From IMG/VR virus record IMGVR_UViG_3300020474_000004, positions 1-64,000 of that record: a stretch of 64,000 nucleotides of DNA; one strand, given 5' to 3'. The notes below the pieces were generated by a model. The model had not been told where the DNA came from. It did no database searches and was given only the letters and a program-made list of their open reading frames with translations. The translations under genes and the position numbers were made by a program. Position 1 is the stretch's first letter. Each line of letters begins with the position of its first letter. The DNA is from a virus. Below, piece by piece: positions 1-64,000 of the stretch.

Positions 1-54
1 AGTTGTTGATGTTGTGTTCAATCAAGGTCAACCAGCTATCAGTGAGGTCCGCAA

Positions 55-288
55 ATGAGTCAGCAACCAACAAATAGTAACATACTTGACCCTCAATGTG
101 GACCTCTGGGGTTCGTTGTTGGGGACTGGGATGACATAAATGGATTTTATGCTGCTGTTCCCTGCGGCAAGGGTCTTATGGTCATCCACCAAGGGAAACA
201 ACTTAAAAAATGCAGAAACTCAACTAGCGCCCACAATTTCATAGAACGACACAAAAGGAAAAGGTCTGTCGCCCGTCTGCCTGTGTGA
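55..288 (+). CDS. Hypothetical early protein (77 aa)
   Basis: ATG ORF preceded by GAGG; its stop lies in the next promoter element. Confidence 0.7.
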   Translation: MSQQPTNSNILDPQCGPLGFVVGDWDDINGFYAAVPCGKGLMVIHQGKQLKKCRNSTSAHNFIERHKRKRSVARLPV

Positions 289-342
289 CGGTCGGCAAAC
301 CGGAGCAGATCCCTTGACCTCTGCTTGAAACCATAATATATT
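285..342 (+). promoter_or_regulatory. Early sigma70-like promoter with degenerate upstream dyad
   Basis: TTGACC (314-319), 17 bp, TATATT (337-342); upstream GTGACGGT at 285; downstream hairpin ACTGGTGG/CCACCAGT at about 367-387. Confidence 0.7.
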
Positions 343-422
343 AGGTTCATGGGAGAGCAATCGCCTTAAAGGATGCACTGGTGGAGTCGCCACCAGTCCA
401 AATAAACCAATTTTATTTCAAC

Positions 423-1166
423 ATGTCTTATGTAACTGACGGTTCCGTTCACTATTCTGGAATCAAGAACGAAGGTAAAACAGCAGAAATTCTAACAGAA
501 AAAAACACTTTTGGATGCAACGTAGAAACCCGTGGAGGCACAAAGTTCAAGGAAGATATGGTAGCAGGAGAAGTTAAAATCTCTGCCAAAGACAAGAAGA
601 GACTGTCTACTGGTTCTTTTGATTGGGTCAATACCAGTAAGGTAGTATCCGGTATTTTTGGCGATCATTTTGATACTTTCAAACGGGAAGTATATGGGAT
701 TCGTGAGATGGACATTGATGATCGTGTGACCTATTTTTCCACCATCCGTAAGAAGTTTGCTGATATTTGCTCTGCGGGATTTGATTATCTCTCTAAGGAT
801 CAAGTTTGCAATCTCATCGTTAATTCTATCACTCATGGAATTGACTGGGTATTTGTAAATGATAAGGAGCACAATGTACTCTATCAATTCAATCCGCAAG
901 ATCATCCTGCCGTAAAGATGGCACAAATCTGCGACTTTGTAAAATTCGCTGGTCGTGGTAAGTCCTCACGAAAAGTAATCTTTGTAAAGGATGGAGTTGA
1001 ATATGATTATGGTATTCGTCTTCGTATTACTTCTAACAACGGAGTGACTGCATTTCTCGGTCTTTCAAAGGCAAACAACAACTCTCAGATCGTGCTCAAA
1101 CTTCAGCAGGATTCTGCTCACAAACTCGTTAAGCAGTGGATCAACTGCACTACTATTTCTTACTGA
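423..1166 (+). CDS. Putative PD-(D/E)xK-family (restriction endonuclease-like) nuclease
   Basis: GIKNE...RGGTKFKED-x7-ISAK resembles a D-xn-(S/E)xK active site; ATG 423 preferred over GTG 381. Confidence 0.5.
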   Translation: MSYVTDGSVHYSGIKNEGKTAEILTEKNTFGCNVETRGGTKFKEDMVAGEVKISAKDKKRLSTGSFDWVNTSKVVSGIFGDHFDTFKREVYGIREMDIDDRVTYFSTIRKKFADICSAGFDYLSKDQVCNLIVNSITHGIDWVFVNDKEHNVLYQFNPQDHPAVKMAQICDFVKFAGRGKSSRKVIFVKDGVEYDYGIRLRITSNNGVTAFLGLSKANNNSQIVLKLQQDSAHKLVKQWINCTTISY

Positions 1167-1187
1167 TTCTTTTTTATCTTATACATC

Positions 1188-1397
1188 ATGGGACTCGGAC
1201 ACCACTGCGCTCTGCGAATCAAAAACAAATCATGGACTGCTGGCATCGATGATCCTTCCAAGGCAAACTACACTGTCGCTCAAAAATACTTTGAGGCAGA
1301 ATTGACCTGGAAGGAAAACATGAAAGCAACTATTGAACCATTTGTTGATTCTTTGGGTCATCAAGGTTTCAAAATCAAGGTAGCACACATCGGTTAG
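1188..1397 (+). CDS. Hypothetical protein (69 aa)
   Basis: ATG ORF filling the gap between two genes. Confidence 0.6.
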   Translation: MGLGHHCALRIKNKSWTAGIDDPSKANYTVAQKYFEAELTWKENMKATIEPFVDSLGHQGFKIKVAHIG

Positions 1398-1405
1398 TTT
1401 TGCTT

Positions 1406-1440
1406 TAGCACTTGACAAAAGATGTCAAGTGCTATATAAT
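1406..1440 (+). promoter_or_regulatory. Consensus sigma70 promoter embedded in a 12-bp inverted repeat
   Basis: TTGACA (1412-1417), 17 bp, TATAAT (1435-1440); TAGCACTTGACA-aaaga-TGTCAAGTGCTA. Confidence 0.85.
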
Positions 1441-1464
1441 CACATTATTACCAACTGACAACAG

Positions 1465-2658
1465 ATGACAACTTCAATTCTGGTTCCTCAGATTCAAGTT
1501 CATGACGATAAGTATCAAGGTCAACGTATTGTTGAAACTTATCACAGAATTAAGGTTCACACCAATGAAGCACCTAAGATTCAAGATGTTACCAAGCGTC
1601 TTCTTAGACAGGAATCTTCACAATTAAAATATACTAATGAAATTATTAGGTTAGACCCTAAGGAAGTCAAACCAATGCAAACTAGGACAGCAGATCTTGT
1701 CCTGAGTAATGTTGCAGAAATCCTTCAATTCCTCAATAAAGAAGGGTATGATCCTACAGAACTTCCTCCTTGTGTGGTAAAGTTTCGTGGTGAGTATTAT
1801 ATCATAAACGGACACCATCAGACTGCTGCATTGATTGAACGAGGACAATCTCTGTGGATTTATGATTTATATGAATATACTGGTCCTAATGATTTTGATA
1901 GTTTTGAGAAGGCAGTAAAGAGTCTTGGTAAAAAGATCAATCTTGTTGGTGCTACACCAAAGCACGATCAAAAACCATTTGAACTTGTCAACGGTTACAT
2001 CCTAGATATTCAAAAGAATTATGAGAAAACTGGTGTAGCACATTTGCTTTGTGATGCAGATGGAATTCCAATTCCACTCACCAAAAAATGTGTAGAAACT
2101 GTCCTAGATGATGATGGATTTACTGCCCACTGGGGACCAGATAAATCCTCTGGTTTGAAGAGTGTTTATACTAAAGCAGTTCAAAAGATTCTTGAATGGG
2201 AAAATCACAACGCATCTAATATCCGCTCTTTTACTGATCCTTGGAAAAAGAAATTGATCCGTGCTGGTAAATTCAAGAGTGACGGAAAGATGTCTGCTGA
2301 TGGATATAAGTGCTTTATGGTTTGCACAGACAATCCAAACTCTGACGGTGTTAAGTTGTTTCTTCAAGCAATGTCTAGCACCTCTCCAGTCAGATTTCTT
2401 AGTTATTCTAAGGAAACTGATGATCCTCAAAAGGTGATTGAAAATGAAAAAGCATATCTTAAGAAAGCATATAATACTTATGTTGAGTCTGTAAAATTTC
2501 ACAATGATATGGTTGAGGATTTTGAAGATGATCGAGTCCGTGATAAACTGAAGAGTGTACCATATTCTTTTGAACAGTTTCTATCCCGTTTTGAATGGTG
2601 GGCAGTTGCACAACTAGATGATGAGGGTATTGATGTTATCCAACGGAACGTGCTATAA
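1465..2658 (+). CDS. Protein with a ParB/Srx-like N-terminal domain (397 aa)
   Basis: LPPCVVKFRGEYYIINGHHQTAAL resembles the ParB P-I-x-V...Y-x-IIDGHHR-x-x-A motif. Confidence 0.6.
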   Translation: MTTSILVPQIQVHDDKYQGQRIVETYHRIKVHTNEAPKIQDVTKRLLRQESSQLKYTNEIIRLDPKEVKPMQTRTADLVLSNVAEILQFLNKEGYDPTELPPCVVKFRGEYYIINGHHQTAALIERGQSLWIYDLYEYTGPNDFDSFEKAVKSLGKKINLVGATPKHDQKPFELVNGYILDIQKNYEKTGVAHLLCDADGIPIPLTKKCVETVLDDDGFTAHWGPDKSSGLKSVYTKAVQKILEWENHNASNIRSFTDPWKKKLIRAGKFKSDGKMSADGYKCFMVCTDNPNSDGVKLFLQAMSSTSPVRFLSYSKETDDPQKVIENEKAYLKKAYNTYVESVKFHNDMVEDFEDDRVRDKLKSVPYSFEQFLSRFEWWAVAQLDDEGIDVIQRNVL

Positions 2659-2680
2659 TAGAAAAAGAGTAATTGTGTGA

Positions 2681-3703
2681 ATGTCGAATATTCAAATCTT
2701 AGAACAACCTGCTGAAGAGATGGTAAATCTAGACCAGACATTTGATCTTGTCTATATGGATCCACCATTCGGATTGCAGCGTGATTTTAAGATGCAAGAG
2801 TCTGATGGTTCGGAGAAAAGTTTCTCTGACCATTGGACTTCTTTTGATGCTTACACTGACTGGTATGCAGATATTATTAACAAAGCATGGTCTAAGTTGA
2901 ACAAAAATGGTTGGATGTACTGCCATAATAATTTCATCGGTAATGCTCTAGTAATGTCCAAGATTGATAAAAAGATTAGAGACGCATTTTATACTAACAT
3001 TTCATGGAAACGTAGTGGACCAAAGAATAATATCAAGAATGGTTGGGGTAACATTGTAGATTCAATTATTGTATTCAGAAAAGGTAGTCCGATGTTTGTC
3101 GTCGAATATACCTCACTTGATCCTGTTTATGCTGCAAATAGTTTTCAGAATAGAGATGACATCGGTCACTATGCTCTCGCAAAAGTAACAGGAGAAAAGA
3201 GCAGACCATGTGCTAAGTTTGAATTTACTGTTGAAACTAACGAATTGGATTATATGGGAGAGAAAATTAAAAAAACATACAATCCCGACTATGGGTTTCG
3301 TGTAACTAGGGAAAAATTGGAAGAACTGGACGCACAGGATAGATTGCACTACGGTACAAATAATATCTACAAAAAAATCTATTCTCATGAGTCCAAAGGT
3401 GTTCCCGTGCAAAATCTATGGGATGATGTATATTTTATCAGCAGAAGTGAGAAGAACAAACGTAAGTATCCTACACAAAAACCTCTTAAATTGTTAGAAC
3501 GTATCATAAAGTCATCATGTCCTGATGACGGATGGGTTCTAGATCCTTTCTGCGGATCAGGAACAACAGCAATCTCATCATATAACTTAGGCAGGAATTG
3601 TGTGACGATGGATGTTAATCCAGACTCTATTCGGATTGCACAAGAGACAATCGATGAACTGTCCACTAACACTTGCAATTCCTTGATGAATACGCTATCT
3701 TAG
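2681..3703 (+). CDS. Beta-class N6-adenine/N4-cytosine DNA methyltransferase
   Basis: N-terminal catalytic motif IV LVYMDPPF; C-terminal YPTQKP and SAM-binding motif I VLDPFCGSGTT. Confidence 0.92.
   Translation: MSNIQILEQPAEEMVNLDQTFDLVYMDPPFGLQRDFKMQESDGSEKSFSDHWTSFDAYTDWYADIINKAWSKLNKNGWMYCHNNFIGNALVMSKIDKKIRDAFYTNISWKRSGPKNNIKNGWGNIVDSIIVFRKGSPMFVVEYTSLDPVYAANSFQNRDDIGHYALAKVTGEKSRPCAKFEFTVETNELDYMGEKIKKTYNPDYGFRVTREKLEELDAQDRLHYGTNNIYKKIYSHESKGVPVQNLWDDVYFISRSEKNKRKYPTQKPLKLLERIIKSSCPDDGWVLDPFCGSGTTAISSYNLGRNCVTMDVNPDSIRIAQETIDELSTNTCNSLMNTLS
3644..3701 (+). promoter_or_regulatory. Early promoter repeat element
   Basis: GAGACAAT-N5-AACTGTCCAC, TTGCAA (3673-3678), 17 bp, TATCTT (3696-3701). 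Confidence 0.75.
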
Positions 3704-3707
3704 GAAT

Positions 3708-4616
3708 ATGAAAAACACACACCTCCAACATCCCGAAGATTCCATCCTGACGGGTGATCTTTCTGCACTTGATTGGTTTCTTGCTGATAGTGATTTATCA
3801 GTAAAGATTGATGGTGCTCCCGCTATTGTTTACGGTACAAACCCTGCTAATGGAAAATTCTTCGTCGGCACCAAAAGTGTCTTCAACAAAGTCAAAATCA
3901 AAATTAACCAAACGCATGAAGAAATTGAGCAAAATCACACTGGGGCAGTTGCTAAAATTCTGCATCATTCTCTTGATTGCCTCACTCCTACCACCGATGT
4001 TATACAATGTGATTTTATTGGGTTTGGTGGTGATGATACTTTCACACCTAATACGCTGACCTATGTGTTTGATGATATTATCTATCAGGATATTATCGTA
4101 GCACCTCATACAATCTACACAACCGACACAAATGATCTGCGTGATGCTGTTGCTCACCCGTTGGTAGATTACGACTTCACTGATACTGACCGCTGTAAGT
4201 ATGTGCGTCCTCGTGCATGGCAACTCGACGAAGATTTCGATCAGATCGTAGCTTTTGCCCGTCAAATGTCCACCATGTGTGATTTCATCGACGCGAAGCA
4301 ATCACGTCAGATTCAGCAACAACTTAACAGCATCATTCGTGCTGGGTTGGATATTGATGACATCACGCTAGAAGCACTGGCATTTGCGAATCAAATCGAT
4401 CTAAGTTTGCTACGTCTGTGGTCATTAGTCAAGTCAATCAAGGATGATATGCTGTTTTTGATGCGTAACAATGGACCCAAAGCGTTCATCGGTCGCAAGC
4501 AATGTGGTGGCGAAGGATATGTTCGCACCAACGAATATGGCATGTTTAAGTTAGTCAATCGCTCGTCATTCTCTCACGCAAACTTCAACAATACCCGGTT
4601 CTCCTGTGCCAGTTGA
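3708..4616 (+). CDS. ATP-dependent ligase/nucleotidyltransferase-fold protein (RNA-ligase-like), conserved in cyanophages
   Basis: Motif I SVKIDG, motif III-like QCDF, motif IV EGYV, motif V FKLV. Confidence 0.65.
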   Translation: MKNTHLQHPEDSILTGDLSALDWFLADSDLSVKIDGAPAIVYGTNPANGKFFVGTKSVFNKVKIKINQTHEEIEQNHTGAVAKILHHSLDCLTPTTDVIQCDFIGFGGDDTFTPNTLTYVFDDIIYQDIIVAPHTIYTTDTNDLRDAVAHPLVDYDFTDTDRCKYVRPRAWQLDEDFDQIVAFARQMSTMCDFIDAKQSRQIQQQLNSIIRAGLDIDDITLEALAFANQIDLSLLRLWSLVKSIKDDMLFLMRNNGPKAFIGRKQCGGEGYVRTNEYGMFKLVNRSSFSHANFNNTRFSCAS

Positions 4617-4664
4617 TCAAAGTGTCCACTACCCCTTGCGCTTTGCCGCTTGGGGTGCCATACT
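4606..4664 (+). promoter_or_regulatory. Early promoter repeat element
   Basis: GTGCCAGT-N6-AAGTGTCCAC, CCCTTGCGC (-35 at 4636), 17 bp, extended TGC-CATACT (4659-4664). Confidence 0.8.
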
Positions 4665-4693
4665 ATAGGAGTAGTCAAGGGAGTCCCCCTCAC

Positions 4694-4882
4694 ATGCGTT
4701 GCACCAAAGCACAAGTTGTTCAACAGTTCCGCTACAACTGGCAAGTCTATGTCAAACAGAACCCCAATCGCCGTGGTGATGTGATTGCCAAGCGTGAATC
4801 ATGGAACAACTTTGTTGATCGATTAAACGAAGAAGGTTATGTCACTGACAACCAAGCATACAACTGGACTAACCCTTTTTGA
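4694..4882 (+). CDS. Hypothetical early protein (62 aa)
   Basis: First ATG downstream of the promoter; MRCTKAQ...WTNPF. Confidence 0.7.
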   Translation: MRCTKAQVVQQFRYNWQVYVKQNPNRRGDVIAKRESWNNFVDRLNEEGYVTDNQAYNWTNPF

Positions 4883-4923
4883 TGCCCACTCTTTACATTC
4901 ACCCATCACACATTTCAAACATC

Positions 4924-5265
4924 ATGACATTTTGTGCTCCTACAAACAAAGCAGAGTATCTCACCGAGTGCCTGCTTGAAGTTGTCAACAACCGTTGGAA
5001 GGTTGATGCTATTGAGTCCGGTCGCAGTTTCTATCACAAACTGACCTACAAGGTTGGCAGAAAGTACATCAAAGTGATGGACAGCACAGTTGGTATCAAG
5101 AATCAATCCAACGGTGTGTTCATGTTCGTCGATAAAGAGACCGGTGCATGTTACAAACCCGCATCATGGGCAGCACCTGCTAAGGGTATTCGTTTCTACA
5201 TTGAATCACTTGTAGAAACCCCTGAAGTTGTTGATCCTTACGGTTCCTTCCTGTATATCCGATGA
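4924..5265 (+). CDS. Conserved phage hypothetical protein
   Basis: GRKYIKV...FVDKETG-x-x-YKPASWAAPAKGIRF motif, recalled as widespread in phage early regions; start uncertain (4882 or 4924). Confidence 0.75.
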   Translation: MTFCAPTNKAEYLTECLLEVVNNRWKVDAIESGRSFYHKLTYKVGRKYIKVMDSTVGIKNQSNGVFMFVDKETGACYKPASWAAPAKGIRFYIESLVETPEVVDPYGSFLYIR

Positions 5266-5522
5266 GAGACATTTTTTCCGATTCACTACGTAAACTCAAC
5301 AAACTTTCTATCTACAAACCAATGCAGTATCGTATCACAGAGATTGACATTGACTTCTCTGATTCTCTTGATGATATTACACAAGAGGAGCAGAATGAAG
5401 TGATTGATGAAGTCATGGCAACAACATGGGAAGCAGTTGATGCTGACGATCTCGTAGAGGAGATTACAGCAGCAACCGGATGGTGTGTCAATTCGATTGA
5501 CTATTGCTACGTTCTTCAATGA
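5262..5522 (+). CDS. Acidic hypothetical early protein
   Basis: ORF with DLVEEITAATGWCVNSIDY; start may be 5322. Confidence 0.7.
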   Translation: MRDIFSDSLRKLNKLSIYKPMQYRITEIDIDFSDSLDDITQEEQNEVIDEVMATTWEAVDADDLVEEITAATGWCVNSIDYCYVLQ

Positions 5523-5650
5523 ATGATGACTTGAAACGTTCGATCCTTGAGTTACAACTTAGACGCTCTGATCTAGTAGAGGAACTCAAGGAAATCGATC
5601 TTCAAATACAATTCCTCACTGAACAACTGGAGAAAGACTATGATCTTTAA
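5519..5650 (+). CDS. Small coiled-coil protein (43 aa, not in the ORF track)
   Basis: MNDDLKRSILELQLRRSDLVEELKEIDLQIQFLTEQLEKDYDL; ATGA overlap with the upstream stop. Confidence 0.6.
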   Translation: MNDDLKRSILELQLRRSDLVEELKEIDLQIQFLTEQLEKDYDL

Positions 5651-5894
5651 GGGCACTAATCCATCCCCCGTTTATGTTAGCCAAGGACGCGACAACTATA
5701 GTGTATCGGTCTATAGTTCGACCAAGTTTGATACTCAGGGAGTGATTGAGCATCACTACAAGACATTCAGAACAAAGTATCAAAGTTACTTTGCAGCAGA
5801 AGATGCTGGGTGGAATTATATTAACTCACGACAATCATGGCAAGCATGGAGAGGAACAATCAAAGCATACGAGAACGCAGCAGTGTGCCAGTGA
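5640..5894 (+). CDS. Hypothetical early protein (84 aa)
   Basis: ATG with GGAG upstream; stop lies inside the promoter dyad. Confidence 0.65.
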   Translation: MIFKGTNPSPVYVSQGRDNYSVSVYSSTKFDTQGVIEHHYKTFRTKYQSYFAAEDAGWNYINSRQSWQAWRGTIKAYENAAVCQ

Positions 5895-5942
5895 ACGAAC
5901 TGTCCACTACCCCTTGCGTTCTGTTCTGATCCGTGCCATTAT
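5885..5942 (+). promoter_or_regulatory. Early promoter repeat element
   Basis: GTGCCAGT-N5-AACTGTCCAC-TACCCC-TTGCGT (5914-5919), 17 bp, TGC-CATTAT (5937-5942). Confidence 0.8.
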
Positions 5943-5971
5943 AGAAGAGTCAAAGGAACGCTTCTCTCCCC

Positions 5972-6223
5972 ATGCAACTCACTTCTAAAGACGGCAACAT
6001 GGTTGTTGACTTCTACCCCGTCAAGTTTGCTGACGGAACTATTCACAACCGTCTCATCCTCAAAGTTGTAACTTTCGTCGGTGCAACTCAATCCAAGCGT
6101 TATATCAACAAGAAAGATATGGCGTATGAGATTGATTCTCGTGTTGAGGGTTATGGTTATCAAATCACCGATGATTCGATGATTCCTCAGCTTCTCAACT
6201 CTGCAATGTGTCTTGCTTGCTGA
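5972..6223 (+). CDS. Hypothetical early protein (83 aa)
   Basis: First ORF after the promoter. Confidence 0.7.
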   Translation: MQLTSKDGNMVVDFYPVKFADGTIHNRLILKVVTFVGATQSKRYINKKDMAYEIDSRVEGYGYQITDDSMIPQLLNSAMCLAC

Positions 6224-6225
6224 TT

Positions 6226-6426
6226 ATGTCTCTCATCAAAAACTACCTTCACGCTAACATGAACGACCTGCAAATGCTCACTGCTCGCGAACAACTTATG
6301 GAGGACATTGATTGCATTATCTCTGAGTTCTTCAATGATACTTGGGGTGATTATGATGAGGCAGAATGTAATCAACTGATCGAAACAGTTTGTGATGCTG
6401 TCTGCAAGAACTTTCCCACTAAGTAA
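6226..6426 (+). CDS. Acidic hypothetical early protein
   Basis: REQLMEDIDCII...CDAVCKNFP; start 6226 or 6259. Confidence 0.65.
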   Translation: MSLIKNYLHANMNDLQMLTAREQLMEDIDCIISEFFNDTWGDYDEAECNQLIETVCDAVCKNFPTK

Positions 6427-6653
6427 TGTCTTTCGTCTCCAACTTCACTGATTCTAACACCATGAACAACAACAAAATCATCGACCGCGATCAACTTCAA
6501 GATGCCATGATTCAGCAGATCTTGGATGACATGGACATCAAAACAATGATGGCAATTCTTTATGATAGCATGAGTGAGGATTATGATATGTATTCGGACG
6601 AAGAAATCATGGAAGAGGTGAAAGAATACTACCCACATTTGATGGAGGAGTGA
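6426..6653 (+). CDS. Acidic hypothetical early protein
   Basis: ILDDMDIKTMMAILYD...EVKEYYPHLMEE. Confidence 0.7.
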   Translation: MSFVSNFTDSNTMNNNKIIDRDQLQDAMIQQILDDMDIKTMMAILYDSMSEDYDMYSDEEIMEEVKEYYPHLMEE

Positions 6654-6709
6654 ACTTATAGGACCGTCACCGACCCATAAGTCACGCTAATCGGTCAATC
6701 CCTGAAACG

Positions 6710-6751
6710 GTAGCAACCGATACAGCAAAAAACCCAAATCTGTGCCATATT
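6710..6751 (+). promoter_or_regulatory. Putative class II NtcA-activated promoter
   Basis: GTA-gcaaccga-TAC (6710-6723), 22 bp, CATATT (6746-6751) with a TG extension; no TTG-type -35. Confidence 0.65.
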
Positions 6752-6757
6752 AGAATC

Positions 6758-6937
6758 ATGGAAAACAAAGCAACCTTCTCAACCGAAAACCTAACTGAAC
6801 TTCAGGACTTTATGTTCGATACTATGTGCTCCAACGATATGGCAGTTGATTGGTTCTGCGATCGTTTCGGAGTTAATGCAACTGACGAAGTGATTGATTT
6901 CGTCCTTGATGCACATGATGCTTTCTTCGGTAACTGA
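6758..6937 (+). CDS. Small acidic protein (59 aa, not in the ORF track); probable paralog of 8247..8462
   Basis: MENKATFSTENLTELQDFMFDTMCSNDMAVDWFCDRFGVNATDEVIDFVLDAHDAFFGN. Confidence 0.7.
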   Translation: MENKATFSTENLTELQDFMFDTMCSNDMAVDWFCDRFGVNATDEVIDFVLDAHDAFFGN

Positions 6938-6950
6938 ACCTTACTCTATT

Positions 6951-7112
6951 ATGAACATGAACATCTACAACGAAATCCTCAAAGTTTGGAACAACGAAAC
7001 ACCTGATGATTTTGCTATCTTCAGTGACTTCTATTACCAGATGTTCGGTGAGGATTTTAACATTCCCTACACCACTGATTCAAATACTTCTTCATTTTTT
7101 CCCTACGACTGA
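6951..7112 (+). CDS. Hypothetical early protein (53 aa)
   Basis: ATG 6951 avoids overlap with the upstream ORF. Confidence 0.55.
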   Translation: MNMNIYNEILKVWNNETPDDFAIFSDFYYQMFGEDFNIPYTTDSNTSSFFPYD

Positions 7113-7123
7113 TTAACAACAAC

Positions 7124-7324
7124 ATGACTGAATCTAAGTTCAATCTTTACGGCGAACACATCCGCCCTAATGGTCATCAACAGTACGACATTTTGAGTTA
7201 CATTGCTGAGACAAGAGAGGATGCTATTGCTACATGTAGGAAGAACAATCCTTACTTTAACATTATTACAATTCAGGTAGATGATACAGCACCTGAAGTT
7301 GTCAAACTGCAATCTCTTATCTGA
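7124..7324 (+). CDS. Hypothetical early protein (66 aa)
   Basis: Tightly packed ATG ORF. Confidence 0.65.
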   Translation: MTESKFNLYGEHIRPNGHQQYDILSYIAETREDAIATCRKNNPYFNIITIQVDDTAPEVVKLQSLI

Positions 7325-7334
7325 TTTTCTGATC

Positions 7335-7616
7335 ATGAACAACACACTCAAAGATCATCTGGAACTTGTCAACGAACTAATTGAAAAGCACGGTGAAGAT
7401 GCACATTGTGCCGCATGGGTTTTCACTGCTGAAAATTGCATTGTTTTTCATGAAGATACAGAGGAGTATCATTTTGTGGCAGAAGGTAATTCCGAGCTAG
7501 CAGAAAGAATCCTCAGCAATGTTTGTGACGATGATCACATCTTTCAGGAGATTCAGGCACTCGTAGATGAGGTTACAGAGGAGCAATATATGCTCTATCA
7601 ACAGGAGTTAGTATGA
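7335..7616 (+). CDS. Acidic hypothetical early protein
   Basis: LIEKHGEDAHCAAWVFT; ATG 7335. Confidence 0.7.
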   Translation: MNNTLKDHLELVNELIEKHGEDAHCAAWVFTAENCIVFHEDTEEYHFVAEGNSELAERILSNVCDDDHIFQEIQALVDEVTEEQYMLYQQELV

Positions 7617-7804
7617 ACACAACAACCGCAACTTACAAAATTGATGTGACACAAGAGTGTGGAAATGTTCTCACTTATATGAGAACGATGCCCACACGCC
7701 CAACAACACATAGAGGCATTAAATCACACAACACAAAACTAGAAAATTGGGCAAAGAATGTTTGCCATAACTGGAAAGAAATCAACGTCACTTTGCTTCC
7801 CTAA
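7613..7804 (+). CDS. Hypothetical early protein (63 aa)
   Basis: ATGA overlap, GGAG ribosome-binding site. Confidence 0.65.
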   Translation: MNTTTATYKIDVTQECGNVLTYMRTMPTRPTTHRGIKSHNTKLENWAKNVCHNWKEINVTLLP

Positions 7805-7805
7805 A

Positions 7806-8165
7806 ATGTTATTTGTTTCAGGTAAATCAAGGTTCTCCGATCTTACTTCGAGAGTTTACGAGTTTTTTACTGCGATATACGAGATTCGCAGCGACGTAGA
7901 AATTTACTCCTGCAATCTACGAGATGAGAACGCCCTTGGATTTACAGAGGTAAATGGTGATGAGCAATTTGTTCAGGTACATCATAGTCTGACATATGAG
8001 GAGCATGTGAAAACAATTCTCCACGAACTTGTCCATGTTGTTCAGAACGAGAATGGTATGATTGACGAGGTTGAGAGAGAATCACAAGCATATAATATGG
8101 AGGAGGTTCTTTACAAGAAGTGGTGTGCCAGTCAGAGAAGTGTCACAACCCCCCTTGTAATTTGA
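7806..8165 (+). CDS. Small HExxH zincin-like metallopeptidase-domain protein
   Basis: TILHELVHVVQ followed by ERESQAY (candidate third ligand Glu). Confidence 0.7.
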   Translation: MLFVSGKSRFSDLTSRVYEFFTAIYEIRSDVEIYSCNLRDENALGFTEVNGDEQFVQVHHSLTYEEHVKTILHELVHVVQNENGMIDEVERESQAYNMEEVLYKKWCASQRSVTTPLVI

Positions 8166-8183
8166 GGTCAGATCTGCCATATT
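8125..8183 (+). promoter_or_regulatory. Early promoter repeat element
   Basis: GTGCCAGT-N5-AAGTGTCACA, CCCTTGTAA (-35 at 8155), 17 bp, TGC-CATATT (8178-8183); downstream GAGGG/CCCTC stem. Confidence 0.8.
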
Positions 8184-8246
8184 AGATACATGGGAGGGAA
8201 GGACAGAAACCGACCCTCACTCCAAAATCTTCACTCTACTCTGACA

Positions 8247-8462
8247 ATGGCAACTCCAATCTTCACACTCTCTCCCGAAATGCAAGAATCCTGGGATTAT
8301 GTAATGGGACAAATGTTGTCCTTCGTTAATGACACAAATGCCGATGTAGATATGGCATATGATTTTGTATGTGAGCAACTGGGAATTGATTCCTTTGTTG
8401 ATAATGAAAAAGCATGGGATGATTTCTACATGTATTGGGAAGCAGCAGACAATCGTAACTAA
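8247..8462 (+). CDS. Small acidic hypothetical protein
   Basis: DMAYDFVCEQLGI motif; start 8247 or 8190. Confidence 0.7.
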   Translation: MATPIFTLSPEMQESWDYVMGQMLSFVNDTNADVDMAYDFVCEQLGIDSFVDNEKAWDDFYMYWEAADNRN

Positions 8463-8522
8463 ACCCAATACAACTTTGCTTGATTCTTAACACTTACTCA
8501 TTCACCTTATCTAACAACAATC

Positions 8523-8870
8523 ATGCGTAAAATCGAACGTCAAATGTGTGATGCAGTCCAGGGCAATCGCAACTGGAAAAATGCTAACACTGAAGTCAAA
8601 ATTGATCTGGAAACTAAAGTTTCTTCAGTCTATCTTTACGGTAAGTTGATTGCTACTGTTTCAGATGATGATATGGTTATCTATGATGGTGGTTGGCAAA
8701 CTAACACTACTAAGTCACGATTGAACGCTCTATGTAATGAGTTCTGTATTACTGGTGAGTGTGTATTTCAGAAAGATTTTGCATGGTATGTGAAAAAGTT
8801 TGTTGGATGTATCAATGGAAAAAATATCTTCAAGACTGAAGATTTTGACAACGGTTACATCTTTGCCTAA
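8523..8870 (+). CDS. Conserved phage hypothetical protein
   Basis: MRKIE...VYLYG-x-LIA...GGWQTNTTKSRLNAL family motif (recalled). Confidence 0.8.
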   Translation: MRKIERQMCDAVQGNRNWKNANTEVKIDLETKVSSVYLYGKLIATVSDDDMVIYDGGWQTNTTKSRLNALCNEFCITGECVFQKDFAWYVKKFVGCINGKNIFKTEDFDNGYIFA

Positions 8871-8923
8871 TGCTCAAAGTACTATCTAAACCCAGATCTT
8901 CCAAACAACATCTCATCATTCAC

Positions 8924-9082
8924 ATGAAATTCATTCTTCTTGCTATCATCGGTGTTCTTCTCTGGCAGTCAGATAGTGCTCGTTCTTTCACTGCTGATAC
9001 ACTATACAAAGCAGCAGAGATTGTTGAACCCGATGTGAGTAATCGTACAATCGGTGAAACCATTGATAGTTTTCTGAACTAA
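8924..9082 (+). CDS. Small membrane-anchored or secreted protein
   Basis: MKFILLAIIGVLLWQSDSARS hydrophobic N-terminus; alternative start 8870. Confidence 0.6.
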   Translation: MKFILLAIIGVLLWQSDSARSFTADTLYKAAEIVEPDVSNRTIGETIDSFLN

Positions 9083-9153
9083 TCTATCAGACCTTGGATG
9101 TCTCTAAACTCATCAATTTTCCCTTTCATTGTTGACACTTTCACTTCGTTATT

Positions 9154-9297
9154 ATGACCCGTTCAACTGCACTTGGTATGCTCAAGGTTGGCAACACCGG
9201 AGAAGAGATTCTTCAGATTCTCGATGTTATCGTTGATGAGATTGAGCAAGAAAATATCAATGATGTTGCTGAGTATTATGCTTCTATTAGTGCATGA
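9154..9297 (+). CDS. Small hypothetical protein (47 aa, not in the ORF track)
   Basis: MTRSTALGMLKVGNTGEEILQILDVIVDEIEQENINDVAEYYASISA. Confidence 0.6.
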   Translation: MTRSTALGMLKVGNTGEEILQILDVIVDEIEQENINDVAEYYASISA

Positions 9298-9319
9298 TCT
9301 GTAATCCTCGATAATACTC

Positions 9320-9345
9320 AAAGGGGTGCCAAAAACGCCCCTTTT
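9320..9345. terminator. Intrinsic terminator closing the early region, possibly bidirectional
   Basis: AAAGGGGTG-ccaaaaa-CGCCCCTTTT stem with A and T flanks. Confidence 0.65.
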
Positions 9346-9350
9346 GTGCT

Positions 9351-9484
9351 ATTATACATAAAGATTACCCTTTTTTTATATTAAAAATGGTAATTAAAAT
9401 GTATTTGTGTTTTATATCGTTTTTAACAATGTTGTGGAAAAAGGTATGAAATAGTGTGGATAAAGGTGTTAGTATTGTGGAAAA
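9351..9484. other. Putative replication origin: AT-rich tract plus three DnaA boxes
   Basis: 13 G+C in the 80 nt of 9351-9430; TGTGGAAAA 9433-9441, TGTGGATAA 9455-9463, TGTGGAAAA 9476-9484. Confidence 0.6.
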
Positions 9485-9526
9485 GTGTCTGATTTAATGT
9501 GCTCAGGGGTAGTGATCTAAGCGAGC

Positions 9527-9555
9527 AGTCTATCACACACTCGCAGAAATGTCAA
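9527..9555 (-). promoter_or_regulatory. Leftward sigma70 promoter with no downstream ORF
   Basis: Minus strand TTGACA (9555-9550), 17 bp, TGn-TAGACT (9532-9527). Confidence 0.65.
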
Positions 9556-9610
9556 GACCCTCCGTGAACTTTTTATGGGGACATGGTGATACAAAAATAT
9601 CAGTAGTCCT

Positions 9611-9659
9611 TATAAATATACGGCAGAGGGTTGACAATATCTCTCAGGTATTCTATACT
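9611..9659 (+). promoter_or_regulatory. Late promoter TATAAATA followed by a sigma70 promoter
   Basis: TATAAATA 9611-9618; TTGACA (9631-9636), 17 bp, TATACT (9654-9659). Confidence 0.75.
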
Positions 9660-9688
9660 TACTAAGTCACACCAACGGAGACCGATTC

Positions 9689-9868
9689 ATGTCAGTTGCA
9701 TATCAGCAGGCACAGAAGCAGCGTTATCGAATCACTCTGGAATTAGAGACGCTCGAAGACTTTGACCCACATCAGATTGACTGGGAGCAGTTGTTTGAAC
9801 TTCAAGGATCAGAGCGAGTAATTGACAGTTACGTAGAGGACCTGAGTAAACCTGTCAGTTGGCAATAG
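9689..9868 (+). CDS. Small hypothetical protein (59 aa, not in the ORF track)
   Basis: GGAG ribosome-binding site; MSVAYQQAQKQRYRITLELETLEDFDPHQIDWEQLFELQGSERVIDSYVEDLSKPVSWQ. Confidence 0.75.
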   Translation: MSVAYQQAQKQRYRITLELETLEDFDPHQIDWEQLFELQGSERVIDSYVEDLSKPVSWQ

Positions 9869-9901
9869 CAGTCTTATGTGACACTTAAAGATATGGAGGG
9901 G

Positions 9902-9931
9902 TTGACACCATCAGCACCCCTATGTTATACT
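9902..9931 (+). promoter_or_regulatory. Sigma70-like promoter
   Basis: TTGACA (9902-9907), 18 bp, TGn-TATACT (9926-9931). Confidence 0.7.
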
Positions 9932-9937
9932 GTGAGT

Positions 9938-10075
9938 AACACTCTGAGGACAGTGTTTTGATGCCGTTCGTTTATATCGGGCGGCGGGCGCGATATAAAA
10001 TTAATGGGTCCCTGTAACCTACAGAGGTGACAAACCGCGAGCGATATATAATGCGGATTACAAATCCATTTTCTA
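9938..10075 (+). ncRNA. Candidate structured ncRNA or 5' leader
   Basis: Several adjacent stems directly after a promoter in ORF-free, GC-rich sequence. Confidence 0.4.
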
Positions 10076-10098
10076 CAAAAAAATTCCCGAGGTAAAAA

Positions 10099-10293
10099 AT
10101 GACCCCAAAGGAAAAAACATTTCATATCTATTTGAAAGACGAGTGTATATTTGCGAGTGTGAAAGAAGAAGAATTTAATATTACTTGGAGCACCCTCAAC
10201 GGTATGGTTGGTTTAATGAAAACCGATTATGAGTTGGGGGATTTAACTTATGAGGAGTTAACCGTACATAAATTTGGTGAAGCATCATATTGA
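10099..10293 (+). CDS. Hypothetical protein (64 aa)
   Basis: GAGGT ribosome-binding site, ATG ORF. Confidence 0.7.
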   Translation: MTPKEKTFHIYLKDECIFASVKEEEFNITWSTLNGMVGLMKTDYELGDLTYEELTVHKFGEASY

Positions 10294-10318
10294 CAAGAGA
10301 TACATATTGAGATAGAAT
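10290..10318 (+). promoter_or_regulatory. Sigma70-like promoter
   Basis: TTGACA (10290-10295), 17 bp, TAGAAT (10313-10318). Confidence 0.7.
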
Positions 10319-10341
10319 TGAACTGAAGTAAATTAATCAAC

Positions 10342-11112
10342 ATGGCTAAAGGATTTACTGTAAAAGCAAAACCACCTGCAAAGAAACCAGAAGTAGAGTG
10401 GGACATTGATGATATTAAGCAAAGAATGCGAGGTAAGACAATTGTATTTTGTCTACCAGGTCGAGGATGTTCTTTTGTATTTCTGAAGAACTTTGTACAA
10501 CTGTGCTTTGATATGGTACAGAATGGAATGAGTATTCAGATCAGTCAAGATTATTCTTCCATGGTAAACTTTGCCCGCTGTAAGTGTCTTGGAGCAAATG
10601 TACTTCGAGGACCTAAGCAGATTCCTTGGGATGGTAAATTGAATTATGATTATCAATTATGGATTGATAGTGATATTGTATTCAACACAGAGAAGTTCTG
10701 GCAGTTATGTGACATGGCAATCACCGAAGAAGGTGAAGAGCGTGAGATTGTTGCCGGATGGTATGCCACTGAGGATGGACAAACTACATCTGTAGCACAT
10801 TGGTTAGAGGAAGATGATTTCCGTAAGAATGGTGGAGTGATGAATCACGAAACTGTCGAATCCATTCAGAAACGTCGGAAACCGTTTACTGCTGATTATA
10901 CAGGATTTGGTTGGGTATTAATTAAGAAGGGAGTCTTTGAGAATCTTGAATATCCTTGGTTTGCTCCTAAGATGCAAGTCTTTGAGAGTGGAAATGTACA
11001 GGACATGTGTGGTGAGGATGTCTCATTCTGTCTTGATGCAAAGGAAGAGGGATATGAGATCTGGTGTGACCCTCGTATTCGTGTGGGTCATGAAAAAACT
11101 CGTGTTATTTGA
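10342..11112 (+). CDS. GT-A fold (GT2-like) glycosyltransferase-like protein
   Basis: LWIDSDIVF (DxD motif), TGFGWVLIKKGVF, GEDVSFC, VGHEK. Confidence 0.75.
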   Translation: MAKGFTVKAKPPAKKPEVEWDIDDIKQRMRGKTIVFCLPGRGCSFVFLKNFVQLCFDMVQNGMSIQISQDYSSMVNFARCKCLGANVLRGPKQIPWDGKLNYDYQLWIDSDIVFNTEKFWQLCDMAITEEGEEREIVAGWYATEDGQTTSVAHWLEEDDFRKNGGVMNHETVESIQKRRKPFTADYTGFGWVLIKKGVFENLEYPWFAPKMQVFESGNVQDMCGEDVSFCLDAKEEGYEIWCDPRIRVGHEKTRVI

Positions 11113-11123
11113 GGTAAACTATT

Positions 11124-11258
11124 ATGGCAATTATGAAAGGTGGTGGGTTTGTGGTTGGAAAACCGAAAAAAACTCGTCAAGGAAGCTCGCAACATACACT
11201 CTATGCCGCGACTTCTCGCAATAAAGCAAAAAAAGCATATCGTGGACAAGGTAAATAG
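11124..11258 (+). CDS. Small basic protein (44 aa, not in the ORF track)
   Basis: GAGGT ribosome-binding site; PKKTRQG...SRNKAKKAYRGQGK motif typical of T4-like cyanophages. Confidence 0.7.
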   Translation: MAIMKGGGFVVGKPKKTRQGSSQHTLYAATSRNKAKKAYRGQGK

Positions 11259-11279
11259 GTGAAGTTATATTAATTCATA

Positions 11280-11993
11280 ATGGCAGCACTTATTTGCAAC
11301 CTCCCCTCGGTTGAAGTATGGGTTCGTAAAGAGTATCTAACGGATCATCAATCTGGTCATGGTGAATTTGTTAAAGGCGTCTGGGTATCGGCTAAGTCGA
11401 TTCCTGGGCGCACTTTTTATTTTGAGACATATTTACCTGAATATGCGGCAATGTATGACAAACTACCGATTAGTGCGTTTGTTTCTGATCCGCAAACACC
11501 AAAACCTGATATGGATCTTCCAAATTTACAATTTTGGAACTGTATGGACTATGGTGTTGTTGCAGTTCAGAAGCAATTTATCGGTTCTATGGATTATGAA
11601 CTGTATACAAGAGACTTTGGCATTCAAAAAGGGACCTATATTTGTACTTTAGACAATTATCATCAAGATCCTGATGCGATTGACTATGCAACAAGTGAAA
11701 ATCCAGCAGAACATAAGTCACATAACCTTGTTGAACTTGAAAATGGTCAGTATGCACTGTATCCAAACAACAGAATGCGTATATACGACAATAGTTTAAC
11801 TCCTGTTGACCCCAAAATGCCAGATTTTAAGGTTTCAACGCAATATTATCAAGTTGAAAATGGTTTTGAACGACTTGGAATGGGTCGTGAGGACGAATAT
11901 TTCTGGAAAACGTCTAAAGAACGCGAAAAAGAACAAGAAAATCCGGTTGACATGTATAAATCACAAGAAGATCGACCTTTGGACTCTCAATAA
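11280..11993 (+). CDS. Conserved cyanophage hypothetical protein
   Basis: 237-aa ORF; LQFWNCMDY and GQYALYPNNR motifs. Confidence 0.8.
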   Translation: MAALICNLPSVEVWVRKEYLTDHQSGHGEFVKGVWVSAKSIPGRTFYFETYLPEYAAMYDKLPISAFVSDPQTPKPDMDLPNLQFWNCMDYGVVAVQKQFIGSMDYELYTRDFGIQKGTYICTLDNYHQDPDAIDYATSENPAEHKSHNLVELENGQYALYPNNRMRIYDNSLTPVDPKMPDFKVSTQYYQVENGFERLGMGREDEYFWKTSKEREKEQENPVDMYKSQEDRPLDSQ

Positions 11994-12008
11994 ATCATAA
12001 AAACCTTG

Positions 12009-12015
12009 ATAAATA
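12009..12015 (+). promoter_or_regulatory. T4-type (gp55) late promoter
   Basis: ATAAATA upstream of gp25. Confidence 0.6.
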
Positions 12016-12036
12016 ATACATAACTGCCAATTTGTT

Positions 12037-12438
12037 GTGCCTTTACAGAGGATAAGTCAAGGTTTTAAGGATATTAGTATGACTTTTCAGAGTAATCCTC
12101 TGACAAAGGACTTAATTGTTCTTAAAAATGAAAATGCAATCGCTAGATCCATTAAAAATATCGTTTTTACTACTCCTGGCGAAAAACCATTTCAACCAAA
12201 CTTTGGATCTCGTATTACAGGGTCACTTTTTGAAAATATTGATGATATTACTGCTCTTGAAATTGAATCTGAATTGAGAGAATCAATTTCAAGACAAGAA
12301 CCACGAGTAAAACTAAGAAAATTAAAAGCATCTCCAGATATTGATGGAAATGGATTTGATGTTGTTATAAATTATGATATTATCGGAGCTGATGTTCCAC
12401 CACAACAATTAGAATTCGTATTGCTACCAACAAGGTAA
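12037..12438 (+). CDS. gp25: Baseplate wedge subunit gp25
   Basis: SIKNIVFTTPGEKPFQPNFGS...EPRV signature; synteny. Confidence 0.93.
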   Translation: MPLQRISQGFKDISMTFQSNPLTKDLIVLKNENAIARSIKNIVFTTPGEKPFQPNFGSRITGSLFENIDDITALEIESELRESISRQEPRVKLRKLKASPDIDGNGFDVVINYDIIGADVPPQQLEFVLLPTR

Positions 12439-12439
12439 A

Positions 12440-14569
12440 ATGCCGTTAGTTAATTTTACAAATCTAGACTTTGATCAAGTCAAATCATCATTACGTGCAT
12501 ATTTGGAAGCAAATTCCAACTTCACGGATTATAATTTTGATGGATCAAACTTATCATCAATATTAGATGTACTTGCGTATAACACGTACATCACTTCATA
12601 TAATGCTAACATGGTAGCAAATGAAGTTTTTATTGATAGTGCTACTTTAAGAGAGAATGTCGTAGCATTAGCAAGAAATATTGGATACATCCCTAGATCA
12701 AGAAAAGCATCAACATCTGCAATTACATTCTTTGTAGATACTAGTAATATTCAACCTCATCCTGCCTCTCTAACCCTCCGTAAAGGAACTGTAGCAGCGT
12801 CTAAAGGTTCTTTTGGGGGGTCATCCAGTACATTCTGTATTTTAGATGATATCACAGTTCCGGTTATAAGAGATGTTGCATCTTTTAATAGCATTCCTGT
12901 TTATGAGGGAACGTTTTTAACAAAAAGTTATACATATAATTCTTCAAATGCAAGTCAAAGATTTGTTTTACCAAATGCTGGAGTTGATACTGATCTCATA
13001 AGATTATCTGTAAAGAATAACTCTTCATCCGCAGCATCAATAAAATATTCTATGCATAATAGTTTATTTGATGTTGGACCCGAATCGAAAATATATTATA
13101 TTCAAGAAATAGAAAATGAAAGATATGAAATTATTTTTGGTGATGGTGTTTTTGGTAAAAAGTTAGAAGATCAGAATTTTATAACCACTGAATATGTTGT
13201 AACCAATGGTAGTGAAGGAAATGGAGTGTCTCAATTACGCTTTAATGGTAGATTGACATATATTAAAGATGGTAATGAATTTATCGTCAATGAGGGAATT
13301 TCCTTAGTAACTGCAGAATATAGTTCGAGAGGTGGAGAATCAATAGAGTCGGTTGATTCGGTGAAAAAATATGCTCCTAGGATTTACGCATCTCAAAATA
13401 GAGCTGTAACCGCAGATGATTATGAATCTTTAATACCTTCAAAGATTTATCCTGAAACTGAATCTATATCTGTTTTTGGTGGCGAAGAACTAAACCCACC
13501 ACAATATGGTAAAGTTTTTATCAGTATTAAACCAAGATTTGGAGATTTCTTACCCAATCTCATCAAAGAAAACATCAAATTAAAATTAAAGAAATATGCT
13601 ATATCTGGAATTGTACCAGAAATATTAGATTTAAAATATTTGTTTGTTGAGATTAGTTCTAACATATATTATAATACAAATTTAGCTCCTTCTGCTGCTG
13701 ATGTATCCACAAGAGTTCAAAATAATGCTTTAACTTATTCAAATTCAACAGAATTAAATAAGTATGGTGCTAGATTTAAGTATAGTAAGTTTTTGAAAAT
13801 TATTGATGATAGTCATGAGTCAGTAACATCAAACATTACTCTTGTAAGAATGAGAAGAGACTTGAGAGTTGTTCCAAATGCTTTTGCCGAATATCAGATA
13901 GGATTTGGTAATCGTATGCATATTGCAAGTTTCACTGGATTTAATATAAAGTCAACCGGGTTTAGAGTTTCTTCAGTTCAGGGAGTTGTTTATTTAAGTG
14001 ATATACCTAATGCTGATGGTTTAACAGGATCTTTATTCTTATTTACAGTACCAAACATTGGATCACAAAATCCAACTATTGTAAGAACTGATATTGGTAG
14101 GATAGATTATGTAAACGGAATCATTGTAATTAACGCGATTAATATCATCTCGGGGATTGAAAAAGATGGTCAGCAAGTTATTGAAATACAAGCAACTCCA
14201 ACATCAAATGATATTGTCGGATTACAGGATCTTTATTTGCAACTAGATATTAATAACAGTTCTTTTGAAATGATATCAGACCAAATAGCTTCAGGAATTG
14301 ATCCATCTGCATCTAACTACATTGTTTCTTCTTCTTATAGTGGAGGTAGTTTGGTTAGGTCAGGTGAACCAGTCATAACAACCTCTGACAGTGTGGTTGA
14401 TTCGTTAGGAAATCAACTTACAACATATACTGGTCAAGGTCAGCAATCCACAAATGTGGTTTCAAATACAACTACAACTGGATCTACAACTACAACTGGA
14501 TCTACAGGTTCTACTGGATCATCCACAACACCGTCTTCGGGCGGTGGTGGTTATGGTGGCGGTTACTAA
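12440..14569 (+). CDS. gp6: Baseplate wedge subunit gp6
   Basis: LDFDQVK...DYNFDGSNLSSILDVLAYNT; QNRAVTADDY; S/T/G-rich tail. Confidence 0.93.
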   Translation: MPLVNFTNLDFDQVKSSLRAYLEANSNFTDYNFDGSNLSSILDVLAYNTYITSYNANMVANEVFIDSATLRENVVALARNIGYIPRSRKASTSAITFFVDTSNIQPHPASLTLRKGTVAASKGSFGGSSSTFCILDDITVPVIRDVASFNSIPVYEGTFLTKSYTYNSSNASQRFVLPNAGVDTDLIRLSVKNNSSSAASIKYSMHNSLFDVGPESKIYYIQEIENERYEIIFGDGVFGKKLEDQNFITTEYVVTNGSEGNGVSQLRFNGRLTYIKDGNEFIVNEGISLVTAEYSSRGGESIESVDSVKKYAPRIYASQNRAVTADDYESLIPSKIYPETESISVFGGEELNPPQYGKVFISIKPRFGDFLPNLIKENIKLKLKKYAISGIVPEILDLKYLFVEISSNIYYNTNLAPSAADVSTRVQNNALTYSNSTELNKYGARFKYSKFLKIIDDSHESVTSNITLVRMRRDLRVVPNAFAEYQIGFGNRMHIASFTGFNIKSTGFRVSSVQGVVYLSDIPNADGLTGSLFLFTVPNIGSQNPTIVRTDIGRIDYVNGIIVINAINIISGIEKDGQQVIEIQATPTSNDIVGLQDLYLQLDINNSSFEMISDQIASGIDPSASNYIVSSSYSGGSLVRSGEPVITTSDSVVDSLGNQLTTYTGQGQQSTNVVSNTTTTGSTTTTGSTGSTGSSTTPSSGGGGYGGGY

Positions 14570-14592
14570 TTCAAAGGATTAAGATATAAAAA

Positions 14593-17500
14593 ATGACAGA
14601 GACAAGAATCAAATTCAGTAGTATTGTTAAGAATCAACTCCCAACATATGTTGAGAATGAGTTTCCTTTAATCGGGGAGTTTCTTAAGGAATATTATAAC
14701 TCACAAGAATATAAGAGTGGTCCTTTAGATATAATTCAAAATATTGATCAGTATATCAAAGTTGATGAACAGACAACTTTAAATCATGAAGTATTTTTGA
14801 GATTGGATATTGATGAATTTGATGATGTAATAACTATTGACCTTAGAAATTCACCTTTTGGAACCGATAGATTTCCAGATTCTTATGGGTTGATAAAAAT
14901 TGATGATGAAATAATATTATATACCGCAAAAACTGATTCTACCTTTACAGGATGTGTACGAGGATTTAGTGGAGTAACCTCATATAGATCAGATTCAAAC
15001 CAAGGGGATCTTGTATTTAAATCTACCGAGGCATCTAATCATGATAAAGGTGCCTCAATTGAAAATTTAACATGCACTTTTCTTAAAGAATTTCTACTTA
15101 AGACAAAAATACAGCTTCTTCCAGGATTATCCCAGAGAAAATTAAGTTCGAAGTTGGATGTAAGCACGTTTATTAAACATTCAAAAGATTTTTATTCAAG
15201 TAAAGGAACTGATCAATCCTATAAAATTTTATTTAATGTATTATATGGAGAAAATGTTAATATTATTCGACCTAGAGAAAACTTATTTACTCCATCAAAT
15301 GCATTTAATCTAGTCTCATCCAATTTTGTTGTTGAAGAAATAACAGGAGACCCATTAGAGTTATCAAATAAAACTATTTTTCAAGATTTTAAAGGATCCA
15401 AAGCATATACTCCAATATACAACGTAGAAAAAACAAGTAATAATGACAAATATTTTAAAGTTACTTTTGATGGAGGATACAATAGAGACTCTAGAGTTGT
15501 TGGATCAACTTATGGCGACTTTAAAGTAAGTTCAAAAACTAATATCATTGGAGACGTTGCAATTGGATCTACAATTATTGATGTTGATTCGACGATTGGT
15601 TTTCCAAATTCTGGTGAATTGTATGTAACTTATCCAACAGGACTCACTGCTACAACAGGAATTGTATCATATACATCGAGAACTTCAACACAATTTCTTG
15701 GATGCACCAATATTATCGAACCTTTACTTGATGGAAACAATATCACTGATAGAAATTTTCTATTCACACAAGCATCAGACGATTCAGATTCTATTACTGT
15801 CAGATTAGGACCTATTTTAAGTCAATTTTCTAATCAAAGTGATGTATATGATTTAAAATCTGGTGATGGAATAAGTGTGAAAACTCTGGGAGTGGAGGAA
15901 GATACTTTCGAATTCAACAACTGGATATACAATAACTCAGTCCAATATTTTATATCTAAGATTGATTATGTATCAATTCAAAAGTATGAATTAACTTTAG
16001 AAAAAAATCATTATATAAGACTTGGTGATACTGTATTAATAATTGACAGAAAATCTAACAATTCTATTCAATCAGAAGTTCTTGATATTATAACATCAAA
16101 AAGGATAGTAGTAGTATTGAAATCAGAATCTGTACTTGATACTGACTTAGTATATTATATAAAAAAACCAATCAAAAAAGTAAACTCAGAAACTTTTCCA
16201 TATTTGAGTGGTTTTCATGCAAACGTACAGAATGTATATAAAAAGCAATATAGCGATTCATTATTAATAGCATCCAATTCTCTACCAGCATATCAATCAC
16301 AATCTATAGTTTCAAATAAGAATAGAGTTTTGTTCAGTGGTACGTTTACTGGAGACACTTTAGAATTATTGGACCATGGTTATTATACTGGAGAATTGAT
16401 ATATTACACTCCAGAAAAGAGATTTGTTGAAACGGAAAATGATGATGGTACAAAACGGACAAGAATTTATATTGATTCTTCTTTATTTGATGTAAGAGGT
16501 GGTGGTGAGGGTGAATACTTTTTGCATAGGGTTGATAATAATCATATAAGATTAGCAAAATCAAGGTCAGATTTATATTTTTCCAAATTTATTCAACTTA
16601 GTGGTTCAAAAACTGTATCCAATAATTCTATTGAACCTGCTTTTGTAAGTTTAAAAAATTTAGAACCACAAAAGATTTATAGAGAAATTTCTCCACCACT
16701 ATATTCAGGAAAATATACTAAAACAAAGCCTGGTACAACTGGAATATTAGTTAATGGTGTTGAAGTTTTAAATTATAAATCGAAGGATTTTATCCAATAT
16801 GGAAAATTAGATGAAATTAAAGTGATTTCTCCGGGAATAGGATTTGATGTTATTAATCCACCTCTTTTGAAAATTCAAGATGATGTTGGGATAGGAGCTA
16901 CAGGTTTTCTAGCAATAAATGGTAACCTATCAGAAATTAGAATAGTTAATCCAGGATTTGATTTGGTTGGTACACCTATCGTATCAATTACCGGTGGAAA
17001 CGGACAAAATGCTAAAGCTTTAGCATCTACAAAATTAATTAAACATTCCCCAGAATTTTCTGCCAATATCCAGGTTTCATTAACAAATAATACAATAGGA
17101 TTTTCCACATTCCACAAATTCCGTGGCGGAGAAGAAGTCGTATACAAAACTAACTCACAAAAAGGTGTTGGTGGTTTATCAACCGATTTTAGATATTATG
17201 CATCGGTGGTTGATGGAAACACAGTAAAATTGCATACTGACTTAGGAGATTCCTTAGCGGGTATTAACACTGTTGTTTTAACAACTACAGGTATTGGAAA
17301 GCATTCTCTTGAATGTGTGGAAAAAAAATCTATAGTTAGCGCAATCAATATAGTAGATAGAGGAACTGGATATGAAAATAAAAAAAGATCTGTTACTTCT
17401 GCAGGAATTAGTACATCATCCGATATTATAACCATAAAAGATCACGATTATAAATCGGGAGAAATTATAAAATATCTTGGTTCAACAAAAAATCCAATCG

Positions 17501-20500
17501 CTGGTATATCAACAACTAATGAATATTATGTAACTGTTGTTGATAAGGATAATTTTAAGTTATCAAATGCTACATCATCCACACAGGAAAAGAATTTTTT
17601 CTATAAAACAAAACAATATGTAGATATAACCTCGCAAGGATCTGGATTTCATTCTTTTAATTATCCATCAATTAATGTAACTGTAAGTGGATTAATTGGA
17701 ATATCATCCATCGGAAATGAAACCTTTGGCGTTAAAGTAGATCCAATCTTCAGAGGAGAGGTATCTTCAGTTCATCTTCAAGATGGAGGATCTCAATATG
17801 GTGCAAGTGATATAATAAATTTTATTAAAAATCCAAGAATTACTGTAGAGAGTGGAAAAAATGCTCAAGTATTGCCAGTCATCACTGATGGAAAAATAAG
17901 TGAAGTGATAGTTTTGAATCCAGGAAGTGGATATGTGTCGAGTATAGATCTCACTATATTTGGATCAGGAATTGGATGCGTATTAACTCCAATTTTAGAA
18001 AATGGAAGACTTATTGAAGTCAAAGTAATAGAATCTGGAGCAGGATATATCTCCGGAGAAACTGAAATAGTTGTTTCGAATACTGAAGCAGAATATGAAT
18101 TTTCGGGAACTGTAAACAGATGGATGATAAATTCATTTGAAAAATTATACCAAAATAACTTCTTGTTGAAGGATGATATTATTTTAGAAAATTCTTCAAG
18201 TGACAAGTATGGTCTACAGGCATACTACATGTATGCACCCAGAAAATTGAGAGAAATGTTGTATTCTGTCAATGAGGGTGGAGAGGTTCTTTATGGAAAA
18301 CCAGATCTTAAATTAGTTGATTCGCAAGAAACTATATTCCAAGATCATTCTCCAATCATAGGTTGGGCATATGATGGAAGCCCAATATACGGACCTTATG
18401 GATACTCCTCAAATAGCGGTGGAGTGGTCACCATTATGAAGTCTGGATATAAACTTAATCAAAATAGACTTGATGGACCACCAACTTCCGTATATCCATT
18501 AGGATTTTTTGTGGAGGATTATACTCATTACACATACGAGGATGATAGTTATCTTGATGAAAATAATGGAAGATTTTGTGTAACTCCAGAATATCCAAAT
18601 GGGACTTATGCATATTTTGCCACAATAGACGAAAATTCTGTCCAATCGGATAATTTATCCGAATTTAAAAATTATAGATTGCCTAAGTTTCCATATTTAA
18701 TTGGCGACAAGTATAATTCAGAACCCATAGAATTTAATTTTAAAAAATCATCAAATCAGGAAGATTATGATATTGAAAATAATGGTTGGTGTAGAAATAC
18801 ATTTCCATATAACTTGAGAGATGAAAAAGTAAAATATCCATATATCCATTTTCCAAAAACATCAGACGAATCTGCAGTTGTTTCTTCATCCAGTTTAGGT
18901 AATATACAAAAGATTAATATTAAAACCGCAGGTGATTTTTATAAAGTAGGAGACACTTTAAATTTTGATAATAGATCCACAACCGGAATTGGGGCTGCTG
19001 CTAGAGTTTCCTTACTAAAAGGAAAATCTGTAGAGTCAATCGTTACTGATACAGTAAAACTCACTAACGCTGAGTTAATACCCTCCGATATAAAAAATCA
19101 ATACTTTATAGAAAAAGATACACCACATTCTTTTAATAATCTCGACTTTATTAACATTACTGGTGTATCGACAATATCAACAAATATCGAAGGATCTTAT
19201 CAAATCGGAGTTTCAAGTGAAACTTTCAAACTCGTGGGGATTGGAACCACAAATAATATTGCAGTAGGTTCAACATCTGTGACTGGTTTAGTTACATTTT
19301 TCTCAGTGTCTGGTAGTTTATCCGCTACAAAAATTGTACCTAATGATATTTTAGGAATTGGAACTGAAAGGGTTAAAGTTTTAAATATTGACACAGTAAA
19401 TTCGAGATTTAGAGTATTACGAGAGATTGATGGACCAGTTGGACTTAGCCATACAGTCGGATCGATACTATCAGAAGATTCCAGAAGATTTTCAATAAAT
19501 GTTGGTTTAAACACTACGTATGAATTTAGAAAAAATATTGAAATTTATTTTAATCCAGCAGAAAATGTTGGGTTGGGTACTACGGTTGTTGGGATAGGAT
19601 CAGTCCTAACATTTTCTAATTATGGATTAAATTCTTTGGGTCTAAACACCACTGGATCAAGAAATATATCAGTGCAACTTGGATCAATTTACATTAAAAA
19701 CCATAACTTCCAAACAGGAGATATTTTAACTTACTCCTCTAATGGTGGGAATGGAATTGTCTGTAATGAACAGTCTACAGTTGGAATAGCAACCACTTTG
19801 TCCGATGGTCAAAAATTATTTGTTGCAAAAATTACAAATGATTTAATAGGAATCGCAACTCAAAAAGTTGGTCTTGGTACAACGGGAGAATTCGTTGGGC
19901 TTGGAAATACTGCTAAGATACTTTTCTTTGTGGGGGTTGGAAGTGGTAGCAACCATAGTTTTAAAACAAATTATGAAAACTTAACTGTTGAATCTTCAAG
20001 GCATAATGTCACGGTCACCACGGACCAAGACCACTTATTACATGAAGGTCATAATGTATTCATAGATGTAAATCCTCAAACAACATTAAATTACAAAATT
20101 AAATTTAATGATTTAAATCGAAGAGTTCTTGTAGGCATTAAAACTTTTTCTAATGTCGGAGTTAATACGAACAATAATACTATTACCATACAAAATCACA
20201 ATTATGAAAGTGGAGATAAGGTAGTATATTCATCGGCAGATCCTTGCGAAGGATTAGAAAATAATAAAATTTATTACATTGTGAAAATTGATGCAGATAA
20301 GTTTAATTTATCAAATACTCTTTATGGTTCAACATTATCTAATCCTAATATAGTAGGAATTGCTAGCACTAGTCTTACTTTTGGAGAAATAGGATTAGTC
20401 AATCCGATAATTTCTGCCTATAGAGATTCTACTTTAGAATTTGATATTTCTGATACTTCTTTGGCATATGAAAAAGAATCTACATTATATTCCGCATTTA

Positions 20501-23500
20501 AACTTAATTTTTATATTGATAAAAATTATACAAAATTATGGGAGTCTGATTTATCTTCGTCAGTATTTAATGTAACTAGAGAAAACAAGTCCGGATTATC
20601 TACTACATCGAAAGTTTCGGTATCTATTGGAAAAACAACACCATCTATTCTGTATTATAGATTAGATCCTGTTACTAATAATAACCTTCCAAAAATAAAA
20701 TCTGAAGTAATGGTTGATGATGAAATTATTGGAAGTGGTAGTATTGAGGTAAGAGATAGTGTTTATAGTGGACTTAGAAAAGTATCCACTGCTGGAACCA
20801 ATTTCTTTAATTTCTCTATAAACGAAATCCCAGAAAATAATTCTTATGTGTCCACTTCATCTTCAATAACGTATACTACAGACTGTATTCATACAAATGG
20901 ACCAATATCTACGGTAGAAATAGTAAACCCAGGAAGAAATTATGATTCATTACCAGATATTGCTTCCATAAATTCTAATAACGGATCAAGAGCTGAACTT
21001 TTATGTCTTAGCGAAAATATTGGAAAAATTGAAAATGTTTCTATAAAAGATATTGGATATGATTATCCAAGTGATAAAACACTAAAACCAAGTGCAATTC
21101 TTCCTCAAATTATTAAAGTTGACTCCTCTGCAATAATTAACACTATTTCCGTATCTTCAAATGCAAAGGGTTATACTTCGGCACCAAAACTAGTAACATT
21201 TGATGGAAAAACTAATAAGATAGTATCTGACTTGGATTTAAAGTATTCTATTAAGGATAATGAAGTAATCATTTTACAGAATACAAGAGGAATGAATAAT
21301 TCTACTCCTACAATTATTCCGGTTGAAAATAATAATGGAGTCGGTATTAATAATGTTGAATTTGACGATTCATCTAAGGAAGTGACCATAAGATTATCAT
21401 CTGGATTCTCATCATTGAATGACTTCCCATTTGAAGTTGGTGGTAAAGTTTTTGTTGAAAATGTAAGTGTAGGAATAAATTCAACTGCGAAAGGATTTAA
21501 TTCAAAGAACTATGGATATAAGTTATTCACTTTAACTTCAGTTACTCCAAATATTGGAGGTATCGGAACTGTTTCATATAATCTTTCTGAGGATTTAAAT
21601 GATGGTGAAATTCCAGGAAAGGCGGATCTCATCAGATCTTCTGGAATTATTACTCCTGAGAAATATTTTCCAACTTTTGTTATTGATTTAGCAACAAAGG
21701 ACTTTATTCCTGGCGAAAAAATTGTTTCATCTACTAAAACAGGAACAGTTCAAAGTTGGGATAGTACCACTAAAACCCTGAGAATTCTATCTCAAGATAC
21801 CTTTAAAGTTGGTGAAAAAATAAGAGGATTAACCTCAGACTCATTAGCAACAAACTCTGAGGTAAAATCATATGAAACTTATTTTAATGTCGATACAAAA
21901 ACAGATATATTTGAAGGTAATCAGACTATTTCTGGATATTTAAATAACAATCTTCAGAGAGTTCAGGATAATCACTATTATCAAAATTTCTCATATTCAA
22001 TTAAATCTAGGATTCCACTAGCAGAATGGGATGATATTGTTTCAAGCACCAATCATTCTATAGGATTTAAAAAGTTTGGGGATCTTCAAATTGAATCTAG
22101 GAATGATGAACAACCAGCTAATATTGGATTGACAACAGCACTTACCGATATGACAATTGATTATGGAATATCGGAGTATATTGATACAAATTGCGTTTTT
22201 GATTTTGATTTGGGAAGAGAGAATAATATTAATTTTGATGAAACCACTATTTTGTCAGATGAAATTGTACTTAAGAGTAAAGTTCTTTCCGATTTTAGTG
22301 AGTCCGTTGGAAATAGAGTTGTATCAATAGATGATGTGAGTCCTCAATTTAATAATACACCAAGAGCGACTGCTTTTGTTGCTTTAGACTCCTTTAATTT
22401 AAGTGATTTTAGAAGTAAAAAGTATTTTATTTATCTTAAAGACACTAGATTTGTAAAGGAAAGGCAATTTGAGATTGTAAGTCTTATTCATGATAGTGCT
22501 TCAAATGGATATCTAAATCAGTATGCAAAGACAGACTCTGTAAGAGATTTGGGTTCTTTTGATTTTGCAATCTCTGGATCTGTAGGTGAATTTAGATTTT
22601 TCCCAATAAATTCAAGAGTAAATGATTACGATGTATGTGCATTATCTTTCAACTTGGATGACAATCTACTGGGAATTGGAACTACATCTATTGGCGAATC
22701 TATCATACAAAGTAATAGTGTTTCAGTTCCATCCACACCAACAAACATTGTAAGCATTGGAAATACATATCACTCACTTAAGGTTTTAGTAACCATAGCA
22801 CCTGATGTTGAGAATGTATCATTTGGATCTACTGCTACATTTAACTCAAGAGAATTTGAATATCAAGAATTGAATATTTGTCATGATGGAACTGATGTTT
22901 CATTAATAGAGTTTGGTAAACTAACAACATCTATTGGTGAAGTATCTGCTGCCGGATTTGGAACTTATAACGCATATCTTGATGGTAGTGATCTTAAAGT
23001 AGATTTCCATCCAGAGGTTGGTATTGGAACGACTTCGGTAGTTAATACCATTGTTGTTGGACTCTCCACTGCCTCTTCTGGAATATCAACTGTAGACATG
23101 AAGCACGCTAGATTAGAGTCTAGAATAACTCAAATCTCTTCTTCTGGATCTCCAACTGAAAATGTTGTTGGTCAGTATCCAAGTCACATTTCACAAGAAG
23201 TTGATAGGTATGATTCATCATATTGTTTGATTCAACTTCATGATACCACTAATGATAGATATGAGTTCTTAGAGCATATAGTAGTTGATGATCATGTTGA
23301 AGGAGTATTAATTAATCAAACTTTTGATACTGAATTTGCAAATGTGAGGACACACAGTGGTCTCGGAACTTTTGGAAGTAAAATAGTTACGGATGGAGTT
23401 GGTATTGCAGCAACAACACAAATTCTCTTCACTCCAGAACCTAACATTAATGTAAATGTCCACGTTTATATGAATGCACTTAGAGTTGAGGATGACACCA

Positions 23501-26500
23501 AAGACTTTATTAACTTTAACAACGGAACATATTCTACATCATTTACGAAGTATACGGGCACTGATAGAGATGTAATAAGATCTTTCCCAATTAAGCACGT
23601 ATTTAGTCCCATTTTTGAAAAAGTATTTGATGGAAGTGATTCCACTATAGTTAAAACAGTTGGAGATACCATCACTATTCCCGATCATTTCTTTGTCACT
23701 GGTGAAAGGGTTAGATACAATTCAGCTGGATTATCAACAACAGATAAAATTGGTATTGCTCAGACTACCTTCCCCGAAATTGGTATTACAACATCATTCA
23801 TCCCAGATAGTGGATTATTCATTGTTAAGGTTGACGACGAAACAATTCAATTATCAAGAAGTGCAGAGGATGCACTTAAAGCTGTTCCCAAGGTTCTTGA
23901 GTTTACTTCAGTGGGGATTGGTGCTTCACATAAATTTATTGCTACCAATCAGAATCCAAAAGTTCTAATAGCACTCGACAATATTATTCAATCTCCTATT
24001 GTATCAACTGGTGATACAACAATTTTACTGCAGAGTGTTGTGACTACGGATGACCTTATAAAATTAAGTAGTGTTGAAAATTTAACCGGTGGCGACTTAT
24101 TGAAAATTGATAGCGAAATAGTAAAAATTGAAGGACTTGGAATAGGTGCTACTAACACCATAAGAGTTCGTAGATCTTGGTTAGGTACACCTCTATCTGG
24201 ATTCTCTACTGGTGCTTTGGTTACTAAAATTATTGGTAACTATAATATTGTTGACAATACACTTAATTTTGCAGACGCTCCTTTTGGTAATGCAATAACT
24301 GCAGGTGATGCACAGAGTAGTTTCCAGGGAAGAGTATTCACTAGAAGTGGAGTTCCTCAAAGTTCAAATGAACCATATTATAAAAATGTTGTTATTGACG
24401 ATATATCAAAACAGTTTGATGGTGTCAAAAATAACTTTACTATCAAATCTCAAAATGCAAATATCTCAGGCATTGCTAATGAGGGAATACTTGCACTTGT
24501 TAACGACATATTCCAAACAGTTGGTAATGAAAATAATTATGAACTTATAGAGTCCTCAGGCATTACTACAGTTTCTTTTGTTGGAACTGCAAGAGATTTG
24601 ACGAGAGATGTGGGAATATCAACTCTACCTAGAGGTGGTATGATTCTTTCTGTTGGATCTACCACAGGATTTGGATATCAACCTCTCATAGGTGCTGGTG
24701 GAACTGCAGTGGTTTCTGGTCTCGGAACAATTTCTTCTGTTTCTATTGGAAATAGTGGTTCTGGTTATAGAGTTGGTGTTCAGACAGTGAATGTAAGTGT
24801 TGGTACTTCTTCTTTAGGAAGTGGAAATTTTGTTTCTATAGGAACTGCTGTTGTCAATAATAATGGAAACATTGTCAGTATTGCCATTACAAATCCAGGA
24901 GTAGGATATACTCAAACAAATCCACCATTTGTTGTTATTGACGATCCACTTTCATACTCAGGAATAGCTTTAACTTATAGTTCTGTCTCAACAGGAATTG
25001 GAAGTGGTATTGGTGCTGTTGCTGATATTGTTGTTGGTCAAGGATCCAGTGTTATTAGCTTTAATTTAAAAAATACTGGATATGGATATCAAGAGGGTGA
25101 AATATTAACAGTTCCTACTAGTGGTCTTTCCGGAGTTCTTACTACATCTCAGTTTAGTGGTGATGAATTCCAAATCTCGATTGATAAAGTACATTATGAT
25201 GAATTTACAGGATGGTCGGTTGGTGTACTTGATAATTTTGATGATATAAGTGAGTATCCTGATGGCAAGAGATTGGATTTCCCACTTATTAAGTCTGGAA
25301 ATCTTGTTTCTATCAATAAGAAGAAAGGATCAAAAATTGATCTTAATCAAGTTTTGATTGTATTCATTAATAATATTCTACAAGTTCCCGGAGACTCTTA
25401 TAGATTCCCTGGTGGTTCTAGAATTATATTCAGCGAACCACCAAGAGTTGGTGATGATATTAAAATTATTTTCTACAAGGGAAGTGGAGATGATCTGGAT
25501 GTTATTGATAGAGAAGTAGTTGAATCATTGAAGATAGGAGATGAAGTAACTTTAAATTATGATCCAGGACAAAATCAAAGTATACTACTTCAACAAAATG
25601 CAAGAACAGTTAACACAACAGTTTCTATTGATGCTGTTAAAACTAATCCATATTTTGGTCCTGGTTTAACTGATAAACAGGAATTAGAGAGACCAATCAC
25701 ATGGTGTAGACAAACTGAGGATAAACTGATAAACGGTCAGGAGATCACAAAAGATAGAGAACTTTATGAATCAATAATTAGTCCGGTTGCTAATATTATC
25801 AGTCCGGTTGGAATTACAACTGAAATAATATATGTTGATAGATTGAGACCACTATTTGATAGTTTTATAGAGAATCCTGATATTAACATTCGTGCAGGTA
25901 TTCAGAAGAAAGTCACTATCATTCCGACGCACGTTACAGTTGGAGCTTCTGCCACCGCAGTTGTTTCTGCTGCTGGAACTATTAGTTCCATTATTGTAAA
26001 TAATGGGGGGGTTGGTTATTCAACAACTCCTGGTGTAAGTATAGCAAGCACTATTGGTGTAGGAATAGGAACAACCAATACAGCACTCGCTGTCACAACA
26101 ATAAGTGTTGGTGGAACCGTATCTCAAATATCTGTTACTAATGGTGGTATTGGATATACCAGTTCTCCATCAGTAATTATTGGTGAACCTACATATTCAA
26201 CAGAGGAAAATGGCGTTACTAATTATATTGGAGACTCTGGTATTGTTGTTGGATTCGGTACTCAATTTATTGGTGCTGGAACCACACAAATGATCTTTGA
26301 TCTACATATCCCATATAATTCAAAACTAAGAGATACGAATATTGTTGGAACTGCTATAACTCTTAGTGGATTATCGGTTGGAGATTATTTTACTATCACG
26401 GATTCAAATATAGGTTCTGCAAGCACAAGCATAACATCTTTGTCTAATGACAATTCTACAATTGTTGGAATTAGTAGAGAGCATCTTGATGGTGTTTATG

Positions 26501-26805
26501 TTGCAAATTCTGTTCAGTATGTGAGTAAAAGTGTTGCTGGAGTTTCGACTCAAGTAGCAAGAATTATTGTTAATACTACAAGTCATCCTACAGGAGCAGG
26601 AATAACCGTAGGTGTTACAACAGCACCATTCATCGGTAATTTCTCTTGGGGTAAAGTTACTCTCACTGGAAGAAGTAAAAACCTGGCATATCCAGCACAA
26701 ACCATGTCGGGGATAGGAACTGATAATAATACTGGTATATCAACTTCTACAAAACTTGTTAGAACTAGATACATCAGATTTAAAAATTCTTCTAACTATA
26801 CTTAA
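14593..26805 (+). CDS. gp7: Large baseplate wedge initiator, gp7-like (4070 aa), with a YHYH-like domain and GxGY beta repeats
   Basis: Between gp6 and gp8; KDFYSSKGT, QDNHYYQNFSYSIKS...H-x-x-GFKKF; HSPIIGWAYDG...LDENNGRFCVTPEYPNGTYAY. Confidence 0.8.
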   Translation: MTETRIKFSSIVKNQLPTYVENEFPLIGEFLKEYYNSQEYKSGPLDIIQNIDQYIKVDEQTTLNHEVFLRLDIDEFDDVITIDLRNSPFGTDRFPDSYGLIKIDDEIILYTAKTDSTFTGCVRGFSGVTSYRSDSNQGDLVFKSTEASNHDKGASIENLTCTFLKEFLLKTKIQLLPGLSQRKLSSKLDVSTFIKHSKDFYSSKGTDQSYKILFNVLYGENVNIIRPRENLFTPSNAFNLVSSNFVVEEITGDPLELSNKTIFQDFKGSKAYTPIYNVEKTSNNDKYFKVTFDGGYNRDSRVVGSTYGDFKVSSKTNIIGDVAIGSTIIDVDSTIGFPNSGELYVTYPTGLTATTGIVSYTSRTSTQFLGCTNIIEPLLDGNNITDRNFLFTQASDDSDSITVRLGPILSQFSNQSDVYDLKSGDGISVKTLGVEEDTFEFNNWIYNNSVQYFISKIDYVSIQKYELTLEKNHYIRLGDTVLIIDRKSNNSIQSEVLDIITSKRIVVVLKSESVLDTDLVYYIKKPIKKVNSETFPYLSGFHANVQNVYKKQYSDSLLIASNSLPAYQSQSIVSNKNRVLFSGTFTGDTLELLDHGYYTGELIYYTPEKRFVETENDDGTKRTRIYIDSSLFDVRGGGEGEYFLHRVDNNHIRLAKSRSDLYFSKFIQLSGSKTVSNNSIEPAFVSLKNLEPQKIYREISPPLYSGKYTKTKPGTTGILVNGVEVLNYKSKDFIQYGKLDEIKVISPGIGFDVINPPLLKIQDDVGIGATGFLAINGNLSEIRIVNPGFDLVGTPIVSITGGNGQNAKALASTKLIKHSPEFSANIQVSLTNNTIGFSTFHKFRGGEEVVYKTNSQKGVGGLSTDFRYYASVVDGNTVKLHTDLGDSLAGINTVVLTTTGIGKHSLECVEKKSIVSAINIVDRGTGYENKKRSVTSAGISTSSDIITIKDHDYKSGEIIKYLGSTKNPIAGISTTNEYYVTVVDKDNFKLSNATSSTQEKNFFYKTKQYVDITSQGSGFHSFNYPSINVTVSGLIGISSIGNETFGVKVDPIFRGEVSSVHLQDGGSQYGASDIINFIKNPRITVESGKNAQVLPVITDGKISEVIVLNPGSGYVSSIDLTIFGSGIGCVLTPILENGRLIEVKVIESGAGYISGETEIVVSNTEAEYEFSGTVNRWMINSFEKLYQNNFLLKDDIILENSSSDKYGLQAYYMYAPRKLREMLYSVNEGGEVLYGKPDLKLVDSQETIFQDHSPIIGWAYDGSPIYGPYGYSSNSGGVVTIMKSGYKLNQNRLDGPPTSVYPLGFFVEDYTHYTYEDDSYLDENNGRFCVTPEYPNGTYAYFATIDENSVQSDNLSEFKNYRLPKFPYLIGDKYNSEPIEFNFKKSSNQEDYDIENNGWCRNTFPYNLRDEKVKYPYIHFPKTSDESAVVSSSSLGNIQKINIKTAGDFYKVGDTLNFDNRSTTGIGAAARVSLLKGKSVESIVTDTVKLTNAELIPSDIKNQYFIEKDTPHSFNNLDFINITGVSTISTNIEGSYQIGVSSETFKLVGIGTTNNIAVGSTSVTGLVTFFSVSGSLSATKIVPNDILGIGTERVKVLNIDTVNSRFRVLREIDGPVGLSHTVGSILSEDSRRFSINVGLNTTYEFRKNIEIYFNPAENVGLGTTVVGIGSVLTFSNYGLNSLGLNTTGSRNISVQLGSIYIKNHNFQTGDILTYSSNGGNGIVCNEQSTVGIATTLSDGQKLFVAKITNDLIGIATQKVGLGTTGEFVGLGNTAKILFFVGVGSGSNHSFKTNYENLTVESSRHNVTVTTDQDHLLHEGHNVFIDVNPQTTLNYKIKFNDLNRRVLVGIKTFSNVGVNTNNNTITIQNHNYESGDKVVYSSADPCEGLENNKIYYIVKIDADKFNLSNTLYGSTLSNPNIVGIASTSLTFGEIGLVNPIISAYRDSTLEFDISDTSLAYEKESTLYSAFKLNFYIDKNYTKLWESDLSSSVFNVTRENKSGLSTTSKVSVSIGKTTPSILYYRLDPVTNNNLPKIKSEVMVDDEIIGSGSIEVRDSVYSGLRKVSTAGTNFFNFSINEIPENNSYVSTSSSITYTTDCIHTNGPISTVEIVNPGRNYDSLPDIASINSNNGSRAELLCLSENIGKIENVSIKDIGYDYPSDKTLKPSAILPQIIKVDSSAIINTISVSSNAKGYTSAPKLVTFDGKTNKIVSDLDLKYSIKDNEVIILQNTRGMNNSTPTIIPVENNNGVGINNVEFDDSSKEVTIRLSSGFSSLNDFPFEVGGKVFVENVSVGINSTAKGFNSKNYGYKLFTLTSVTPNIGGIGTVSYNLSEDLNDGEIPGKADLIRSSGIITPEKYFPTFVIDLATKDFIPGEKIVSSTKTGTVQSWDSTTKTLRILSQDTFKVGEKIRGLTSDSLATNSEVKSYETYFNVDTKTDIFEGNQTISGYLNNNLQRVQDNHYYQNFSYSIKSRIPLAEWDDIVSSTNHSIGFKKFGDLQIESRNDEQPANIGLTTALTDMTIDYGISEYIDTNCVFDFDLGRENNINFDETTILSDEIVLKSKVLSDFSESVGNRVVSIDDVSPQFNNTPRATAFVALDSFNLSDFRSKKYFIYLKDTRFVKERQFEIVSLIHDSASNGYLNQYAKTDSVRDLGSFDFAISGSVGEFRFFPINSRVNDYDVCALSFNLDDNLLGIGTTSIGESIIQSNSVSVPSTPTNIVSIGNTYHSLKVLVTIAPDVENVSFGSTATFNSREFEYQELNICHDGTDVSLIEFGKLTTSIGEVSAAGFGTYNAYLDGSDLKVDFHPEVGIGTTSVVNTIVVGLSTASSGISTVDMKHARLESRITQISSSGSPTENVVGQYPSHISQEVDRYDSSYCLIQLHDTTNDRYEFLEHIVVDDHVEGVLINQTFDTEFANVRTHSGLGTFGSKIVTDGVGIAATTQILFTPEPNINVNVHVYMNALRVEDDTKDFINFNNGTYSTSFTKYTGTDRDVIRSFPIKHVFSPIFEKVFDGSDSTIVKTVGDTITIPDHFFVTGERVRYNSAGLSTTDKIGIAQTTFPEIGITTSFIPDSGLFIVKVDDETIQLSRSAEDALKAVPKVLEFTSVGIGASHKFIATNQNPKVLIALDNIIQSPIVSTGDTTILLQSVVTTDDLIKLSSVENLTGGDLLKIDSEIVKIEGLGIGATNTIRVRRSWLGTPLSGFSTGALVTKIIGNYNIVDNTLNFADAPFGNAITAGDAQSSFQGRVFTRSGVPQSSNEPYYKNVVIDDISKQFDGVKNNFTIKSQNANISGIANEGILALVNDIFQTVGNENNYELIESSGITTVSFVGTARDLTRDVGISTLPRGGMILSVGSTTGFGYQPLIGAGGTAVVSGLGTISSVSIGNSGSGYRVGVQTVNVSVGTSSLGSGNFVSIGTAVVNNNGNIVSIAITNPGVGYTQTNPPFVVIDDPLSYSGIALTYSSVSTGIGSGIGAVADIVVGQGSSVISFNLKNTGYGYQEGEILTVPTSGLSGVLTTSQFSGDEFQISIDKVHYDEFTGWSVGVLDNFDDISEYPDGKRLDFPLIKSGNLVSINKKKGSKIDLNQVLIVFINNILQVPGDSYRFPGGSRIIFSEPPRVGDDIKIIFYKGSGDDLDVIDREVVESLKIGDEVTLNYDPGQNQSILLQQNARTVNTTVSIDAVKTNPYFGPGLTDKQELERPITWCRQTEDKLINGQEITKDRELYESIISPVANIISPVGITTEIIYVDRLRPLFDSFIENPDINIRAGIQKKVTIIPTHVTVGASATAVVSAAGTISSIIVNNGGVGYSTTPGVSIASTIGVGIGTTNTALAVTTISVGGTVSQISVTNGGIGYTSSPSVIIGEPTYSTEENGVTNYIGDSGIVVGFGTQFIGAGTTQMIFDLHIPYNSKLRDTNIVGTAITLSGLSVGDYFTITDSNIGSASTSITSLSNDNSTIVGISREHLDGVYVANSVQYVSKSVAGVSTQVARIIVNTTSHPTGAGITVGVTTAPFIGNFSWGKVTLTGRSKNLAYPAQTMSGIGTDNNTGISTSTKLVRTRYIRFKNSSNYT

Positions 26806-26811
26806 TAAATA
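26805..26811 (+). promoter_or_regulatory. Late promoter
   Basis: ATAAATA upstream of gp8. Confidence 0.6.
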
Positions 26812-26829
26812 AAGAAAAAGTCTATAAAA

Positions 26830-28380
26830 ATGGCTGCAATCATAACTGATCAAATTAGAATATTAAACGCAAAGAATTTTGTTGCGGGAATTGCTAATGC
26901 TAACAATTCCTACTATTCCTTCGTCGGATTACCAAATCCACTTGATTATTCTTCAACTTGGAATCAAAATCCTCCATCACCAAAGGATAATTTTGATCAG
27001 GAGAATGATTATTGGGATAGTATGATTGCTATGAAGAGAATCAATACTACTGATGTAAGACAAGTAGTTCCAAAGAGAGTTTGGTCTTCTGGAAGTTCTT
27101 ATGACATGTATAGGCATGATTATAGTAGATCAAACACTGCTCCTATTTCTGGTTCGACCAATTTATATTCATCTACTTTTTATGTCATTAATAGTGATTT
27201 TAGAGTATACCTATGTCTCCAGAATGGGTCAAACCCCGAAACTCCAAATGGTAGACCTTCTTTAGATGAACCAACTTTTATTGATTTAGAACCAAGATCT
27301 GCAGGAACAAGTGGAGATGGTTATATTTGGAAATACTTGTATACAATTAAACCAGCAGATATTATAAAATTTGATTCAACAGAATTTATGCCAGTTCCAA
27401 CTAATTGGGAAACTGACAATGATGTTTCACTAGTTAGAGACAACGCTGTAGATGGATCAATAAAAATTATTACTGTCAAAAATCGTGGAGTTGGATTAGG
27501 AACTGCTAATGTAACTTATAGTAATGTTCCAATTGAGGGTGATGGATCTGGAGCAGAATGCTCTATTACAATTGACGGAGATTCTAGAGTCGAATCTGTT
27601 GCTATGTCATCTCAGGGTTCTGGTTATACTTTTGGAACAGTAAACTTTTCTGCAGCAGGAATTCCAGAAGGAACTACGAGACCTCAATTTGATGTGATTA
27701 TTACTCCACAAGGAGGTCATGGAGCAGATATCTATAGAGAACTAGGTGCATATAATATTTTAATGTATTCTAGGATTGAAAGTGATAATGAAAATCCCGA
27801 TTTTATCACTGGAAATCAATTTGCAAGAATTGGTATTGTTCAGAACCCACAGTCTGCAGGTGGATCGCTTTTATCTTTAGATAAAGCAAGTGCTGTTAGT
27901 GCTTTAAAACTTACTGGAATTGGATATAGTGAAGCAATCTTTGATGTTGATTCAGAGGTGACTCAATTAGTTGGGACTGGAAAAACATCTGTGGGTAAAG
28001 TTATAAATTATGATCAAAACACTGGTGTCTTGAAACTATGGCAAAATAGAAATAATCATGGATTTGATGTAAATGGAAATAGAGAAACAAGTTCTGATTA
28101 TGGATTTGAATTAAATGAATTTACGGGTAGTCCAGAATCTGGAGGTAACGTTTCCATTGTTCCTACCGTAGGACTTCAGTTATCAATTGACCAAGCATTT
28201 AATGATAACAAAACCACGATAAATAATCGTACGTATTATCTTGGGATGAATTTCAGTAGTGGTGTTGCTGCTCCAGAGGTGAAGCAACATTCTGGTAACA
28301 TCATTTATGTAGATAATAGACCCGCCATTACGCGCTCGTCGAATCAAAAGGAAGACATAAAAGTTATTTTGCAGTTCTAA
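26830..28380 (+). CDS. gp8: Baseplate wedge subunit gp8
   Basis: MAAIITDQIR, VYLCLQN, DGYIWKYLYTI, SGNIIYVDNR...QKEDIKVILQF. Confidence 0.92.
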   Translation: MAAIITDQIRILNAKNFVAGIANANNSYYSFVGLPNPLDYSSTWNQNPPSPKDNFDQENDYWDSMIAMKRINTTDVRQVVPKRVWSSGSSYDMYRHDYSRSNTAPISGSTNLYSSTFYVINSDFRVYLCLQNGSNPETPNGRPSLDEPTFIDLEPRSAGTSGDGYIWKYLYTIKPADIIKFDSTEFMPVPTNWETDNDVSLVRDNAVDGSIKIITVKNRGVGLGTANVTYSNVPIEGDGSGAECSITIDGDSRVESVAMSSQGSGYTFGTVNFSAAGIPEGTTRPQFDVIITPQGGHGADIYRELGAYNILMYSRIESDNENPDFITGNQFARIGIVQNPQSAGGSLLSLDKASAVSALKLTGIGYSEAIFDVDSEVTQLVGTGKTSVGKVINYDQNTGVLKLWQNRNNHGFDVNGNRETSSDYGFELNEFTGSPESGGNVSIVPTVGLQLSIDQAFNDNKTTINNRTYYLGMNFSSGVAAPEVKQHSGNIIYVDNRPAITRSSNQKEDIKVILQF

Positions 28381-28386
28381 AGAATT

Positions 28387-31300
28387 ATGCCACAGCAAAC
28401 GAATCTAAATGTAGCGCCATATTTTGACGATTTTGATCCGACGAACGAGTATCAAAAAGTATTATTTAAGCCTGGATATCCTGTTCAGGCTAGAGAATTA
28501 ACTACATTACAATCTATACTACAGAACCAAGTTGAAAAGTTTGGTCAACACTTCTTTAAAGAAGGTGCCAAGGTCATTCCTGGAAATACTGGATATTCTC
28601 AGCTATATTATGCAGTGCAGTTATCTAGCACATTCCAAGGAGTTCCTGTTGAAGCGTATGCAAGTCAATTGATTGGATCTACAATCACAGGACAAACCTC
28701 TGGGGTAACCGCAACGGTTGATAATGTATTATTTTCTGCTGACTCTGAAAGAGGAAATTTAACTCTTTATGTTGCATATGTAGGATCTTCCACAGCAGAT
28801 AATACAACACAAACTTTCTTTGATGGTGAGGAACTATCTTCCAATCAGATAATATCTTCTGGACTTTTTGGAAACTCGACTATTGAACCTGGCACTCCAT
28901 TTGCAACCACTATAATTAATGGTGCTGCTGCAACGGGTTCCGTCTTTCAGATTGACTCTGGAGTATATTTTATTCGTGGTCATTTTATCAGTGTCAATAA
29001 AGAATCTTTAATATTAGATCAATATAGCAATACTCCTAGTTACAGAGTGGGACTTTTTGTTAATGAAGAGATTGTTAATTCAAATGCAGATGAATCTTTA
29101 AATGATAATTCTCAAGGATTTAATAATTATGGAGCACCAGGTGCTGACAGATTACGAATGTCTGTTGGATTATTCAAAAAATCTCTTACCGATACAAATG
29201 ATGATAATTTTATAGAATTAGCAACTATTGAAAATGGAAATTTAAAAACATCTCAGACTAGAAGGGGTAGTGCTGCTAGAGGGAATGGTGGTGTATTTTA
29301 TGATGATCTTACGGATGTTCTAGCAAGAAGAACTTATGATGAAAGTGGTCACTATATTGTTAAACCTTTTAATGTTTCTATTGTTAACTCACTTAACAAT
29401 AATAGAGGAAATCAAGGAGTATTTCAAGCGGGACAGTTTACTTATAGTGGTGGAACACCCTCAAATGATTTAGCACTTTGTAGAATATCTCCAGGTAAAG
29501 CATATGTGCGAGGATATGAAATAGAAACTATCGCACCAACTTTTATTGATGTCCCCAAACCCAGAACAACTAAGACAGTTGAAGATCAGTTTATAGAATA
29601 CAATACTGGTCCAACTTTAAAGTTGAATAGTGTTTTTAGAACTCCAACAGTTGGTGTCGGAAACACCTTCGTAGTCAGTCTTAGAAGTGATAGAGTTGGA
29701 TCTGATCCACAAGTCGCATCAGGGAAAGAAGTAGGATTAGCTAGAGTATTTGATTTTAGATTAGAGTCTGGTTCTTATGATGCTTCACTACCAGATACAA
29801 ATGAGTGGGGAATATCCTTATTTGATGTTCAATCGTTCACAGAAATTGCAGTTAATCAAAATGTGACATTATCAGTTCCAGCATATGTTGAGGGGGATAG
29901 TAGTGGTGCGACAGCATTTCTAAGAAGTTCTGTTAATGTCGGAACAGCACTAACAGTCTATGATAAAAAAGGCGAATTTATAAAAGATGAAAAACTTATT
30001 TTTAGAAGTGGAATTTCTAATGATAAAATTACTGAGAGTAGAGTCGCTATAGCAATCACTTCACAAAGTTTATCTGACGCTAAATCTTTATTTGGAGATT
30101 TTGGTGTTGGCGCATCTGCCTCCGGAGATAATAGAGTTGGTATCAATACTTTTAGTGCCAATGTTGTTCAGTCATCTCTATCAAGCGTAGGGATTGTTAC
30201 GGTAACTGCTACAAGTGGTGGTGCAAGCACAGTTAGAGGTACTAGCCCTACGATTCCTAGTATATTTAAAGAAGGTAATATCGTCAGATTTACTCAAACT
30301 AGCAGCGCCAGTGATGATAAAGTTTTAGCAAAGGTTTCTGGAGTCGGAACTGATAGCATCACGATCAGTCAGGGTATTAGTGTGCCTGGAGTATGTGATA
30401 GATTAGATTTAAGTGCTGTTACAACAGTTAATGATCTTGAACTCGTAACAACTAATCTTGATACATCTTCTGATAATACATTATACACCAGGTTTCCGAA
30501 AGAACACATTGCTACTGTCGATCTAACCGATGCGACTCTCACAATCAGAAAAACTTTCACCGTTAGTATTACTAACGGACAGTTGTCAGCAGTGAGTATA
30601 ACTGACACGACTTTACCTGAGGGAGAGATATATTTACCATTCACAAGTGCTAGATATTCATTGATAAGATCCAACGGAGTAACCGAACCTCTAACAAGAG
30701 ATAAGATTGCATTTGCTTCTGATGGAAAAGTTATTAGAATACGTAATTTAGGAGCAAATGATACTGGTGCAAAACTAATTGTTACAGTATCTAAATCTAA
30801 AGTAAAATCTAAGAAAAAATTAGTCAATGCTGCAAAAAGTTTAGTTGTAGATAAATCAACTAATCCAGCATCCGGAATTGGATCAACGACTATAAATGAT
30901 GGATTGGATTATGGAAATTATGCCTTCGGAATTAGAGTTCAGGATAAGTTAATCTCGTTAAATACTCCAGATATAATTGAAATCCATGGAGTTTATGAGT
31001 GCTCTGATCCTACTTTAGGTGATGCTTCTTTTGGAGCACCACAAATGTCACTCACTCAGATGAATGGCGTATCTGGAACAACTGCCGATGTAACACTTGG
31101 AGAACTTTTTGTTGGGCAGAGCAGCGGTGCATCTGCAGTATATGGAGAATTTGTTAACAATTCCACAATTAGATATCTTGTAAAAAATAATTTTGGATTT
31201 GTAGAAGGAGAAACTGTTATCTTCCAAGAAACTGGAGTACAAGGTGTGGTCAGTAATTTAACTACAACATCTTTTGATCTAACCACCAACTATACCTTTA

Positions 31301-34300
31301 ATGCTGGACAGAAAGACACCTTTTTTGACTTTGGAGCATTAAGAAGAAAGGATGGGTTTGATTCTCCAACTAATAAGATTAAGATTTATTTTAAGAGTGC
31401 ATCGTTTGATTCGACGGATGATGGAGATATTGTAACAGTAGAATCTTATAATGATTTCAATTACTCTACAGAAGTTAAGGGTATAAAAGGAGTTTTGAAT
31501 ACAGATCTAATAGATCTTAGACCAAGAGTCAGTGATCATTCTGTATTAGAAAACTCTAGATCTCCACTAGAGTTTTTGGGTAGAAGTTTTAGTTCTGTTG
31601 GAAGTTCGGTTCCAAATATTTTAGCATCCAATGAAAATATTTTCTTAGATTATTCTTATTTTCAATCTAGAATAGATAGACTTTTCTTACATAAAGATGG
31701 AAAATTCCAATTCAAATTTGGAACTCCATCCGATGACCCATCAAGATCTAGACCAGAACCAGTTGATAATGCAATAGAGATTGCAGAAATAATATATCCA
31801 CCATATCTCCATAATGTAGAGCAGGCATCTATTAAATTCCTGAAATACAAGAGATTCCAAATGAAGGATATTAAGAAACTTGAGGATAGAATCAAGAATC
31901 TTGAATATTACACTCAACTTTCTTTACTTGAGACTAACACAGCAAATATGCTTGTGTTGGATGAAAATGGAACTAATAGGTTTAAGTCAGGTTTCTTCGT
32001 TGATAACTTTACTTCTTTTAAGTCGCAAGAAACTGGAGTAGAGAAGAAAAATTCTATAGATCAAGTTCATAAGCATTTAAGACCAAAACATTTTACAACT
32101 TCAGTTGATCTTCAAACTGGACCAGTTATAAATGTTGATGAAAATGAAGATAAGAGAACATCTCCAATTGAAGGAATTAATGTAAGAAAGCAAAATGATA
32201 TTATTAGTCTGGAGCACTCTGAAGAGGTATATATTGAACAGAGTTTTGCAACAAGAACTGAAAGTGTTACACCTTTCTTAATTAGTTTCTGGCAGGGAAC
32301 TATTACACTCACTCCATCTTCAGATACTTGGATTGATCAAACCAGAATATCTGCTAAGACTATTGACACCATGGGCAACTATGCAATGGCATTGGCTGCT
32401 GCAGAAGAACAATTTGGTATTGATCCACAAACAGGATTCTCCGGAGAAGTATGGAATTCTTGGGAAAATGATTGGTCTGGAACATATACTTATGAGATTG
32501 AGTCCGTTCAAAGAAATGAGTACTCAGAGGTAACTTTTGGACGTGGTGGATGGATTAATGGGGATCCAGCTTCATCTCCAGCACAATGGGTTAGACAGTC
32601 CTCTAATCAGGTTATTGAAGATGATAAGCAACATACTATAGAATCTGGAGATAAAACTAGAACAGGTATTCAACATTATATTGTCGAAGAATTTGAAAAT
32701 GTAAGTGTTGGTGACAAGGTTGTTAGCACTGAGGTAGTAAAGTCTGTTCGTTCTAGAAACATTGAGTTCTACGCTACTAACTTAAAACCAAGCACTAGAA
32801 TTTATGCATTCTTTGATGGTAGAGATGTCACTAATTTCTGCGTTCCTAAACTGCTTGAAATTAGAATGACATCGGGAACTTTTGAAGTTGGCGAAAGAGT
32901 TGTAGGTACAACTTCTTCAACAACCACTGCAGATTCTGAACGCTCTATAAGATTTAGAGTAGCACAATCTAATCATAGAAGAGGTGATTATAACGCACCA
33001 GATGAAATATACTCTGATAATCCATATGTACCTGGCGGATTAATACCTGCTAACTATTCCTCAACTTCTACGACACTGAACGTAGATACATATTCACTTT
33101 CAAATCAACCACAAGGTGAGTATTATGGATATGTAGTTACTGGCATGACTTTGAAGGGAGTCAGAAGTGGCGCTACTGCAGAGGTTGTAAACGTAAGATT
33201 GATATCTGATAATTCCTCAGCACTTGGTGGAAGTTTTTATATTCCCCAATCTAGCAATAGGGATAATCCTACCTTTGAAACTGGATCAAATGTATTTACT
33301 TTAACAAATAATTCAGATAATGATCAGAATACTGCTACTACAGTGGCAGAGGAAGCATATGCTACTTCTGGACTTCTAGAGACTCTACAGGACCAAATAC
33401 TTTCAATTAGAAATGCTAGAGTAGAATCTAAGAAAATCTTCCAAAGTGAAGTAATAAACAGAACTATTGGAACAGAAATAGTTTCATCTAGAAATCTTGG
33501 TGCTGCAGATGTCAGCGAGGAAATTGTTGGGTACTATGATCCATTAGCCCAATCATTTGAGGTAAAAGATGCTACTGGAGTATTTGTTACTAAGTGTGAT
33601 GTCTTCTTTAGAACTAAAGACGATGCAAATACCCCTATAAGATTCCAAATCAGAACCATGAAGGATGGTTTCCCCACTGCGAAATATTTTGATCTCTCTG
33701 AAGTAATTCTATATCCAGAAGATGTAATTACTTCAACAGATGGATCTATTGCTACGACATTTGAATTTGCTGCTCCTGTTTATCTTGAAGGTGGAAATGA
33801 GTATGCAATCTGCTTGATTTCAAATTCAACAAAATATAGTGTTTATATTTCTAGAGTTGGTGAAAATGATATTCTTTCTGATACATTTATTTCCAATCAA
33901 CCAACACTCGGATCATTATTTAAATCTCAAAATGCATCAACATGGGAAGCAAGTCAGTGGGAAGACTTAAAGTTTACCATGTATAGAGCAGAGTTTGTAG
34001 AATCTGGATCTATTGACCTTTACAGTCCAGAGTTATCTGGTGGTAATAAGCAAGTCGCTACCTTAATGAATAATTCGCTTAATGTAATTTCTAATCAAAT
34101 TCGTGTTGGTCTGGGAACTACAGTTGCAGATAATCGTTATAACCTTGGTAATACATTCTTCCAGGCAGGAAGTGATGCTACAGGCGATTTAGTTGGTGTT
34201 GCAGCAAGTGCGACAGGATCCCTATCTATAACAAATCCTGGTATTGGATATACTCCAGTATCTGGATCCTTTACTTTCTCAGATGTAAATCTTGTCACAG

Positions 34301-36030
34301 TTACAGGTGATGGTTCTGGTGCAACTGCTGAGGTAAGCGTAGCAAATGGTGTTGCGGTAGCAGCAACTATTACCGGTAATGGAGGAAATGGATATCAAGT
34401 CGGTGATGTTGTTTCTATTAGTGCAATTGGTGAGGCTAGTATTGGAAGAAATGCTAGATTTACTTTAACATCGATTGGACATACTTCACAATTACTTCTT
34501 GATAATGTACAGGGAGAATTTATTACAGGTGCAGCAGGAACCATCAGTTTCTTTGATGCTGATGGAGTGGCAAGAGTGCTTAATAATGGAACATTTAATG
34601 GAACTGCTTTTGGTGGTGATGTTACAATACCTTCTACGGGAATAACAAGTGTAAGCGATGGTTTACATATTAAAGTGAACCATAAAAATCATGGAATGTA
34701 TTTTGCAGATAACTTTGTTAGAATAACTGGAGTCTTACCAGATATTAAACCAGTTAAGTTGACTGCACCTTATAGCGTATCATCTACAGACCCAATACAA
34801 GTATCAGATGGATCAATCTTTAGTTCATTCGAAAATGTAGGTATAGGAACGACTAATACTGGATTGTTATTAATTGGAGATGAAGTTATTGAATACACCA
34901 GCACTACCAGTTCATCAGTTGGTGGAAATATTACTAGAGGTATTAATAATACTTTAGTCAAATCATATCCTATTGATACACCAGTCTATAAGTATGAACT
35001 TGGCGGAGTTAATTTGTCCAGAATCAATAAAACCCATGATTTACAAGATGTTTCTATCTCCGATCCAATTACCTTAGATTCTTATCATATCAAGTTAGAT
35101 ATGAGTCAAAAATATGGATCTTTAGGTATAAACAATAATGCGGATAGATCAACTGGACAATCATTCCCCAAACTGTCTATTGGTGGAAGTAAATCTACAG
35201 GCGGAGAAACAATTACTGCTACACAGAATATACCATTTGAGATGATTAAACCATCTATTCATAATATTTCGGTTGAAGGAACTTCTATTTCTGGTCAAGT
35301 AAGAACGACTACATCACAAAGTATTAGTGGCACTGAAATACCATATGTTAATAGTGGATTTGAAGATGTAACTCTTAATGCTAATAATTATCTTGATTCT
35401 CCTAGAGCGATATATTCCAAAGTTAATGAAGATAGAAAACTTGACTTTATTGAGGGAAATAAGTCTCTTCAAATGAGATTATTCCTTAATACAACCAACA
35501 CAAAACTCTCCCCACAAATTGAACTTCAGAGATGTAATGTTATAACAACATCAAATAGAGTAAACAGTGTGATTTCTAATTATGCAACTGATTCTAGAGT
35601 AAATGGTATTGAAACTGATCCAACTGCATGTCAGTATATTTCAAAAGAAATTGTTATTGAAAATCCAGCAACATCTCTTAAGGTAATGCTAGATGCTCAT
35701 GTAAATGCAACTTCGGATATCAGAGTATTCTATGCTATAAGTGGTGACTCTGGATCTGAACCCATATTCACACCTTTCCCAGGATACTTAAATATTAATT
35801 CCAGAGGATTAGTGATTGATGAAAAAGATAATGATGGAAGATCAAACAAACTTGTTACTCATTCTAATAAAGATGGATTTGGATACACAGACTGCCATTT
35901 CAAAGAATATGTTTTTGAAGTGGATCGACTTCCTTCATTCAGATCATATAGGATTAAAATCGTCATGACATCAACAAGTCAAGTGTTTGTACCTAGAATG
36001 AGAGACTTGAGAGTATTAGCATTAGCATAA
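28387..36030 (+). CDS. VrlC-like (DUF4815-type) large virion structural protein (2547 aa)
   Basis: LNVAPYFDDFD...VLFKPGYPVQARELTTLQS, LARRTYDESGHY, RFKSGFFVDNF, GSLFKSQNASTW. Confidence 0.85.
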   Translation: MPQQTNLNVAPYFDDFDPTNEYQKVLFKPGYPVQARELTTLQSILQNQVEKFGQHFFKEGAKVIPGNTGYSQLYYAVQLSSTFQGVPVEAYASQLIGSTITGQTSGVTATVDNVLFSADSERGNLTLYVAYVGSSTADNTTQTFFDGEELSSNQIISSGLFGNSTIEPGTPFATTIINGAAATGSVFQIDSGVYFIRGHFISVNKESLILDQYSNTPSYRVGLFVNEEIVNSNADESLNDNSQGFNNYGAPGADRLRMSVGLFKKSLTDTNDDNFIELATIENGNLKTSQTRRGSAARGNGGVFYDDLTDVLARRTYDESGHYIVKPFNVSIVNSLNNNRGNQGVFQAGQFTYSGGTPSNDLALCRISPGKAYVRGYEIETIAPTFIDVPKPRTTKTVEDQFIEYNTGPTLKLNSVFRTPTVGVGNTFVVSLRSDRVGSDPQVASGKEVGLARVFDFRLESGSYDASLPDTNEWGISLFDVQSFTEIAVNQNVTLSVPAYVEGDSSGATAFLRSSVNVGTALTVYDKKGEFIKDEKLIFRSGISNDKITESRVAIAITSQSLSDAKSLFGDFGVGASASGDNRVGINTFSANVVQSSLSSVGIVTVTATSGGASTVRGTSPTIPSIFKEGNIVRFTQTSSASDDKVLAKVSGVGTDSITISQGISVPGVCDRLDLSAVTTVNDLELVTTNLDTSSDNTLYTRFPKEHIATVDLTDATLTIRKTFTVSITNGQLSAVSITDTTLPEGEIYLPFTSARYSLIRSNGVTEPLTRDKIAFASDGKVIRIRNLGANDTGAKLIVTVSKSKVKSKKKLVNAAKSLVVDKSTNPASGIGSTTINDGLDYGNYAFGIRVQDKLISLNTPDIIEIHGVYECSDPTLGDASFGAPQMSLTQMNGVSGTTADVTLGELFVGQSSGASAVYGEFVNNSTIRYLVKNNFGFVEGETVIFQETGVQGVVSNLTTTSFDLTTNYTFNAGQKDTFFDFGALRRKDGFDSPTNKIKIYFKSASFDSTDDGDIVTVESYNDFNYSTEVKGIKGVLNTDLIDLRPRVSDHSVLENSRSPLEFLGRSFSSVGSSVPNILASNENIFLDYSYFQSRIDRLFLHKDGKFQFKFGTPSDDPSRSRPEPVDNAIEIAEIIYPPYLHNVEQASIKFLKYKRFQMKDIKKLEDRIKNLEYYTQLSLLETNTANMLVLDENGTNRFKSGFFVDNFTSFKSQETGVEKKNSIDQVHKHLRPKHFTTSVDLQTGPVINVDENEDKRTSPIEGINVRKQNDIISLEHSEEVYIEQSFATRTESVTPFLISFWQGTITLTPSSDTWIDQTRISAKTIDTMGNYAMALAAAEEQFGIDPQTGFSGEVWNSWENDWSGTYTYEIESVQRNEYSEVTFGRGGWINGDPASSPAQWVRQSSNQVIEDDKQHTIESGDKTRTGIQHYIVEEFENVSVGDKVVSTEVVKSVRSRNIEFYATNLKPSTRIYAFFDGRDVTNFCVPKLLEIRMTSGTFEVGERVVGTTSSTTTADSERSIRFRVAQSNHRRGDYNAPDEIYSDNPYVPGGLIPANYSSTSTTLNVDTYSLSNQPQGEYYGYVVTGMTLKGVRSGATAEVVNVRLISDNSSALGGSFYIPQSSNRDNPTFETGSNVFTLTNNSDNDQNTATTVAEEAYATSGLLETLQDQILSIRNARVESKKIFQSEVINRTIGTEIVSSRNLGAADVSEEIVGYYDPLAQSFEVKDATGVFVTKCDVFFRTKDDANTPIRFQIRTMKDGFPTAKYFDLSEVILYPEDVITSTDGSIATTFEFAAPVYLEGGNEYAICLISNSTKYSVYISRVGENDILSDTFISNQPTLGSLFKSQNASTWEASQWEDLKFTMYRAEFVESGSIDLYSPELSGGNKQVATLMNNSLNVISNQIRVGLGTTVADNRYNLGNTFFQAGSDATGDLVGVAASATGSLSITNPGIGYTPVSGSFTFSDVNLVTVTGDGSGATAEVSVANGVAVAATITGNGGNGYQVGDVVSISAIGEASIGRNARFTLTSIGHTSQLLLDNVQGEFITGAAGTISFFDADGVARVLNNGTFNGTAFGGDVTIPSTGITSVSDGLHIKVNHKNHGMYFADNFVRITGVLPDIKPVKLTAPYSVSSTDPIQVSDGSIFSSFENVGIGTTNTGLLLIGDEVIEYTSTTSSSVGGNITRGINNTLVKSYPIDTPVYKYELGGVNLSRINKTHDLQDVSISDPITLDSYHIKLDMSQKYGSLGINNNADRSTGQSFPKLSIGGSKSTGGETITATQNIPFEMIKPSIHNISVEGTSISGQVRTTTSQSISGTEIPYVNSGFEDVTLNANNYLDSPRAIYSKVNEDRKLDFIEGNKSLQMRLFLNTTNTKLSPQIELQRCNVITTSNRVNSVISNYATDSRVNGIETDPTACQYISKEIVIENPATSLKVMLDAHVNATSDIRVFYAISGDSGSEPIFTPFPGYLNINSRGLVIDEKDNDGRSNKLVTHSNKDGFGYTDCHFKEYVFEVDRLPSFRSYRIKIVMTSTSQVFVPRMRDLRVLALA

Positions 36031-36031
36031 C

Positions 36032-36259
36032 ATGGGTACTTACACAGTCAAAGGTCACAAGGATCTCGCAAGAGATCCCAATACTAATAATATTGTCAAT
36101 GTCAACAATGTGGAGTATGATCAATACATAGCAACCAGAGAATCAAAGAGCAAAAAGAATGAAAAAATACAGAATATAGAGGATGAGGTTGCTAGTATGA
36201 AGAACGACATTAATGACATCAAGTCTTTACTAAAGGAGTTAGTCAATGGATCCAAATGA
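36032..36259 (+). CDS. Conserved small coiled-coil protein
   Basis: VKGHKDLARD...DINDIKSLLKEL; usual position before gp13. Confidence 0.8.
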   Translation: MGTYTVKGHKDLARDPNTNNIVNVNNVEYDQYIATRESKSKKNEKIQNIEDEVASMKNDINDIKSLLKELVNGSK

Positions 36260-36428
36260 AATTCAATTGAATAATCTTTCAAAAAGTTTTGCATATCAAA
36301 AAATAGCATCTGATATTGACGAATGCAATGATCGCGATATGCTTAAAGATATTGCAAAATCTTTCTGCAAACTTTACTATAAGCAGCAAGAAACTATGCA
36401 GACTATTGGATTATCTTACGGCGACTAA
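36246..36428 (+). CDS. Small hypothetical protein (60 aa)
   Basis: MDPNEIQL...KLYYKQQE; GGAG ribosome-binding site. Confidence 0.7.
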   Translation: MDPNEIQLNNLSKSFAYQKIASDIDECNDRDMLKDIAKSFCKLYYKQQETMQTIGLSYGD

Positions 36429-36431
36429 ATA
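36425..36431 (+). promoter_or_regulatory. Late promoter
   Basis: CTAAATA upstream of gp13. Confidence 0.55.
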
Positions 36432-36453
36432 CACTTAGGAAACTTGTGAATAA

Positions 36454-37296
36454 ATGGCAAAACCAGCAAGTAGATCAGAATTAATAGATTACTGTAAGAG
36501 GCAACTGGGAGCTCCTGTATTGGAGATCAACGTTGCCGATGAGCAGCTTGATGACTTGGTTGATGATGCCTTACAGGTATTCCAAGAACGTGATTATGAT
36601 GGAACGACAAATACATACTTGAAGTATAAGATCACTCAAGATGATATTGATAGGGGAAGAGGTAGAGGTGGATCCAATCCAATTGGAATTGTAACAACAA
36701 CAGCTACCTCAACGGTTGGTGTTTCTACTACATTTTCATTTGAAGAAAATAGTAATTATCTTCAAGTTCCTCCTGAAGTATTGGGAGTTACAAAGATATT
36801 CCATTTTAGTGGTGCTAATACCACAGCAAATAATATGTTTAGTATTAAATATCAATTATTCTTAAATGATATTTACTACTTCGGATCGACTGAAATACTC
36901 ACCTATGCAATGACAAAAAGATATCTTGAAGATATTGATTTTGCTTTGACTACACAAAAACAGATTAGATTTAATATTAGACAAGATAGACTTTATTTGG
37001 ATATAGACTGGGCTAGTGTTGATGTAGATGATTATCTTGTAATCGATTGCTATAGACTCATTGACCCTAATGATTTTCCGAGAGTATATAATGATGCTTT
37101 TTTAAAGCGTTATTTGACTGCACTTATTAAAAGGCAATGGGGTCAAAATTTAATTAAGTTTCAAGGAGTCAAACTACCAGGTGGAGTTGAGTTAAATGGT
37201 AGACAAATATATGATGACGCAGAAAGAGAATTGGATAAGATTAAAGAGGTAATGTCGAATACCTATGAACTACCACCTCTTGACATGATAGGATAA
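36454..37296 (+). CDS. gp13: Neck protein gp13
   Basis: LGAPVLEINV; KRQWGQNLIKFQGVKLPGGVELNG. Confidence 0.95.
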   Translation: MAKPASRSELIDYCKRQLGAPVLEINVADEQLDDLVDDALQVFQERDYDGTTNTYLKYKITQDDIDRGRGRGGSNPIGIVTTTATSTVGVSTTFSFEENSNYLQVPPEVLGVTKIFHFSGANTTANNMFSIKYQLFLNDIYYFGSTEILTYAMTKRYLEDIDFALTTQKQIRFNIRQDRLYLDIDWASVDVDDYLVIDCYRLIDPNDFPRVYNDAFLKRYLTALIKRQWGQNLIKFQGVKLPGGVELNGRQIYDDAERELDKIKEVMSNTYELPPLDMIG

Positions 37297-38756
37297 TGGT
37301 ACTTAATCCTTTTTTCTTACAAGGTTCTCATGGAGAACAAAGTCTTGTACAAGATATCATAAATGAGCAACTTAAAATATATGGGGTAGAAGTACATTAT
37401 ATGCCCCGCAAATATCTTACGGAGTCTAGTGTAATAAGAGAGGTAATTCAATCTTCTTTCGATCAAGCATATCCTATAGAAGCATACGTTAATAATTTTG
37501 ACGGATATGGAGATAATACTACAATATTATCTAAATTTGGAATTCAACAAACTCAGGAAATAAGTTTAATAATTTCTAAGGAAAGATTTGAAACATATAT
37601 TTCAACATTGATGAGTCTTGAAGAAAATATGAAGTTAACTACAAGACCAAAAGAGGGTGATCTAATTTACTTTCCACTTGGTGATAGGTTATTCGAAATA
37701 AAATTTGTAGAACACGAAAAACCATTCTATCAACTGAGAAAAAATTATGTTTATGAACTAACTTGCGAGTTGTTCAGATATGAAGATGAGGTTATTGATA
37801 CTGGTAATGATGAAATAGATGATGTATTAATTGGTGGAGAATCTGATGGTTTGACTGATGATAATATTTCTACAATTATTGGACCGACTCAGACACTTAC
37901 TATGATTGGAGTTGGAGTTACAGCAACTGCTATTGCTGGAAATCCTCAGAATGGTGGAGTTAGAAGTTTTGCTATATCAAATAGAGGAGCTGGATATCTT
38001 TCCATCCCATCTGTCACACTCTCCAATGTTCCTTCTGGTGGAATAATTGGAATAGGGTCAGTGACCAAAATGATTGGTGGAATTAATTTTTGCAATCTTA
38101 ATGCAAATCCAGGAGCACAATCAGTTCAACAATTAGATGTTGTAAATCCAGGTCGTGGATATGTTGAACCACCTAAGGTCAAATTTAAAAAGACTAGTGG
38201 AAGAACAGGAACTGGAGCAGCTGCTACTTCAATCATTGGAGATGGTGTTGTTGGAATTATAACTGTTACAGATGGTGGTGGGGGATATACTGTTCCACCA
38301 GAAATTACTTTTAGTAATGAAAACTTCTTAAGTGGAGTGACTACTGTATCAGCTGCCGCAACAGCAATAGTTAGTGCTGCGGGCACTATTACTGAAATAA
38401 GATTTATGGAAGCAGGTGCTGGATATAGTGCGGCACCAACAATAACCATTGGAAATCCTCATATTGGATCAACTGGAGAGTTTATATTTAATGAAACTAT
38501 CACTGGTTCTACTAGTGGAACAACAGCAAGAGTACGTATCTGGACAAATTCAACCAATGTTCTTGAAGTAGGAAATGTTGATGGTACATTTATTGTGGGA
38601 GAAACTATAGTTGGATCGGTATCAAGTGCATCTCATATTCTAAGAGTTATCGACAAAGAACCAGATAATGATCCATATGCTGATAATTTTGATATAGAAA
38701 CGGAAGCAGATAAGATAATTGACTTCTCCGAACGTAATCCCTTTGGAATTCCCTAA
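37296..38756 (+). CDS. gp14: Neck protein gp14 with a GxGY-repeat insertion
   Basis: RPKEGDLIYFPL...FEIKFVEHEKPFYQL; DFSERNPFG. Confidence 0.93.
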   Translation: MVLNPFFLQGSHGEQSLVQDIINEQLKIYGVEVHYMPRKYLTESSVIREVIQSSFDQAYPIEAYVNNFDGYGDNTTILSKFGIQQTQEISLIISKERFETYISTLMSLEENMKLTTRPKEGDLIYFPLGDRLFEIKFVEHEKPFYQLRKNYVYELTCELFRYEDEVIDTGNDEIDDVLIGGESDGLTDDNISTIIGPTQTLTMIGVGVTATAIAGNPQNGGVRSFAISNRGAGYLSIPSVTLSNVPSGGIIGIGSVTKMIGGINFCNLNANPGAQSVQQLDVVNPGRGYVEPPKVKFKKTSGRTGTGAAATSIIGDGVVGIITVTDGGGGYTVPPEITFSNENFLSGVTTVSAAATAIVSAAGTITEIRFMEAGAGYSAAPTITIGNPHIGSTGEFIFNETITGSTSGTTARVRIWTNSTNVLEVGNVDGTFIVGETIVGSVSSASHILRVIDKEPDNDPYADNFDIETEADKIIDFSERNPFGIP

Positions 38757-38759
38757 ATA
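38753..38759 (+). promoter_or_regulatory. Late promoter
   Basis: CTAAATA upstream of gp15. Confidence 0.55.
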
Positions 38760-38794
38760 AAAATATCTTCTTCAAGATATTTTAGGTTTTAGCA

Positions 38795-39796
38795 ATGTTT
38801 GAATATTTTTACAACGAAATTTTGAGGAGAACGATTATTTCGTTTGGTACTCTATTCAATTCTATCGAGATTAGACAAACAAATACAAGTGATAGCGTTG
38901 TAAATGTTGTCAGAGTTCCATTAGCATATGGACCAACACAGAAATTCTTAGCGAGATTAGAACAGTCACCAGATTTAAATAAATCTACTTCTTTATCGTT
39001 ACCTAGAATGTCGTTCGAGTTTACAGGACTGACATATGATCCGGGCAGAAAAGTAACAACCACCCAAACTTTTTTAGCAAAAGATAAAGATACTGGAACT
39101 GAAGTAAAGAAGGCATATATGCCAGTTCCTTATAATATGCAATTTGAATTGAGCATTATGACTAAACTAAATGATGATGCACTTCAAATAGTTGAACAGA
39201 TTCTTCCATATTTTCAACCAGCATATAATCTCACAATCGAACTAGTAGAAACTATAAAAGAAAAAAGAGATGTTCCAATCGTTTTAGAGAACATCACAAT
39301 GCAAGATGACTATGAGGGAGATTTTTCCTCCAGAAGAGTTTTACTTTATACTCTAAGATTTACTGCTAAGACTTACCTTTTTGGTCCTGTTTCTTCTGCA
39401 TCCAAAGATATTATCAAAAAGTCTACTATCAATTATCGTACTGGAGTCGATACTACAAATACACAAAGAGAGATATCATACTCTGCAATCCCAAGAGCAA
39501 CTAAAAATTATGTCGGTGATGCAGCAACTACACTTACTGCTGATATTGATAAGACAACCAAAATTATCGAAGTTGCAAATGCAAGTGGTTTATCTGCCAA
39601 CACATATATTGATATTGATGAGGAGCAAATCTTTATCAAGTCAATCACCGGCAATAAACTGACGGTCAGAAGAGGAGATGACAAGACAACAATTGCAGAT
39701 CATCTTAATGGAGCATCAGTATTTGTGATAGATTCCGCCGATAATGCTCAGATAGAAGTTGGCGATGATTTTGGATTCAGTGGAAGTTATTTCTGA
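38795..39796 (+). CDS. gp15: Tail sheath stabilizer/terminator gp15
   Basis: FGTLFN, VPLAYGPTQKF, LPRMSFE, QIVEQILPYFQP. Confidence 0.95.
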   Translation: MFEYFYNEILRRTIISFGTLFNSIEIRQTNTSDSVVNVVRVPLAYGPTQKFLARLEQSPDLNKSTSLSLPRMSFEFTGLTYDPGRKVTTTQTFLAKDKDTGTEVKKAYMPVPYNMQFELSIMTKLNDDALQIVEQILPYFQPAYNLTIELVETIKEKRDVPIVLENITMQDDYEGDFSSRRVLLYTLRFTAKTYLFGPVSSASKDIIKKSTINYRTGVDTTNTQREISYSAIPRATKNYVGDAATTLTADIDKTTKIIEVANASGLSANTYIDIDEEQIFIKSITGNKLTVRRGDDKTTIADHLNGASVFVIDSADNAQIEVGDDFGFSGSYF

Positions 39797-39797
39797 T

Positions 39798-40214
39798 ATG
39801 AAAAATAAATTTGATAGTTTAAATGACGAGTTCAATGTCGATGATGACATTGTTCAGACTGAAGTTGTTAAAAGTAAAATAGAAAATATTAAAAAAACTT
39901 CTGATGACATTAAAAAAGATTATGATTACACACGAGGAAATCTGTATAGTATTATAGAGAAAGGTCAAGAGGCGATAAATGGTATACTTGAAATTGCTCA
40001 AGAAAGTGAGATGCCTAGAGCGTATGAGGTTGCTGGCCAGTTAATCAAAAATGTTGCTGATGCCACAGATAAATTAATGGAACTGCAGAAAAAATTAAAG
40101 GATGTTGAGGAAGAGTCTCAGAAAGGACCATCAACAGTAAATAATGCACTCTTTGTAGGATCTACTGCAGACTTAGCAAAGATGTTAAAAGGAATGAATG
40201 ATTCAGATAAATAA
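39798..40214 (+). CDS. gp16: Terminase small subunit gp16
   Basis: DYDYTRGNL, PRAYEVAGQLIK, NNALFVGSTADL; ATG 39798. Confidence 0.93.
   Translation: MKNKFDSLNDEFNVDDDIVQTEVVKSKIENIKKTSDDIKKDYDYTRGNLYSIIEKGQEAINGILEIAQESEMPRAYEVAGQLIKNVADATDKLMELQKKLKDVEEESQKGPSTVNNALFVGSTADLAKMLKGMNDSDK
40207..40213 (+). promoter_or_regulatory. Late promoter (further copies at 40560, 41123, 48518, 48869, 56168)
   Basis: (A/C)TAAATA shortly upstream of most starts in the fibre island. Confidence 0.6.
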
Positions 40215-40227
40215 CTAGAAACGGAAG

Positions 40228-40563
40228 ATGTCAAATCCAGTACTTAATATAGTAATATCTCAAGGTTTTGATTTTGAAGAAACCTTCCAGTCAACTGAGG
40301 CTAATGGAACTACCAGTAACTTGGCAGGATTTACTGCTTCCTCTGTGCTGAAAAAACACTCTGGTGCTTCTTCGTCTACACCATTTTCAGTTACTATTAC
40401 TGGTAATACTGGAACTGTTGCAATTGCAATGACAAGTGGAAAGACAGTAGATTTGACTCCAGGAAGATATGTATATGACGTAAGATTAGTTTCATCAGCA
40501 GGAAAAGTATCAAGACTAGTTGAAGGAATGGCGTTAGTTACTCCTGGTATCACTACTTCATAA
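40228..40563 (+). CDS. Small beta-sandwich virion structural protein (BppU/Ig-like)
   Basis: NIVISQG-x-DF...GRYVYDV...RLVEG-x-x-x-VTPG. Confidence 0.7.
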   Translation: MSNPVLNIVISQGFDFEETFQSTEANGTTSNLAGFTASSVLKKHSGASSSTPFSVTITGNTGTVAIAMTSGKTVDLTPGRYVYDVRLVSSAGKVSRLVEGMALVTPGITTS

Positions 40564-40583
40564 ATAAAAATAAAATCCGTTCC

Positions 40584-40883
40584 ATGGCTAGAATAGTAAC
40601 TAAAAAGACCACAAGAACGAGATCAGTTCAGTCAGTAAAACCAGTGTCTAATCTGGAAGAATTGTCTGATGTAAATATCACTGGCGCACCGGATGCGTCG
40701 GTAGATGGGCATTTACTGAGTTTTGACTCAGCATCTAATAGTTTTGTTTTGATATCTCCCGATGAATACTTATCTAATACTGTAGCAGATGGAGATATTC
40801 CAGATCCATTTGTTACCCAGTTAGAAGGCGAACTTAACTTGGGAGACTTGCAGATTGAAAATCTTGATGGTGGTGCGTTCTAA
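40584..40883 (+). CDS. Small fibre-associated protein ending LDGGAF
   Basis: LEELSDV...DGHLLSFD fibre-type repeat. Confidence 0.7.
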   Translation: MARIVTKKTTRTRSVQSVKPVSNLEELSDVNITGAPDASVDGHLLSFDSASNSFVLISPDEYLSNTVADGDIPDPFVTQLEGELNLGDLQIENLDGGAF

Positions 40884-41122
40884 TGTCAGTTCGTAGACTT
40901 CAAGATTTTGACAATACTAATTTTGGGTCATTAGATTCTGGTAAAGATAAAGATGTTGTTTTCTTTAATACGACAACTGGAAATTTTGAATTAAGAAAAA
41001 TTGGACAAACTTTAACAGCATCTACATCTACTGGTACTCCTTCAGCATTAGTCGATCAAATCGAGAGTGAACTCGATATTAGTAAGATTGATTTTAGAGG
41101 AATAGACGGAGGAGAATTTTGA
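40883..41122 (+). CDS. Small fibre-associated protein ending IDGGEF; paralog of the previous ORF
   Basis: Aligns with 40584..40883 (P-x-x-x-V-x-Q-x-E-x-EL...DGGxF). Confidence 0.7.
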   Translation: MSVRRLQDFDNTNFGSLDSGKDKDVVFFNTTTGNFELRKIGQTLTASTSTGTPSALVDQIESELDISKIDFRGIDGGEF

Positions 41123-41158
41123 CTAAATAATACTAACGATATATTGTAAATACACGAG

Positions 41159-44100
41159 ATGCCCGCACCTGTAATTCAGTTTAAACGTGGTATTCTTGCC
41201 AATCTACCCGCACTGAGGGCAGGTGAACCAGGTTTTACCACAGATACTAGCGATTTATATGTTGGTATTGACTCTACCACAAGTAATAATCAATTTGTAG
41301 GATCAGGAAGATTTTGGTCCACTGGATCTGCTACTGTAGGTAGTGGAGTCAAACTTGTCGAAGGCACTAATAATGGAACTAGTGCAATAACAATCAAGGC
41401 ACCAAATAGTCTTGGTTCTGATGTTACATTCACCTTTCCGGGATCTGATGGAACTAACGGTCAGGTTCTATCAACGAATGGTTCTGGGACATTATCTTTT
41501 ATTGATTCTGCCGCAACGCTAAACATTGTAGGTGATTCAGGATCTGATGCTGTTGCACTTCTTTCAGATAACCTGACCTTTAGTGGAACTTCAAACGAAG
41601 TTGTTACTGCAGTCACGAATAATACGATAACCATAAGTCTGCCTGATGACGTAACAATCGGTCAAGATTTAACTGTTACTAGAGATTTATCAGTTAATAG
41701 AAATGTCGCTATTACTGGAAACACAGTATTAAGTAGCACTGGTTCTATTCAGATTCCAAAAGGAACAACTGCTCAGAGATTAAGCGGTGTTCTTGGTCAA
41801 ATCAGATATAACACAACCTTATCACAGTTTGAGGGATATGGTGCTGGTAACGCATGGGGATCTCTTGGTGGCGTAAAAGACGTAGATGGGGATACATTTA
41901 TCAGAGCAGAATCTGCTGCTGGACAGGATGAAGATTCGCTTGAGTTCTTAACGGGAAGCAGCGTTAGAGTTTCGATTGACTCTGTTGGTAACGTTGGTGT
42001 TGGAACTACCGGTGGTCCCAGTGCAGATTCTACAAACGATACAGTGCTTAATGTTGGTATCGTTACTGCAAACAACTATTATGGAACTGGTGGAGATCTC
42101 AAGTTGGGATCTGCTGGTGACGGAAGTTTAACTACATCTGGAGCACTTAATACGTTTACAACGGCATCAACTATTGTTAATAGTATTGATGATCTGAATG
42201 AAGTAGCATTCAATATCATTAAGAATACTGCTGTAACAGATGTTGGATTTACAGCAGACTCTACTTCAGGTGCTGCAACACTTACAGTTACTTTAACTAT
42301 CACCTCTTCTGGCAACGCAAACCAGTTTATTATCAACTGGGGTGACGGAAGTGCATTAGAAACAACCACAGACTCTACACCAACACACAACTATACTGAT
42401 TCTGGTGGTGGTACTTATAATGTAACAGTCATAGCAAGGAACTCTTCTGGTGTAGGTGCAGGTCACTCCCAATCTTTGACAAAGAGTAATTTTATTACAG
42501 TATTCACTCCTGCTCCTGTAATGGGATTCAGTTTGTTCAGGGCATCCTCTGGCGGATCAGCACTGAGTGGAAATGACCTCTATGTCATCGATAATGGCGG
42601 TGGTCCTAGTAACTATCATACTCTGCATCTTGACAACACTACACAAAATGCAACGGGTGTTGGTGCAACATTCACAATCAACTGGGGAGATGGATCTTCT
42701 GTACAAACTGTAACCACTGATAATGCTGCTGGTGGCGCAGGTGGATCTGCTGGAAGACTTTCTCACCAGTGGGCAGATGGTACAAGCAGTGGCACTAGCA
42801 CAGATAACGTCACTCTTACTATTACTAACCATACAACAACTGATCCATCTGAGATTCCAAAGGCCACATCGACAGCGATCAAGGTTTACCAAGATGATGT
42901 TGCTGCTCCTGCTAATCTTGGAACTAAGACACTTTCGAACGTTTCCAGTCAAGGAACTTCGCCAAGACTCGCATCTGGATTTTCTGCTAACGGGGTAAGT
43001 GGACTCAACGCTGGTGATTCTGTCACAAGAGTCTCTAGTGGAACAGCAACTGCTGGTCCTATAACAACCTTTGCTTATGATGGAAATAACGGAACACTCT
43101 CTGCTAATGTAACTGGATCCACTGATGGTAGCAGGGGACTTACTTCTGGTGATGACACTGGAAACTATACAAGTCTTCAGATCACCGATGAAAGTGATTA
43201 TCAACTCTTAGATTCTTCTGGTTCAACAACATCTTTCGCAAACAGCATTTACTATCCCGGACTTTACAAAGGATTTAAGGCAAGAGTTTCTAAATCTGTT
43301 GCTTCTCTATCGACCGGTGCAAACAGTATGCAACTGGTTCATAGCACTCAGGGTTCAACAAACGTTGTCAAGTTTGTAAAGGACAACCTAACTGCAAGTC
43401 CAAGCATCTCTGCAACAGGAAGTCTTGCTCAGGGAACCGCAGGAACATTTAGATATATCTCTGGTATTCCTTACTACAACTCTGGTTCTCCTACTTTAAC
43501 TCTCTCTGGAGTTACTATTTCTAATTTAGTTGGTCAGTGTCATACTAACCAGTCAAATATTGTTGAGGTAGATGATGGAAGCAACCAAGAGGGAACATCA
43601 TCAAACGCAATTACTAACACAGATTATACATATGCCCAGATTGATGGGTCTACAACCATGTTAAGTAGTGGTGTGCCACTCGCCAATACGGGAACTTCCT
43701 CTGCATATGCAATTGGTAATCTCACAGTTCCAATTACTTCTTCAAGTGTCAGAACTATTAGTAGAGTCAAGGCTCGTGCTCGTAATGTAAATGGTGTTGG
43801 TTCTTACGGGTCTGACATTACTACAAACGTTCAGGTTCATACAGCATCACAAAGCGGAATTAGTGAGATCGCGATTGCAGTTTCTGATTCTCTGGGTGAT
43901 GGATTTGATGATGATGGAGTAAGAATCTATGACTTTAAGGATGCTGCTGCCGATAATCCATCATTTAACGGAAGCACAAACTTCTATACAAATCAACCAT
44001 ATACTGAGTCATTAGCTTCTGGAACTGTTGGCGTGAAAGAAGCAATCCTCAGACTTGGAGTTATCAAGTTTGACCAGACAGATTTCTCTTCTGGATATCT

Positions 44101-44509
44101 CCCTGCAGGTCCAGATAGAAGTTCTGCTCCTGCGAAACAATATTTCACGTTTGCCTTCCGACGAACACCGCTTGCTAACTTCAATATAAATATTACATCA
44201 AGTGGGATAACAGGTCTCTGGATAGCAGCACCTGGAACTCAGATAGATAGTACTAGTGGTATCAATGGTTGGTTAAAGGCGGATACTCAATACGCTGGAT
44301 CCGGAATTCCTGGAAGCGGCACAGGTGGTAATGGTAGTGATGGATGTGCTTCAACTGGTTCTGATAGAATTCAAGCAGATACTGCATTAAGTGGAAGTTA
44401 TACAATGACTCTTGGATCAGAAAACCTCAGTAATGCTACTGGTAATGTTGTTTTGATAAGAATTGCATTAGATTCTGGTCAATCCGTAACAGCTCTTTCC
44501 GTATCCTAA
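41159..44509 (+). CDS. Virion fibre/structural protein with an Mtd/hyaluronidase-like N-domain and PKD domains (1116 aa)
   Basis: IQFKRG...L-x-AGEPGFTTD; PKGTTAQR...GQIRYNT...FEGY; two INWGDG PKD motifs. Confidence 0.8.
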   Translation: MPAPVIQFKRGILANLPALRAGEPGFTTDTSDLYVGIDSTTSNNQFVGSGRFWSTGSATVGSGVKLVEGTNNGTSAITIKAPNSLGSDVTFTFPGSDGTNGQVLSTNGSGTLSFIDSAATLNIVGDSGSDAVALLSDNLTFSGTSNEVVTAVTNNTITISLPDDVTIGQDLTVTRDLSVNRNVAITGNTVLSSTGSIQIPKGTTAQRLSGVLGQIRYNTTLSQFEGYGAGNAWGSLGGVKDVDGDTFIRAESAAGQDEDSLEFLTGSSVRVSIDSVGNVGVGTTGGPSADSTNDTVLNVGIVTANNYYGTGGDLKLGSAGDGSLTTSGALNTFTTASTIVNSIDDLNEVAFNIIKNTAVTDVGFTADSTSGAATLTVTLTITSSGNANQFIINWGDGSALETTTDSTPTHNYTDSGGGTYNVTVIARNSSGVGAGHSQSLTKSNFITVFTPAPVMGFSLFRASSGGSALSGNDLYVIDNGGGPSNYHTLHLDNTTQNATGVGATFTINWGDGSSVQTVTTDNAAGGAGGSAGRLSHQWADGTSSGTSTDNVTLTITNHTTTDPSEIPKATSTAIKVYQDDVAAPANLGTKTLSNVSSQGTSPRLASGFSANGVSGLNAGDSVTRVSSGTATAGPITTFAYDGNNGTLSANVTGSTDGSRGLTSGDDTGNYTSLQITDESDYQLLDSSGSTTSFANSIYYPGLYKGFKARVSKSVASLSTGANSMQLVHSTQGSTNVVKFVKDNLTASPSISATGSLAQGTAGTFRYISGIPYYNSGSPTLTLSGVTISNLVGQCHTNQSNIVEVDDGSNQEGTSSNAITNTDYTYAQIDGSTTMLSSGVPLANTGTSSAYAIGNLTVPITSSSVRTISRVKARARNVNGVGSYGSDITTNVQVHTASQSGISEIAIAVSDSLGDGFDDDGVRIYDFKDAAADNPSFNGSTNFYTNQPYTESLASGTVGVKEAILRLGVIKFDQTDFSSGYLPAGPDRSSAPAKQYFTFAFRRTPLANFNINITSSGITGLWIAAPGTQIDSTSGINGWLKADTQYAGSGIPGSGTGGNGSDGCASTGSDRIQADTALSGSYTMTLGSENLSNATGNVVLIRIALDSGQSVTALSVS

Positions 44510-44522
44510 GGTTATTAAGTAA

Positions 44523-47500
44523 ATGGCAATTTCAGAAGCACAAAAGGTTGACTTTCTTTGGAAGAAACTTGGTTACGGAGTTTCCAAGACCGATACTAAT
44601 GCCAACAAGAAGGCAACTAATGAATCAATAGCAAGTCCTCTACTTCTAAGAGGAAATAATGTATGGTCTCAGGCAGACCTAATCCCTGGCACAATGCCAG
44701 CATCTTCTGCTGGTGTAGTTACTGTATATCCAACGACTGCACCAGATGAAACTACAGCAGATGCATCGGCATCATCTAATAGAACTTGGAAAACTGGATT
44801 AACTGATTGGATACCACCAGAGATTGGATCAACTTATCTTGTAAAGGTATATGTTCATACTGCTGGCGATGCTGCTAATGCTGCTGGTAGTGGAACTCAG
44901 GTATTTGGTGCTGGTTCTGGTAACAATGACGAATGGTTCTTTGACTATCAATCGGGCACTTTACACTTTATTGGAACAAATCTTCCAAACGGTGTAAATT
45001 TTTCTGGAAAGAGTGTTTACGTAAGTGGTGCAAGATATACCGGTATTAAAGGTGTATCTGTTCCTGGATCTACCGCGACATTTAGTGATGTTAATGCAAC
45101 TGGTATTGGTACATTCCAATCTGGTGGTAGATTAGATGACGTTCAGATTGGTAGAACTGCAGCTAATGAGATTGATACAACGGCAGGAAATCTTATCTTA
45201 GATTCTGCTGGTGGAACAGTTCAGATTACTGACAATGCATCTGTTACCGGTAATACAACACTTAGTGGAACACTAGATGTAGATGGGCAGACTGATTTAG
45301 ATGTATTAAACGTTGCTGAGACCGCCACATTTAGTGCTGCAATCGACGCAAATGGGTCTTTGGATGTCGATGGTCATACAGAACTTGATGACGTTAATAT
45401 CGCTGGTATAGCAACCGCTACGGCAGTTCATTTAGGTGCTGAGGGATCGGCACTTCGTCTTACCACTAATACAATTTCTGGTCCTGCGACTATTACGATT
45501 GACCCTGCTGGTGTCGGAGATAACACAGGAACACTCGTTGTTGCTGGTAATCTCCAAGTTGACGGAACACAAACTACCATCAACTCAACGACAGTCAATA
45601 TAGACGATAAAAACATTCAGGTTGCCACTGGTGCTGCTAATGACGCAGCTGCTGATGGTGCTGGTATTACGGTTGATTCTGGTGAGGGAGACAAGACGTT
45701 CCAGTTTGAAGCAACCGGTGATAACTGGGGTGCATCAGAGAATTTAAATCTTGCCTCTGGTAAAGCATATAAGATTAATAACACAAGCGTTCTTAACGCT
45801 ACAACTCTTGGTGGAGCAGTTGTAAACTCTTCACTTACAAGTGTTGGAACTCTTACTGGTCTTACGGTTTCAGGTAATGCATCTGTTGAGGGTAATGTAG
45901 ATCTTGGTAACGCTACCTCGGATACAATCACTGCAACTGGTAGATTTGACAGTGATTTAGTTCCATCTTCAGATGATGCAAGAGACTTAGGAACTTCTGC
46001 ATTAAAGTGGAAAGATATTTACATTGATGGTGTTGCATATGTTGATGATATTCACGCTGCAGATTGTGATATTAATGGTGGTAGCATCGATGGTGCTGCG
46101 ATTGGTGCTAACTCTGCCTCGACTGGTGCTTTTACAAGTGTCACTGCAAGTGGTAATGCTACGGTAACAGGCAATATAGATGTAGATGGACATACAAATC
46201 TCGATAACGTAAGTATTGCAGGTCTCACAACTCATGCTGCTGGAGTAACATTCTCTGGTGCAATTGATGCTAACTCTACTGCTACATTTGCTACAGCAGT
46301 TATAGAAGATCTCACCAACAATCGTGTAGTTATTGCTGGTTCTGGTGGAGAACTCGAAGATAGTGCAAATCTTACCTTTGATGGGTCAACTCTTAATGTT
46401 GTCGGACTTGCAGATCTTGATAATGTAAATGTATCGAGTGCTGCAACTGTATCAACACTAATTGATGTTCAGGGTTATATAAAGGGATATAAGTTCCTCT
46501 CTGCTCCTTACGGAAGCACAACAACAATTACTGTTACTGTTGCGAGTAAAGATGCAACTCACAGATACCAAGGAACTGGTAGTGGATCTGGATATTTACT
46601 AGACGGAGTTCAATCTCCAATTCTCACGTTAACTCCAGGTAGAACTTACAGATTCGATACATCACATACAAGTAACGGTGGTCACCCATTCCTCTTCTAT
46701 ATGGAAGCGGATAAGACTACTCAGTATACTACAAACGTTACCACAAACGGCACAGCAGGTAATGCTGGAGCATACACGCAGATTGTAGTCGGAGATGAAA
46801 CTCCATCGGTTCTCCACTATCAGTGCTCTGCTCATGGTTACATGGGTAACGCTGTTGTTACCAACTCTAATGCAATTAACTCAAACTATGCCGCAACTCT
46901 TCGCGGTGGATTGAGTGTTACTGGAACAACAACGCTTGGAACTCTCGCATTCTCTGCTGGTGGTTCTTCGGTAACTGGTGTTCTTGATGAAGATAATTTT
47001 GCAAGCAACAGCAATACTAAACTCGCGACTCAACAATCAATCAAGGCATATGTTGATTCTCAAATCACTGGATCTGATTTAGATTTCCAAGGCGATAGTG
47101 GTGGCGCACTTTCTATCGATCTTGATAGTGAAACTCTGACGATTGCTGGAACAGCAAATGAGATTGTAACATCTGGATCTGGAAATACATTGACTATTAG
47201 TCTTCCAACCACAGTTACCAATGATAATTTCCAAACCACTGCTGCTGGTAGAGTTACTACTGGTCTTATTGCGTCCGAAAACAATACAGATGGATTAACA
47301 TTAGCAACTGGTGGTGGCAAAAAGTGGTTAAAAGGAACTGCTAATGCACAAGTTGAACTTTTTCATAATAATAATAAAAAATTTGAAACTACTTCATCCG
47401 GTGTTATCGTTACTGGCATTTCATCTGCAACAAGTTTAAGATTAGGCACTAGCACATTAGTAAGTGGTGTTCTTGATGAGGACAACTTGGCAAGTGACAG

Positions 47501-48518
47501 TGCCACTTCGCTTGCAACTCAACAGTCTATCAAGGCATATGTTGATGGTCAAATAACTGGTGGTACTGCACAAGCTGCTAGTGTTGCTGTTCAATCAACA
47601 AGCACCAACTCGATTCACTATTTGACATTTGTCGATTCAAACAACGGCAGTGCAACTCAGGAATCACTTCTCACTGATGGTGGTATTCAATACAATCCTA
47701 GTTCCAATCTTTTAAATGCAACTGGTACAGTTGCTGCTGGAACTTTAAGTCTTGGATCGGGAACTGCTACTGCGATTCTTGATGAAGATAATATGTCGTC
47801 AAATAGTGCAACAGCACTTGCGACACAACAATCAATCAAGGCATATGTTGATGCTGAGGTTGGTGCAGTTGATACCACAACATCAACCGCAGCAGATTCT
47901 GGAACAGGGTCATTCGCAACTTCTCAAACTCTGACCATTTCTGGTACGGCAAATGAAGTTGAAACTTCTGTATCTAATCAAACCTTTACGATTGGACTTC
48001 CTAATACAGTTAATGTAACAACTGCGATTGATGTTCCAACGATTGAAGCAACTAACCTCAAAGCAAGAGATGGCACAGCAGCAATCACAATCGCAAATAG
48101 CACTGGTGCTGTTGAAACTGCCGCTAATCTGACTGTTCAGGGTAATCTGATTGTTAATGGATCTACCACACAGGTTGATTCTCAAGCAGTCACTATTGAA
48201 GACCAACTCATTGAACTGGGTATGGTTAATGGTGCTGCTCCTACATCTGATCTCAACAGAGATGTCGGTGTTATATTCAACTGGCACGATGGTAGTAACG
48301 CATTTAAGGCAGGTGTTTACTTTGATGATAGCACCGGTCGTATTGTTGCAGCAAAGAAAGTTTCTGAGTCTGGTGGAGTTCTCACCAATAATGAAGGATC
48401 AGGATTTGAGGCAGCAGAATACTATATCAGCGGATGCACTGGAACTCAAAGAATCTTTGGTTGCAATAGTGGAGAAATCATCCTGGAGAACACAACAATC
48501 GATGCTGGAGCGTTCTGA
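44523..48518 (+). CDS. Fibre-like structural protein with TQQSIKAYVD repeats and a cupredoxin-like insert (1331 aa)
   Basis: QKVDFLWKK, WFFDYQSG; three DEDN...ATQQSIKAYVD repeats; ends IDAGAF. Confidence 0.8.
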   Translation: MAISEAQKVDFLWKKLGYGVSKTDTNANKKATNESIASPLLLRGNNVWSQADLIPGTMPASSAGVVTVYPTTAPDETTADASASSNRTWKTGLTDWIPPEIGSTYLVKVYVHTAGDAANAAGSGTQVFGAGSGNNDEWFFDYQSGTLHFIGTNLPNGVNFSGKSVYVSGARYTGIKGVSVPGSTATFSDVNATGIGTFQSGGRLDDVQIGRTAANEIDTTAGNLILDSAGGTVQITDNASVTGNTTLSGTLDVDGQTDLDVLNVAETATFSAAIDANGSLDVDGHTELDDVNIAGIATATAVHLGAEGSALRLTTNTISGPATITIDPAGVGDNTGTLVVAGNLQVDGTQTTINSTTVNIDDKNIQVATGAANDAAADGAGITVDSGEGDKTFQFEATGDNWGASENLNLASGKAYKINNTSVLNATTLGGAVVNSSLTSVGTLTGLTVSGNASVEGNVDLGNATSDTITATGRFDSDLVPSSDDARDLGTSALKWKDIYIDGVAYVDDIHAADCDINGGSIDGAAIGANSASTGAFTSVTASGNATVTGNIDVDGHTNLDNVSIAGLTTHAAGVTFSGAIDANSTATFATAVIEDLTNNRVVIAGSGGELEDSANLTFDGSTLNVVGLADLDNVNVSSAATVSTLIDVQGYIKGYKFLSAPYGSTTTITVTVASKDATHRYQGTGSGSGYLLDGVQSPILTLTPGRTYRFDTSHTSNGGHPFLFYMEADKTTQYTTNVTTNGTAGNAGAYTQIVVGDETPSVLHYQCSAHGYMGNAVVTNSNAINSNYAATLRGGLSVTGTTTLGTLAFSAGGSSVTGVLDEDNFASNSNTKLATQQSIKAYVDSQITGSDLDFQGDSGGALSIDLDSETLTIAGTANEIVTSGSGNTLTISLPTTVTNDNFQTTAAGRVTTGLIASENNTDGLTLATGGGKKWLKGTANAQVELFHNNNKKFETTSSGVIVTGISSATSLRLGTSTLVSGVLDEDNLASDSATSLATQQSIKAYVDGQITGGTAQAASVAVQSTSTNSIHYLTFVDSNNGSATQESLLTDGGIQYNPSSNLLNATGTVAAGTLSLGSGTATAILDEDNMSSNSATALATQQSIKAYVDAEVGAVDTTTSTAADSGTGSFATSQTLTISGTANEVETSVSNQTFTIGLPNTVNVTTAIDVPTIEATNLKARDGTAAITIANSTGAVETAANLTVQGNLIVNGSTTQVDSQAVTIEDQLIELGMVNGAAPTSDLNRDVGVIFNWHDGSNAFKAGVYFDDSTGRIVAAKKVSESGGVLTNNEGSGFEAAEYYISGCTGTQRIFGCNSGEIILENTTIDAGAF

Positions 48519-48545
48519 TAAATAGGGGAAGAATGACTTCCTCAT

Positions 48546-48869
48546 ATGGATGAACAAGATTATAAAAATTTGATTGCGATTTATCAACAAAAAGCGCAAG
48601 ATTTCTTCAATCAAACGGTTGCTGCTGAAACCAGAGAGATGAAGTATAAGCAGCAAGCAGAAGTCTATGCTAATAGAATTACTGAACTTCAGAAGCAGTT
48701 AGGTTCTGCAAGTGAGGCAGTAAATTCTAGTAACGAATCTGCTCGTTCTTTGAAAGAGCAACTTTCGCAAGTAACAAGAGAACTTGAAGAAGAAAGAAAT
48801 AAACCAGCACCTACTCCCACAAGGTCACGAAAGGCAAAATCAAAGGATTTAGTCGCCGAAGAGTTCTAA
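48546..48869 (+). CDS. Coiled-coil protein, possible fibre chaperone (107 aa)
   Basis: Heptad-rich Q/E/K sequence; own late promoter. Confidence 0.7.
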   Translation: MDEQDYKNLIAIYQQKAQDFFNQTVAAETREMKYKQQAEVYANRITELQKQLGSASEAVNSSNESARSLKEQLSQVTRELEEERNKPAPTPTRSRKAKSKDLVAEEF

Positions 48870-48883
48870 TAAATATCTAAAGC

Positions 48884-48899
48884 ACCAGTATATACTGGT
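48884..48899. promoter_or_regulatory. Perfect 16-bp palindrome in the tail-fibre leader
   Basis: ACCAGTATATACTGGT between the late promoter and the ATG. Confidence 0.6.
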
Positions 48900-48928
48900 C
48901 ATAGAATGACTACATAGACGCATAAAAA

Positions 48929-51900
48929 ATGGCAGATCCAAAGATTAAGTTTAAGAGGTCGGCTGTAGCCGGTAAAATTCCTACCGCCGCACAAGTTCCA
49001 TTAGGAGAACTTGCTTTAAACACTAACGATGGTCTTCTATATACGTCAAAAGATGTTGGTGCTGGAGCAACAGTCATCGCCGTTAACCCATTTAGGGTAG
49101 GCACAGGGACAGATAGTTATAACGCATTTTTTACTGCTGGTAATGTTGGTATAGGTTCTACATTACCAACGGCAAAACTTGATGTATCCGGTCAAGTAAA
49201 TATAACAAATTCAGAATCACAAGGTTCTGCTACTACTGGCGCAGTTGAGTTTGATGGGAATGATTCTCTCAGGGTGGTGCATGACTCAGGGTTCAACTTA
49301 GGATCAAATAATTTCACTGTAGAAGCATGGTTTAAATATACTGGAACAATAAGTAATTATCATAGTATCTTCGCATTTTCAGGTGGCAACATCAATATTA
49401 GGCTTAGATTATTAAGTGGTAATGTAAGACTTGATTATAGAATTGCTGCTCTTGGTGCTACTTTATCAGGATCTGATGCTACTGTTGCGCTTTCATCTGG
49501 AACATGGTATCACGTTGCCCTTGTAAGGAATGGTAATAATTTAAATCTTTACTTGGATGGCGTTTCTAAACTTAGTTCAACAACATTTACTCAATCCTTT
49601 TCTGATCAAAATGGCGAAGGATTTAGTATAGGATCCCATGCAAACGCAACGCCAGGACATTTCTTCCCAGGTGATATTTCTAACGTTCGTCTTGTAAATG
49701 GAACTGCTGTATATACTTCGGCATTTACAGTGCCCACAACACAACTTTCAAATATAACAAATACGAAAGTTCTCTGCTGCCAATCAACAAGTTCAGTCAC
49801 AGCAGAAGCAACTGGCAAAACAATTAATACTACTGGAGACCCATCAGTTGCATCCAGTAATCCAGGATTAACATATACAGCGACTATTAGTGCTCCAAGT
49901 CATTTAAATGTATCTGGAATAACAACTACATCTGTATTAAAAGTAGGAACTGGTATAACTGCTTCTGGTGGTATTGTAACTGCTACAACTTTCAGTGGTT
50001 CTGGTGCATCTCTTACCAATCTTCCTGCTGCAAACATAACAGGAACTTTACCAGCAATAAGTGGTGCTAACTTAACGAACTTAAATGCGTCGAATCTTGC
50101 TTCAGGCACTGTTCCTGATGGTAGATTCCCTGCCACACTTCCTGCTGCTAGTGGCGCTAATTTAACAAACTTACCAGCAGCAAATGTAACTGGTACACTT
50201 CCTGCAATTAGTGGTGCTAACTTAACGAACTTAAATGCTTCTAATCTTGCTTCAGGCACCGTTCCCACAGCAAGAATTCCTACACTCAATCAGGATACAA
50301 CAGGAACTGCTGCTGGATTAACTGGTACTCCAAATATAACAGTTGGAACTGTCACAGGAGCATCTTTAGATATTTCCGGTAACGTTGATATTGATGGAAC
50401 CTTAGAAGCAGATGCCATTACTGTTGATGGTACAACATTAGCAGAAACTATTTCAGATACTGTAGGTGCAATGGTTTCTAGTAATACCGAATCTGGTATT
50501 ACTGTTACATATCAAGATAGTGATAATACTCTTGATTTTAGTGTAGCATCACAAACTGATGAAAACTTTACGACTGCTGATCATTCCAAATTAGATGGTA
50601 TTGAAGCAAGTGCTGATGTAACTGACGCAACTAATGTGGCAGCAGCTGGTGCTGTTATGGAGTCAGATTCTACTACTGCAAGTATGAGTTTTGTTGTAGA
50701 TGAAGATAATATGTCTTCTAATTCTGCTACAAAAGTACCAACTCAACAGTCTGTTAAAGCATACGTTGATTCTCAGGTAACGGCACAAGATTTAGATCTT
50801 ACAACTGATAGTGGGACTATCGCTATTGATCTCGATAGTGAAACTCTTACCATTCAAGGTACAACAAACGAAATTGAGACAAGTGCAACTGGTAATACTG
50901 TCACTGTCGGTCTTCCCAATAATGTAACCGTAGGAAATAATCTTACAGTTGGAAATGACTTGGTTGTAACCGGATCATTAACATATGAAGATGTAACTAA
51001 TATTGATTCCGTAGGATTATCAACATTTAGAGCAGGAGTTAATATCACTGGAACAGCGACCGCAACATTATTTTCCGGTTCTGGTGCATCACTCACCAAT
51101 CTTCCTGCTGCTAATCTTACAGGAACTCTACCTGCTATTAGTGGTGCAAACTTAACGAACTTAGATGCTACCGATCTTGCCTCTGGAACTATCCCAGATG
51201 CACGATTCCCAGCAGCACTTCCTGCGATTGATGGATCTGCACTTACAGGTATCACAGCATCAGGAACTGGTGCTATTGGTGGTCTAACCATTAAGAATCA
51301 AAGTGGTGCTGTTGTTGGTACTGCAGGTAGTGTTTCTACGATTGACTTTGATGGATCTGCAGGAGTTACTGTTTCTGCTACAACTGGTGCTGCCGGTATT
51401 GCTACCGTGCTCATCTCTGCAGATCTTGTAACAGATACATCTCCACAACTTGGTGGCAATTTAGATCTCAACGGCAATAATATCACTGGATCTGGTAATA
51501 TTCCTGCTGCTAATGTAACTGGCACACTTCCTGCGATTAGTATTGGTGGTGACTTATCTATCGTCGATAAGATAGTTCACACTGGAGATACCAATACATC
51601 TATTGGATTCCCTTCTGATGATAAAATACAACTTGCCACAAATGGATCTCCAAAAATGACACTCGACAACGTAGGTCGCGTGTTGATTGGAACTACAGGT
51701 GCTCCATCTGGCACTGATGCTCAATATAGTAAATTAGTAATTAGAGGAAATACTTCATCGGCCACAGCAGTTGCTTATTTGTCATTAGGAAACGGGAAAA
51801 CAACATCAGATACAGGAACAAACGAAAACTTAGGAATACTTACTTTTAATGATAATGATAACGACGCAGGTGAATACGCACGTATTATAGGTGCATCAGA

Positions 51901-54900
51901 TGGTTCGAATGGAACTGACGATTATCCAGGAAAACTGATATTTTCTACAACTGCTGATGGTGGTTCAAGTCCAACAGAAAGACTTCGTATCAACAGCTCG
52001 GGTCAGGTGCTGATTGGTGCCACAAGCGGCGGCGGTTTATTTTCGGTTCATCAGGCTACTAGTTCGACCTCTAATTACATAAACATTACCAATGACGCCA
52101 CTGGTTCTTCTTCGTGGGCGAATGGAATGCTCTTGGGTAACAATGCGTCTGGCGATGCATTGGTCTGGCAAAATGAAAACCTAAATTTAATTTTTGGAAC
52201 CAACAATAACGAGCGGATGCGTATAACCGCTACTGGAAGAATGGGATTGGGAACCCAAAATCCAACATCAACATTACATGTTAGTGGTACTGTAACTGCT
52301 ACAACTTTCAGTGGTTCCGGTGCATCACTCACCAATATTCCTGCTGCTAATCTTACAGGAACACTCCCAGCGATTAGTGGTGCTAATCTCACTAATCTTG
52401 ATGCTTCAGACCTCGCTTCAGGCACAGTTCCTGATGGTAGATTCCCTGCCACACTTCCTGCAGCTAGTGGCGCTAATTTAACAAATTTACCAGCTGCAAA
52501 CATAACAGGAACTTTACCGGCAATCAGCGGTGCAAACTTAACGAACTTAAATGGTTCGAATATTTCTTCGGGAACAGTTGCTGCCGCGAGGGTTGGTGCT
52601 CTTCCCGCAAGTAAAATCACTACAGGCACATTTGATGCTGCTAGAATTCCTACTCTTAATCAGGATACAACAGGAACTGCTGCTGGGTTAACGGGAACTC
52701 CAAATATAACTGTTGGAACTGTAACAGCAGCATCTTTAGATATTTCTGGAAACGTTGATGTTGATGGGACACTAGAAGCAGATGCTATCACTATTGATGG
52801 AGCAACTCTCGCAGAAACTATTTCCGACACTGTAGGAGCAATGGTTTCCAGTAATACCGAAACTGGCATTACTGTTGCATATCAAGATAGTGATAATACT
52901 CTTGATTTTTCCATTGGAACATTAAATCAAGATACAACAGGAACTGCTGCACTTGCAGAGGGTCTGACTGGTTCACCTACTATTGGCGTCAGCACAATTA
53001 CAACTACTGGTAGTGTAGGAATAGGTTCCACACTACCAACAGGTAAACTTGACGTTTTAGGTCAAGTAAACATCAAATCTACATCGACCACAACAACATC
53101 CGGAATAGCAACATCATATACTGGATCTGTTTATCTTGATGGCAATAGTGATTATCTAACAGTTCCTGGTCCTGGAACATTAGCAGCAAGTTCTAACTGG
53201 ACTTTAGAATGCTATTTCTATTGCACTGGTACTTCTAGTGGAACTTATAGAATTGTTGGTGCCAATGAAAGTGTAAATGGATCTCAATATTCTTTTATTA
53301 GGATCAGGAATGGTCAGTATCAGTTTTTTACTGATAATGCATATAGTAGTACAGTTGGAACTGCTACTTTTAATGCATGGCACCATATTGCATTTACAAA
53401 AACTGGAACAACTCTGCGTGGTTTTGTTGATGGGGTCAAAATTTATGAGGCAACAGACAATAATTCAGATAGTATTACAACATTTGTTGTTGGATGGGGT
53501 TATGGAAGTGAATATTTCCCAGGATATATTTCAAATGTAAGATTTGTAAATGGCACTTCTCTTTACAAAGAGAACTTCACTCCCCAGACAGCAGAACTTA
53601 CCAAAATTTATAATACTACTCACCTTTTAGCACAGTCTTCAAGTTCAGCAACTGCAGAAGCGACTGGCAAAACTGTGACTGCTGTTGGCACTGCTGCAGC
53701 ATCAACAACAAATCCAAGTCTTGTAAAAGGATTTGATTTGTCTGGTTCTGTTGAACTTGATGGAACTGGTGATTATCTTAGTGTAACTCATTCTGATTTA
53801 GCATTAGGTACGGGAGACTTTACACTTGAATTTTGGACGTACATACACACTCAAAACGCTGGATATGATGCAGTATTTGAAAGTCGATCATCTACTAGCG
53901 CAACTGATGGATTTACTATTGGAAGATTTGGAACTTCTGGTCATGTTAATAAGTTTTCAATGTTTTTCGGTGGAAATTATAGATCAGAAGCAGATACAAC
54001 AGTTGCAAACAATACATGGTCTCATGTAGCACTTGTTAGATTTAATGGTACAACTACATTATACTTAAATGGTATAGCAGGGTCCACAACTTATAGTGAC
54101 TCAAATAATTATAGCAACACTTCTGTAAAGATTGGTGTTAATGCAAGTAACTCTAACGATTTTGATGGAAATATCTCCAACTTACGTTTAGTTAAAGGAA
54201 CCGCACTTTATACATCTAACTTCTCCCCAACATTTACTGAACTTACAAATTTACCAAATACAAAACTTCTTGCGTTTCAATCATCAAGTTCTGCAACAGC
54301 TGAAGCAACTGGTAAAACTATTACTGCTGTTGGTAATGCTGCTGCATCAACAACAAGTCCCGGATTAATCTCACCAAATAGTCTCACTGGTTCTGTTGAT
54401 TTTGATGGAACAGGTGATTACTTAACAGTCGCCGATAGTTCTTTAAATCCAGGAACAGGTGATTTTGCTGTAGAGGCATTTGTTAAATTTGCAAGCAATT
54501 CTGGAACTAGAAGAGCAGTGGTTATGGACACCACTGCATATGGTTCCAATAGTTTAAGTATTCAACAATATAATAATGGATTTGAATTTTATTGTGGTGG
54601 TCAAAATCACTATACAAGTGGTTTTGACATGACAATATGGCATCACGCGCTGATCACAAGAAAGAGTAATACAATAAGATATATTGTCGATGGTAAAATA
54701 ATAGGAACAGATACTAGTTCTAACAACATTTATGGTGAACCTACAAATACATTAACTATTGGTGGATATAATAGTGTTTCCAATAGTGAGTATATGGGGG
54801 GTTATATTAGTAATGTAAGATTAGTTGTAGGTTCTGTTCCATCTGAGTATGAAACGACATCTACATCTGTTGGAACACAAGTATTTACTCCTACAAGAGA

Positions 54901-56164
54901 AGAATTAACTAATGTTACTGATACCAAGTTTCTTGGATTGCAGTCAGCAAGTTCTGCAACAGCATATGCTGTTTCTCCTGCATCAATCTCTGCTTATGGA
55001 GATGCATCAGCATCATCGACATCTCCTGGTTTGGTCAAAGCATATACTAATGCTAGTGGACAAACAACGACCACAACAACAACCTCAGGTAATTTATTAG
55101 TAAGTGGCATTACAACTGCTACGAATAGAATTGATATTAAGAGTGATGATTCTACACCAGGACGTATTGATTTCTATTGCGAATCCAGTAATGCTCATTA
55201 TACCCAACTTAGATCTGCTGCTCATGCAAGTTATTCTGGTATAGCAACAGTAACTTTACCAACCTCAACGGGAACTTTACTTCTTACTGATGGTTCCGGT
55301 GCATCACTTACCAATCTTCCCGCTGCTAATTTAACAGGAACTTTACCAGCAATTAGTGGTGCTAATCTGACTAATCTGGATGCGTCAGACCTTGCCTCAG
55401 GTACAGTTCCAGATGCACGATTCCCTGCTACATTACCTGCTGCTAGTGGTGCTAATTTAACAAACTTACCAGCAGCAAATATAACTGGGACTTTACCCGC
55501 AATTAGTGGTGCCAATCTTACAGGAATAGATATTGGCATTGCTGGTGACAGTGGAACTGGTACGGTTAATACCTCACAATCATTAACTATCGCTGGAACA
55601 TCAAGTGAGATTGTAACTTCAGCATCTGGACAGACTATTACTCTTAGCCTTCCAACCACAGTTACCAATGATAATTTTGAAACCACTGCTGCTGGTAGAG
55701 TTACCACCGGTCTTATTGCATCTCAAAATAATACGGATGGATTAACATTAGCAACTGGAGGTGGCAAAAAGTGGTTGGTTGGACGTGCTAATGCAGAAGT
55801 AGAACTTTATTATAATAACAATTTAAAATTTGAAACCACTAACGATGGTGCAGTTGTAACTGGTATTGTAACTGCCACATCTTTTTCTGGTTCTGGCGCT
55901 AATCTTACAAATGTAAACGCTACTGTTGCTGGTATTAGTACAACAGGAACAAGCACATTTAATCATGTATCTGTCACTGGTGTTGCGACAGTATCAACTG
56001 CATTCTATCTTCCACAGTATACAACTACTGCAAGAGACGCAGGTACATTTAATGAAGGTGCAATGATTTACAATACAACATTGAAGAAAATGGAATTCTA
56101 TGATGGTACTAACTGGGTCACTCTACCTGGCGTTACTCTTGGACTTGGTATGGGGGTATTTTAA
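48929..56164 (+). CDS. Long mosaic tail fibre/receptor-binding protein with four LamG (ConA-like lectin) domains (2411 aa)
   Basis: KIKFKRS...GELALNT-x-DG N-domain; four F(D/G)G...FT-x-E-x-W...W-x-H-x-A...G-x-ISN-x-R modules; LTNLPAAN repeats. Confidence 0.88.
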   Translation: MADPKIKFKRSAVAGKIPTAAQVPLGELALNTNDGLLYTSKDVGAGATVIAVNPFRVGTGTDSYNAFFTAGNVGIGSTLPTAKLDVSGQVNITNSESQGSATTGAVEFDGNDSLRVVHDSGFNLGSNNFTVEAWFKYTGTISNYHSIFAFSGGNINIRLRLLSGNVRLDYRIAALGATLSGSDATVALSSGTWYHVALVRNGNNLNLYLDGVSKLSSTTFTQSFSDQNGEGFSIGSHANATPGHFFPGDISNVRLVNGTAVYTSAFTVPTTQLSNITNTKVLCCQSTSSVTAEATGKTINTTGDPSVASSNPGLTYTATISAPSHLNVSGITTTSVLKVGTGITASGGIVTATTFSGSGASLTNLPAANITGTLPAISGANLTNLNASNLASGTVPDGRFPATLPAASGANLTNLPAANVTGTLPAISGANLTNLNASNLASGTVPTARIPTLNQDTTGTAAGLTGTPNITVGTVTGASLDISGNVDIDGTLEADAITVDGTTLAETISDTVGAMVSSNTESGITVTYQDSDNTLDFSVASQTDENFTTADHSKLDGIEASADVTDATNVAAAGAVMESDSTTASMSFVVDEDNMSSNSATKVPTQQSVKAYVDSQVTAQDLDLTTDSGTIAIDLDSETLTIQGTTNEIETSATGNTVTVGLPNNVTVGNNLTVGNDLVVTGSLTYEDVTNIDSVGLSTFRAGVNITGTATATLFSGSGASLTNLPAANLTGTLPAISGANLTNLDATDLASGTIPDARFPAALPAIDGSALTGITASGTGAIGGLTIKNQSGAVVGTAGSVSTIDFDGSAGVTVSATTGAAGIATVLISADLVTDTSPQLGGNLDLNGNNITGSGNIPAANVTGTLPAISIGGDLSIVDKIVHTGDTNTSIGFPSDDKIQLATNGSPKMTLDNVGRVLIGTTGAPSGTDAQYSKLVIRGNTSSATAVAYLSLGNGKTTSDTGTNENLGILTFNDNDNDAGEYARIIGASDGSNGTDDYPGKLIFSTTADGGSSPTERLRINSSGQVLIGATSGGGLFSVHQATSSTSNYINITNDATGSSSWANGMLLGNNASGDALVWQNENLNLIFGTNNNERMRITATGRMGLGTQNPTSTLHVSGTVTATTFSGSGASLTNIPAANLTGTLPAISGANLTNLDASDLASGTVPDGRFPATLPAASGANLTNLPAANITGTLPAISGANLTNLNGSNISSGTVAAARVGALPASKITTGTFDAARIPTLNQDTTGTAAGLTGTPNITVGTVTAASLDISGNVDVDGTLEADAITIDGATLAETISDTVGAMVSSNTETGITVAYQDSDNTLDFSIGTLNQDTTGTAALAEGLTGSPTIGVSTITTTGSVGIGSTLPTGKLDVLGQVNIKSTSTTTTSGIATSYTGSVYLDGNSDYLTVPGPGTLAASSNWTLECYFYCTGTSSGTYRIVGANESVNGSQYSFIRIRNGQYQFFTDNAYSSTVGTATFNAWHHIAFTKTGTTLRGFVDGVKIYEATDNNSDSITTFVVGWGYGSEYFPGYISNVRFVNGTSLYKENFTPQTAELTKIYNTTHLLAQSSSSATAEATGKTVTAVGTAAASTTNPSLVKGFDLSGSVELDGTGDYLSVTHSDLALGTGDFTLEFWTYIHTQNAGYDAVFESRSSTSATDGFTIGRFGTSGHVNKFSMFFGGNYRSEADTTVANNTWSHVALVRFNGTTTLYLNGIAGSTTYSDSNNYSNTSVKIGVNASNSNDFDGNISNLRLVKGTALYTSNFSPTFTELTNLPNTKLLAFQSSSSATAEATGKTITAVGNAAASTTSPGLISPNSLTGSVDFDGTGDYLTVADSSLNPGTGDFAVEAFVKFASNSGTRRAVVMDTTAYGSNSLSIQQYNNGFEFYCGGQNHYTSGFDMTIWHHALITRKSNTIRYIVDGKIIGTDTSSNNIYGEPTNTLTIGGYNSVSNSEYMGGYISNVRLVVGSVPSEYETTSTSVGTQVFTPTREELTNVTDTKFLGLQSASSATAYAVSPASISAYGDASASSTSPGLVKAYTNASGQTTTTTTTSGNLLVSGITTATNRIDIKSDDSTPGRIDFYCESSNAHYTQLRSAAHASYSGIATVTLPTSTGTLLLTDGSGASLTNLPAANLTGTLPAISGANLTNLDASDLASGTVPDARFPATLPAASGANLTNLPAANITGTLPAISGANLTGIDIGIAGDSGTGTVNTSQSLTIAGTSSEIVTSASGQTITLSLPTTVTNDNFETTAAGRVTTGLIASQNNTDGLTLATGGGKKWLVGRANAEVELYYNNNLKFETTNDGAVVTGIVTATSFSGSGANLTNVNATVAGISTTGTSTFNHVSVTGVATVSTAFYLPQYTTTARDAGTFNEGAMIYNTTLKKMEFYDGTNWVTLPGVTLGLGMGVF
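49985..55525 (+). repeat. Four arrays of SGA(S/N)LTNL(P/N/D)A...GTLPAI shaft repeats
   Basis: Arrays at about 49985-50280, 51070-51250, 52300-52640 and 55290-55525. Confidence 0.85.
50273..52909 (+). repeat. 267-bp internal duplication (50273-50539 and 52643-52909)
   Basis: Both copies encode RIPTLNQDTTGTAAGLTGTPNITVG...YQDSDNTLDF. Confidence 0.9.
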
Positions 56165-56192
56165 ATCATAAATAATTGATATTAACTGTGTT

Positions 56193-57884
56193 TTGATGGC
56201 TAAGAACGGTCGTTGTCCAGCAGGGCAGTATTACTGTTACACTGATGAAAAGTGTAAACCAATTCCAGCAGGATTCAAGGTAGTTGGTCGTGCTGGAATG
56301 CTCCGTAAGGAGAATGGTCATTCTGTAGATGATGAAGGCGAAACAAAGAATGGTAATGGAAACGGTAATGGTAATGGCGGTGGTAACGGTGGAGGATCCG
56401 TAAGTGAAGCTAACAAAAGTGGCGATAATTCTTTGCGTGACTGGTTTGGCAAGAGTCGCTCTAGTGATGGCAAGCCTGGCTGGGTTCAGTTGGGTGGCAA
56501 GTACGCAGGAAAACCCTGTGCCAGACAACCAGGACAAACCACAAAACCAAAGTGTGGTTCAAGCAAAATGAAGCGTAACCTCAGTAAAAGCGAGGAAGAT
56601 GCTGCATTTAGACGTAAGAATGCGAAAGATCCAAATCCAGATAGAAAAGGGAAGGCAATCAACGTGAAAACAGAAGAATTTACAACTCTACCATTACAGA
56701 TTGAAATCCCAACAGAGATAAGAGATTTTAATCTTGGACTCATGTTCAGAGAAAGTCTGGATACAAATAGTGGAATGTTATTCATCTTTGATGAAGTAGC
56801 ACAACAATCATTCCACATGAGAGAGACAAAGATTCCTCTGGATATCGCATTTATCAGAGAAGATGGAATCATCGAAAGTATCAAGCAGTTAGAACCAAAT
56901 GATGAAACTGCTGTAGAATCTGATGGAGATATTCTTTGTGCATTAGAAGTAAATCGTGGATGGTTTGCGGAGAATAATGTAGAAGTTGGCGACGAAATTG
57001 ATATTACAGAGGGTGAGAAGGATGCTTGTTATCATAAGGTCAAGTCTCGTTATTCGGTATGGCCCTCTGCATACGCTTCAGGAGCATTAGTTAAGTGTCG
57101 CAAAGTTGGTGCGAAGAACTGGGGCAATAAAACTAAGAAGGAGGGATATGATTATTCAAACTGGAGATCTGAGTTTAAACCAACAGAGTATGAAACAATT
57201 GATCTGATTACTCCCGATCCATTAGAACCAACTGAGGGTATTGGAAGTAAGATGCTTGGTGAGAAGTGCTGGCCTGGTTATAAGAAAAAGGGTATGAAGA
57301 CGATGTTTGGAAAGAGATATCCAAACTGTGTCAAAGCAAATGAGGAGACAGACTGTTCTCATACTAAAAAAGGAAAGGATTGCCCAGTTCATGGTGCAGA
57401 TGCTTGTCCTGATGATGTGGAAGAAGCAGTTCAGATCCCAAGAAAGACAGGCAACATTGTCGAAGTATTCTTGACCTGGCGGGGCAAGATGTTGATGATT
57501 AAGATGTTCTTCCCATCTGTGAAGAAACCAAGTCGTTCTGAAGTTCAGGATCAACTTGATAAGGTATATCCAGGTTCTAAGGTAAGTTCTTACAGGGTTT
57601 CTGACATCAAACCAGGAGAACAGTTTCTACAGACAGAAGGTGCTGCTTGGACAAAAAAAGAAGGTAAGAATAAAAGTGGAGGTCTGAATGAAAAGGGTAG
57701 AAAGTCGTATGAACGCGAAAACCCAGGAAGCGATCTTAAAGCACCTTCAAAAAAAGTTGGGAACCCTCGTAGAAAAAGTTTTTGTGCGAGAATGAGAGGT
57801 ATGAAGAAAAAATTAACCTCTGCTAAAACTGCTAGAGATCCAGATAGCAGAATCAATAAGTCATTAAGAGCTTGGAATTGCTGA
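56193..57884 (+). CDS. Multi-module protein with a DUF192 domain and several short Cys/basic modules (563 aa)
   Basis: GLMFRESL...GMLFIF...F-x-M-x-ETKIPLDIAFI...LEVNRGWF...VGD is the DUF192 signature. Confidence 0.8.
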   Translation: MMAKNGRCPAGQYYCYTDEKCKPIPAGFKVVGRAGMLRKENGHSVDDEGETKNGNGNGNGNGGGNGGGSVSEANKSGDNSLRDWFGKSRSSDGKPGWVQLGGKYAGKPCARQPGQTTKPKCGSSKMKRNLSKSEEDAAFRRKNAKDPNPDRKGKAINVKTEEFTTLPLQIEIPTEIRDFNLGLMFRESLDTNSGMLFIFDEVAQQSFHMRETKIPLDIAFIREDGIIESIKQLEPNDETAVESDGDILCALEVNRGWFAENNVEVGDEIDITEGEKDACYHKVKSRYSVWPSAYASGALVKCRKVGAKNWGNKTKKEGYDYSNWRSEFKPTEYETIDLITPDPLEPTEGIGSKMLGEKCWPGYKKKGMKTMFGKRYPNCVKANEETDCSHTKKGKDCPVHGADACPDDVEEAVQIPRKTGNIVEVFLTWRGKMLMIKMFFPSVKKPSRSEVQDQLDKVYPGSKVSSYRVSDIKPGEQFLQTEGAAWTKKEGKNKSGGLNEKGRKSYERENPGSDLKAPSKKVGNPRRKSFCARMRGMKKKLTSAKTARDPDSRINKSLRAWNC

Positions 57885-57891
57885 TCGGTTT

Positions 57892-59538
57892 ATGTCTGAT
57901 AATGTATATCTTGGTAATCCTAATCTAAAAAAAGCAAATACTCCTATTGAGTTTACTCAAGAACAAATTCTTGAGTTTATGAAATGTAAGGAGGATCCCG
58001 TTTACTTTGCAAATAATTATATCAAGATTGTTTCTCTTGATGAAGGATTAACTCAGTTTCATCCATATGATTTTCAAGAAAAACTAATTAATAACTTTCA
58101 TAATAATAGATTTAATATCTGCAAGATGCCACGACAGACTGGTAAATCAACCACTGTGGTATCTTATCTTCTTCATTATGCTATCTTTAATGATAGTGTC
58201 AATATTGGTATTCTAGCAAACAAGGCAGCAACAGCAAGAGAACTACTTAATAGACTACAGACTGCTTACGAGAACCTCCCTAAGTGGATGCAGCAGGGTG
58301 TTCTTGTGTGGAATAGAGGATCTCTAGAACTTGATAACGGTTCTAAAATCTTAGCAGCATCGACCTCTGCTAGTGCTGTTCGAGGTATGTCTTTTAATAT
58401 TCTATTCTTGGACGAATTTGCGTTCGTTCCAAATCATGTGGCAGATTCATTCTTTGCGTCTGTTTATCCTACGATTACTTCTGGTAAAAAAACAAAAGTA
58501 ATTATTGTATCTACTCCACACGGTATGAATCACTTCTATCGAATGTGGCATGATGCAGAAAGGAGCAAAAACGAATATGTTCCAACAGATGTTCACTGGT
58601 CCGAAGTTCCAGGTAGAGATTCTATATGGAAAGATCAGACAATTTCTAACACATCAGAACAACAATTCAAAGTTGAGTTTGAATGCGAGTTTCTAGGATC
58701 CGTTGATACTCTGATTGCTCCAAGCAAGTTGAAGTCTATGGTATATGACAACCCACAGACTCGAAATGCTGGACTTGATGTATATGCTTCAGTTGAAAAG
58801 GGGCATGATTATGTAATGACTGTTGACGTAGCAAGAGGAGTTGGTGAAGATTACTCTGCATTCATAGTTGTTGATATCACACAGTTCCCTCACAGATTAG
58901 TTGCCAAATATAGAAACAACGAAATCAAACCAATGTTGTTTCCCAATATCATCTATGAAGTAGCAAAGAACTATAATAGTGCATTCATTTTATGTGAAGT
59001 AAATGATATTGGTGATCAGGTAGCAAGTATCATACAGTATGACTTGGAATATCAGAATCTATTGATGTGTTCTATGAGAGGTAGAGCTGGTCAGATTGTT
59101 GGACAGGGATTCTCTGGTAAGAAAACACAACTTGGCGTTAAGATGTCTAAGACTGTTAAAAAAGTTGGGGCACTTAATCTTAAAACTCTGATTGAAGAAA
59201 ATAAACTTATATTCTGTGATTATGAAATTATTTCCGAGTTGACTACATTCATATCAAAGAAAAACTCATTTGAAGCAGAGGAAGGTTGTAATGATGACCT
59301 TGCTATGTGTTTGGTTATCTATGCTTGGTTGGTCCAGATGGATTACTTTAAGGAACTCACAGATCAAGATGTAAGAAAGAGACTTTATGAAGATCAAAAA
59401 GATCAGATAGAACAAGACATGGCACCTTTTGGATTTATGAATGATGGACTAGATGATACTAGTTTTGTTGATAATGAGGGTGATAGATGGTTTACTGATG
59501 AGTATGGTGATATGGGTCATATGTGGGAGTATAGGTAA
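57892..59538 (+). CDS. gp17: Terminase large subunit gp17
   Basis: YLGNPNLK, Walker A PRQTGKST, Walker B LFLDEFAF, VDVARG, NDDL. Confidence 0.97.
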   Translation: MSDNVYLGNPNLKKANTPIEFTQEQILEFMKCKEDPVYFANNYIKIVSLDEGLTQFHPYDFQEKLINNFHNNRFNICKMPRQTGKSTTVVSYLLHYAIFNDSVNIGILANKAATARELLNRLQTAYENLPKWMQQGVLVWNRGSLELDNGSKILAASTSASAVRGMSFNILFLDEFAFVPNHVADSFFASVYPTITSGKKTKVIIVSTPHGMNHFYRMWHDAERSKNEYVPTDVHWSEVPGRDSIWKDQTISNTSEQQFKVEFECEFLGSVDTLIAPSKLKSMVYDNPQTRNAGLDVYASVEKGHDYVMTVDVARGVGEDYSAFIVVDITQFPHRLVAKYRNNEIKPMLFPNIIYEVAKNYNSAFILCEVNDIGDQVASIIQYDLEYQNLLMCSMRGRAGQIVGQGFSGKKTQLGVKMSKTVKKVGALNLKTLIEENKLIFCDYEIISELTTFISKKNSFEAEEGCNDDLAMCLVIYAWLVQMDYFKELTDQDVRKRLYEDQKDQIEQDMAPFGFMNDGLDDTSFVDNEGDRWFTDEYGDMGHMWEYR

Positions 59539-59759
59539 TGGATTTAGATGGGCAGATTAAGTTAGGACATCTACTACTTCAAGATAGAACTTGTAAAAAA
59601 TGCGGTGAAACAAAAAACTTAGTTGATTGTTTTTATAGGACAAGAAAGGATAGAGGAGCAGTAGCATCATCATATTCTTATGAGTGTAAAGAATGCACTA
59701 TCAAAAGAATCATGAAGGGTAAAAAATCAAACAATACATGGGAATATCCTGATTGGTAA
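59538..59759 (+). CDS. Small zinc-finger protein (CxxC...CxxC)
   Basis: RTCKKCGETK...FY...YECKEC. Confidence 0.75.
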   Translation: MDLDGQIKLGHLLLQDRTCKKCGETKNLVDCFYRTRKDRGAVASSYSYECKECTIKRIMKGKKSNNTWEYPDW

Positions 59760-59796
59760 TTCACGTCATGTTTCCCCTGTGAAAAGTAACCTTTTG

Positions 59797-59803
59797 ATAA
59801 ATA
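59797..59803 (+). promoter_or_regulatory. Late promoter
   Basis: ATAAATA upstream of gp18. Confidence 0.6.
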
Positions 59804-59837
59804 TTTTCAGATAAACTGAGATCACGGAGAAACAAAC

Positions 59838-62066
59838 ATGGCGACTCCTCAATTATCTCCTGGAGTACTGGTAAGGGAGGTTGACCTAACAGTAGGAAGA
59901 GCTGATAATGTTTTAGATAACATTGGTGGCATTGCGGCACCATTTGAAATTGGACCTGTAGAAGAGGTAACTAATATCCCTACAGAGCAAAGACTTCTGT
60001 CTGTATTCGGAGAACCAAAGGAAGCAGATAGTCACTATGAGTATTGGATGAGTGCATCGTCCTACCTCTCATATGGTGGTGTTCTTAAGGTAGTAAGAGC
60101 AGACGATGACGATCTGAAGAACTCGAATGCAGGTGTAGGAATTGCAAATACAACTACACTGAAAATCAAGAACTACGACGACTACGGTAACAACTACGAG
60201 TCAGCAACTGACTTCTACTATGCTGCTAAGAATCCAGGTTCTTGGGCAGATGGACTGAAGGTTTGCTACATCGACGACCTTGCAGACCAGACACTTGGAG
60301 TTTCGACAAACAGCGCAGGTGCAAACCTTGGACTTGCTGGTTTAGGTGCTACAGTTGGAATGGGTGTTACTGCAGCAATTTCTGGAGTTCTTCCAAATGC
60401 ATCGACTGGTGGCACATCCTCTTTCACTGGATATCTGAAAGCAATTGTCACCGGAGTAAGCACAGCAACATCTGGAACCGCAAGTTCTATTGATGTAAAG
60501 ATTGTTTCGAGAGTAGACTCCGCAGGAACAGAAACAAGAATTGATTATGCAGAGGGAGATGGATTCTCATCCTTCGATACTGCTGATACATTATTCTTCA
60601 CATCTAATGCAGGAAATGTAACTACAGGACAAGCAGTAGCAACCGCAGTTGACTGGTATGATCAGCAGACTTTAGGTCTTACAAATTCCACAGTATACTG
60701 GAAGACTCTTGCTCCAAAACCAGGAACAAGTGTTTATGCTGATGAAAGACAAGGACATGGCGATGAACTTCACATCGCTGTTGTTGATGACAATGGAGAT
60801 TTAACCGGAGTCAAAGGTAATATCCTTGAGAAGCACACTGGTCTTTCCAAAGCAACAGATGCTGTATCTGCTGTTAATGCTCCACAAAAGATTTACTATA
60901 AAGATTATATTAGAGATTTATCTACCAACCTTTACGCTGGTAAAAATCCTCTCGCTGCTATTGATGCTCATCATGGAACTGCCCCAACGGCAACTGGATT
61001 TACTGCCTATACTGGAGTAAAATCAGCATCCTTTACCGCAGAAGGTGGCGCTGCAAACCAAGGTGGAGTTGCACAAGATAAGCAATTCCTTTCTATCGGT
61101 AATAAGACTTATACCTTCGCAGGTGGTAATGATTACCAGAGCACTGGTGGAGATGGTTACAAGGCAGACCTTGGAAAACTTATTTCCGCATACGGACTCT
61201 TTAGTAATAAGGATGAAACCGAAGTTGACTTCTTAATCATGGGACCTGGTTGTGATACTGAAGCACAATCTCAAGCAAAAGCAAATTATCTTATCTCTCT
61301 CGCAGGAGCAAGAAAAGATTGTATGGCAGTTGTTGGTCCTCATAGAGCAAACGTTGTCAACATCACAAACACTGAGACTCAGACAACCAATCTGATTAAC
61401 TATTTCAGCCCATTACAATCCTCTTCCTACGCGGTATTTGATTCCGGTTATAAGTATACCTTTGATCGTTTCAATAACAAGTTCCGTTATATTCCATGCA
61501 ACCCAGATGTTGCTGGAATGATGGCAAGAACTGCTCTCAACTCCTATCCATGGTTCTCACCAGCAGGTCAGCAGAGAGGTGTTATTAATAACGCTGTTAA
61601 ACTTGCTTACAACCCATCTAAGACTCAAAGAGATCGTCTCTATCCTAAGAGAATCAACTCCTTCATCACTTCGCCTGGTGCTGGAACATTCCTCTTCGGT
61701 GATAAGACTGCACTTGCTTATCAGTCTGCTTTCGACAGAATCAACGTTCGCCGCTTGTTCCTCACAATTGAGCAATCACTTGAGAGAGCAGCACAAGCAC
61801 AACTCTTCGAACTCAACGACGAGTTAACGAGAGCAAACTTTAGAAACATTGTTGAACCATACCTCCGTGATGTTCAAGCAAAGAGAGGACTGATTGACTT
61901 CCTCGTTATCTGTGATGAGTCGAATAACACACCAGATGTTATTGATAATAATGAATTTAGAGCAGACATCTTCCTGAAGCCTGCCAAGTCGATTAACTTC
62001 ATTACACTTACTTTCGTCGCCACACGTACTGGAGCAAGTTTCCAGGAAGTCGCTGGTAGAGTTTGA
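59838..62066 (+). CDS. gp18: Tail sheath protein gp18
   Basis: LSPGVLVREVDLT, PWFSPAG, FDRINVRRLF, KPAKSINFITLTFVA. Confidence 0.97.
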   Translation: MATPQLSPGVLVREVDLTVGRADNVLDNIGGIAAPFEIGPVEEVTNIPTEQRLLSVFGEPKEADSHYEYWMSASSYLSYGGVLKVVRADDDDLKNSNAGVGIANTTTLKIKNYDDYGNNYESATDFYYAAKNPGSWADGLKVCYIDDLADQTLGVSTNSAGANLGLAGLGATVGMGVTAAISGVLPNASTGGTSSFTGYLKAIVTGVSTATSGTASSIDVKIVSRVDSAGTETRIDYAEGDGFSSFDTADTLFFTSNAGNVTTGQAVATAVDWYDQQTLGLTNSTVYWKTLAPKPGTSVYADERQGHGDELHIAVVDDNGDLTGVKGNILEKHTGLSKATDAVSAVNAPQKIYYKDYIRDLSTNLYAGKNPLAAIDAHHGTAPTATGFTAYTGVKSASFTAEGGAANQGGVAQDKQFLSIGNKTYTFAGGNDYQSTGGDGYKADLGKLISAYGLFSNKDETEVDFLIMGPGCDTEAQSQAKANYLISLAGARKDCMAVVGPHRANVVNITNTETQTTNLINYFSPLQSSSYAVFDSGYKYTFDRFNNKFRYIPCNPDVAGMMARTALNSYPWFSPAGQQRGVINNAVKLAYNPSKTQRDRLYPKRINSFITSPGAGTFLFGDKTALAYQSAFDRINVRRLFLTIEQSLERAAQAQLFELNDELTRANFRNIVEPYLRDVQAKRGLIDFLVICDESNNTPDVIDNNEFRADIFLKPAKSINFITLTFVATRTGASFQEVAGRV

Positions 62067-62099
62067 TCATAATCATAAAATAACGGAGGATTTCTAAAA

Positions 62100-62771
62100 A
62101 TGTCAAACTTACGCACGCTCACCTCTTTTAAATCCGCACTTTTGGGTGGGGGAGCAAGACCAAATTTATTCGAAGTTTCAATTCCAACATTCCCAGCAGC
62201 AGCATTACAATCTATTCCAAATCAAGAGTGGAATGCTGCTGCTCAAACGGATCTAAACTTCATGTGTAAGGCTGCCCAGTTGCCTGCATCTAATATTGCT
62301 TCTATCGATATTCCTTTTAGAGGTCGTACTCTGAAGGTTGCTGGTGATAGAACCATCGAAAACTGGACAATCACAATCCTTAATGATGAAGGATTCACTT
62401 TGAGAACTAAATTTGAAATTTGGATGAATGGTATTGCTAAATTGGATGACAATACTGGTGCTACAAGTCCAGCTGCTTATATGGCAGAAGCATACGTCTA
62501 TCAGTTAGGTAGAGGATATGCTAAGAACAAGCATAGTACATCCAATGGAGGAGCAGGTGATGCTGCTGCTGAACCACCAGTAAAAGTTAAGCCTCTTAGA
62601 TCTTATACTTTCCATTCCATCTTCCCAGTAAACGTATCTGCGATTGATCTCTCTTACGATTCGAGTGATACAATTGAAGAGTTTACAGTTGAGTTTGCTG
62701 TTCAGAGTATTTCTGCTAACGGAGCAACCGGTGAGACAGATCAGAACGGAGTAACAATCAACGGATTCTGA
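62100..62771 (+). CDS. gp19: Tail tube protein gp19
   Basis: GGARPNLFEV, PFRGR-x-LKVAGDRT, IEEFTVEF. Confidence 0.96.
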   Translation: MSNLRTLTSFKSALLGGGARPNLFEVSIPTFPAAALQSIPNQEWNAAAQTDLNFMCKAAQLPASNIASIDIPFRGRTLKVAGDRTIENWTITILNDEGFTLRTKFEIWMNGIAKLDDNTGATSPAAYMAEAYVYQLGRGYAKNKHSTSNGGAGDAAAEPPVKVKPLRSYTFHSIFPVNVSAIDLSYDSSDTIEEFTVEFAVQSISANGATGETDQNGVTINGF

Positions 62772-62792
62772 TTGACTCTATTTTCTCTCCTA

Positions 62793-62799
62793 ATAAATA
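62793..62799 (+). promoter_or_regulatory. Late promoter
   Basis: ATAAATA upstream of gp20. Confidence 0.6.
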
Positions 62800-62825
62800 G
62801 TAGAGATACAGTTTAGAGTTTAATA

Positions 62826-64000
62826 ATGTCCAAATTATTTGGGTTCTCTATTGAGGATACTGAACCACTCTCACCATCAGTAGTCTCCCCCGTCCCTCAG
62901 TCAAATGAGGACGGGGTTGACCACTATATGAGTAGTGGTTTTTTTGGTTCCTACGTAGATATTGAAGGCGTATATAAAACTGAATTTGATCTCATCAAGA
63001 GATATCGTGAGATGGCGCTTCATCCAGAGTGTGATAGTGCGATTGAAGATATTGTAAACGAGGCAATCGTTTCTGATAGTAACGATACTCCTGTTGAGAT
63101 TGAACTCTCAAACCTTAATGCTAGCGATGGTATTAAGAAATCTATTAGACAAGAATTTAAGCACATCATAGATTTACTGGATTTTAATAAGAAAGCACAT
63201 GAAATCTATAGGAATTGGTACATTGATGGTAGACTTTATTATCATAAAATAATCGATCTAAAGAAACCTGAAGATGGTATTCAGGAACTTCGTTATATTG
63301 ACGCAATGAAAATGCGTTATGTAAGGAAGCAAAAGAAGAATGAAAAGAAAGAACTAAATCGTCTCAATCCATTGAAGCAAGATCCAATGGATTATGATTT
63401 CCCAGAATTGGAAGAGTTTTTTATCTATAATCCAAAAGCGGGAATGGGTGGCAACCCAATGCAATCAAGTGCGAGTCAAGGTATTAAAATGACTAAAGAC
63501 TCAGTAGCTTATTGTACATCTGGTTTAGTAGATAGAAATAAAGGATCAACGCTTTCATATCTTCATAAAGCAATCAAGTCTCTCAATCAACTGAGAATGA
63601 TTGAGGATAGTCTCGTCATTTATAGACTTTCAAGAGCACCAGAACGTCGTATTTTCTATATTGATGTTGGCAATCTTCCAAAAATTAAAGCAGAACAGTA
63701 TCTGCGTGACGTTATGATGAGATATCGTAACAAGTTAGTATACGATGCGTCCACAGGAGAGATTCGTGATGACAAAAAGTACATGGCTATGCTTGAGGAC
63801 TTCTGGTTGCCCAGACGTGAAGGAGGCAGAGGAACTGAAATTTCTACTCTTCCTGGCGGTCAAAACCTGGGAGAAATCACTGACATTGAGTATTTTAAGA
63901 AGAAACTTTACAGGTCCCTTAATGTTCCGCCGTCACGTATGGACGGAGAAGGTGGATTTAATCTGGGTAGATCATCTGAAATACTTAGGGATGAACTGAA
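62826..64000 (+). CDS. gp20: Portal vertex protein gp20 (partial; runs off the window, absent from the ORF track)
   Basis: MSKLFGFSI...YREMALHPECDSAIEDIVNE...WYIDGR...RAPERRIFYIDVGNLPK...EDFWLPRREGGRGTEI. Confidence 0.96.
   Translation, partial: MSKLFGFSIEDTEPLSPSVVSPVPQSNEDGVDHYMSSGFFGSYVDIEGVYKTEFDLIKRYREMALHPECDSAIEDIVNEAIVSDSNDTPVEIELSNLNASDGIKKSIRQEFKHIIDLLDFNKKAHEIYRNWYIDGRLYYHKIIDLKKPEDGIQELRYIDAMKMRYVRKQKKNEKKELNRLNPLKQDPMDYDFPELEEFFIYNPKAGMGGNPMQSSASQGIKMTKDSVAYCTSGLVDRNKGSTLSYLHKAIKSLNQLRMIEDSLVIYRLSRAPERRIFYIDVGNLPKIKAEQYLRDVMMRYRNKLVYDASTGEIRDDKKYMAMLEDFWLPRREGGRGTEISTLPGGQNLGEITDIEYFKKKLYRSLNVPPSRMDGEGGFNLGRSSEILRDEL

Follow-up and report, generated by a model that had tools for sequence, protein, structure and literature searches.

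NtcA-type promoters in cyanobacteria and their phages

All cyanobacteria are stated to possess NtcA (PMC3898017), and in class II promoters its box is placed at -41.5 (PMC11850224; PMC3898017). In the report of the solved NtcA complex, the inner C and G of the box (C5 and G10) are given as the contacts of R191, and the synthetic 'perfect' box of the crystal structure, derived from S. elongatus glnA, is TGTATC-AGCT-GATACA (PMC11850224). The NtcA promoters predicted in WH7803 have spacers of N21-N24, mostly N22, between box and -10 hexamer, and the hexamer often departs from the TAN3T motif at the first T (TGN3T, CAN3T and AAN3T all occur). When 301 cyanobacterial genomes were searched for the pattern GTATC-N4-GATAC-N22-TAN3T, 24 matches were obtained, as against 14 for the backwards control, and the 17 downstream ORFs tested included three glnA genes and two genes for urtA-like binding proteins.

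Sites of this type have also been predicted in cyanophages, as the initial annotation stated. In 2010 Sullivan et al. predicted NtcA sites in 16 of the 16 T4-like cyanophages that they analysed, with 1-16 sites per genome and a mean of 8.9 (PMC3037559). Both this work and that of Gazitua et al. (2020) deal with intergenic GTA-N8-TAC sequences of T4-like cyanophages and share the idea that such sites exploit the nitrogen-stress response of the host; in their texts the predictions are matches of individual genomes to a model, with neither conservation nor spacing analysed (PMC3037559; PMC8115048). Searches of the literature turned up no experiment on an NtcA site of a cyanophage. The module described here differs from the earlier predictions in being one half-promoter that is conserved in sequence across phage genera, with fixed spacing and with a documented exchange against a sigma-70 half. 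The proposal of 2010, made from motif matches, was that cyanophages time or scale the expression of their own genes via the nitrogen regulator of the host, and a module that is short, conserved in sequence and canonical in geometry offers a clean test case for it. As a side observation, one reverse-strand count of NtcA-type boxes in cyanophage DNA gave seven matches, with one in the control.

The module was found in a window of 64 kb (the whole stretch of DNA that was analysed), which represents a T4-like cyanomyovirus contig, 38% complete. It is an uncultured phage of ocean cyanobacteria; among named phages Synechococcus phage Bellamy is the closest to it, and the nearest phages have marine Synechococcus hosts.

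The promoter ahead of the 6758 cassette and the genes that follow

The NtcA-type box predicted from the sequence, GTAGCAACCGATAC, occupies positions 6710-6723 (no strand assigned) and has the form GTAgC-aacc-GaTAC: GTA at 6710-6712, the N8 gcaaccga at 6713-6720 and TAC at 6721-6723, followed by an A at 6724. Both inner bases, C5 and G10, are present. On the plus strand a spacer of 22 nt (6724-6745) leads from the box to the hexamer of an extended -10 element, TG-c-CATATT (6743-6751, with TG at 6743-6744 and CATATT at 6746-6751). Compared with TAN3T the hexamer keeps A2 and T6 and has C as its first base, and the initial C recurs, as had been noted, in three sister promoters (CATACT, CATTAT and CATATT). 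At the position of a -35 element, 16-18 nt 5' of CATATT, the sequences AGCAAA, CAGCAA and ACAGCA match TTGACA at no more than two of six positions; a consensus scan of 5800-9600 called no sigma-70 promoter at the head of the cassette, and the dyad GTGCCAGT...GTCCAC was not found in 6654-6745. The coordinates thus confirm the initial description of a box 22 nt ahead of TGc-CATATT that is accompanied neither by a -35 hexamer nor by the GTGCCAGT dyad. Compared by eye with consensus sequences, the site did not fit a LexA box, an RpaB HLR1 site or a Pho box, and these three candidates were rejected.

If the hexamer is taken as -12 to -7, +1 falls at 6758 and the centre of the box at -41.5. The ATG of the first gene, also at 6758, lies 6 nt past the -10 element (TGcCATATT-agaatc-ATG), so that transcription is predicted to begin with the A of this codon or a neighbouring base and the cassette mRNA would be leaderless, a conclusion that we infer from the position of the -10 element. 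In two papers that bring up both cyanophages and leaderless transcripts, the mentions stand in reference lists only. In 15 of 41 loci tblastn alignments of the first gene begin at residue 1. The window promoter shares with cyanobacterial class II NtcA promoters of the glnA/urtA type a GTA-N8-TAC box with inner C and G, a distance of about 22 nt to the -10 element and the lack of a -35 element. It departs from them in that it belongs to a phage and precedes small genes without assigned function, in that its -10 begins with C and carries TGn, and in the ATG only 6 nt past the -10 with its predicted leaderless mRNA.

The initial annotation had suggested that an imperfect dyad, ATAAG-N5-CTAAT (6677-6691), might be the site of a second factor. 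The dyad is present, but its ATAAG is the 3' arm of a hairpin, GTGA-CTTAT...ATAAG-TCAC (6650-6685, plus strand, from folding), that begins where the preceding DUF7326 gene has its stop codon, and alignment showed the dyad to be missing from the other versions of the module. The hairpin has no T-run and lies outside the conserved module; in one related locus (L171) the outer CTTAT/ATAAG stem is retained and the inner stem is different. Folding of the whole intergenic region gave no significant RNA structure (z = -1.54), and no Rfam family, riboswitches included, reached its gathering score anywhere in the window.

Six small genes on the plus strand make up the cassette. The first (6758-6937, 59 aa) belongs to phrog_10297, the fourth (7335-7616, 93 aa) to phrog_1255 and the fifth (7613-7804, 63 aa) to phrog_11592, all three families without assigned function, while the second (6951-7112, 53 aa) and third (7124-7324, 66 aa) belong to no family. 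The sixth (7806-8165, 119 aa) encodes a HELVH motif and shows a weak similarity to Peptidase_M78/IrrE-like proteins (PF06114; E 1.2e-4, 22.3 bits with a cut-off of 22). Family and domain annotation of the cassette genes (6758-8165) revealed nothing related to nitrogen. The end of the cassette is marked by the next standard early promoter element of the phage (8125-8183, plus strand), which consists of GTGCCAGT...GTCACA, TTGTAA, 17 nt and CATATT.

Recurrence of the box and its spacing

A bare match to GTA-N8-TAC is weak evidence, since the window contains 21 of them, as against 13.0 +/- 3.4 in 100 shuffled sequences, two of which reached 21. Nearly all of the 21 are intragenic. Such numbers favour the explanation that a short and common pattern was matched by chance and noticed after the fact, which we nevertheless regard as very improbable when the position of the box is considered. 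For a single -10 element and a single set distance, GTA-N8-TAC has a probability of 3.3e-4, which becomes 0.006 over six promoters and three offsets and 2e-4 for the extended form GTAnC-N4-GnTAC; the 80.9-kb record has just one copy of the extended form, that at 6710. Box and spacing also recur in the cultured phage S-T4 and in other contigs, where neither the spacers nor the genes downstream are those of the window, and the divergence of the spacers contradicts a single recent segment identical by descent. There is no general enrichment of such boxes: per strand, GTAnC-N4-GnTAC was found once in this record (controls, 2), five times in S-T4 (controls, 5) and once in Bellamy (controls, 2); and in 326 kb of cyanophage loci a distance of 22 nt to strong extended -10 elements did not stand out as a peak, the one case being that of the window. 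TGCCATATT itself was not over-represented (25 matches with at most one mismatch, 21.7 +/- 4.6 expected).

The conserved core of the module, AACGGTAgCAACCGATACAGCA, spans 6706-6727 on the plus strand (alignment columns 27-48). A scan of IMG/VR with GGTANCAACCGATACAGC yielded 25 stretches, of which 12, on 11 contigs, are in promoter context; one of these contigs is the S-T4 genome, and the S-T4 locus was read separately from a phage collection. The 22-nt block AACGGTA.CAACCGA.ACAGCA is common to the window, S-T4 and ten IMG/VR contigs. In S-T4, which belongs to another phage genus and infects WH7803, GGTATCAACCGATACA stands 22 nt before CATGCT, and the gene whose ATG follows after a further 6 nt is an unrelated one; the element is thus at hand in a cultured phage whose host has an NtcA system that has already been studied. 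A gapless alignment could be made of nine versions of the module, with three unrelated types of spacer (A-rich, G-rich and GC-rich). In it the block, one T and the A2 and T6 of the -10 hexamer (A 6747 and T 6751; columns A68 and T72) are invariant, and nothing else is. Within the core only positions 6713 (G or T) and 6721 (T, or G in L200, a natural variant in which TAC has become GAC) vary, and the distance from box to -10 is 22 nt in all nine versions despite the differing spacer sequences. Since several other cyanophages have the half-promoter too, always with this distance, it is probably functional. The initial annotation had pointed to homologous cassettes as the place to look for conservation of box and spacing; among these the box is present in two of 37 loci, and both are kept in S-T4 and the other contigs.

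The commoner form of the module is GTATC-N4-GATAC, with the same arms as the synthetic high-affinity NtcA box. Conservation of the N8 and the flanks is as strong as that of GTA and TAC, so that it may in part be due to a segment that spread recently and does not tell contacts with NtcA apart from constraints of another kind. We searched with parts of the block left free, in a sample too small to make this separation. Freeing the N8 gave two extra matches (L198 and L199), about the number expected by chance for 18 fixed bases, and freeing GTA and TAC also gave two, a true relative (L200) and a chance match (L201). Among the matches listed for CTAATATGNCA-N10-40-GTA-N8-TAC in IMG/VR, most are in coding sequence of unrelated viruses and the gap of 19 seen in the window occurs once. 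An 18-mer search of species-representative genomes found no host source of the module: 28 genome contigs were matched, none of them from marine picocyanobacteria, and the sole cyanobacterial match, in Aerosakkonema, lies within a coding frame.

Conservation of the central AACC and of the flanks AAACG and AGCA goes beyond the NtcA consensus, and would be accounted for if the block of 22-26 nt were the operator of another dimeric protein, either a host regulator of the CRP/FNR family or a phage-encoded activator, with GTA-N8-TAC incidental. The phage S-H9-2 has the same 16-mer 25 nt ahead of a TATAAT with a TTGTCA -35 of its own, an arrangement that differs from class II geometry, and this, like the finding that NtcA-type boxes are not generally enriched in the phage genomes, is what another operator might produce. 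In T4 the MotA protein provides an analogy, acting as an activator in place of a missing -35 element; to our knowledge, T4-like cyanophages possess neither motA nor asiA, which counts against a counterpart here. We consider an operator for another protein quite unlikely, because the GTATC/GATAC arms with a 4-nt centre equal the high-affinity NtcA box, in which R191 contacts the inner C and G, because the spacing is the canonical 22 nt of host NtcA promoters and because the same pattern precedes cyanobacterial glnA and urtA-like genes. Should NtcA not bind, the block would point to a new activator of early or middle transcription in cyanophages.

Exchange with the standard early promoter and its possible regulation

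Elsewhere in the window the standard early promoter element is found at 285, 3644, 4606, 5885 and 8125, each time with a TTG -35 hexamer 17 nt ahead of the -10; the GTCCAC/GTCACA arm accompanies it at 3644, 4606, 5885 and 8125, and GTGCCAGT at 4606, 5885 and 8125. These sister elements resemble the NtcA-type promoter in having TGn and a -10 with A2 and T6, in lying 6 nt before an ATG (or having the leader AGAAGAGTCAAAG instead) and in heading cassettes of small genes; indeed, the layout TGcCATATT-agaatc-ATG is also that at 8175-8192. The difference lies upstream. The standard element has the GTGCCAGT/GTCCAC dyad and the TTG -35, whereas at the 6758 cassette the NtcA-type block replaces both, and the TTG -35 that all five sisters possess is lacking at 6722-6729. 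The homologous cassette of Bellamy has TTGTAA-N17-CATTAT and no box, and a -35 of the sigma-70 type is likewise found at most homologous cassettes. Of the related loci, 37 have 110 nt or more of sequence upstream, and TTGnnn-N3-5-G[GT]CACA is present in 17 of these. The sister cassettes with their ordinary promoter constitute a built-in natural control.

From these comparisons we think it probable that the promoter half of a host NtcA class II promoter has taken the place of the -35 half at the 6758 cassette. The intergenic region 6654-6757 would then be an early promoter read by the RNA polymerase of the host, in which a portable, conserved NtcA-type operator stands in for the -35 half. Host NtcA together with 2-oxoglutarate would bind GTAGC-AACC-GATAC as a dimer, with the centre of the box near -41.5 and the start on the A of the 6758 ATG or adjacent to it, and would from there recruit polymerase to the -10 element TGcCATATT, such that transcription of the cassette 6758-8165 would rise when nitrogen in the host is short relative to carbon. 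That NtcA is the protein that binds, that it activates and does not merely occupy the site, and that nitrogen status matters are suggested by the sequence features. The interpretation of the initial annotation is thus supported in part: its class II NtcA reading is strengthened by the swap of the -35 half, by the conservation and by the likeness to strong cyanobacterial NtcA promoters, and the second factor site offered with it is not supported. If the reading is correct, abundant cyanophages would have part of their early gene expression adjusted to how much nitrogen the ocean provides.

The TGn of the window could give basal activity, as an extended -10 can replace a -35 element, and TGn directly adjoins the -10 in S-T4, L176 and L181 also. 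It is conceivable, then, that TGcCATATT serves as an early promoter independent of any activator, that the box is of minor importance and that the cassette is expressed constitutively, with some contribution from upstream read-through. Many picocyanobacterial promoters have no recognizable -35 element. No terminator-like site was found on the plus strand in 5800-9600, so that read-through from upstream may express the six genes regardless of NtcA. One RNA-library contig, X19, which is about 96% alike, covers 6726-7009, including 6726-6757, and so reaches 5' of the predicted start, which may reflect read-through or DNA; the RNA evidence consists of assembled RNA-library contigs of relatives 88-96% alike, from which neither start site nor expression level can be read. 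Nevertheless, we find a promoter of this kind unlikely. Both a -35 and TGn are missing from the versions L178, L179 and L189, which still hold the box at exactly 22 nt (in L178 and L179 ahead of TATCTT, which fits TAN3T), and those of S-T4, L176 and L181 have very poor -10 hexamers (CATGCT, AAGTAT and AAGCCT, respectively); both groups count towards the need for an activator, and the strict conservation of box and spacing across unrelated spacers would go unexplained if the box were without function.

The replacement of the -35 half by an NtcA-type half may be one instance of a wider exchange. The standard early element of this phage group resembles the PeSL cassettes of T4-type phages, mobile promoter/stem-loop units reportedly described by Arbiol et al. 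in 2010. Somewhat speculatively, and in the knowledge that it may well not hold, we suggest that the early-gene cassettes of cyanomyoviruses have two interchangeable upstream halves that recombine at a shared -10 region, one a constitutive sigma-70 half (stem-loop and -35) and the other a portable NtcA operator of 22-26 nt, centred at -41.5 and with a leaderless start. If this were so, promoter halves would be exchangeable parts in the evolution of phage genomes, and a phage lineage could, through a single short recombination, move an early gene block from constant expression to expression under nitrogen starvation of the host, or back. The window and Bellamy, and likewise L179 and the 5885 promoter of the window, would illustrate the two states in nature; the leader AGAAGAGTCAAAG of the 5885 promoter is common to it and to the NtcA-type versions L179 and L200.

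Promoter anatomy of the 6758–8165 cassette

The IMG/VR record whose first 64 kb form the window is 80,920 bases long and has a completeness rating of 38%. The window DNA resembles T4-like cyanomyoviruses of marine Synechococcus, with top DNA matches to phage Bellamy (about 81–83% identity over parts), S-SM2 and SynMITS9220M01, and small plus-strand genes in cassettes fill its left 9 kb. Read directly from the plus strand, the promoter of the six-gene cassette at 6758–8165 consists of an NtcA-type box (GTAGCAACCGATAC, 6710–6723, with A at 6724), a 22-nt spacer (6724–6745) that includes the TG of an extended -10 (6743–6744), the -10 hexamer CATATT (6746–6751) and the ATG of the first gene at 6758; every coordinate of box, spacing and -10 in the initial annotation matches the sequence. 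No TTGACA-like hexamer was found 16–18 nt 5' of the -10 at 6746, and a consensus promoter scan made no call here. The sister elements at 3644, 4606, 5885 and 8125 are ordinary sigma-70-type early promoters with a GTCCAC/GTCACA arm, a TTG -35, 17 nt and a -10, and at 4606, 5885 and 8125 GTGCCAGT stands before the arm; the element at 285 is a degenerate copy, and three of the five have a -10 beginning with C, as had been claimed. Comparison of the box region with these elements therefore bears out that the cassette keeps the family -10 half and lacks the family upstream half, the TTG -35 and dyad included. The ATG at 349, 3' of the promoter at 285–342, opens a frame of only six codons, and the long ORF there begins with GTG at 381.

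Relatives of the first gene were found at 41 IMG/VR loci, 37 of them with at least 110 nt of upstream sequence to read. GTA-N8-TAC lies within 150 nt upstream in only two of the 37 (L011 and L012, whose first-gene protein is 97% identical to that of the window), and the truncated locus L010 has the right half of the same box. TTGnnn-N3-5-G[GT]CACA is present in 17 of the 37, and in Bellamy the homologous gene has TTGTAA-N17-CATTAT in front of it, with the ATG 6 nt after the -10. Both promoter types have the same sequence (atctgtgcca...) from a point about 10 nt 5' of the -10. It follows that the upstream promoter half was exchanged in the window lineage.

Conservation of the module in other phages

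The bare pattern GTA-N8-TAC is common (21 occurrences in the window vs 13.0 ± 3.4 in shuffles), and no general enrichment of NtcA-type boxes was found in these phage genomes. For one fixed offset from a particular -10 its probability is 3.3e-4, which rises to 0.006 when six promoters and three offsets are allowed for; by the same count the extended form GTAnC-N4-GnTAC, which occurs once in the whole record, at this box, gives 2e-4. The comparative evidence is a stronger argument against chance than these probabilities.

A short blastn search with 6640–6760 matched phage S-T4 (genus Tamkungvirus, host WH7803) over box and -10. In S-T4 a 22-nt spacer separates GGTATCAACCGATACA from CATGCT, and the ATG of an unrelated 77-aa gene comes 6 nt later; upstream of the module lies a homologue of the DUF7326 gene that also precedes it in the window. 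The S-T4 record has the module a second time, apparently because one locus is present in duplicate: ORFs of the same sizes recur around it in the same order. In this record (MH412654; L172 1–2944, L197 171800–173800) the same-size ORF series lies about 9.5 kb from both ends; the deposited assembly seems to retain a terminal redundancy, so that features in the repeated ends are counted twice.

An IMG/VR scan for GGTANCAACCGATACAGC returned 25 stretches, 12 in promoter context (11 contigs), 10 in one coding-sequence family of other viruses and three in other coding sequence. The promoter versions have three spacer types: A-rich with (a)atctgtgc (the window, L171, S-T4, L176 and the L181 group), G-rich (L178 and L179) and GC-rich (L189). 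MAFFT aligned nine versions without a gap, and the 22-nt spacing is the same in all of them. Invariant columns are T20, the block AACGGTA.CAACCGA.ACAGCA (6706–6727), T at 6741, A at 6747 and T at 6751; two positions in the block vary: 6713 is G in the window lineage and T in the others, and 6721 is T except for a G in L200. Positions 6747 and 6751 are -10 positions 2 and 6, the bases that matter most for a -10, and the chance of NANNNT at one fixed offset is 0.098, or about 1e-3 for three independent spacer types. The first genes 3' of the module differ between versions, and the promoter halves downstream of it belong to the ordinary family. L179, L200 and the sigma-70-type promoter at 5885 have the leader AGAAGAGTCAAAG in common 3' of the -10 (window 5930–5950; alignment columns 67–86), and thus the same downstream half pairs with either upstream half. 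Together these features are those of a functional upstream element of a promoter, one that has to keep a set distance to the -10 and that travels as a unit.

Several observations count against the NtcA reading. Conservation in the nine versions spans the whole block, not GTA and TAC alone, and for this reason recent spread of one segment is probably part of the explanation; some other protein may, with lower probability than NtcA, read the longer conserved sequence. L200 is a natural variant in which GAC replaces TAC. The lack of general enrichment given above, and the S-H9-2 copy and RNA-library contigs described below, point the same way.

A second factor site had been suggested for a dyad at 6677–6691. 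Its ATAAG (6677–6681) pairs with CTTAT (6656–6660) in a hairpin (6650–6685) that starts at the DUF7326 stop codon. The outer stem CTTAT/ATAAG is kept in L171 with a different inner stem, S-T4 and L181 have another hairpin, and L178, L179 and L189 have none; a second factor site finds no support here. As it has no T-run, the hairpin is perhaps a boundary element between cassettes and not a terminator.

Likeness to host NtcA promoters and predicted activation

The common module form, GTATC-AACC-GATAC, is a perfect palindrome, from which the window form departs by one mismatch (GTAGC). An NtcA–DNA structure was described with a 'perfect', expectedly high-affinity box derived from the S. elongatus glnA promoter, TGTATC-AGCT-GATACA. 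In it the invariant G:C 7 bp from the dyad axis is recognised by R186, the T at 6 bp by V187 and T190, and a G at 3 bp by R191 (PMC11850224); this last position is the inner C/G pointed out in the initial annotation. Predicted NtcA promoters of the host WH7803 have N22 spacing (range N21–N24), their -10s often lack the first T (TGN3T, CAN3T, AAN3T) and their boxes include GTATCAACGACTAC, according to a paper on WH7803. As a calibration, GTATC-N4-GATAC-N22-TAN3T was sought in 301 genomes sampled evenly across the phylum of cyanobacteria, giving 24 matches in 23 genomes vs 14 for a backwards control, at least six of the 24 within long open frames. Downstream ORFs of 17 of the 24 were sent to Pfam (four had no ORF by rule and three were omitted). 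Three were glutamine synthetase (L235, L240 and L242) and two were Peripla_BP_5 proteins of 437–439 aa, presumably UrtA-like components of urea transporters; the others were Peptidase_C26, an OprB porin, two APH kinases, a glycosyltransferase, a wHTH protein and six without a family. By these features the phage module is built like the strongest NtcA-activated promoters. We regard a predicted NtcA class II-type promoter as the best explanation and a reasonably probable one; the original interpretation is partly supported, in its NtcA-like arms and 22-nt geometry and not in its second factor site.

Our working model is that the -10 hexamer, at -12 to -7, sets the start at 6758, the A of the ATG, which would make the mRNA leaderless or nearly so and centre the box at -41.5, the position reported for class II NtcA promoters (PMC11850224). 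This ATG is probably the true start codon, because tblastn matches start at residue 1 in 15 of 41 loci and the PHROG match at residue 6. NtcA bound at -41.5 would contact polymerase and substitute for the -35 contact. Some versions (L178, L179 and L189) lack both TGn and -35 and others (S-T4, L176 and L181) have poor -10s, which argues that they need an activator; the window promoter may have basal activity from its TGn and fair -10. Read-through from the 5885 promoter into the cassette is likely, as no terminator-like site was found on the plus strand of 5800–9600; the next ordinary promoter after 5885 and the box promoter begins at 8125. NtcA would then be predicted to boost transcription of the six genes, not to gate it. 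These are, as first described, small genes without annotated function, the last encoding an HExxH protein with a weak Peptidase_M78/IrrE-like match.

NtcA sites were predicted in 16 of the 16 T4-like cyanophages studied by Sullivan et al. (2010; PMC3037559), at 1–16 per genome, with the proposal that phages exploit the host nitrogen-stress response; the same approach was applied to viral focA and nirA (Gazitua et al., 2020; PMC8115048). The kind is therefore known, and no experimental test of cyanophage NtcA sites was found in the literature searched. What is new is an NtcA-type half-promoter, traceable, conserved in sequence and fixed in geometry, that stands in place of the sigma-70 half in an otherwise ordinary early cassette, together with its occurrence in a cultured phage–host pair.

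Leader sequences and further box occurrences

In early cassettes the first ATG lies exactly 6 nt after the -10 hexamer at 3696–3710, 6746–6760 and 8178–8192 (TATCTTaggaatATG, CATATTagaatcATG and CATATTagatacATG; relatives TATAATaggcacATG), a spacing also seen in many first-gene-relative loci that predicts leaderless mRNAs; a search on these in cyanophages found only reference-list mentions. The motif ATGGGAGGGAA at 8190 (8190–8249) directly follows a -10 and recurs in S-T4 and Bellamy (as ATGGGGGAAA; L172 2071–2110 and L001 2909–2960), where it opens only a short frame 5' of a Gp96-like gene. The PHROG match of the 8190 ORF begins at residue 20, the Met at 8247, and the 8190 'start' may instead be a leader carrying a GGAGG ribosome site. 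RNA-library contigs yielded no start site; one (X19) already covers sequence from 6726, ahead of the predicted start, and could stem from read-through or from DNA.

An identical 16-mer, TGTATCAACCGATACA, occurs in Synechococcus phage S-H9-2 (MW147367; L196 603–618) after speD, the S-adenosylmethionine decarboxylase gene, 25 nt before the TATAAT of the promoter (TTGTCA-N17-TATAAT) that serves the next small gene; its geometry is not class II and differs from that of the module. In a relative represented by RNA-library contig X16, the promoter together with 18 nt from the start of the first gene (window 6719–6775) runs directly into a homologue of the 8247 gene, skipping 1,471 nt. Its box, GTATCCGTTGATAC, keeps the arms GTATC/GATAC around a changed centre, CGTT. 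Joint and box, both from a loose-end consensus of one contig, are a hint only. The strict pattern GTA-N8-TAC-N20-24-TAN3T has seven matches on the minus strand of the record vs one in the control, mostly within structural genes (pattern scan; 36749–36791, 46156–46195, 63478–63517 and, in full-record coordinates, 72517–74431), and this excess may be codon-composition noise or antisense promoters. A second NtcA-type site lies at 75516–75558 of the full record (L009 about 1501–1543), where AATGTAACAAGAACTACATT lies 23 nt before a TATAAT, after which come about 70 nt of leader and a small ORF.
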